Position numbers and translations under genes: made by a program | Notes under the pieces: generated by a model | Database searches by the model: none | Seen by the model: the letters and a program-made list of their open reading frames with translations, nothing else | Told to the model about the DNA's origin: nothing | DNA from: a virus | Taxonomy: Duplodnaviria > Heunggongvirae > Uroviricota > Caudoviricetes | Direction: 5' to 3' (one strand) | Length of the DNA: 5,817 nucleotides | Virus record (IMG/VR): IMGVR_UViG_2713896784_000022 | Shown here: one piece after another, positions 1 through 5,817 of the stretch | Position numbering within the stretch: the first letter of the stretch is position 1 | Layout of the letters: each line of letters opens with the position of its first letter

Positions 1-269
1 GCCACCAGCAGAGGCGGCATTGCCTTTTCGATCGCCGGTAACAGAGCCTGCATTTTTTCAACTGCATCAGGGGTGTCTTTCTCTATCCAGCGGAAAATTT
101 TCTGGGTATTGCGAGCCAGGGCTTCCGGATGGCTGTCGTCGTACAGTTCAGGAAACGTCATACCCAACTCAAAATAAGCCTGGGTTATTCCAGCTGCCGG
201 AACTTTTTCGCCATCAGGACGCGCCCAGGCATTCATCGCCATGCGGATGTGTTCATGCTTGATTTTCAT
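1..269 (-). CDS. Prophage early protein downstream of cro (YdaT/CII-like family, tentative); 3' end cut by window edge
   Basis: Minus-strand ATG at 269 preceded by a purine-rich AAGGGGGGA run (273-281). My own translation is open for all 89 codons to the window edge (MKIKHEHIRMAMNAWARPDGEKVPAAGITQAYFELGMTFPELYDDSHPEALARNTQKIFRWIEKDTPDAVEKMQALLPAIEKAMPPLLV...). Absent from the ORF track only because no stop lies inside the window. Co-directional with the cro-like gene and overlapping it by 17 nt. Family name is from memory of Rac YdaT-like proteins, not verified. Confidence 0.6.
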   Translation of the reverse strand, partial: MKIKHEHIRMAMNAWARPDGEKVPAAGITQAYFELGMTFPELYDDSHPEALARNTQKIFRWIEKDTPDAVEKMQALLPAIEKAMPPLLV

Positions 270-495
270 GAATCCCCCCTTGGTTAGAAGGCGGATTATG
301 ATCAGAATCGGGAATGACAACCGTCGGTATGTGTAACTCATATTTGAGCGCCCCGGCAGTGACTGCCTGAATTAGCAACGCCCATTTCCACGGAACGTCT
401 TCCCCCCACATGCTGACTGTGGTTTTTGACGTTCCTAGAGCGGCGGCTGTTTTAACAACTCCGCCAAAATAGCCTAATACTTCTGATTTTTTCAT
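253..495 (-). CDS. Cro/DicC-like small HTH regulator (80 aa)
   Basis: ORF-track frame 253..543 (minus), trimmed to the ATG at 495, which has a GGAG Shine-Dalgarno about 7 nt upstream (revcomp of 504-507). Product MKKSEVLGYFGGVVKTAAALGTSKTTVSMWGEDVPWKW... has the Cro/YdaS/DicC-type pattern (LG.S...VS.W). Divergent from the repressor gene, as in lambdoid immunity regions. Confidence 0.7.
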   Translation of the reverse strand: MKKSEVLGYFGGVVKTAAALGTSKTTVSMWGEDVPWKWALLIQAVTAGALKYELHIPTVVIPDSDHNPPSNQGGIHENQA

Positions 496-586
496 GAGTC
501 GCTCCATAAAACTGAACGCCAAAAGTTTAATAATCAAAACCAAAGAAAGTCAAGAAACAAAACCATCTGTGTTTTAAAATCAAAAC
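496..586. promoter_or_regulatory. Divergent immunity-region promoter/operator interval between cro-like and cI-like genes
   Basis: 91-bp AT-rich spacer between divergent starts (495 minus, 587 plus). Contains a 20-bp palindrome GTGTTTT-AAAATC-AAAACAT at 569-588 that overlaps the cI start codon, a -10-like TAAAAT at 575-580, and repeated AAAAC half-site motifs. No Shine-Dalgarno precedes ATG 587. Confidence 0.6.
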
Positions 587-1225
587 ATGAACAAGCAAAC
601 AATATCTGAACGCATAACCCAACGTATGCATGCGCTAAACTTGAAAGGCAAAGACCTTGTCAATGCCACTGGCGCATCAAAAGGCTCCGTAAGTCAATGG
701 ATGAACGGTGGAGGAGCGCCGTCCTCGCGTTACATAAGTTCACTGGCAAAGATATTGAAAGTAAACGAAAATTGGCTTCTTAATGGAGGAGAGTTAAATA
801 CAGGTGATTCGCTTGATCTATCTTTACCGCCGATAAAAACGGTTCCGCTACTATCACTTCAGCAGGCAGCAAGCTGGAGTGATTATATGAAAAATTCCTC
901 AATAACCTCTTGTGTGCAGCTTGTCGGAGAAATCCCGGCCAATACCTTTGCTGTTGTTCTAGAGAGTGACAGTATGTCGACATCTGGTGGTGGAGTTTCC
1001 ATCCCAAATGGTTCAACAGTTTTTGTTGATCCCGATCGAATCGTACAACCAGGAAATATTGTCCTTGCCTTACCCAAAGGGACCACAACGCCTGTCATTC
1101 GCAAACTGGAGATAGAAGGGCCGGATATTCTTTTAGTCCCCACGAATCCTCGCTACCCTTCAATTATGCTGGATGATCTATCTTGCATATTGGGAGTATG
1201 CTTTAAAATTCAACAAGATATTTAA
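587..1225 (+). CDS. CI-type prophage repressor: N-terminal XRE-family HTH plus C-terminal S24 (LexA-like) self-cleaving peptidase domain (212 aa)
   Basis: ORF-track 587..1225. N-terminus (ISERITQRMHALNLKGKDLVNATGASKGSVSQWMNGG) is a typical HTH_XRE segment. C-terminus carries the S24 signature serine in ESDSM and a downstream lysine (VIRKLE), consistent with the LexA/CI Ser-Lys dyad. No obvious Ala-Gly cleavage site seen in the linker. Confidence 0.85.
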   Translation: MNKQTISERITQRMHALNLKGKDLVNATGASKGSVSQWMNGGGAPSSRYISSLAKILKVNENWLLNGGELNTGDSLDLSLPPIKTVPLLSLQQAASWSDYMKNSSITSCVQLVGEIPANTFAVVLESDSMSTSGGGVSIPNGSTVFVDPDRIVQPGNIVLALPKGTTTPVIRKLEIEGPDILLVPTNPRYPSIMLDDLSCILGVCFKIQQDI

Positions 1226-1290
1226 CCAACCTCATCTATTTGATTAACTGTATGCCATCGTAGTGATGGCGTAACAGCTGCCTGCTTAAA

Positions 1291-1338
1291 ATGTTTTGAT
1301 AAAAAAACATTGACCTTAAATGTTCGTTTTTCTAAACT
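1291..1338 (+). promoter_or_regulatory. Candidate sigma70 promoter with overlapping operator palindrome upstream of the 1518/1670 operon
   Basis: Perfect palindrome ATGTTTT-GATAAA-AAAACAT at 1291-1310, abutting TTGACC (1310-1315, -35-like), a 17-nt spacer, and TAAACT (1333-1338, -10-like). An A-tract lies upstream. The half-sites are the same as those of the 569-588 palindrome. Confidence 0.4.
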
Positions 1339-1517
1339 TCATTCATTCCCTCACCCCGCCCCACAGAATGCAGGGCAATACTTCGAGTTACCAGGCAGTG
1401 GTCAGGGGTTAAGTAGCCAGCCCGAGGCGTAAGAACATGACGGCAGGGTTCAACTTTAATAACTATGCAGCAGGTTTTTGTTCCGCTACCCCGGCGTTAA
1501 GGGGAAATGAGGTCAAC

Positions 1518-1670
1518 ATGGATACGCTCAATCTTGGCAACAACGAATCTCTGGTATGTGGCGTGTTCCCCAACCAGGACGGTACGTTCACCGCGATGAC
1601 GTATACCAAAAGCAAAACGTTTAAAACTGAAGCTGGCGCGCGTCGCTGGTTAGCCAGAAACACTGACTGA
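1518..1670 (+). CDS. Small prophage protein, DUF1391-like (YdfA/YdaF-type), 50 aa; alternative start at 1437 would give 77 aa
   Basis: ORF-track 1437..1670. Internal ATG at 1518 has GAGG (1509-1512) 5 nt upstream and gives a 50-aa product (MDTLNLGNNESLVCGVFPNQDGTFTAMTYTKSKTFKTEAGARRWLARNTD), close to the ~51 aa of K-12 YdfA. First small gene after the repressor, as ydfA is after dicA. Family assignment is from memory and position, not from a search. Confidence 0.5.
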   Translation: MDTLNLGNNESLVCGVFPNQDGTFTAMTYTKSKTFKTEAGARRWLARNTD

Positions 1671-2320
1671 TGAGGTTGACGATGGAATTTAAAGATTTAC
1701 CTCCTTCAATCCAGGAGATTGCAGCACACACACTTCGTCATCGTCTGAACGAACTTGAATTGGAATCGGTAACGAAAAAAGACACTGATAATATGGCTCG
1801 TAATGTGCGCGATGCGTTTACCGGATTGTATTTCTGTGCGTCTATAAATAAACACGACTCAGAGAGTGTGGCAAATAAAATTGCAGAAACGACAGCGCAA
1901 AACATCAATACGAAACCAACGGAAGAAGAAATTGATCAGTTTGCTCATGATGCTGGTTTAAAAAACAAGAAAGAAAAATCGCCATATGCGGGGAACATGT
2001 TTGTTTATGACAATCTCATCAGAATTCGTGGCGAAATTCCGGCGGAATACCTGGCAAGAGTCCATCAGGCATTGCTTAAAAATTTGGAAACAGAATTATT
2101 TGATGGCAACACTAACGGTTTCTTCATGGTATCAGGCCTTGAGAAAGACTGGGATGCAGAAAAACGCTGGAATGTTGCTACATGGTTATTCAGTAACAGA
2201 GCCGCTGCACTGGAAGCTTCGGCATGTATTTGCGGCCTGTTCTTAACAGACCACAAATATAATCTGGATGTGTACAGTTATATTTACGCTGAACACGGTC
2301 CACTCTGGATTGACTGGTAA
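1670..2320 (+). CDS. Hypothetical protein, 216 aa (212 aa if started at ATG 1682); no recognisable domain
   Basis: ORF-track 1670..2320. ATG at 1670 overlaps the upstream stop (TGATG, translational coupling). Alternative ATG at 1682 has GAGG (1672-1675) 6 nt upstream. No transmembrane segment or motif I can name. Long uninterrupted frame with non-repetitive composition. Confidence 0.65.
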   Translation: MRLTMEFKDLPPSIQEIAAHTLRHRLNELELESVTKKDTDNMARNVRDAFTGLYFCASINKHDSESVANKIAETTAQNINTKPTEEEIDQFAHDAGLKNKKEKSPYAGNMFVYDNLIRIRGEIPAEYLARVHQALLKNLETELFDGNTNGFFMVSGLEKDWDAEKRWNVATWLFSNRAAALEASACICGLFLTDHKYNLDVYSYIYAEHGPLWIDW

Positions 2321-2530
2321 TTATAAGGAAACACCAGCAGGGCCGCGGCGACCAACAGAACGATTAAAATCAATAATGCCATTATAAAGGACATTATTTA
2401 ATTTATCGTCGAATGCTGATTCTGTGAGCCTCAACTCTGAATGAGTTTTTAATAACCCTGATTGCCTGAGTTGATTTACCAGGCATTCAATCTGTTTTTC
2501 AATAAGCGGATTTCTTTTTTTGTTTGGCAT
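2321..2530 (-). CDS. Hypothetical small protein, 69 aa (MPNKKRNPLIEKQIECLVNQLRQSGLL...)
   Basis: ORF-track 2321..2542 (minus). Second ATG at 2530 is preceded by GGAGG with 5-nt spacing (revcomp of 2536-2540), so 2530 is the likelier start. Its stop codon abuts the stop of the convergent 216-aa ORF (2318-2320 / 2321-2323). Confidence 0.5.
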   Translation of the reverse strand: MPNKKRNPLIEKQIECLVNQLRQSGLLKTHSELRLTESAFDDKLNNVLYNGIIDFNRSVGRRGPAGVSL

Positions 2531-2856
2531 TTTATCCTCCATTGAGGTTCTGGGTTAAAAATGGAGACCAACACGCTGTCACGTGTGGTCGTGCGCCGGA
2601 CACGGATAAGAATCCGGTACTGACAGTTTACTGAAAGGATATTTCCCTGAAAAGTCAGTGCATAACGCGAAAGCGTACGGCGAAGCTCTTTCCCTTAGAA
2701 GGCTTGTCGTTAGATTTCTTCGAACGTGCGCTTCCGGTTGTGGCACTCCGCGAAATGGCGCGGCGGTAAGTATGGCGGGGTTATTCCTTCCCCATTGAGG
2801 ACACCGGGTTGTCAGGTTGACCATACGCTTAAGTGACAACCCCGCTGCAACGCCCT

Positions 2857-2906
2857 NNNNNNNNNNNNNNNNNNNNNNNNNNNNNNNNNNNNNNNNNNNN
2901 NNNNNN
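2857..2906. other. Assembly gap (50 N), flanked on both sides by the identical 13-mer GCTGCAACGCCCT
   Basis: Run of 50 N at 2857-2906. The 13 nt at 2844-2856 are identical to the 13 nt at 2907-2919. Confidence 0.95.
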
Positions 2907-2930
2907 GCTGCAACGCCCTCTGTTATCAAT

Positions 2931-2988
2931 TTTCTGGTGACGTTTGGCGGTATCAGTTTTACTCCGTGGCTGCTCTGCCGCCCTTTTT
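2931..2988 (+). ncRNA. dicF: DicF-like antisense sRNA (ftsZ translation inhibitor of Qin/dic-type prophages)
   Basis: TTTCTGGTGACGTTTGGCGGTATCAGTTTTACTCCGTGGCTGCTCTGCCGCCCTTTTT matches my memory of E. coli DicF nearly base-for-base (one or two differences). It ends in a GGCGG...CCGCC stem plus U-run and sits about 170 bp upstream of a DicB-like gene, as in the K-12 dicB operon. The exact 5' end (RNase E processing site) cannot be read from sequence. Confidence 0.7.
2946..2988 (+). terminator. Rho-independent terminator forming the 3' end of DicF
   Basis: GGCGG (2946-2950) pairs with CCGCC (2978-2982), followed by C and TTTTT (2984-2988). The loop is large (27 nt), consistent with the DicF structure rather than a minimal terminator. 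Confidence 0.55.
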
Positions 2989-3157
2989 AAAGTGAATTTT
3001 GTGATGCGGTGAATGCGGCTAAGCGCACGCGGAACAGTTAAAACCAAAAACAGTGTTATGGGTGGATTCTCTGTATCCGGCGTTAATTGTTAACTGGTTA
3101 ACGTCACCTGGAGGCACCAGGCACTGCATCACAAAATTCATTGTTGAGGACGCGATA

Positions 3158-3346
3158 ATGGAAACGTTATTACCAAACGTTAATACGTCTGAAGGTTGTT
3201 TTGATATTGGTGTTCTGCTCAGTAACCGGGAGTTTACTGAAGATGCCATTAACATGAGGAAATATGAGCCTTATCTGCTCAATGATAATTCCATACTTTC
3301 CCGAATTGCTCTTCTTGAACTTGGTATTTTCGGAGAACGTCAATGA
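3158..3346 (+). CDS. dicB: DicB-like cell division inhibitor (62 aa)
   Basis: ORF-track frame 3053..3346 trimmed to ATG 3158, which has GAGGA (3145-3149) 8 nt upstream. Product METLLPNVNTSEGCFDIGVLLSNREFTEDAINMRKYEPYLLND... matches the N-terminal half of K-12 DicB as I remember it (MKTLLPNVNTSEGCFEIGV...TEDAIN.RK); the C-terminal half diverges. Same length as DicB (62 aa) and same position after dicF. Confidence 0.7.
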   Translation: METLLPNVNTSEGCFDIGVLLSNREFTEDAINMRKYEPYLLNDNSILSRIALLELGIFGERQ

Positions 3347-3531
3347 CTTCAGCATTTGCACTGATGATGACGGTTTTTCTTATAACGGGTGAATCACAGA
3401 ATGTGATTACCGGAATTTATGCCAGTAAAGAATCCTGCCTCCAGGCAAGAGACGAGCAAAAAATTTCTGGTGAATGCCTCCCGGTAAAAAAAGTATCGCT
3501 GTACCTGAATAACGAAACACCGGCTGGATAA
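3343..3531 (+). CDS. Small protein with hydrophobic N-terminal segment (62 aa); occupies the position of YdfD (Qin lysis protein)
   Basis: ORF-track 3343..3531. ATG overlaps the dicB-like stop (ATGA, coupled translation). N-terminus MTSAFALMMTVFLITG is hydrophobic (signal or membrane-anchor-like) and is followed by a polar, Cys-containing tail. YdfD identity is positional inference only. Confidence 0.55.
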   Translation: MTSAFALMMTVFLITGESQNVITGIYASKESCLQARDEQKISGECLPVKKVSLYLNNETPAG

Positions 3532-3623
3532 CCCTCCAGCCATATTAACACCATACCAACGGATTAAAAATGCCAGCAATGGCAGGGATTTGTTCACCCT
3601 TAAATCTGTAATGAGGTTTATCA

Positions 3624-4868
3624 ATGAGCACTGATAAAGAAGAATTTGCGCTATATTGCGAAGCAAAAAATGACAAAGTCAGAAAACGTCTGGGAATTAA
3701 AGGTGGTTTTTACTGGACTACAGCAAAAAAATTATCTGTTGCCATCTCCCGCTGCATTACCGCAATGGATGACAACGATTATGATGAAGACGACTTTAAA
3801 AAACCCGTTCGCGTCCATTTACCCGTTGTGAATGACCTTCCACCTGAAGGCGTGTTTGATACCGAATTCTGCAACCGATACGAAAAAGGCGGGGAAGATG
3901 GCATTACAATGGTATTTATCGCGCCCTCTCCCTCCGTGCAGGAGAAACCAGCCAGTACTGACAATACCAACGTCAACGGCGAAGACATGACGGAGATTGA
4001 GGAGAATATGCTCCTGCCGGTTTCTGGTCAGGAGCTGCCCATTCGCTGGCTTGCGCAACACGGCAGCGAAAAACCAGTAACGCACGTTGCACGGGAAGAA
4101 CTTCAGGCATTACATATAGCACGGGCGGAAGAACTGCCGGCTGTTACTGCCCTGGCCATTTCTCACAAAACAAAGCTGCTCGACCCGCTGGAGATTCGCG
4201 ACCTTCACAAACTGGTACGCGACACTGACAAAGTTTTCCCTAATCCCGGTAATTCAGACCTGGGACTGATAACTGCTTTTTTCGAGGCATACCTGGACGC
4301 TGACTACACTGATCGGGGTCTGCTGACAAAAGAGTGGATGAAAGGAAATCGTGTTTCGCGTATCACCCGTACGGCTTCCGGTGCAAATGCCGGTGGCGGG
4401 AACAAAACCGATCGCAATCCGAATTTAGTACACACCTTCGATACGCTGGATGTGGAGATTGCAGCAGCCACACTTCCGATGGATTTTAATATTTATGAAA
4501 TTCCGGGCAGCGTTTATCGTCGCGCAAAAGAAATCGTCCTGAAAAGAGAAAGTCCGTTCAAAGAATGGTCCGCAGCACTTCGCGCAACCCCGGGTATTCT
4601 GGACTATTCCCGCGCCGCTATTTTTGCACTTATCCGGAGCGCTCACCCTGAGTTTTATCACTACCCGGGACGCCTTCAGGGGTATATCAACGCCTACTTA
4701 ACGGAGACTGATCACGAGAACCCCAGCAAGGAAACTCTCACTGCTGCACGACATACACCGGAAAAAGATATCCTGGAAGAAGTTAACCGCGAACTGTCTG
4801 CTAAGCAGGAAACAGAAGAAGAAAATGATGAAGAAAAACCGCAACCATCTTGCGCAATGGCAGAATGA
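3624..4868 (+). CDS. Hypothetical acidic protein, 414 aa, unknown function (position corresponds to ydfE of the K-12 Qin locus)
   Basis: ORF-track 3624..4868. GAGG about 7 nt upstream of the ATG. Acidic clusters near the N-terminus (DDNDYDEDDF) and at the C-terminal tail (ETEEENDEEKPQP). No integrase, nuclease or NTPase motif recognised. Its stop lies 16 nt inside the integrase-remnant frame. Confidence 0.7.
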   Translation: MSTDKEEFALYCEAKNDKVRKRLGIKGGFYWTTAKKLSVAISRCITAMDDNDYDEDDFKKPVRVHLPVVNDLPPEGVFDTEFCNRYEKGGEDGITMVFIAPSPSVQEKPASTDNTNVNGEDMTEIEENMLLPVSGQELPIRWLAQHGSEKPVTHVAREELQALHIARAEELPAVTALAISHKTKLLDPLEIRDLHKLVRDTDKVFPNPGNSDLGLITAFFEAYLDADYTDRGLLTKEWMKGNRVSRITRTASGANAGGGNKTDRNPNLVHTFDTLDVEIAAATLPMDFNIYEIPGSVYRRAKEIVLKRESPFKEWSAALRATPGILDYSRAAIFALIRSAHPEFYHYPGRLQGYINAYLTETDHENPSKETLTAARHTPEKDILEEVNRELSAKQETEEENDEEKPQPSCAMAE

Positions 4869-5401
4869 TAATCAGAAGAAATCTGGCAAAAGACCGTTTT
4901 ACAGTACCAAAAACACAGGCGGGAACCAATCGTGTGATTCACCTTATTAAGCCCGCAATCGACGCTCTCCGGAGTCAGATGGCACTAACGAGACTGAGCA
5001 AAGAGCATATCATCGATGTTCACCTCAGAGAATTCGGCAGAACAGAGAAACAAAAATGTACCTTTGTTTTTCAACCTGAAGTGTCAGCGAAAGTAAAAAA
5101 TTATGGCGACCATTTTACCGTTGACTCAATAAGGCAGATGTGGGACGCAGCGGTAAAGCGTGCCGGAATCCGCCATCGCAAATCGTATCAGTCGAGACAC
5201 ACTTATGCCTGCTGGTCGTTAACAGCAGGAGCTAACCCGGCATTCATTGCAAACCAGATGGGCCATGCAGATGCGCAAATGGTGTTTCAGGTGTACGGGA
5301 AATGGATGTCAGAAAATAATAATGCGCAGGTAACGCTGTTAAATACACAGTTAAGCGAGTTTGCCCCAACCATGCCCCATAACGAAGCGATGAAAAGTTA
5401 A
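4850..5401 (+). pseudogene. Truncated tyrosine recombinase (phage integrase) C-terminal catalytic fragment
   Basis: ORF-track 4850..5401 (TTG start; in-frame stop at 4829-4831). Retains the beta-hairpin lysine context (VPKTQAGTNRVIHL), the box II motif SRHTYACWSLTAGANPAFIANQMGHADAQ, and the nucleophile tyrosine (VFQVYGKWM). The N-terminal arm/core-binding domains and the box I arginine (TGxR) are absent. The integrase frame is closed 7 codons upstream of 4850 and the preceding sequence encodes the unrelated 414-aa ORF in another frame. Confidence 0.65.
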
Positions 5402-5578
5402 TTTTTTATTTATCAATTAGTTAGATTGAATGACTCTTGAAATCCATAATTCATAGATGTTTTTTACTATTCTGTGGGTTTTTGGGTGTTTTCTAAGTTT
5501 TTTCAGATGGTTGTATTTTTTCTAAAAATCCCTAATCTCGATTTTGCTGTTTATTTGAGGCCTTTTTATGTCCCATAT

Positions 5579-5817
5579 ATGCCCCACAGATACCCCGCAG
5601 CCAAAATCAACAAAATGCCAAAAGGTTCTGTTCCTGCCCTGCAACAAGAAATGCTGCGACGTGTCAGTAAACGTTATGACGATGTAGAAGTGATCATCAA
5701 ATCCACCAGCAACGATGGCCTTTCAGTTACTCGCACCGCCGATAAAGATTCTGCAAAAACTTTTGTTCAGGAGACGCTGAAAGATACCTGGGAGTCTGCT
5801 GACGAGTGGTTTGTTCG
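5579..5817 (+). CDS. DinI-family protein (prophage-type DinI paralog), 3' end cut by window edge; alternative start at ATG 5615
   Basis: My own translation (frame not in the ORF track because no stop lies in the window): ...[67 protein letters not shown]. It aligns with E. coli DinI as I remember it (...LAGELSRRI...LSVIGATKEDKQRISEILQETWESADDWFV). Starting at 5579 makes the N-terminus the same length as DinI. Neither candidate start has a good Shine-Dalgarno. Confidence 0.7.

Follow-up and report, generated by a model that had tools for sequence, protein, structure and literature searches.

Candidate operators of one specificity at both outward promoters of a lambdoid prophage immunity region in E. 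coli O157:H7

A lambdoid prophage of E. coli O157:H7 carries palindromes with the same arms at the start of its repressor gene and at the promoter ahead of ydfA, dicF and dicB. These palindromes are very probably operators of one specificity for the prophage repressor pair, in an immunity region of the OR/OL type, judging from sequence comparison across prophages of differing immunity. The arrangement itself is already known, from textbook lambda OR/OL and from published work on K-12 Qin. The new part is this operator specificity alone, which appears uncharacterised: our search found no paper on it, and a report on DicC in O157:H7 (PMC6915034) holds no operator or locus information.

Gene content of the prophage segment

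The window (the whole stretch of DNA analysed, 5,817 nucleotides) covers the immunity region of a lambdoid prophage in ydfJ of E. coli O157:H7, together with its early-left operon. The window matches the chromosome of O157:H7 strain TR01 at 100% identity over bases 1-2856 and at 99.8% over bases 2907-5817, and maps there to the early end of a lambdoid prophage of ~40 kb that is integrated in ydfJ, the insertion site used by Qin in K-12. It contains the following features.

Extending past position 1, - strand: ydaT (CII analogue), truncated by the edge of the window
253-495, - strand: cro-like gene, 80 aa, P22_Cro family (Pfam PF14549, E=1e-15)
496-586: cro-cI intergenic region, 91 bp
587-1225, + strand: CI-type repressor, 212 aa (Pfam HTH_3 and Peptidase_S24)
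1226-1517: intergenic region between cI and ydfA, 292 bp
1518-1670, + strand: ydfA (Pfam DUF1391)
1670/1682-2320, + strand: 212/216-aa ORF, function not assigned
2321-2530, - strand (opposite to the ydfA operon): 69-aa ORF
2857-2906: run of N, an assembly gap and hence an artefact
2932-2983, + strand: dicF sRNA (Rfam DicF, 75 bits)
3158-3346, + strand: dicB (Pfam DicB)
3343-3531, + strand: ydfD-like gene
3624-4868, + strand: RecE-like ORF
4850-5401, + strand: integrase remnant

The cro-like gene, labelled 'Cro/CI family transcriptional regulator' in NZ_CP033605.1, has a GGAG Shine-Dalgarno sequence 7 nt ahead of its ATG on the - strand and is the first gene of a rightward PR-like operon in which ydaT comes next. 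The paaA2-parE2 toxin-antitoxin genes are absent from the window.

The repressor combines an N-terminal HTH domain (P22 C2/434-like) with a C-terminal S24 peptidase domain. Lambda CI aligns over residues 13-204, residues 1-69 of P22 C2 align with residues 1-69, and the HTH of the 434 repressor also aligns from residue 1; homologues with 98% identity are named 'repressor protein cI' in phage records. The serine of ESDSM and the lysine of IRKL align with lambda Ser149 and Lys192, giving the HTH plus S24 architecture with catalytic Ser and Lys of lambda CI/LexA-type repressors. At the cleavage position, lambda QAG aligns with QAA (in LQQAASW), so the bond is Ala-Ala in place of lambda's Ala-Gly and is neither of the usual Ala-Gly and Cys-Gly scissile bonds. 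A relative with 83% identity also has Ala-Ala there, and the repressor of the L006 type (see below) has QAG. No Shine-Dalgarno sequence was found ahead of the cI ATG, so the cI mRNA is possibly leaderless, like that of lambda cI. If it does start at 587, the site at 546-565 described below would be centred near -31 of the cI promoter, which is not the position from which lambda CI activates PRM.

Two exact palindromes, each at a promoter element

The original prediction was that a single 20-bp palindrome lies both at the cI start and at the promoter of the downstream operon. Both sites are present as described, at 569-588 (GTGTTTTAAAATCAAAACAT) and 1291-1310 (ATGTTTTGATAAAAAAACAT). The pattern TGTTTT-N6-AAAACA has two exact matches in the window (570-587 and 1292-1309), against an expectation of 0.01 from dinucleotide-preserving shuffles, and none of 200 shuffles contained two. 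We found no further site with up to two mismatches in the window, and a motif search across the rest of the prophage, as had been proposed, gave no other exact copy in the 49.9-kb O157:H7 stretch that holds it whole. The two consensus-perfect sites are ~720 bp apart; the OL-OR distance in lambda is 2.4 kb.

What the two sites have in common is less than 20 bp. Only the 6-bp arms and their spacing are shared, and the spacers and outer bases differ. The description of 1291-1310 as a perfect palindrome holds for its 7-bp arms, which are fully complementary at this site only (the outer bases at 569-588 are G and T), and fails for its 6-nt spacer. When the opposite strand of 1291-1310 (ATGTTTTTTTATCAAAACAT) is compared with 569-588, 16/20 positions are the same.

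The placement of both palindromes at promoter elements was borne out. Site 569-588 covers a -10-like TAAAAT (575-580) and the repressor ATG (587-589), and 1291-1310 adjoins the TTGACC (1310-1315) of a candidate promoter, whose first T is the last base of the site.

Five candidate operators around the outward promoters

Reading the region as two sites captured both of them but was incomplete, since about five sites can be discerned (OR1-3 and OL1-2), in the standard lambda layout.

523-542: OR1-like candidate operator AAGTTTAATAATCAAAACCA, overlapping the -10 of the cro promoter
524-553, - strand: predicted PR-like cro promoter, with TTGACT (553-548), an 18-bp spacer and TAAACT (529-524)
546-565: OR2-like candidate operator AAAGTCAAGAAACAAAACCA, overlapping the -35 of the cro promoter; left half degenerate
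569-588: OR3-like candidate operator, over TAAAAT and the cI start codon; exact pattern
1291-1310: OL2-like candidate operator, adjoining the -35 of the leftward promoter; exact pattern
1310-1338, + strand: predicted PL/dicBp-like promoter, with TTGACC, a 17-bp spacer and TAAACT (1333-1338)
1320-1339: OL1-like candidate operator ATGTTCGTTTTTCTAAACTT, over the leftward promoter's spacer and -10

A repeat finder grouped 524-542 with 569-588 and 1291-1310 (family D1) and recovered the OR2-like right half, AAGAAACAAAACCA, as a repeat of 529-542 at 23 bp (family D5), with 575-588 another 23 bp on. The right halves AATAATCAAAACCA, AAGAAACAAAACCA and TAAAATCAAAACAT begin at 529, 552 and 575, an exact 23-bp period that points to three sites with lambda-like spacing in the cro-cI region. 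On the leftward side, 1319-1337 is an inverted match to 1293-1311 (inverted-repeat pair I4), which suggests a second site at 1320-1339.

We built a symmetrised weight matrix from the three cro-cI sites alone and scanned it over the window. Its best match outside the cro-cI region was 1291-1310 (18.0 bits) and its second best 1320-1339 (11.6 bits), with the next at 9.7 bits; the OR1-like site scored 20.7 bits in the same matrix. The OR2-like site is the weakest call among the five, with 11.8-14 bits, below the best background match in a 50-kb scan, and the OL1-like site lies ~2 bits over the best background match. As weak matches, these two are probable rather than established sites on sequence grounds. 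All five share the half-site (A/T)TC(A/T)AAAC, and the candidate operator consensus is roughly A-TGTTTT-N3-ATC-AAAACA-T. A third site at the leftward promoter, sought 23 bp either side of 1291-1310 and 1320-1339, was not recognisable, and the two leftward sites are spaced 29 bp apart, compared with 23 bp among the OR sites. The two best palindromes are the sites farthest from the -10s of the outward promoters.

Both outward promoters were called by a consensus scan at 9/12 matches, a level reached as frequently by promoter-like matches in shuffled sequence as here. Facing cro, the PR-like pair is the sole promoter-like pair of hexamers. On the + strand, TTGACC-17-TAAACT is the sole sigma-70-like match from the end of the repressor gene to ydfA, with a predicted start near 1345. 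The genes putatively driven from it are ydfA, the 212/216-aa ORF, dicF and dicB (1518-3346). That the 216-aa ORF, dicF and dicB would fall under immunity control, as originally proposed, is consistent with the gene order, in that the sole terminator-like site on the + strand before dicB is dicF's own (2966-2981), a situation shared with K-12.

Operator motifs co-vary with the repressor module across immunity types

In many E. coli prophages, similarity to the window is confined to the ydaT edge and to the sequence from ~1350 on, and the middle is unrelated. The leader of the leftward operon (1350-1517, + strand) is near-identical in these heteroimmune prophages, and homology with five other immunity types resumes from ~1350; by this comparison, the start of the leader is the right-hand end of an exchangeable immunity module.

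We compared six types: the window, two unnamed HTH types, the RacR type, another S24 type and K-12 DicA. Every type carries a palindrome of its own, present in the cro-repressor region and again at the ydfA-leader promoter.

Window: TGTTTT-N6-AAAACA at both places
L003 and L007: TACCCATGGGTA at both places
L004: GTAC-based repeats at both places
L005, RacR type: TTAGGC-N3-GCCTAA at both places
L006: GTAAC-N6-GTTAC at both places
L009, K-12 DicA: TGTTAG-N6-CTAACA at both places

In each of the other types the promoter-side repeat flanks the -35 or covers the -10, and all of them have a site at the OL1-like position (1320-1339). Pairing was scored as the best 18-nt ungapped match of every intergenic region against every promoter region. 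The true pairing gave the highest total of 720 permutations (1/720 does as well). Across types, identity to the window proteins is 14-33% for CI and 18-34% for Cro; YdaT, by comparison, is 84-91% identical, so the motif tracks CI/Cro and not YdaT. Operator, promoter and repressor thus travel as an exchangeable module among heteroimmune relatives, and this co-variation across immunity types is, among the sequence comparisons, the strongest evidence for a shared operator specificity.

Sites are kept in prophages with the same repressor

At least 80% of the module is present in about 1,040 complete E. coli genomes, in most cases with 98-100% identity. A cI with 98% identity also occurs in two phage records; the phage records with this cI describe predicted prophages of clinical genomes rather than phages that had been induced, so they are uninformative on inducibility. 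To reach further, we took repressor relatives at 84%, 83% and 73% identity from the protein database and recovered their contigs; a one-genome-per-species scan for repressor relatives gave unrelated S24 fragments only (Mycobacterium, Alicyclobacillus).

All five sites are kept, with single-base changes only, in relatives whose repressors are 98%, 84% and 83% identical, and substitutions fall mostly between sites (519-521, 564-568, 1286-1290 and 1315-1322). Among six relatives, the OR1-like site is invariant but for its last-but-one base and the OR2-like site is invariant throughout; the OR3-like site has a single substitution, in L013 only. The half-sites of 1291-1310 are likewise kept, save that L013 has TGTTTA for TGTTTT and L016 has lost one base. 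L015 retains the palindrome unchanged next to a replaced stretch of five bases directly upstream. Loss of the palindrome from prophages that keep the repressor, which would have told against the original prediction, was not seen down to 83% amino acid identity. The same-immunity relatives are close (at least 83% at the amino acid level, 86-95% in intergenic DNA), so conservation alone is of limited power. The proposed control of both promoters by a single immunity regulator is supported by each of the computational tests applied: the motif is non-random, is kept in relatives and co-varies with CI/Cro.

Alternative readings of the palindromes

The two perfect palindromes might be mainly Cro sites, with CI acting through the weaker sites at 523-542, 546-565 and 1320-1339, an arrangement we regard as improbable; the shared motif would then report anti-immunity rather than immunity control. 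Such an assignment would suit the positions of the best palindromes, one of which covers the cI start with its -10-like element and the other of which precedes the leftward -35, neither lying over an outward -10; lambda Cro likewise prefers OR3. Cro also co-varies with the motif as CI does, and K-12 DicC is needed to switch dicBp on (PMC10448788). Against this, the CI and Cro proteins of characterised lambdoid phages share all operators and differ only in affinity order, all five sites here have the half-site in common, and the sequence assigns none of them to one protein. Binding by the CII-like tetramer YdaT is very improbable, and we rejected it on the co-variation with CI/Cro. The Rac YdaT sites do have the same 6-N6-6 form (ATGATT-N6-AATCAA), some of them in the repressor-cro region, but YdaT is 84-91% identical across five types with wholly different palindromes, the arm sequence here is unlike the YdaT box, and a search for that box with up to three mismatches gave 6 matches where 3.9 were expected, which is no enrichment.

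It is scarcely credible that the palindromes are chance inverted repeats, or that 1291-1310 acts as an RNA hairpin, terminating or attenuating the cI transcript. The region is A/T-rich and RNA 1290-1311 folds at -5.7 kcal/mol (z = -4.2), as such a reading would have it. However, only 0.01 copies are expected, and the motif matches three more sites and co-varies with immunity type. The hairpin is weak, consisting of A-U and G-U pairs and one G-C pair, it is followed by UUGACC and not by a U-run, and the terminator scan did not report 1291-1310; an intrinsic terminator was rejected on the weak stem and the missing U-run. We accordingly retain the reading of the palindromes as operators of the CI/Cro pair.

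Comparison with lambda, K-12 Qin and Rac-type loci

As in lambda and P22, the window has divergent cI and cro genes flanking a short intergenic region with several copies of the motif, in the form of three candidate operators ~23 bp apart over back-to-back promoters. Past cI, at the early-left promoter towards int, the motif is present again, giving further candidate operators of like specificity. The repressor is likewise an HTH and S24 protein, and its gene starts without a Shine-Dalgarno sequence, as lambda cI does. The window differs from lambda/P22 in having only two recognisable sites at the leftward promoter, 29 bp apart.

A close parallel is K-12 Qin. There, operators in the dicA-dicC and dicA-dicBp regions have been likened to those of lambda PR and PL, as summarised in PMC10448788 (citing Bejar et al. 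1988); dicA deletion derepresses dicBp 22-fold, and a polycistronic transcript from dicBp, itself likened to PL, yields DicF and DicB (PMC10448788). DicA binds a 20-nt inverted repeat, Oc (TTGTTAGTCATAACTAACAA), in vivo (PMC3441716). The analogy originally drawn with repression of P_dicB by DicA in Qin is thus documented (PMC10448788, PMC3441716). Both prophages occupy the ydfJ site and follow the order cro-like gene, repressor, promoter, ydfA ... dicF, dicB, ydfD; the ydfA, dicF and dicB segments are 88-96% identical in DNA, so that the regulated operon contains ydfA, dicF and dicB in both. K-12 dicBp also has a -35 TTGACC flanked by operators either side, and 20-nt TGTT-N10-AACA inverted repeats, including Oc, lie in both intergenic regions. 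However, the repressors differ: K-12 DicA (135 aa, no S24 domain) is 25% identical to the window repressor (212 aa, HTH plus S24). The operator arms are TGTTTT in the window and TGTTAG in K-12 Qin, and the best palindrome stands beside the repressor gene in the former and beside the cro-like gene in the latter. K-12 ydfB and ydfC are replaced in the window by the 216-aa ORF. The window therefore has neither a DicA orthologue nor the Oc operator; its system would operate in the manner of DicA-dicBp with a different immunity specificity. The apparent order of site quality in the window is also the reverse of that of lambda OR1/OL1 and K-12 Oc.

The Rac (RacR/YdaS/YdaT) and CP-933P (PaaR2/YdaS/YdaT) loci share with the window the arrangement of cro and ydaT and the presence of several intergenic operators (PMC11879457). 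RacR has several operators in its own intergenic region, and the YdaT operators, 18 bp long and built around a 6-bp spacer, lie in the racR-ydaS intergenic region (PMC11879457). Our RacR-type locus, L005, has its TTAGGC-N3-GCCTAA motif in the repressor-cro region and at the ydfA promoter. RacR and PaaR2 differ from the window repressor in belonging to another repressor family with another operator sequence.

A model for the switch

We infer which protein occupies which site, the affinity order, the transcription starts and repression itself. The dimeric, CI-type HTH repressor of 212 aa, encoded between the two palindromes, would recognise the sites, and the divergently encoded Cro-type protein probably binds them too, as in other lambdoid phages. 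The sites at 523-542, 546-565 and 569-588 would form an OR-like switch in which the pair nearest cro overlies the -10 and -35 of the cro/ydaT promoter. Those at 1291-1310 and 1320-1339 would flank the -35 of the PL/dicBp-like promoter and overlie its -10; this promoter, the putative equivalent of lambda PL and K-12 dicBp, is predicted to drive ydfA, the 216-aa ORF, dicF and dicB. Repressor dimers on both outward promoters would silence cro and the leftward operon, and these promoters would open when the repressor is lost or the switch goes over to the Cro state. The site over the cI start may serve negative autoregulation or the shut-off of cI by Cro.

If so, the five sites and their promoters probably constitute the operators and promoter arrangement by which one O157:H7 copy of dicF and dicB is kept silent, and the dicBF promoter moves with whichever repressor module sits upstream. 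Such knowledge may help to predict cross-immunity among the many lambdoid prophages found in pathogenic E. coli and to design reporters of dicBF induction; it leaves the understanding of how such switches work unchanged.

The reversed site order, the 29-bp spacing, the -31 centre and the Ala-Ala bond would be compatible with a circuit that departs modestly from the standard wiring. The strongest sites could serve autoregulation, Cro or short-range OL-OR looping, in a circuit unlike those of lambda and K-12 Qin. We consider this unlikely; were it true, expression of dicF and dicB in O157:H7 would be uncoupled from RecA-mediated cleavage though the repressor looks SOS-cleavable.

Leader and 3' end of cI

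The leader (1345-1525) had no Rfam match beyond noise and folded no better than shuffled sequence (z = +0.92), and on these two results we dropped the idea that it is a structured RNA of the nut- or put-like kind. Just 3' of the cI stop codon, at 1254-1270 on the + strand, lies a hairpin without a U-run, GCCATC-GTAGT-GATGGC, which with its extension folds at -15.9 kcal/mol (z = -3.0). Its stem is kept and its loop variable in relatives, and it may be a 3' end structure of the cI transcript.

An intact CI-type repressor gene with a truncated annotation

In the matching stretch of the complete E. coli O157:H7 chromosome (strain TR01), the RefSeq call at the repressor locus (6648-6986; window 887-1225) comprises only the C-terminal 112 aa and is annotated as a 'LexA family protein'. 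The 212-aa repressor ORF starting at 587 is intact, and its alignment with P22 C2 begins at residue 1. Gene callers are probably misled here because no Shine-Dalgarno sequence precedes this true start. The PHROG family phrog_8558 (function unknown, 114 positions) matches exactly residues 101-212 of the repressor. Because this is precisely the C-terminal portion annotated by RefSeq, the family may derive from such truncated calls.

The repressor (587-1225) retains both S24 catalytic residues, the Ser (ESDSM) and the Lys (IRKL). At the position of the lambda CI Ala111-Gly112 cleavage bond it has Ala-Ala (LQQAASW, residues about 90-100), and a relative with an 83% identical repressor has the same residues there. 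In contrast, the S24 repressor of a heteroimmune prophage type at the same locus has QAG at this position, where the window has QAA.

Candidate transcription signals around cI

Two elements flank or face the repressor gene:

452-481, + strand: promoter-like TTAACA-18-AATACT within the cro coding sequence, directed towards cI
1254-1270: hairpin GCCATC-N5-GATGGC, 29 nt past the cI stop codon (-15.9 kcal/mol including its extension)

The placement of the promoter-like site is reminiscent of PracR4/PRE of Rac, which is activated by YdaT (PMC11879457). The hairpin has no U-run; in relatives its stem is kept and its loop varies. The cI transcript may have its 3' end here, and the heteroimmune type with the QAG repressor has a canonical terminator at this position.

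Assembly quality of the window

The run of 50 Ns at 2857-2906 is not a masked segment but an assembly gap. Each side of it carries a copy of the 13 bases GCTGCAACGCCCT, and in the complete O157:H7 genome the sequence runs through this position without a break, the true sequence being 63 bases shorter than the window. Between 2907 and 5817, the window differs from that genome by seven single gaps, with zero substitutions and no other differences. These gaps look like homopolymer errors of a draft assembly, and for this reason both the RecE-like ORF (3624-4868) and the integrase remnant (4850-5401) may have unreliable reading frames.

The ydfA leader and the ORFs downstream

Where K-12 Qin carries ydfB and ydfC, the window has two other ORFs, neither with a Pfam domain:

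1670-2320: 216-aa ORF, phrog_2151, a phage protein family of unknown function
2321-2530, - strand: 69-aa ORF, convergent with the 216-aa ORF, phrog_4274, a phage protein family of unknown function

Upstream of these lies a further feature:

1350-1517: leader 5' of ydfA, roughly 170 nt, starting a few bases past the predicted transcription start

The leader had no match in Rfam and no unusual fold. It is near-identical across at least five heteroimmune prophage types, whereas K-12 Qin retains just its last 45 nt or so. Separately, an in-frame ATG at 1437 could lengthen ydfA to 77 aa.

Follow-up and report, generated by a model that had tools for sequence, protein, structure and literature searches.

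What kind of gene does a dic-type prophage carry in the variable slot behind its repressor? In the window analysed here, meaning the whole stretch of 5,817 nucleotides, an open frame of 216 aa on the plus strand (1670-2320) lies between a DUF1391 gene and the DicF RNA. The original prediction had described this frame as a protein of no known family, had likened its position to that of rexAB in lambda and had suggested that it might serve in defence.

An early gene behind a predicted repressed promoter

The window comes from a lambdoid prophage of dic/Qin type that is defective. As determined with Pfam and Rfam, its gene order is cro, CI-like repressor, DUF1391, 212-aa ORF, DicF (2932-2983; Rfam, 75 bits), dicB and DUF1482, with the repressor gene (587-1225) encoding a CI/LexA-type protein with an S24 domain (Pfam). 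Positions 1300-2600 are 100% identical to chromosomal prophage DNA of Escherichia coli O157:H7, O121 and related strains. In the RefSeq annotation of strain TR01, the genes to the left encode a Cro/CI-family regulator, YdaT, a DnaT-like protein and replication protein P, and those to the right a LexA-family protein, DUF1391, a 212-aa hypothetical protein, a 69-aa hypothetical protein on the opposite strand, dicB and DUF1482. Further rightward follow a truncated RecE, an integrase fragment, a DinI-like protein and then IS elements; it is because of the truncated RecE and the fragmentary integrase that we call the prophage defective. The Qin/dic layout proposed for the window was borne out by these data, as the K-12 Qin operon ydfA-ydfB-ydfC-dicF-dicB-ydfD has the same frame of repressor, DUF1391, slot, DicF, dicB and DUF1482. 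The two prophages differ in their repressors, DicA in Qin and the CI/LexA-type protein with S24 domain in the window, and in the contents of the slot. Where Qin has ydfB and ydfC, the window has the ORF, and BLASTP found no alignment between the ORF and YdfB (42 aa) and only a match of E 3.9 with YdfC (72 aa), so that a replacement of ydfB/ydfC by an unrelated gene was correctly predicted. The following features define the left part of the operon.

1292-1310, no strand assigned: operator-like 19-nt near-palindrome TGTTTTGATAAAAAAACAT, abutting the -35 element of the early promoter
1310-1338, plus strand: promoter-like site of the early (dicBF-type) operon, TTGACC, 17-nt spacer, TAAACT
1518-1670, plus strand: DUF1391 (YdfA/YdaF-type) gene, first of the operon; Pfam PF07151, E 1.2e-29; a RefSeq CDS in an identical genome
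1672-1675, plus strand: Shine-Dalgarno (SD) sequence GAGG inside a conserved junction, 6 nt upstream of ATG 1682
1682-2320, plus strand: 212-aa ORF; WP_000394548.1, phrog_2151, 'Ybl81' in some records; under purifying selection

The promoter-like site, which scored 9/12 matches in the consensus scan, corresponds in position to the DicA-repressed promoter of Qin, where the dicBF operon sits behind a repressor-controlled early promoter (PMC5069750). Copies related to the near-palindrome recur at 570-588 and 524-542 in the intergenic region between cro and the repressor gene (repeat families D1 and I1). Since the operator-like palindrome and the promoter-like site precede the ORF, the gene would lie behind a repressor-controlled early promoter, and the operator-guarded promoter that had been postulated for it is supported by the predicted site at 1310-1338 together with the abutting, recurrent palindrome. 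The comparison to rexAB did not hold. A gene in rexAB-type location belongs to the pRM-type unit of the repressor, upstream of the early-left operator and promoter, whereas here both sites fall between the repressor gene and the ORF. Because the operator-like site and the promoter separate the repressor gene from the operon, the ORF appears to be part of the repressed early (dicBF-type, pL-like) operon, and its expression should be expected on derepression and not in the lysogen.

The true start of the gene is most likely the ATG at 1682, yielding a protein of 212 aa. RefSeq places the start there (WP_000394548.1) in a genome with 100% identity to positions 1300-2600, and the phrog_2151 profile aligns over its full length (1-212 of 212) to residues 5-216 of the 216-aa frame (E 1.9e-147). 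Moreover, essentially all homologues begin with MEFKDLP, the GAGG motif is suitably placed, and the '..RLTME' junction recurs, also preceding several other genes in related loci (L018, L040, L079 and others). With this start, 11 nt separate the gene from the end of DUF1391 at 1670. The translational coupling claimed for the two genes is therefore only partly retained: the TGATG overlap (1668-1672) on which it was based is probably incidental, given the likely start at 1682, while coupling by proximity over 11 nt is plausible.

The ORF is a real, conserved early gene. Its dN/dS of 0.17-0.30, measured against alleles with dS of 0.3-0.6, identifies it as coding, confirming the frame that had been noticed with a corrected start. 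Hundreds of genomes already have it annotated, under the name hypothetical protein. Among 5.8 billion proteins, a word-indexed search returned 153 relatives; the 120 of these that were listed share at least 65% identity with the query, and the named ones come from Escherichia, with one from Salmonella. The 212-aa architecture is kept over alleles that are 67-100% identical and carry two N-module variants (see below), and truncated or pseudogene copies exist as well (a pseudogene in ETEC1718; frameshifted P0121 and P0122).

In agreement with the view that the protein belongs to no known family, neither Pfam, NCBIfam nor PADLOC yielded a match, its RefSeq name is hypothetical protein, and family-profile searches of the PDB found no sequence relative. 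A marginal initial profile match of the N-terminal helices to the nucleoid occlusion protein Noc in the PDB (E 0.047) was lost with a broader alignment, and a resemblance to the SMI1/SUKH-like 'IPxxY...NG' pattern was dropped, as Pfam gave no support. PADLOC-DB v2 HMMs gave no match at E <= 1 for the ORF, its convergent neighbour or DUF1391; lacking a match to known defence systems, the suggested label 'defence' remains a guess. A literature search for Ybl81 and for the WP accessions of both genes found nothing, cluster records naming the proteins 'hypothetical protein' or 'Ybl81', and as far as the searched literature shows, the architecture around the ORF is undescribed.

Two modules and a convergent partner gene

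We searched 1.84 billion cluster representatives (50% identity) exhaustively with a HMMER profile of the ORF, which matched 53 proteins. Just one of these was a full-length cluster. About 40 of the 53 were small proteins (42-201 aa) that resemble the ORF at residues 1 to ~55-90 and then diverge completely, and two Salmonella clusters (P0141 and P0153), the sole distant relatives of the C-terminal part, matched this part alone (residues ~74-194). As most matches thus cover the N-terminal module alone and two clusters the C-terminal domain (CTD) alone, the ORF is a fusion of an N-terminal helical module and a C-terminal alpha/beta domain. The suspicion that the frame might be a fused pair of ydfB and ydfC homologues was right as far as a fusion is concerned; the parts are not ydfB and ydfC, and they are two modules that occur as separate genes elsewhere.

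1682-1915, plus strand: N-terminal helical module (N-module), aa 1-78; core aa 1-55, MEFKDLPxxIQxxAA...NVRDAFTGLY
1967-2317, plus strand: CTD, aa ~96-212; motifs P-[YF]-x3-M-[FY]-[VI]-Y and FDGxxNGxF
2321-2530, minus strand: convergent 69-aa gene; WP_001133037.1, phrog_4274 over its full length (E 1.4e-51), abutting the ORF stop

The two modules were found in several combinations. The N-module also matches phrog_1363, 9419, 6937 and 33007. In Salmonella proteins, another N-module (MFNVKRNG...) precedes the CTD, and some of them also have an HTH_3 domain (PF01381) inserted, which P0153, P0177 and all E. coli members lack. At three loci (L018-L020) the CTD forms a gene by itself (~125 aa), with the E. 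coli-type N-module encoded separately further along. The CTD is accordingly found in three N-terminal arrangements, behind the E. coli N-module, behind MFNVKRNG with or without HTH_3, or alone (L018), and in Salmonella P0188 and P0225 the MFNVKRNG module is itself joined to the E. coli-type N-module. Judged from these combinations, the modules are shuffled freely. AlphaFold, when run on an alignment of 36 sequences, reached a mean pLDDT of 68, rising to 73-85 in most of the CTD; a run with the single sequence was unusable (mean pLDDT 39). The predicted order is four helices, including those at 8-24, 32-55 and 60-73 in the N-module, followed in the CTD by a beta-hairpin, alpha, beta, beta, alpha, beta. 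Fold searches returned generic ferredoxin-like matches, a beta-alpha-beta-beta-alpha-beta fold type to which ACT- and RAM-like regulatory domains belong. When 50,697 phage records were searched by tblastn, the N-module alone was matched, mainly in Stx-converting phages, with no match to the CTD; in 72,556 plasmids, neither the CTD nor the small protein found a match.

The original prediction had been silent on the convergent 69-aa gene and on the structured leader that precedes it, which we consider the most informative parts of the locus. The ORF stop ends at 2320 and the stop of the small gene lies at 2321, such that the 3' ends abut, and we found no terminator-like site between the two genes. 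The small gene has a GGAGG sequence 5 nt before its ATG, and its dN/dS of 0.15-0.25 points to purifying selection. Its product has no predicted membrane segments, no Pfam family at E <= 0.1 (the SieB family included) and no match in the 50,697 phage records. An apparent Bacteroidota homologue from a genome contig scan turned out to be a chance match inside a 394-aa protein. Searches of Pfam, NCBIfam and PADLOC assigned neither the small protein nor the ORF to a toxin, antitoxin or defence family, and Pfam detected no HTH, RHH or AbrB domain in either of them.

Comparison across loci revealed a close linkage of the small gene to the CTD. The Salmonella CTD genes lie in a backbone of integrase, HTH repressor and Cox, followed by the CTD gene, and on each of them converges a 64-aa gene, overlapping it by 11-53 nt, whose product is 42-55% identical to the small protein of the window. 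By tblastn over 23 loci, the small gene was present in every CTD locus, and six Salmonella loci in which the same N-module has other C-termini lacked it. Likewise, every CTD locus found in IMG/VR carries the same small ORF type, and in the two small-protein contexts that we inspected (P0322 and P0329), the gene lies convergent to a CTD gene; among the 50 small-protein homologues listed, all named sources are Escherichia or Salmonella. The pairing thereby spans the dic-type operon and the integrase/repressor/Cox switch, two backbones that are unrelated. A 581-nt query comprising CTD and small gene matched 600 of 5,426 complete E. coli genomes, with coverage of at least 80%, and thus both genes, in 594 of the 600. 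Of the exceptions, strain A19 was inspected; it has an intact ORF next to a small gene with an internal deletion, a state that could persist only with an ORF that does no harm or is kept under tight repression. According to these comparisons, the CTD and the 69-aa gene are inherited jointly, as a cassette.

A conserved leader within a variable slot

The small gene is preceded by a conserved non-coding region, which comprises a leader with three predicted hairpins and, further upstream, a short box that marks the right-hand boundary of the slot.

2531-2625, minus strand: structured leader of the small gene, three hairpins, conserved
2595-2618, minus strand: hairpin 1, core GTGTCCGGCGCAC at 2591-2603
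2566-2590, minus strand: hairpin 2, with at least four unrelated stem sequences among the loci
2537-2566, minus strand: hairpin 3, CTCCAT pairing with ATGGAG and covering the SD sequence GGAGG at 2536-2540
2661-2677, no strand assigned: conserved boundary box, on the minus strand CGCTTTCGCGTTATG

Between E. coli and Salmonella, the non-coding sequence upstream of the small gene is more conserved than its coding sequence. In an alignment of 23 distinct leaders, 85% of cells were paired as compared to at most 46% for slid controls, and seven pairs had changed on both sides. The covariation score was 0.199 vs 0.079 for shuffled data, of which 500 sets all stayed below the observed value. The SD sequence of the small gene is thus predicted to be sequestered by a conserved leader hairpin, with covariation supporting the pairing.

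The 13-nt core GTGTCCGGCRCAC was present at 21 of the 23 loci, including Salmonella loci without a CTD and K-12 Qin. In Qin, leader hairpins 1 and 2 and the boundary box persist downstream of ydfC, although this prophage has neither a convergent small gene nor the SD hairpin. The occurrence of the core at loci without the small gene rules out that the leader hairpins are specific to this gene, and the retention of hairpins 1 and 2 in Qin suggests that part of the element may serve another role. The boundary box has a similarly wide distribution, being common to K-12 Qin, the Salmonella loci and the region upstream of sieB in the Rac prophage. Consensus scans detected no promoter upstream of the leader, where a -10-like element is the sole conserved piece of a promoter, and a promoter-like site on the minus strand (2558-2529) was discounted because it overlaps the start codon. 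An Rfam search of 2250-3000 returned DicF alone, apart from a sub-threshold anti-hemB match that we treated as chance.

Two IMG/VR scans, evaluated by script, showed that the same leader precedes ~16 types of small ORF of 57-99 aa. Each alternative small ORF converges on a forward gene that usually has the N-module start and a different end. With ~16 small ORF types behind one leader, the slot is hypervariable between constant flanks; to its left lie the SD junction and N-module, to its right the structured leader and boundary box, and the CTD with its A-type small gene is one of its alleles. The gene content of E. coli and Salmonella prophages, in which these flanks enclose many unrelated gene pairs, agrees with the variable cargo position that had been predicted. 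The pairing of forward gene and small ORF is strict for the CTD allele and looser for some others; a forward type characterised by '..KLKHIIALLLEDAK..', for example, occurs with two different small ORFs. One alternative small ORF barely reaches the Pfam family GhoS, a type V antitoxin (21.2 bits vs a cut-off of 21), and when ten alternative small ORFs were compared to PADLOC, the sole match was BrxA (E 0.024).

A candidate antagonistic pair and competing explanations

Tentatively, and as a possibility that we hold to fall short of probable, we propose that the ORF product and the small protein are cognate antagonists whose expression programmes are opposite. Minus-strand transcription in the repressed prophage would yield the small protein, lysogenic expression being an assumption of the model, and the SD-sequestering leader hairpin would keep its translation low. 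The ORF would be expressed only once the CI-like repressor leaves the early promoter. With 3' ends that abut or overlap and no terminator in between, each transcript would extend antisense into the other gene, and the expression of the two may therefore be mutually exclusive. The CTD might then bind and neutralise the small protein, or the small protein might neutralise the CTD, the pair resembling either an exclusion gene with its escape function or a toxin with its antidote. The co-inheritance of the two genes could also reflect adjacency alone. Further points against the proposal are the looser pairing in other alleles, the intact ORF of strain A19, the lack of a consensus promoter for the small gene, the persistence of hairpins 1 and 2 in Qin and the absence of matches to toxin, antitoxin or defence families.

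The precedent for the first version of this proposal is sieB/esc. In lambda and P22, the superinfection exclusion gene sieB is paired with the phage's own escape function. Esc arises there in frame from within sieB, whereas the partner in the window is a separate convergent gene. The Rac prophage offers a positional parallel, having the order racR, ydaG, ydaF (DUF1391) and then a convergent sieB. At the Rac locus analysed (L264), sieB (2672-3160, plus strand) overlaps ydaF (3157-3312, minus strand) by 4 nt; the small gene of the window likewise is convergent and directly follows the DUF1391-led genes, with 3' ends that abut rather than overlap. The conserved box ATGCGCYTTCGYGTTRTG is found upstream of both sieB and the small gene. 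Rac lacks the three-hairpin leader and any counterpart of the ORF, and sieB shares no sequence similarity with the small gene, whose product is, as described, a 69-aa protein devoid of predicted membrane segments. From the position of sieB in Rac it follows that at least one relative carries a known exclusion gene, expressed from the prophage, at the convergent position of the slot. Where the slot had been likened to that of sieB, it is hence the convergent small gene and not the ORF that occupies the corresponding position.

Polymorphic toxin, toxin-antitoxin and effector-immunity cassettes provide a second comparison, as they likewise combine a constant N-terminal part, a swappable C-terminal part and a small neighbour that travels along. 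Hypervariable alleles within constant flanks and the marginal GhoS match of one alternative small ORF are further points in common; a known toxin, antitoxin or immunity family was not matched by either protein. In toxin-antitoxin and effector-immunity cassettes, and in GhoS/GhoT, the genes are co-directional; those of the window are convergent, and their pairing is not strict in all alleles. The pair also departs from type II toxin-antitoxin systems, which are co-directional and bicistronic with a DNA-binding antitoxin. In the PHROG database, phrog_2151 and phrog_4274 carry no functional annotation, and neither the module structure nor the linkage of the two families is recorded.

A broader version of the proposal would extend to the entire slot. 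The SD-sequestering leader and its ~16 interchangeable small ORFs may constitute a hypervariable locus that has gone unrecognised in early operons of enterobacterial prophages. It would harbour families of lysogen-expressed exclusion genes or toxins, every member matched by its own escape or antidote partner made early in the lytic cycle; the CTD and the 69-aa gene would be one new two-protein system of this kind. Taken in this generality, we regard the idea as rather unlikely. If the exclusion/escape or toxin/antidote relation is real, genes of phage-phage or phage-host conflict would have a new hotspot in this slot, for which the conserved leader and the N-module would be a ready search handle, and the SD-sequestering leader would act as a common control element in the translation of a whole set of small prophage proteins.

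The main alternative, doubtful but possible and almost as likely in our view, is that the ORF is independent cargo, a self-contained early accessory protein acting, for example, in host takeover or anti-defence, next to an unrelated small gene that is a moron expressed in the lysogen. The other products of the operon are indeed host-directed, including DicF, DicB and the lysis protein YdfD (PMC5069750), and a promoter-proximal, hypervariable slot would be a fitting place for arms-race genes. Moreover, other alleles swap the small ORF and leave the forward gene mostly unchanged, and strain A19 has kept the ORF without the small gene. What argues against independence is that the CTD and the A-type small gene have stayed adjacent despite divergence to 38% and ~50% identity, respectively, over a period in which three changes of the N-module and a change of the prophage backbone took place. 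That the pair was retained although the small gene is replaceable in other alleles suggests selection. Even if the pairing is incidental, the 212-aa protein is a fusion of mobile modules, and the dicBF slot, which the literature treats as 'non-conserved genes', has a defined architecture.

As an improbable alternative, the ORF could encode a regulatory protein, in which an ACT/RAM-like CTD serves oligomerisation or ligand binding and which acts on the lysis-lysogeny switch or on early transcription in the manner of CII or an antirepressor, with the small protein as its modulator. The insertion of HTH_3 between N-module and CTD in Salmonella relatives would fit such a role, and so would the location of these relatives directly after Cox in a P2/186-type switch, a position at which phage 186 carries cII. 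The HTH domain is optional, though, being absent from two of the Salmonella members and all those of E. coli; the fold matches are generic, no regulator family was matched by sequence, and a hypervariable C-terminus would be unusual for a core switch regulator.

The reading with which the locus had first been interpreted, an exclusion or abortive-infection gene expressed in the lysogen in the manner of rexAB, can draw on the adjacency of the ORF to the immunity region and on its variable slot. We consider it highly improbable, as the ORF lies downstream of the operator-guarded early promoter and should thus be silent in the lysogen, has no PADLOC match, and leaves the sieB-like orientation to the convergent small gene. 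That the ORF is a decaying, functionless in-frame fusion is the least probable reading in our view, for although the prophage is defective in RecE and integrase and broken ORF copies are known, purifying selection across alleles, the preserved 212-aa architecture with either N-module variant and the wide distribution all speak against it.

Roughly every ninth complete E. coli genome carries the pair, O157:H7, O121, O145, O111 and O103 strains included, and the pair is located in a dicBF-type operon, the products of which affect cell division, metabolism and phage resistance.

Tandem occurrence and leader of the slot unit

At 3476-4627 of the prophage locus L018, two complete units stand in tandem, each with its own forward gene, convergent small gene and leader. 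The tandem arrangement shows this unit to be capable of duplication or insertion en bloc. In all three related loci of the L018 group, the stand-alone gene for the C-terminal alpha/beta domain (CTD) was missed by gene callers.

In prophages of E. coli and Salmonella (loci L002-L257), about 16 small ORFs with no relation to one another lie behind the conserved three-hairpin leader, which has no family in Rfam. The form of this leader in the window and one alternative small ORF are as follows:

Window 2531-2625, minus strand: three-hairpin RNA leader, Shine-Dalgarno sequence sequestered
L099 265-549, minus strand: alternative small ORF of 94 aa (MAKFTVRIELRD...), behind the same three-hairpin leader

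Hairpins 1 and 2 are kept in the K-12 prophage Qin, though without a small ORF. The 94-aa ORF of L099 scored 21.2 bits against Pfam GhoS, at a cut-off of 21; GhoS is a type V antitoxin endoribonuclease. The convergent forward partner of this ORF, 51 aa long, represents the stand-alone form of another forward C-terminal module.

The slot boundary and its surroundings in other prophages

The K-12 prophage Rac (L264) carries the following features at the corresponding position:

L264 2548-2572: box TGCGCCTTCGTGTTGTG, common to slot boundaries, before sieB
L264 2672-3312: sieB together with the DUF1391 gene ydaF, on which it converges with a 4-nt overlap

The same box also bounds the variable slot in Qin, the window and the Salmonella loci. 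Taken together, the sieB/ydaF convergence and the common box suggest that Rac and the dic-type prophages have a single ancestral slot in common.

Downstream of the slot, C4 antisense RNA and IsrK are found in the Salmonella loci and in E. coli A19 (L004, L006, L009, L012, L015, L018 and L021), neighboured by Phage_ASH or Derepression-domain genes. DicF was detected neither in these seven loci nor in ETEC1718 (L016).

In the Stx2a phage F765 (L003), both the leader motif and the convergent small gene are absent. Stx2-converting phages also possess the helical N-module, which in F765 is part of a 147-aa protein (5001-5444) deep within the early-left region; its label as a 'NinB homolog' looks like a mis-annotation.

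Repressor, truncated genes and run of N in the window

Further features of the window are:

587-1225, plus strand: intact CI/LexA-type repressor ORF, 212 aa (HTH_3 17-64, Peptidase_S24 113-197)
3624-4868: truncated RecE, 414 aa, matching only the first ~400 of 883 profile positions of phrog_607
4850-5401: integrase fragment, 183 aa, after RecE

The RefSeq annotation of strain TR01 includes only the C-terminal 112 aa of the repressor (corresponding to window 887-1225). Since this CI/LexA-type repressor is unlike DicA of Qin, the dic-type operon of the window may be SOS-inducible. The window prophage is defective; a DinI-like gene is incomplete, extending beyond the right end.

A run of 50 N (2857-2906) is flanked on both sides by the 13-mer GCTGCAACGCCCT (2844-2856 and 2907-2919). 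Given this duplication and the unbroken sequence at the same position in TR01 (...CCCCGCTGCAACGCCCTCTGTT...), a strain whose genome matches window 1300-2600 at 100% identity, the window contains a 63-base artificial insert or mask here and no true gap.

Follow-up and report, generated by a model that had tools for sequence, protein, structure and literature searches.

Early-left operons of the dicBF type occur in most E. coli genomes, and their products, an sRNA and a protein that block cell division, affect virulence regulation and phage resistance. The window analysed here (the whole 5,817-nt stretch of viral DNA) carries such an operon with a 69-codon ORF set against it on the opposite strand, ahead of dicF. 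The locus raises the question of whether this ORF is a gene and, if so, whether it acts on its own, together with the protein whose gene it faces, or through its RNA or transcription.

Genomic setting

A defective lambdoid prophage in E. coli O157:H7, named prophage Sp11 in strain Sakai, has an early region with 100% identity to the window. The features needed below are as follows.

253-495, minus strand: Cro-like gene
587-1225, plus strand: S24 cI-like repressor gene
1310-1345, plus strand: early-left (pL / dicBp-like) promoter TTGACC-17-TAAACT (1310-1338) and transcription start site, from promoter scan and Cappable-seq
ending at 1670: DUF1391 (ydfA-like) gene
1682-2320, plus strand: gene for the 212-aa convergent partner (ECs2211, phrog_2151)
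2321-2530, minus strand: 69-aa small-protein gene (ECs2212 in Sakai, EDL933_RS09905, WP_001133037.1, phrog_4274)
2932-2983, plus strand: dicF sRNA gene, downstream of the small gene's slot on the operon strand (Rfam RF00039, 75 bits, E 9e-16)
after dicF: dicB (ECs2214 in Sakai), a DUF1482 gene, and recE and int fragments

The start site mapped by Cappable-seq in EDL933 (1895862) corresponds to window position 1345, 7 nt after the -10 box of the predicted early-left promoter. An earlier note on this DNA had stated that the genes from dicA to dicB share one strand in K-12, and in the K-12 Qin prophage dicA, ydfA, ydfB, ydfC, dicF and dicB indeed do so; there, ydfC is followed directly by the dicF precursor and the minus-strand ORF is absent at that position. 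In K-12, DicF has to be processed out of a transcript that reads through the entire operon (PMC10448788), so early-left transcripts in the present prophage must cross the convergent gene before they reach dicF.

The 69-aa ORF is a protein-coding gene

The minus-strand frame in the ORF list runs from 2321 to 2542 and encodes 73 aa, and an internal ATG at 2530 gives the 69-aa product. On the minus strand, GGAGG (2536-2540) is followed by ATAAA and then by the ATG (2530-2528), which places the Shine-Dalgarno sequence 5 nt before the start codon; it is invariant in 15 leader variants. The stop codons of the two convergent genes touch with a gap of 0 nt (plus-strand TAA at 2318-2320, minus-strand stop at 2321-2323), and a search around the 2320/2321 junction found no terminator-like site on either strand. 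The arrangement reported in the earlier note, a 69-aa minus-strand ORF with GGAGG lying tail-to-tail against the facing ORF with no space for a terminator, is thus present in full.

The bare combination of an ORF with GGAGG could arise by chance. Shuffled windows are expected to contain GGAGG-N3-9-ATG 0.89 times each, 117 of 200 shuffles had it at least once, and ORFs of 60-100 aa are common across the six frames of the window. Validation of the ORF is comparative and draws on published expression data, and the motif is not its basis. The ORF is a real protein-coding gene under purifying selection: among 16 distinct 210-nt alleles the variable sites number 14/12/35 by codon position, and pN/pS is 0.26 in the 69-aa frame and 1.3-1.6 in the other frames of the same strand. 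A hydrophobic 36-aa alternative frame (2284-2394, minus strand) was considered as a type I toxin and rejected, with pN/pS >1 and a start codon that is lost in Salmonella.

RefSeq lists the ORF as a hypothetical protein (WP_001133037.1), and phrog_4274, a family of unknown function, matches it over its full length (E 1.2e-51, residues 1-69 against profile positions 1-69 of 69). It is present in 597 of 5,426 complete E. coli genomes (11%), usually in single copy, with O157, O121 and O111 strains among the carriers. Its GC content (0.39-0.43, against 0.38-0.52 nearby) does not mark a distinct island. Some relatives carry an A7 to A6 frameshift in the A7 run of codons 4-6 (2515-2521, minus strand), which yields the form MPNKKEIRLLKNRLNAW followed by a stop; this form was found in 7 of about 75 loci seeded with the leader and in 8 of 76 seeded with the C-terminal domain of the facing protein, two samples that overlap.

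The gene is expressed in the uninduced lysogen

Expression values for uninduced O157 Sakai were taken from a published supplementary table, in which ECs2212 is among the 250 shortest annotated genes with RCV >=0.25 (PMC5597208, table S2). In LB it has an RNA RPKM of 46.2 and a footprint RPKM of 34.0 (RCV 0.74, coverage 0.71), and in BHI the values are 23.9 and 24.8 (RCV 0.95, coverage 0.73); dicB (ECs2214) in LB has 6.9 and 1.5 (RCV 0.38, coverage 0.07) (PMC5597208). The 69-aa gene is therefore transcribed and translated in the uninduced O157 lysogen, and dicB is nearly silent. The earlier note had proposed an independently expressed moron, for example one active under lysogeny, and had named the lack of a transcript or ribosome footprint over the ORF as evidence against it. 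Both are present in the Sakai data (RNA 46, footprints 34), and together with purifying selection and absence from the K-12 position they uphold the proposal.

At 14 C with 4% NaCl the gene has an RNA RPKM of 13.8, a footprint RPKM of 0.4, an RCV of 0.03 and a coverage of 0.21 (PMC5597208). Relative to 37 C, where RCV is 0.95, this is a significant change (log2 -3.3) in which footprints fall about 60-fold and RNA less than 2-fold, under a combined stress that lowers translation globally (PMC5597208).

Searches with both proteins

Sequence searches of Pfam, NCBIfam, PADLOC and the PDB gave no match for either the 69-aa or the 212-aa protein. The earlier note had recommended a search for homologs and structures of the small product; by sequence it has no Pfam, NCBIfam, PADLOC or PDB match, and among named families phrog_4274 matches it. 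The AlphaFold model of the 69-aa protein (pLDDT 57) has helices at 8-24 and 42-58 and a low-confidence tail. INPHARED cultured phages gave no match to it, and both the 69-aa gene and the C-terminal domain of its partner are absent from cultured-phage records.

The facing ORF, given as 216 aa in the earlier note, really encodes 212 aa from a start at 1682, which has GAGG 6 nt upstream, opens with the conserved MEFKD and is the RefSeq start. The MEFKD start is conserved in all relatives. The N-terminal 'MEFKD' domain of about 55 aa is common to all alleles of the slot described below, and the C-terminal domain (residues 98-212, nt 1973-2320) is specific to the cassette with the 69-aa gene. In the AlphaFold model (pLDDT 64) the N-terminal half is helical and the C-terminal half alpha/beta; Foldseek of this model against the PDB gave nothing below E 0.001, with TM at most 0.29. 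A scan of GTDB representative genomes for the C-terminal domain found no relative, and in INPHARED cultured phages only the N-terminal 86 residues of the 212-aa protein were matched.

We found no paper on the 69-aa gene or its slot, and main-text searching gave no hit for ybl81 or ECs2211-2213; Tree 2014 and the Pas-sRNA papers deal with other prophage positions. The gene has already been annotated, placed in a PHROG family and listed in a Ribo-seq table (PMC5597208), and has never been discussed. It is best filed as an uncharacterised prophage accessory (moron) gene.

The small gene is paired with the C-terminal domain of the facing protein

The earlier note had asked whether the two ORFs co-occur in other genomes. 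In a sample of 76 informative IMG/VR loci seeded with the C-terminal domain, 73 also carry the 69-aa gene, stop to stop: it is intact at gap 0 in 65 and frameshifted from A7 to A6 at codon 5 in eight, and another gene takes its place in three. Loss of the ORF from relatives that keep the facing gene, which the note had held to count against it, is therefore seen as disruption in 8/76 and absence in 3/76, beside an intact frame in 65/76. From these 11 loci it follows that the partner can exist without the small protein, and that the small protein is not indispensable. Proteins like the 212-aa partner at 84%, 75% and 70% identity each have the 69-aa gene stop-to-stop, and among the loci examined the 69-aa gene was never found without the C-terminal domain.

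The pairing is also seen in Salmonella elements. A profile search of 1.84 billion representative proteins gave only nine matches, four of them of 64-78 aa and 43-53% identity, and a follow-up profile search added further Salmonella members (64-69 aa, 44-56% identity). Remote homologs keep the core and the GRRGPAGVxL tail, and 64-aa members keep a tail of the GRRGPAGVxL type. The Salmonella homologs lie opposite proteins of 217-307 aa, always tail-to-tail and with 3' ends that overlap by 11-53 nt; the C-terminal domain of these proteins shares 32-41% identity (E about 1e-13) with residues ~100-190 of the 212-aa protein. These facing proteins begin with different N-termini, in one case an XRE-type HTH, and the elements that carry them have Cox-type immunity. 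At one Salmonella locus (L002) the C-terminal domain is a free-standing 126-aa ORF that still adjoins the 69-aa gene, with a second slot in tandem.

The suggestion of the earlier note that the small protein is a partner of the facing protein thus stands in part: co-occurrence, including that in distant Salmonella, speaks for it, and the 11/76 loci with a frameshifted or missing small ORF speak against it. Because the pairing survives to 32-56% identity in elements with different N-termini, we infer that the 69-aa protein and the C-terminal domain of the 212-aa protein may form a functional two-gene module, a claim for which we see the chances as evenly balanced. Co-occurrence could also reflect linkage in a block that recombines only at its borders.

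A hypervariable slot in the operon

A hypervariable slot for small ORFs on the opposite strand separates the dicF precursor from the second gene of the early-left operon, with the same leader ahead of at least nine unrelated ones. Besides the 69-aa gene, the alleles include the following.

61 aa (MSDKLINPF)
59 aa (MSEQFNPLRR)
100 aa, YmfI-like (NF051477, E 8e-32, below the model cut-off)
64 aa (MSEQELKLGACY)
61 or 80 aa, zinc-ribbon-like
92 aa
77 aa, in a second EDL933 prophage
35 aa, in phage phiP27

Wherever tested, these small ORFs belong to PHROG families of unknown function. The borders of the slot are constant and consist of ~55 codons at the start of the plus-strand MEFKD gene on one side and the ~100-nt minus-strand leader on the other. 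The plus-strand gene facing the slot ORFs has the same start of ~55 residues throughout and then diverges, and each type of small ORF pairs one-to-one with a specific C-terminus of the facing protein. Constant borders around a variable middle place the ends of the exchangeable unit at about codon 55 of the plus-strand gene and at the small ORF's start codon. The 69-aa gene meets its neighbour at gap 0; other pairs overlap at their 3' ends by 14-120 nt, and in one allele the genes lie 186 nt apart. With some alleles the facing protein is just 52-65 aa long and lacks the C-terminal domain, so a partner domain does not accompany every slot allele. The leader and the MEFKD domain also occur in Stx phages. 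What is new at this locus is the shared structured leader, the multi-allele slot and the conserved convergent pairing.

The shared leader and its promoter

The ~100 nt ahead of the small-ORF ATG are nearly constant, and RNAalifold predicts three hairpins in them. The leader features, all on the minus strand, are listed from the upstream end.

2621-2660: probable region of transcription start, inferred, with a weak TTTTCA-17-TAAACT candidate promoter whose -10 box lies at 2625-2630
2591-2620: predicted hairpin A (GUACCGGAU...GUCCGGCGCAC), also conserved in K-12, there in the plus-strand dicF precursor
2553-2590: predicted hairpin B (GACCACACG-TGACAG-CGUGUUGGUC, at 2566-2590), then UCCAUUUUUAAC
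2536-2567: predicted hairpin C (RNAalifold consensus), in which UCUCCAUU pairs with AAUGGAGG, the latter including the Shine-Dalgarno sequence
2536-2540: Shine-Dalgarno sequence GGAGG

The sequence after hairpin B (2566-2590) is UCCAUUUUU, and the hairpin with its U-run has the look of an intrinsic minus-strand terminator or attenuator. Hairpin B exists in four sequence versions. Type II is loop-inverted, and in types III and IV a different sequence keeps the hairpin through compensatory pairs; leaders of types II and III have an interrupted U-run. The consensus for hairpin C pairs 66-73 with 90-97 in eight pairs, with compensatory change at two. When single sequences were folded, hairpins A and B appeared in 7/7 variants (z-scores -2.6 to -4.6) and the pairing of CUCCAU with the Shine-Dalgarno sequence in 5/7, both type III leaders pairing that region otherwise. 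Rfam over 2531-2660 gave no match at E <= 1 on either strand, and in the window as a whole the only matches that reached or came near a family's gathering score were DicF (75 bits) and, below its cut-off, STnc100. K-12, which is without the minus-strand ORF, keeps hairpin A and a remnant of hairpin B, so these elements may serve the plus-strand dicF precursor.

The minus-strand promoter proposed in the earlier note (GTGACA-17-TTTAAC) does not hold up: it lies inside hairpin B and is without A2 and T6 of the -10 box, and other leader variants do not keep it. Another promoter-scan match, TTAACC-18-TAAAAT, overlaps the ATG and so cannot serve the 69-aa ORF. The scan returned no promoter above its threshold upstream of the leader. 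The paralogous EDL933 slot gene RS09580 (plus strand) has a transcription start site 117 nt before its ATG, upstream of hairpin A, in one condition only, and for this reason the start in our window probably lies within 2621-2660. The EDL933 Cappable-seq tables list no start for the 69-aa ORF; the leader is multi-copy, and reads there may have been lost.

Comparison with known systems

Prophage morons are extra genes that lie between conserved phage genes and are active while the prophage is repressed (Juhala et al. 2000, as cited in PMC4104026). The 69-aa gene resembles them in being present or absent at the same position between conserved genes of related prophages, in its expression in the uninduced lysogen, and in its small size and unknown or accessory function. 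Unlike them, its composition does not stand out from its neighbours, it shares a structured leader with at least eight other alleles, and it lies tail-to-tail with a co-varying part of the facing gene. For a terminator and promoter of its own, the scans gave no terminator-like site and, upstream of the leader, no promoter above threshold.

In cryptic lambdoid prophages sieB (Rac) and ymfI (e14) lie on the strand opposite to the early-left operon, and the larger membrane protein SieB is known to act in exclusion. The 69-aa gene is likewise antisense in an early-left region that adjoins immunity genes, and the 100-aa slot allele matches the YmfI family model below its cut-off, but the 69-aa protein has no sequence similarity to either.

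Type II toxin-antitoxin and Abi pairs also link a small protein tightly to a larger one and are kept as pairs across divergent mobile elements. They differ in that the 69-aa and 212-aa genes are convergent rather than co-transcribed, match no PADLOC, Pfam or NCBIfam toxin or antitoxin model, and lose the small member in ~14% of the loci that keep the partner. A type I system is not suggested either, as there is no selected small hydrophobic peptide (the 36-aa frame has pN/pS >1). Polymorphic toxin/immunity cassettes (CDI, Rhs, colicin-type) share with the slot a constant N-terminus, here of ~55 aa, and a variable C-terminus that co-varies with a small neighbouring ORF; in the slot, however, the small gene runs on the opposite strand, the proteins, at 52-212 aa, are much shorter and match no secretion, delivery or toxin domain, and some alleles lack the C-terminal extension.

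The predicted pairing of CUCCAU with compensatory change is reminiscent of leaders that sequester the Shine-Dalgarno sequence, such as RNA thermometers and riboregulators. StxS is an sRNA made by early termination of a 5' UTR (PMC7547250), and here too a terminator-like hairpin precedes predicted hairpin C. Unlike both groups, the slot leader has no Rfam family match.

Interpretation and alternatives

We read the 69-aa gene as a lysogen-expressed accessory gene that acts with its convergent partner, with a probability of roughly 0.5. In its full form the mechanism would begin in the lysogen, where a weak promoter ahead of the leader would drive the small gene and the opening of hairpin C would permit its translation. 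The two-helix product would then bind, modulate or neutralise the C-terminal domain of the partner. Once the early-left promoter fires, convergent transcription over the spacer-less junction would lower the small gene and raise the partner, which would make the expression of the two reciprocal. This whole chain, from the weak promoter through gating by hairpin C and partner binding to reciprocal expression, we put forward tentatively, with odds well short of even. The frameshifted or replaced loci, together with the slot alleles whose facing protein lacks the domain, argue against a strict antidote role.

The strongest competing account is an independent moron, in which the 69-aa protein would target the host or incoming phages, for instance through exclusion, anti-defence or host regulation, with no functional tie to the 212-aa protein, and recombination at the borders would account for joint inheritance. 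In its favour are the many unrelated small ORFs behind the same leader, some of which face plus-strand proteins without an extra domain, the expression in the uninduced lysogen, and the frameshift or replacement of the small ORF in 11/76 loci that keep the partner. Less easily explained are the persistence of the pairing down to 32-56% identity in Salmonella, where immunity regions and N-terminal domains differ, the lone 126-aa ORF that still adjoins the small gene in one of them, and the want of any 69-aa gene apart from the domain in the loci examined. We consider this account possible, and less probable than action with the partner.

The locus might instead work at the level of RNA or transcription, with convergent transcription or an antisense RNA insulating the toxic dicF and dicB from leaky early-left transcription and the peptide incidental. 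The missing spacer and terminator between the convergent genes, the dependence of K-12 DicF on read-through of the whole operon (PMC10448788) and a slot that tolerates any ORF all suit this idea, as does the finding that the early-left start site is seen in most EDL933 conditions, yet dicB RNA is low in Sakai. Against it stand purifying selection on the protein frame, the invariant strong Shine-Dalgarno sequence, ribosome footprints over 71% of the ORF, protein motifs conserved in remote homologs, and the lack of a minus-strand ORF in K-12 and many other dicBF operons. Since protein sequence and Shine-Dalgarno sequence are conserved, the transcriptional roadblock raised by the earlier note cannot be the sole role, and we regard this account as unlikely; insulation of dicF and dicB may be an added effect.

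Still less probable is that the leader is itself the functional unit, either as a short RNA that ends at hairpin B and its U-run or as processing signals of the plus-strand dicF precursor, with the ORFs as passengers translated only by read-through. The leader is better conserved than any ORF behind it and has several copies per O157 genome, hairpin B with its U-run is like an intrinsic terminator, K-12 also keeps hairpin A, and the start site of the paralogous gene lies upstream of hairpin A. On the other side, neither strand of this region matches an Rfam family at E <= 1, two leader types have an interrupted U-run, and the ORF is under selection and translated. That the ORF is a chance frame wrongly annotated, as the chance expectation for the motif and the want of a family or fold match might suggest, is very improbable and already contradicted by selection, conservation and ribosome profiling.

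Implications

Beyond the action of the small gene with its partner, a more speculative and rather doubtful extension is that the slot as a whole is a system of exchangeable cassettes, with a constant N-terminal module, swappable C-terminal effectors and cognate small inhibitors on the opposite strand whose translation would be gated by the leader in a temperature- or signal-sensitive manner and whose transcription would be shut off on induction by early-left transcription coming from the other side. If true, this would be a convergent polymorphic effector/antidote system in phage-host or phage-phage conflict.

The slot marks a hotspot for accessory, possibly conflict-related, genes inside the dicBF operon, and its leader is a shared control element open to experiment. 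A concrete two-protein hypothesis follows from the conserved pairing of the 69-aa gene with a 115-aa domain. Because DicF and DicB are made by operon read-through, their transcripts cross the convergent gene, and the arrangement may affect DicF and DicB output.

Reading frames and replacement of the 69-aa gene

The following features concern the reading frame of the 69-aa gene (ECs2212).

Window 2284-2394, (-) strand: alternative-frame 36-aa ORF, MSFIMALLILIVLLVAAALLVF...
Window 2515-2521, (-) strand: A7 run, codons 4-6 of the 69-aa gene

The 36-aa ORF resembles a small membrane toxin, a reading that was rejected because the frame has a pN/pS >1 and has no start codon in Salmonella; the ORF arises as a side effect of the 69-aa gene having a GC-rich tail. 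In ~10% of related loci the A7 run is A6, truncating the product to 17 aa, and one linked substitution is also present in these loci. The A6 state could mean that the gene is a true pseudogene in one lineage, that it undergoes slippage-prone switching, or that the homopolymer was sequenced wrongly.

Where a rare 212-like variant of the partner with a WIDWFKG end is found, a 172-211-aa coiled-coil and zinc-ribbon protein stands in place of the 69-aa gene.

L099/L100 (related loci) 3299-3934, (-) strand: gene for the 172-211-aa protein

The C-terminus of this protein has an 'FHISK' motif in common with the 61/80-aa zinc-ribbon allele of the slot. Salmonella enterica prophages (L002 4144-5627; L097/L098) carry two tandem slots, one with a 64-aa cassette and one with a 69-aa cassette, each with a separate copy of the leader, and in some of these prophages the C-domain of the partner is a free-standing 126-aa ORF. 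Within the leader, hairpin B occurs in two orientations, with the same stem and a reverse-complemented 6-nt loop (leaders of related loci L093 and L011 versus window 2566-2590), a pattern that suggests either that an inversion took place at the palindrome or that a symmetric element, in DNA or RNA, is under selection.

Prophage context

Window 587-1225, (+) strand: intact 212-aa cI-like repressor ORF (HTH and S24 peptidase)
Within window 3624-5401, (+) strand: truncated 414-aa RecE-like ORF, Exonuc_VIII N-terminal part
Within window 3624-5401, (+) strand: truncated 183-aa integrase fragment

In identical O157 genomes, the RefSeq annotation of the repressor is limited to its C-terminal 112 aa, given as a 'LexA family protein'. 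The early-left TSS is seen under most Cappable-seq conditions in EDL933. The left end of Sp11 is defective; the RecE-like ORF and integrase fragment are followed by a DinI-like gene belonging to the next prophage, Sp12.

The region 5' of dicF

Window 2857-2906: 50-N run

A 13-mer (gctgcaacgccct) is duplicated on both sides of this run (window 2844-2919), and the region is exactly 63 nt longer than in reference genomes. The N run and duplicated 13-mer, about 25 nt 5' of dicF, are therefore an assembly or scaffolding artefact, not biology.

The EDL933 Cappable-seq table assigns to dicB a start at 1894339, which is the exact 5' end of dicF (window 2932, (+) strand). K-12 work ascribed this end to RNase E processing and found no internal promoter. 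The 190-nt DicF precursor of K-12 has an RNase III-generated 5' end, which would fall at window ~2732 (+), about 137 nt 5' of dicF. A promoter was predicted by BPROM 213 nt 5' of ECs2212 (PMC5597208), at about window 2743. A (-) transcript begun upstream of the leader would turn the region around window ~2732 double-stranded.

Follow-up and report, generated by a model that had tools for sequence, protein, structure and literature searches.

A conserved junction-pseudoknot core in the untranslated leader of the DicF small RNA of Qin-like lambdoid prophages

The block at positions 2571-2856 of the analysed virus-derived DNA (a stretch of 5,817 nucleotides, referred to as the window) is the untranslated leader of the DicF precursor, and not DicF itself, in the early-left (dicBF) operon of a Qin-like lambdoid prophage. 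Judged by its sequence, it is the O157/O26-type version of the ydfC-dicF spacer of K-12 Qin. DicF is among the oldest known bacterial sRNAs, and the RNA from which it is released was previously handled as an anonymous untranslated region; its leader is now shown to contain a conserved, covarying junction-pseudoknot domain. In lambdoid and P1-like phages, this core is a portable module placed ahead of at least ten different seed/terminator sRNAs. The shared domain defines a phage sRNA family with exchangeable seeds, which aids the annotation of prophage sRNAs in EHEC and other pathogens, and the core is a candidate for a new Rfam family. An account of the junction-pseudoknot fold was not found in the literature searched, although an earlier report of the sequence similarity is possible (Faubladier & Bouche 1994, J Bacteriol 176:1150; Lobocka 2004).

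Homology, limits and non-coding status of the DicF leader

From position 2591 through dicF, the block is approximately 90% identical to the K-12 Qin ydfC-dicF spacer, and the context common to both loci includes repressor/Cro, DUF1391, dicF, DicB, DUF1482 and ExoVIII. The DicF sRNA, composed of the seed and a Rho-independent terminator, was placed on the plus strand at positions 2931-2983 according to the K-12 annotation, a terminator-like site and Rfam family RF00039 (75 bits, E = 9e-16); this 52-nt covariance model matches positions 2932-2983 only. A search of the window with Rfam 15 at E <= 1 yielded no match to any family, DicF included, over positions 2571-2856, and the homologues of the block in six other loci were without a match at E <= 0.1. 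This outcome of the covariance-model scan that had been proposed in the first-pass annotation agrees with its view that the block represents no known ribozyme, riboswitch or retron. ARAGORN detected no tRNA or tmRNA genes in L001 2900-3600, and the window was without a match to the Rfam tRNA clan. A bacterial Y-RNA or tRNA-like module, considered on account of T-loop-like hairpins in the F1055 and Erwinia-type loci, was rejected, as Rfam was negative and the hairpins are absent from the window.

The GC content amounts to 0.538 at positions 2571-2856 and to 0.583 in the core, compared with 0.405 (2000-2570) and 0.421 (2984-3600) in the flanks, so that the earlier description of the block as GC-rich (0.54 versus approximately 0.41) is confirmed. 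The gap that follows the block had been taken for missing sequence; it was resolved by alignment to the 100%-identical complete genome NZ_CP033605.1. Positions 2857-2919 proved to be an assembly artefact and not a biological feature, made up of 50 N (2857-2906) and a duplicated stretch of 13 nt, gctgcaacgccct (2907-2919). Since this 13-nt sequence stands on both sides of the 50 N and the 100%-identical complete genomes are uninterrupted there, the block adjoins dicF. Its location directly upstream of dicF on the same strand was thus correctly recognized, the two being contiguous (dicF, 2931-2983) after removal of the artefact. The limits assigned to the block stand in part: the homology to K-12 begins at about position 2591, and positions 2571-2590 are outside the conserved element.

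It had also been considered that closure of the gap might turn the block into the 3' part of a protein-coding gene. With the gap closed, the block stays non-coding, with a minus-strand ORF of 95 aa and a plus-strand ORF of 46 aa. Neither ORF gave a match in Pfam or PHROGs, and homologues are separated inside the block by frame-breaking indels of 1 nt and further non-triplet lengths, in line with the statement that there is no credible ORF on either strand. It is exceedingly improbable that one of the two frames is a real gene. The minus-strand frame is open, and in the records of cdtI, F1055 and other phages the homologous region is overlapped by coding sequences for a 'hypothetical protein', but the indels are located inside the frame in close homologues, the variation tracks RNA pairing and not codon positions, and PGAP (NCBI) annotates no gene here across thousands of genomes.

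Processing of the leader and predicted long helices

In K-12, RNase III cuts the ydfC-dicF spacer to yield a 190-nt pre-DicF, from which RNase E generates the 53-nt DicF by a cut at the 3' edge of the spacer, as shown by Northern blots and primer extension (PMC10448788). The 190-nt species is lost in an rnc mutant, builds up with loss of the 53-nt form on inactivation of RNase E, remains stable in stationary-phase cells, and has its 5' end mapped by primer extension within ...gaccgugcgcuuccgguugugg... (PMC10448788). DicF is counted among the intra-operonic or 3'UTR-derived sRNAs (PMC9438474). By its length, the 190-nt species corresponds to the core, the linker and DicF. The single-stranded linker GCCCUCUGUUAUCAAU starts on the plus strand with positions 2852-2856, leads from the core to DicF and resumes at positions 2920-2930 past the artefact; its 3' end is the RNase E cut that creates the 5' end of DicF, the 53-nt species being dependent on RNase E (PMC10448788). 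The suggestion that the block is a leader or processing substrate for DicF is accordingly supported by the homology to the K-12 spacer, by the published RNase III and RNase E cuts and by covariation in 75 distinct homologues.

The accessory 5' part of the leader (2591-2660, plus strand), with which the K-12 Qin homology starts, is an optional module. Its minimum-energy or centroid fold contains the hairpins CCGGA/UCCGG (2596-2600/2613-2617) and ACUGAC/GUCAGU (2619-2624/2654-2659). The latter had been read from the sequence as ACTGAC...GTCAGT and is part of the minimum-energy fold; 64 of the 143 homologous loci retain it, and the other locus types lack it.

The adjoining helix H (2661-2742, plus strand) is a long imperfect helix of CAUAACGCGAAAGCGUACGGCGAAG (2661-2685) with CUUCGAACGUGCGCUUCCGGUUGUG (2718-2742), separated by a variable apical insert (2686-2717). 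It comprises 6+2+9+5 pairs (approximately 22 bp) with a dG of about -30 kcal/mol and is predicted for all 34 distinct sequence variants. The outer 17 pairs are 98.8% paired, compared with 29-43% in slid controls; the variation is restricted to wobble changes, with no double compensatory change, and the support for helix H consists of conservation, energy and the published cleavage in K-12. The GNRA-type hairpin ACGC-GAAA-GCGU proposed at positions 2664-2675 was abandoned, as its bases belong to the 5' strand of helix H in all 34 variant folds, and as the common variant ACAC-GAAA-GCGC would break the hairpin but is accommodated in an internal loop of helix H. Helix H provides the stem of about two turns, or around 20 bp of mostly continuous dsRNA, that characterizes RNase III substrates, and it is predicted to be cut by this enzyme near position 2731, the putative 5' end of the 190-nt pre-DicF, which lies 190 nt before the DicF 3' end when the 63-nt artefact is left out. 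In other locus types, the place of helix H is taken by a different long helix, CACAACGAUGAGRGCA.../...UGCUCUCUUCGUUGUG, which ends on the same GUUGUG.

Downstream of DicF, a 16-bp complementarity between GUGAAUUUUGUGAUGC (2992-3007) and GCAUCACAAAAUUCAU (3126-3141) was read from the sequence. The resulting long-range helix (2992-3141, plus strand) is a probable RNase III site for the 3' end, at about position 3002, of the 72-nt DicF species on read-through transcripts, and it would close an STnc100-like dicB leader. The 72-nt species extends 19 nt beyond the 53-nt end (PMC5069750), and the Rfam family STnc100 gave a sub-threshold match over positions 2981-3190 (34.7 bits versus a gathering score of 47). 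Since this second RNase III-type helix flanks the terminator, the unit of core and sRNA would be bracketed on read-through transcripts.

Fold, covariation and distribution of the conserved core

The conserved core (2737-2851, plus strand) is a four-way junction of approximately 115 nt with a pseudoknot. The junction is closed by the 7-bp stem P0, formed by GUUGUGG (2737-2743) and CUGCAAC (2845-2851), and contains the stems P1 (CCGCG, 2748-2752, with CGCGG, 2759-2763), P2 ((C)GGGG, 2776-2780, with CCCC(A), 2790-2794) and P3 (C2804 and G2806-A2814 with U2834-C2842 and G2844), the last of which carries a 19-nt loop. The pseudoknot is formed by GUAUGG (2770-2775) and CCAUAC (2821-2826) in the P3 loop. 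Two of these stems had been noted as hairpins in the first-pass annotation: the CCGCG/CGCGG stem, which is P1, and the perfect 9-bp stem GGGUUGUCA/UGACAACCC (2806-2814/2834-2842), which is P3 and shows compensatory changes from U-A to C-G. The hairpin-only picture was incomplete, as the long-range helices, the four-way junction and the pseudoknot were overlooked.

The unconstrained minimum-energy fold of the isolated core is identical to the combination of P0, P1, P2 and P3. The plus strand of the block is more stable than shuffled sequences (z = -2.81, with none of 100 shuffles as stable), whereas the fold of the minus strand is no better than shuffles (z = -0.82). Since G-U pairs are plentiful in P0, P2 and P3 and only the plus strand folds better than shuffles, the evidence points to an RNA of the dicF strand. 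A covariance model of the core matches the window at positions 2732-2860 with 144 bits and detected 81 loci at 89-149 bits, with one match per locus and on the dicF strand every time. Across 75 distinct homologues, 95.6% of the core pairs are kept, compared with 31-55% in slid controls. The compensatory changes for which an alignment of homologous loci had been proposed were found in the core: nine pairs are altered on both sides, and none of 500 shuffles performed as well. The core sequences are closely related (effective sequence number of 1.63), so that the shuffle statistics exaggerate independence.

The single elements of the core differ in their conservation. P2 is freely variable, its 43 distinct sequences forming nearly all the same hairpin with about nine different stem sequences, while near-invariance from phage P1 to the lambdoid phages is seen in the junction strand CGGUAAGUAUGG and in the 19-nt loop of P3. 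Support for P0 is weak: with a 5' strand made up of G and U only, transitions on the opposite strand keep the pairing, and sequences of the phage P1 type pair only partly in the model P0. The pseudoknot is supported by one covarying pair (U-A, U.G, C-G) and one G.U variant, with uncompensated mismatches in three lineages. In targeted scans of viral contigs for further compensatory variants of the pseudoknot, the only changes to emerge were one compatible with G.U pairing and three single changes without compensation, and unrelated coding sequence made up many of the matches. A mutual-information scan for additional tertiary pairs gave no signal beyond that of lineage, which lay in the variable P2 and J2/3 region.

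About 4,400 of 5,426 complete E. coli genomes carry the core, frequently more than once, and it is more widespread than DicF (9,616 places in 4,421 genomes versus 6,822 places in 3,993 genomes). It was also detected in Citrobacter, Trabulsiella, Erwinia, one Salmonella phage and phage P1, in which it is located directly after Pban. All 78 distinct downstream sequences contain a hairpin and a U-tract within approximately 12-130 nt of the core. The spacers belong to at least ten unrelated seed classes, the core being followed every time by a variable seed, which is only about 12 nt long in cdtI-type loci, and an intrinsic terminator with a dG of about -12 to -28 kcal/mol (calculated for the segment of up to 60 nt before the U-tract).

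Possible functions of the core and relation to known systems

We consider the chances about even that the core serves as a cis-acting maturation and stability scaffold for sRNAs of the DicF family. RNase III would cut helix H and thereby part the upstream mRNA from an intermediate of approximately 190 nt, the 5' body of which would be the core, locked by the pseudoknot between loop and junction. The sequence GUUGUG(G), contained in the 3' strand of helix H, doubles as the 5' strand of P0; helix H would form first in the primary transcript, and P0 would be able to close once RNase III has cut, amounting to a putative H-to-P0 switch. The folded core would then act in cis as a stable 5' domain that shields the intermediate and would expose to RNase E the AU-rich linker immediately 3' of P0, and this enzyme would free the 5'-monophosphate seed and terminator as the mature Hfq-binding sRNA. 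This model provides concrete targets for mutation (P2, P3, the pseudoknot and helix H versus P0) in the production of DicF through RNase III and RNase E. The sequence constraint on the junction strand and the P3 loop exceeds the known needs of RNase E and suggests a specific partner. The arrangement in phage P1 speaks against a scaffold, as the core is located approximately 20-25 nt past the Pban start without helix H or upstream ORFs, and the promoter alone could set the 5' end of the sRNA; the fold is still kept with compensatory changes. The very short seed of about 12 nt in cdtI-type loci is a further point against it.

A rather doubtful alternative is that the core alters transcription at the adjacent, perhaps also at later, terminators, either in a put-like manner through RNA polymerase or in a riboswitch-like manner through a ligand or factor, and would thus set terminated sRNA against read-through into dicB/kil, recE/int or, in P1, ban. 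It would account for the position of the core in the promoter-proximal untranslated part of repressor-controlled early operons. In lambdoid phages the core follows dicA or cI, and in P1 it comes immediately behind the C1-controlled Pban, where its retention at the extreme 5' end of the transcript fits better than with a role in processing. The strong intrinsic terminator after the core has to be read through for dicB, for exonuclease VIII and integrase, or for ban, and a search of the early-left ORFs in the window and in one Stx2c phage brought up no N-like antiterminator. Moreover, a four-way junction, a pseudoknot, invariant junction and loop nucleotides and one free stem are typical of aptamers and polymerase-binding RNAs. 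On the other hand, the core has no likeness to put in sequence or structure, and its model gave no match at E <= 1 in the HK022 immunity region (20000-32000, in which PL, PR and the put sites are expected by genome layout). It is also without an Rfam match, is present in one copy per locus without a partner on the pR side, and is separated from the terminator by a variable distance (approximately 12-100 nt), and a large share of the K-12 transcripts end at the dicF terminator, with a 1,146-nt species (PMC10448788). J1/2 and most of the terminator 5' arms share the motif GGCGGUA, and J1/2 is paired with the 3' arm of the DicF terminator when the 190-nt RNA is folded at minimum energy; this is absent from the P1 type and not predicted for the cdtI type. 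A conserved terminator/antiterminator switch involving the core was not consistently seen across the sRNA classes. In its widest form, it is tentatively proposed, as a minor possibility, that the core is a cis-regulatory phage RNA of a new class, which would bind a conserved host machine and choose at the adjacent terminator between a host-targeting sRNA and early-left read-through; elongating RNA polymerase or a termination/processing factor would be the most plausible machine. If true, N-less lambdoid and P1-like phages would have in this core a solution of a put-like or riboswitch-like kind, and about 80% of E. coli genomes would contain it. The core also offers a testable route to the question of how N-less lambdoid early-left operons and the P1 ban operon pass a strong terminator near the promoter.

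An independent non-coding RNA, in which the core of approximately 135 nt left by the RNase III and RNase E cuts is itself functional and the sRNA a mere 3' trailer, appears unlikely; such an RNA might bind a protein or act in trans as a tRNA-like decoy. Cleavage of the 190-nt species by RNase E must yield such a fragment, its three arms and 7-bp closing stem make a compact fold, the invariant loops suggest a specific partner, CCA is found 1-4 nt past P0 in several sRNA classes, and the distribution is wider than that of DicF. Processed tRNA-like phage RNAs are known, for example the C4 RNA of P1 and P7. However, ARAGORN and Rfam were negative, the arm lengths and junctions are unlike those of tRNA, and the core never occurs without a downstream terminator unit, which argues for a coupled function; a discrete core-sized RNA has not been reported, the published probes being aimed at dicF or ydfA (PMC10448788). 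It is very unlikely that the hairpins merely block Rho loading and ribosome interference, or that the conservation merely reflects recent kinship of the prophages. Between the upstream genes and dicB lies a long (approximately 570 nt), GC-rich untranslated stretch, structured RNA is a poor substrate for Rho, and many of the sequences are more than 90% identical, but compensatory changes preserve specific helices between lineages of approximately 75% identity (phage P1 versus lambdoid), the junction and loop are invariant while neighbouring positions vary, and the module is swapped intact between unrelated flanks.

With respect to known systems, the K-12 Qin dicBF locus (Faubladier 1990; Ragunathan 2023, PMC10448788) is the direct homologue, with the same operon position and the downstream genes dicB, ydfD and recE. 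The order of RNase III and then RNase E is experimental in K-12 and is predicted here from the matching helix H sequence. The loci differ in the upstream genes, which are phrog_2151 and a minus-strand phrog_4274 gene here and ydfB and ydfC in K-12, and in the apical insert of helix H. The K-12 literature searched speaks here of a 'long untranslated region' or 3' UTR, without the four-way-junction/pseudoknot fold or the wider distribution. In phage P1, the same core is carried by the 'dicF-like region' downstream of Pban (AF234172 68791-68892; Lobocka 2004), an annotation that spans only P3 and the terminator and names no structure or function. There, P1, P2, P3 and the pseudoknot are formed with compensatory changes and followed by a short spacer and a terminator hairpin, on the strand of the repressor-controlled early operon as in the lambdoid loci. 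Besides the missing helix H and upstream ORFs and the close transcription start, phage P1 differs in a spacer and terminator unrelated to DicF and in an uncertain P0 equivalent.

The putL and putR sites of HK022 are cis-encoded, promoter-proximal structured RNAs of an N-less lambdoid early operon, upstream of terminators that are read through (PMC9378689), and the core resembles them in this position. Acting in cis on RNA polymerase, at the beta' zinc-binding domain, put RNAs suppress pausing and termination. A put RNA measures approximately 70 nt and forms two stem-loops in a V shape with a triplex, whereas the core is a larger junction with a pseudoknot; put is found on the PL and PR sides of HK022, the core once per locus on the early-left side (81 loci, a few kb each). 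Like transcription-terminating riboswitches, the core has a multi-helix junction with invariant nucleotides, a pseudoknot and a peripheral stem that varies, followed by an intrinsic terminator, but it differs from them by the lack of an Rfam aptamer match and by a variable terminator spacing (12-100 nt). No conserved antiterminator alternative was found, and its gene context suggests no ligand. Precedents for a scaffold are MicL and 3'ETS-leuZ. Stem-loops reportedly direct the RNase E cut that makes MicL-S (Updegrove 2019). The 3'ETS-leuZ sRNA is freed by an RNase E cut immediately behind a folded tRNA and extends to the terminator of the operon. In these cases as in the core, a folded RNA is located immediately 5' of an AU-rich RNase E site, and the sRNA ends at an intrinsic terminator. 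Whereas those guides are simple hairpins or a real tRNA, the core is a dedicated junction-pseudoknot with invariant loops that is preceded by an RNase III helix and combined with many unrelated seeds.

Genetic context of the block upstream of dicF

The DNA of the window comes from a Qin-like lambdoid prophage and spans its immunity and early-left region. It encodes a P22-type Cro (253-543, minus strand), an S24/LexA-type CI repressor (587-1225), a DUF1391/YdfA protein (1437-1670), DicB (3158-3346), DUF1482/YdfD (3343-3531), an exonuclease VIII fragment (3624-4868) and then an integrase remnant, as well as two proteins with no identity beyond their PHROG family, phrog_2151 (1670-2320) and phrog_4274 (2321-2542, minus strand). 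The block under study (2571-2856) is located between the phrog_4274 gene and dicF (2932-2983; Rfam RF00039, 75 bits) and has unannotated counterparts of 100% identity in many O157, O26, O111 and O121 genomes. An alignment to such a genome revealed that the run of 50 N is flanked on both sides by an exact 13-nt duplication, gctgcaacgccct, and complete genomes are continuous here (...GACAACCCCGCUGCAACGCCCUCUGUUAUCAAUUUUCUGGUGAC...). Accordingly, the N run has zero true length, the 63 positions 2857-2919 are an artefact and the block abuts dicF, so that coordinate-based analyses across the gap, including those of the minus-strand ORF and of the distance to dicF, are off by 63. The untranslated leader that runs from the dicB promoter to ydfA (1340-1436; ...cagggcaatacttcgagttaccaggcagtggtcaggggttaagtagccagcccgaggcgtaagaacatgacggcag) may be another structured 5' leader; it is conserved in the pPE4 phage (L006, 2290-2400), where ydfA is truncated and the leader is kept.

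The GC content of the block is 0.538 (0.583 in its 3' part), compared with 0.405 and 0.421 in the flanks, in agreement with the first-pass annotation of a GC-rich block. The claim that it lacks a credible ORF was likewise borne out: no Pfam or PHROGs family includes the 95-aa ORF of the minus strand (gap closed) or the 46-aa ORF of the plus strand, and 1-nt indels inside both ORFs separate close homologues. The region is non-coding, and a protein-coding gene in it is extremely improbable. The plus strand folds 2.8 SD better than dinucleotide shuffles, and the minus strand no better than these. As an RNA leader the block is genuine: it is structured and does not code for protein.

The ydfC-dicF spacer (~340 nt) of the K-12 Qin prophage is the homologue of the block, with about 90% identity from window position 2591 on and almost 100% over the last 130 nt. 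In K-12, DicF is processed out of the dicBp polycistronic transcript, RNase III making the 5' end of a 190-nt species, which is stable in stationary phase, and RNase E that of the 53-nt DicF (PMC10448788); the mapped site lies within ...gucgaccgugcgcuuccgguuguggcaac... (PMC10448788, supplementary Fig. S1). When 190 nt are counted back from the 3' end of DicF without the artefact, the RNase III end would fall at about window position 2731. The homology and the published processing show that the first-pass annotation was correct in its main interpretation, a structured DicF leader or processing substrate; in outline, this role is already known, and it is established for the K-12 homologue. Reviews name the region 'long untranslated region' or ydfC 3' UTR and do not mention a structure.

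Core fold and competing helix

Searches of phage genomes with the block recovered its last ~110 nt far from dicF. The alignment of this core (~115 nt, 2737-2851) shows a predicted four-way junction of P0 (GUUGUGG, 2737-2743, with CUGCAAC, 2845-2851), P1 (2748-2752 with 2759-2763), P2 (2776-2780 with 2790-2794) and P3 (2804 and 2806-2814 with 2834-2842 and 2844), along with a pseudoknot between GUAUGG (2770-2775) in J1/2, the strand joining P1 and P2, and CCAUAC (2821-2826) in the 19-nt P3 loop. Two of the stems proposed in the first pass recur in this fold, CCGCG/CGCGG (2748-2763) as P1 and the 9-bp stem (2807-2842) as P3.

A covariance model of the core fold yielded one match per locus with 89-149 bits (144 bits at 2732-2860 in the window) and no match in HK022. 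In the model alignment 95.6% of the cells are paired (slid controls, 31-55%), with changes on both sides in nine pairs, and 0 of 500 shuffles reached the observed pairing values, statistics that need cautious reading in view of the close relatedness of the sequences (effective number 1.63). The evidence is clearest for P2, whose 43 distinct sequences contain about nine different stems (CGGGG/CCCCG, CUGGG/CCCAG, CCCGGG/CCCGGG, CAGGG/CCCUG, CAGGUG/CACCUG, CUGGGGC/GCUCCAG, CAGGGG/CUCCUG, CGGG/CCCG and GGGU/ACCC). P3 exchanges U-A to C-G and G-C to A-U, and one pseudoknot pair varies between U-A, U.G and C-G in the P1-phage lineage; targeted scans added, for the pseudoknot, one change compatible with G.U pairing and three single changes without compensation. 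P0 is the weakest element and is fitted poorly by P1-phage-type sequences; as its 5' strand is all G/U, opposite transitions always keep pairing, and P0 is thus weakly supported. From P1 through the lambdoid phages, hardly any variation occurs in the J1/2 strand or in the P3 loop. The P2 loop (window 2781-2800 and homologues) is rich in pyrimidines in all cases and includes a UCCU-like motif (UUAUUCCUU, UUCCUCCAUUG, CGACUCCUU and others), and J2/3, the strand joining P2 and P3 in a very variable part of the alignment, frequently contains GAGGA or AAGGA, a sequence that could pair with this loop or mimic a Shine-Dalgarno/anti-Shine-Dalgarno pair.

The long imperfect helix H is formed by CAUAACGCGAAAGCGUACGGCGAAG (2661-2685) and CUUCGAACGUGCGCUUCCGGUUGUG (2718-2742) around a variable apical insert; it is present in the minimum-energy fold, and the prediction is the same in 34 distinct variants. 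The outer 17 pairs of the helix show 98.8% pairing (slid controls, 29-43%) with wobble-only variation, so that its support comes from conservation, energy and published cleavage, not from covariation. RNase III would cut within its 3' strand. A GNRA-type hairpin suggested earlier at 2664-2675 was discarded, its bases belonging to the 5' strand of helix H; the common variant ACAC-GAAA-GCGC breaks this hairpin, yet falls in an internal loop of helix H. The cdtI, F1055 and Erwinia loci contain a different long helix, CACAACGAUGAGRGCA.../...UGCUCUCUUCGUUGUG, at the same position and with the same GUUGUG end. In F1055- and Erwinia-type loci (L005, 2390-2500; L025, about 4400-4530) it encloses hairpins resembling the tRNA T-loop (GGTTCGATTCC; GGGTTCAATTCC; GGTCCGTTCAATTCGGAC), which match no Rfam family and could be tRNA-derived or Y-RNA-like inserts.

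The sequence GUUGUG(G) serves both as the end of the helix H 3' strand and as the 5' strand of P0, which makes the two structures mutually exclusive. In the full-length context the minimum-energy fold takes helix H, and in the isolated core P0, P1, P2 and P3 fold without constraints. We infer that helix H would form first, during transcription, and that the 190-nt species' 5' end could close P0 after the RNase III cut in helix H. Two loci (L014, about 2700-2770; L076, about 5290-5345) have lost the helix H 3' strand and the P0 5' strand, apparently by a deletion between the CGCGAAA repeat of helix H and that of P1; P2, P3, the pseudoknot and the terminator are retained in these natural 'P0-less' variants.

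Distribution of the core and its downstream partners

Pattern scans of species-representative genomes and IMG/VR detected 145 loci with 74 distinct cores from Escherichia, Shigella, Citrobacter, Trabulsiella and Erwinia. In P1, P7 and related plasmid-prophages the core directly follows the C1-controlled Pban and is annotated in the P1 record only as 'dicF-like region'; other carriers are phage cdtI, Stx2c phages, Salmonella phage F1055 and a phage labelled Actinobacillus. Each of these phages and prophages has the core on the early-left strand, downstream of its repressor gene. Within E. coli, the leader occurs at 9,616 places (506 on plasmids) in 4,421 of 5,426 genomes, and DicF at 6,822 places in 3,993 genomes. 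The core is a more general element than DicF. The immunity region of the pPE4 phage is E. coli-like despite the Actinobacillus label, and several MAG contigs that contain the core and are assigned to 'Bacillota', 'Veillonella' and 'Collinsella' appear to be E. coli or P1 DNA binned wrongly.

A strong hairpin with a U-tract is present about 12-130 nt past the core in all 78 distinct downstream sequences, including three that the automatic terminator finder missed and that are obvious by eye. The seeds, the sRNA parts between core and terminator, belong to at least ten unrelated classes, among them DicF, the DicF seed with other terminators, AGCCACUGCUUU, AACCCAUGUUGAUUACC, ACAUUGCUGUGUGUAG and the P1 type. 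In the pPE4 phage (L006, 2596-2765) the seed-terminator unit is tandemly duplicated (...CCCGCCACAACAACCCATGTTGATTACC...CCCTTTTT, twice) after a single core and before a kil gene. In cdtI/F1055-type loci (L004, 2670-2790; L005, 2705-2800) the terminator, whose 3' arm and U-tract (CGCUCUUUUUACAA) are boxA-like, is followed by a near-perfect ~19-bp hairpin, ACAAAACAGAGAAGAGCA...UGUUCUUCUCUGUUUUGU, with ends resembling the upstream helix (CACAAC...GUUUUGUGG).

Just past the dicF terminator, the window contains a 16-bp long-range helix (2992-3007/3126-3141) at the location expected for the 3' end of the 72-nt DicF (about 3002), an end published in PMC5069750. This helix is probably the RNase III site for that 3' end and for the 5' end of the dicB mRNA; given its position after the terminator, read-through transcripts appear to have an RNase III helix on either side of the core-sRNA unit. 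It also closes a stretch of the dicF-dicB spacer (2981-3190) with a full-length but sub-threshold match to Rfam STnc100 (34.7 bits versus a gathering score of 47), and P1 (L003, 3842-3961) contains a partial STnc100-like match. With P1vir at 20 min, ban was reported to be the sole over-induced replication-module gene in an hfq mutant (bioRxiv 10.64898/2025.12.28.696737). As this gene lies downstream of the P1 core-terminator unit, the observation, which is anecdotal, could hint at an action of Hfq there.

Possible roles of the core and known systems

The four-way-junction/pseudoknot core, the way it competes with the RNase III helix and its link with many terminator-sRNAs in lambdoid and P1-like phages are described neither in Rfam 15 nor in the papers searched, a set that does not cover Faubladier & Bouche 1994 and the P1 genome paper, and appear to be new; at minimum, the 'dicF-like region' had already been noted in the annotation of P1. 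The interest of the core is moderate as it stands and would be high if it controlled termination or bound a host factor.

The best-supported reading, to which we give roughly an even chance, sees in the core a cis-acting domain for maturation and stability. As the folded 5' part of the intermediate that RNase III produces, it would shield this intermediate, offer the AU-rich linker after P0 to RNase E, and be reused as a cassette for many seeds. P1 keeps the full fold although its promoter alone could set the 5' end, and this, together with the near-invariance of J1/2 and the P3 loop, argues that maturation is not the whole story; both features fit a specific partner. A put-like or riboswitch-like control of terminator read-through is a minority possibility: the core is promoter-proximal, it precedes a strong terminator past which transcription must proceed for dicB, recE and int, or ban, to be expressed, and no N-like protein was found in the operons examined, but the core resembles no Rfam aptamer and is present in a single copy per locus, and no conserved antiterminator pairing was found. 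That the core is an independent stable RNA seems rather doubtful, and a generic spacer protecting against Rho is improbable.

With respect to known systems, the put RNAs of HK022 (putL/putR), known antiterminator elements, differ from the core in both sequence and shape, which weighs against read-through control. Precedents for a maturation domain are provided by MicL, whose processing by RNase E is guided by stem-loops, and by 3'ETS-leuZ, which is released after a tRNA.

Follow-up and report, generated by a model that had tools for sequence, protein, structure and literature searches.

The window analysed here comprises 5,817 nt, read on one strand. Its sequence agrees with that of E. coli O157:H7 TW14359 at 100% identity outside a stretch of 50 N at 2857–2906. 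The N run is an obvious assembly gap and lies outside the open reading frame (ORF) described in the following. According to the window's ORF list this frame runs uninterrupted from an ATG to a TGA at positions 3624–4868 of the plus strand and encodes 414 aa. As the earlier note had recognised, no other ORF in the window is as long; the runner-up encodes 216 aa. A Shine-Dalgarno-like sequence, GAGG, can be read at 3613–3616 (+), 7 nt before the ATG. Three genes precede the ORF on the same strand, in the order dicF, dicB and a DUF1482 (ydfD-like) gene. The small RNA gene dicF is located at 2932–2983 (+) and was identified by Rfam family RF00039 (75 bits; gathering score 48). dicB occupies 3158–3346 (+; PF05358, E 2.7e-36) and is annotated under this name by PGAP in the identical TW14359 locus. 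The DUF1482 gene at 3343–3531 (+; PF07358, E 2.9e-15, and PGAP) lies directly upstream of the ORF. The dicB-side position that the earlier note had assigned to the ORF is therefore correct. At the dicA position the prophage has a CI/LexA-like repressor with an S24 peptidase domain.

We scanned positions 2900–5817 for promoter- and terminator-like sites. On the plus strand no promoter-like site was detected in or just upstream of the ORF, and terminator-like sites near it are limited to two weak stems of 5 pairs, one at 3571–3584 (+), 40 nt upstream of the ATG, the other at 3836–3850 (+) inside the ORF. The G+C content of the ORF is 0.50–0.54 compared to about 0.40–0.43 in its flanks. The product is acidic with a calculated pI of 5.06 and 71 D/E against 50 K/R residues. 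Acidic runs are found at residues 49–57 (DDNDYDEDD), 111–140 and 381–410. Acidic patches had been proposed at both ends of the protein; the acidic character and the run on the C-terminal side bear this out, but since the strongest patch on the N-terminal side is internal the description is only roughly right.

The ORF had been left without a domain and with an unknown function in the earlier note, whereas profile searches clearly place it in a well-described family with an ordinary role in phages, namely RecE/exonuclease VIII. Pfam family PF06630 (Exonuc_VIII, described as 'Enterobacterial exodeoxyribonuclease VIII') matches residues 57–189, i.e. 3792–4190 (+), with an E-value of 1.6e-34 and covers profile positions 48–203 of 203. 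The NCBIfam model NF007259 for exodeoxyribonuclease VIII aligns with residues 1–414 over profile positions 1–409 of 877 (E 9.3e-186), and PHROG 607 is matched over positions 1–402 of 883 (E 1e-194). The NF007259 score of 619.6 bits remains under the curated equivalog cut-off of 1,269, that is, the ORF does not qualify as a full-length member; a score of about half the cut-off is expected because half a protein is present. In BLASTP residues 58–413 align with residues 50–397 of the 866-aa RecE of the K-12 Rac prophage at 57% identity, which rises to more than 90% over residues 117–255. The alignment reaches the last residues of the ORF (EEKPQPS), and the ORF ends at a position equivalent to RecE residue 397. 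Residues 1–57 show no alignment to K-12 RecE. On the DNA level, blastn detected a segment at 3962–4415 (+; ORF nt 339–792) with 88.5% identity to nt 306–759 of K-12 Rac recE. The sole other match to recE is a 59-nt stretch at ORF nt 1188–1240 with 81% identity. As the rest of the ORF has no DNA alignment to recE, the gene is a mosaic. Judged by sequence homology, the predicted product is the N-terminal region of a RecE-family (exonuclease VIII) protein.

The ORF shares with K-12 Rac RecE the homologous N-terminal region, including the PF06630 match, as well as its place in the early-left operon upstream of xis and int. It differs from RecE in what follows. RecE carries a PD-(D/E)XK nuclease domain (564/606–866, PF12684), whereas no match to PF12684 (DUF3799) was obtained for the ORF. 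The DEDDh exonuclease domain PF16473 is likewise absent, and the remaining product is without any nuclease motif. In Rac recE is followed by recT, whereas no RecT-like ORF is present in the window. A sequence search of the PDB with the ORF gave a chance match only, to an exopolyphosphatase (E 0.2).

An intact and syntenic relative of this prophage region was found in strain 13E0780 (locus L004), where the prophage adjoins rspB, the Qin attachment site. Its gene order is dicF, dicB, DUF1482 gene, exonuclease (820 aa), xis and int (431 aa); also in this prophage no recT follows the exonuclease gene. TW14359 and L004 share accessions for six upstream proteins, among them DicB and the DUF1482 protein; the other four are a Cro-like protein, a LexA-family protein, a DUF1391 protein and a 70-aa hypothetical protein. 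Apart from a gap of 2,321 bp the window is 99.3–99.9% identical to the 13E0780 prophage. Positions 2907–4868 align with L004 5348–7311 at 99.8% DNA identity, and positions 4856–5453 with L004 9621–10219 at 99.3%. Taken together, the ORF list, the family matches and the DNA identity to L004 mark the ORF at 3624–4868 (+) as a truncated exonuclease gene (exo').

The exonuclease of 13E0780, WP_000102122.1, represents the gene in its intact form, with PF06630 and a C-terminal PF16473 match. The latter, a 'Rv2179c-like' DEDDh 3'-5' exonuclease domain, covers residues 639–810 (E 1.5e-67) and is accompanied by a weak match to PF00929; the DEDDh motifs MIDLET, NFDN and HNALDD are visible in the 820-aa sequence. 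The protein is 62% identical to RecE residues 50–592 and diverges beyond. The RecE-like N-terminal region extends over about 620 aa; next come a CxxC...CxxC linker and finally the DEDDh domain, which occupies the place of the PD-(D/E)XK domain of RecE; the PD-(D/E)XK domain is lacking from the intact protein as it is from the ORF. The same genes are located upstream of both. The ORF matches codons 1–413 of the 820-aa protein except for one missing Glu codon, and it thus represents the 5' 50% of an 820-codon gene, although it had been suspected to be an intact gene. Residues 415–820 are missing from the window: an acidic and Q-rich linker, the zinc-ribbon-like motif CTACGQTGGGNCPDCG carried by the linker, and the DEDDh domain.

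The point at which the ORF departs from the intact gene can be mapped to the base. The junction, AATGGCAGAATGA, is located at 4856–4868 (+) with the crossover at base 4864 and a 1-nt overlap: identity to the exonuclease side is exact through window position 4864 (L004 7308), and identity to the integrase side is exact back to the same position (L004 9629). With respect to L004, 2,321 bp are missing. When a query spanning the junction is compared with other genomes it splits cleanly, the left part (4560–4868) matching genes annotated as 'exonuclease' and the right part (4856–5160) matching integrase genes. At the junction codon 413 of the exonuclease meets codon 253/254 of the integrase in another frame. 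Read in the exonuclease frame the sequence is ...GCA ATG GCA GA|A TGA. Since the exonuclease is joined to the integrase in a different frame, translation stops after one more codon, and the ORF is composed of 413 parental codons (one Glu fewer than in L004), a Glu codon spanning the junction and the TGA. The stop codon at 4866–4868 consists of integrase-derived DNA read out of frame and is overlapped by a TTG-started ORF in the integrase frame at 4850–5401. Both the location of the stop inside the integrase frame and a rearrangement where the integrase lost its 5' part had been anticipated in the earlier note, and both are borne out: one 2,321-bp deletion truncates the two genes and makes the stop. 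The junction sequence AATGGCAGAATGA imperfectly resembles both parental sites, AATGGCAGATGA in the exonuclease gene and AATGGAACAATGA in the integrase gene. As the 13-nt similarity between the two sites is only imperfect, we infer that they were joined by illegitimate rather than homologous recombination. The difference between the two prophages would go back to DNA lost in the O157:H7 lineage rather than gained by insertion in 13E0780, because full-length homologues of both genes are widespread and the window copies are truncated by comparison.

The deleted 2,321 bp held the zinc-ribbon-like linker and the DEDDh domain (PF16473) of the exonuclease, xis and the N-terminus of the integrase. As everything from residue 415 onward corresponds to deleted DNA, no nuclease domain is encoded by the ORF. 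On the other side of the junction the integrase remnant at 4865–5401 (+; PF00589) retains codons 254–431 of a 431-codon tyrosine recombinase gene, as the alignment to L004 9621–10219 given above demonstrates. Its first codon is the native Met254, the ATG of which overlaps the TGA of the ORF (ATGA). The remnant is 51% identical to residues 245–411 of IntR. It lacks the 253 N-terminal residues and with them the DNA-binding N-terminus and the box-I arginine, which in the L004 integrase (VYTGIRPGE) is located 19 residues upstream of the junction. Because xis and integrase codons 1–253 are deleted, the prophage should no longer be able to excise.

In public annotation the feature is already known as a partial exonuclease VIII or RecE-family pseudogene. 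In TW14359 the PGAP annotation has one pseudogene, 'RecE family exodeoxyribonuclease, incomplete, missing C-terminus', over the ORF's first 802 nt and a second, 'tyrosine-type recombinase/integrase, missing N-terminus', at 4850–5401. The EDL933 entry for the identical protein reads 'putative exonuclease VIII within CP-933O; partial'. A mapped breakpoint, an intact syntenic orthologue and the loss of the catalytic domain are all present and identify the gene as a pseudogene. A literature search returned no functional study of this exonuclease gene.

We therefore regard the ORF, with a probability of roughly 92%, as the 5' remnant of a prophage exonuclease gene combining a RecE-type N-terminal region with a DEDDh domain, which was left by a 2,321-bp deletion common to O157:H7-type genomes that also disabled excision. 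The parental exonuclease gene would have resided in a Qin-type (dicB-carrying) lambdoid prophage of the O157:H7 lineage. A single deletion event is thought to have truncated exonuclease and integrase, removed xis and created the stop codon of the ORF, and would have been inherited clonally since. The remnant can probably still be translated upon derepression of the dicB operon, because the Shine-Dalgarno sequence and the start codon are kept. The predicted product is an acidic protein of 46.5 kDa with three predicted folded domains and presumably without nuclease activity.

The polypeptide that remains belongs to a narrow family. Among 1.84 billion representatives, 222 clusters (50% identity) were found at E ≤0.001. 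The relatives listed are mostly 500–1,090 aa in length. In 49 long relatives PF06630 was present in 42, a PD-(D/E)XK domain in 22, a DEDD domain in 10 and RecT in two. The module is present in temperate phages including Gifsy-2, SPN3UB, mEp237, HK225 and several Stx phages, and the phage copies are annotated as exonuclease VIII or RecE. A listing of homologous proteins contained mostly copies of this E. coli gene cut short at contig ends and was of little further use. AlphaFold2 with a 50-sequence alignment gave a model of the ORF with a mean pLDDT of 86.8 and a pTM of 0.46, in which residues 1–103, 124–250 and about 259–400 form folded units while the linkers 104–123 and 252–258 and the tail are disordered; the single-sequence prediction was unusable (mean pLDDT 37). 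Foldseek comparison of the model with the PDB (best E 0.89) and comparison with BFVD (best E 0.12) were uninformative. Going by the model, the fragment may fold; no activity is indicated.

The truncated product might nevertheless still be functional as a RecE-type N-terminal module acting without a nuclease domain, for example as a recombination scaffold or regulator, or by interfering with full-length paralogues of other resident prophages. The 414-codon frame is still open with its translation signals intact, and the three units predicted with confidence are kept. Furthermore, the varied C-terminal domains to which the module is joined in its relatives suggest an autonomous unit. The N-terminal region of RecE has been described as 'of unknown function' in a 2023 review (PMC11611040), according to which the nuclease domain alone substitutes genetically for RecE whereas the full-length protein improves linear-linear recombination. 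In O157 genomes further copies of the gene exist, with two to three matching places per record. Against a functional fragment stands the breakpoint, which is not located at the boundary between module and nuclease but inside the region shared with RecE (to about residue 620). In addition, PGAP treats the ORF as a pseudogene, and no natural stand-alone version of the N-terminal module was found among the relatives. The best stand-alone candidate, P0143 (343 aa), was rejected, since its gene is cut by the contig end and does not provide evidence for such a form. On balance we consider a function of the truncated product unlikely. The same low expectation applies to the more general proposal, based on domain combinations and the model, that the RecE-type N-terminal region could be a portable autonomous module that enterobacterial phages pair with PD-(D/E)XK, DEDDh or RecT domains, of which the O157:H7 fragment would be an active 'module-only' allele upon induction of the dicB operon. 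If this were true, the fragment might for example act by binding a partner of host or phage origin, or by poisoning the full-length paralogues that share its cell.

The position of the ORF near the prophage end had led the earlier note to think of accessory or defence cargo, and its G+C content, higher than that of the flanks, would fit an acquired gene. An anti-phage or accessory function acquired at this site is nevertheless highly improbable. The 99.8% DNA identity to the exonuclease gene of the intact relative is continuous up to the junction, and homology to the exonuclease extends to the last codon but one. Searches with PADLOC found no family at E ≤0.01 either for the ORF or for the intact parent. 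In both prophages compared, Rac and that of 13E0780, the slot is occupied by a recombination exonuclease.

The exonuclease/integrase junction might have been a sequencing artefact or an assembly chimera, of which the N gap elsewhere in the window could be taken as a hint. Both can be dismissed: out of 5,426 complete, independently assembled E. coli genomes 225 carry this very junction (223 with ≥99% identity), and the exact 414-aa sequence is found on at least 1,000 public contigs. These genomes were identified with a junction-specific query of 121 nt (window 4805–4925). In 60 listed junction genomes all records named by serotype are O157 or O157:H7, and about two-fifths are without a serotype label. 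The junction genomes among those listed are mostly 5.3–5.7 Mb in size. The pig isolate NJS001 carries the same junction and the same right flank, and there too PGAP annotates a pseudogene.

The deletion remnant invites comparison with ydfE (b1577) of the K-12 Qin prophage, of which the ORF had been proposed to be the intact counterpart. Only a shared slot is left of this proposal. As in the case of the ORF, ydfE is located after dicB and ydfD and before the integrase gene at the rspB attachment site, it represents the 5' part of a large gene for a DEDDh exonuclease, and it lies beside a damaged integrase gene (intQ). The dicF–dicB and intQ segments of K-12 Qin do match the window DNA, but no blastn match to the Qin locus was obtained for window positions 3263–4855, and the ORF product has no similarity to YdfE (BLASTP best E = 2.1). 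The relationship between the two becomes apparent from an 823-aa exonuclease allele of strain 2013C_3277 (locus L005). Over residues 1–256 YdfE shares 84% identity with the N-terminus of this allele. From about residue 475 to the end, DEDDh domain included, the 823-aa and L004 alleles show near 90% identity, whereas the N-terminal module of the 823-aa allele differs from that of L004 and has no PF06630 match. ydfE and the ORF thus derive from alleles with unrelated N-terminal modules. Going by these alignments, ydfE is a positional counterpart of the ORF only; it is not a sequence homologue, and neither gene is intact. In ydfE the truncation is due to an IS2 remnant at codon 256, in the ORF to the 2,321-bp deletion. 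The two losses are therefore independent, parallel decay events.

Seen by itself the truncation of the exonuclease gene is a minor finding and represents routine decay of a cryptic prophage, with a parallel in K-12 Qin, where this module was lost independently in association with IS2. Loss of xis together with the integrase N-terminus would account for an O157:H7 prophage that fails to excise from this site. The exact junction provides a clean lineage marker for O157:H7-type genomes among the complete E. coli genomes. The link between the RecE-type region and a DEDDh domain falls outside the window and can already be read from domain databases. The intact parent illustrates, however, that the N-terminal region of RecE also occurs in DEDDh exonucleases that have no RecT partner, which bears on the role of this region.

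The exonuclease-xis-integrase module is damaged in K-12 as well as in O157:H7, but the lesions differ. In the K-12 Qin prophage (locus L002, 6079-8709) an IS2 remnant cuts the exonuclease gene after codon 256 and intQ is a pseudogene, whereas the O157:H7 counterpart (window 3624-5401) carries a clean 2,321-bp deletion. The module has decayed independently in the two lineages.

An intact exonuclease gene is found outside the window, at 6065-8527 of L004, the syntenic prophage of strain 13E0780. The 820-aa protein consists of a RecE-type N-terminal region and a DEDDh 3'-5' exonuclease domain (PF16473) at the place where RecE has a PD-(D/E)XK domain, and recT is absent beside the gene. C-terminal domains among 49 long relatives were PD-(D/E)XK in 22, DEDD in 10 and RecT in 2 cases. 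Our literature search found no paper on the combination of a RecE-type N-terminal region with a DEDDh domain.

The dicA slot is occupied by a CI/LexA-like repressor ORF of 212 aa (window 587-1225, plus strand) with matches to HTH_3 and Peptidase_S24; K-12 DicA comprises 135 aa according to its coordinates. For TW14359, 13E0780 and the pig isolate NJS001 the NCBI pipeline calls just the C-terminal 112 aa of this repressor as 'LexA family protein' (WP_001416688.1), which may be an under-call of the start site. Between the DUF1391 gene and dicF lie a 216-aa ORF on the plus strand (window 1670-2320; PHROG 2151, unknown function) and, convergent with it, a 73-aa ORF on the minus strand (window 2321-2542; PHROG 4274, unknown function), both without a match in Pfam, NCBIfam and PADLOC. 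K-12 Qin has ydfB and ydfC at this position.

A run of 50 N at window 2857-2906 is flanked on either side by the 13-mer GCTGCAACGCCCT (span 2844-2919), and dicF follows 25 nt downstream of the run. The left flank (window 1-2856) corresponds to 2441-5296 and the right flank (window 2907-5817) to 5284-8194 of L001, the TW14359 locus. Since TW14359 contains GCTGCAACGCCCT only once and both flanks overlap there on this 13-mer, the run with its duplicated 13-mer looks like a scaffold-gap artefact rather than masked sequence.

At the other end, similarity between the window and the intact Qin-site prophage stops at 5453, about 50 bp past the integrase stop codon, and a DinI-like gene starts within window 5454-5817. 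In TW14359 and NJS001, IS256 fragments and ISEc8 come after this gene, and in TW14359 nleG7 lies beyond these elements. In 13E0780, by contrast, rspB stands at the position of the DinI-like gene. The prophage right end in O157:H7 therefore adjoins another mobile region.

At the deletion junction the TGA of the ORF (window 4866-4868) overlaps an ATG (4865-4867), which in the integrase gene natively encodes Met254. The resulting ATGA at 4865-4868 is a product of the deletion. In principle, a C-terminal part of the integrase, 178 aa long, could be made by termination-reinitiation at this overlap; such a fragment is without the box-I arginine and presumably inactive. In the O157:H7 strain EC4115 (NC_011353.1, 2111364-2111474) identity to the junction query was only 96.5%, with 111 bases set against 115 query bases, which suggests that the GAA-rich stretch directly upstream of the junction contains an indel. 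If so, the C-terminus of the ORF might be altered in that strain.
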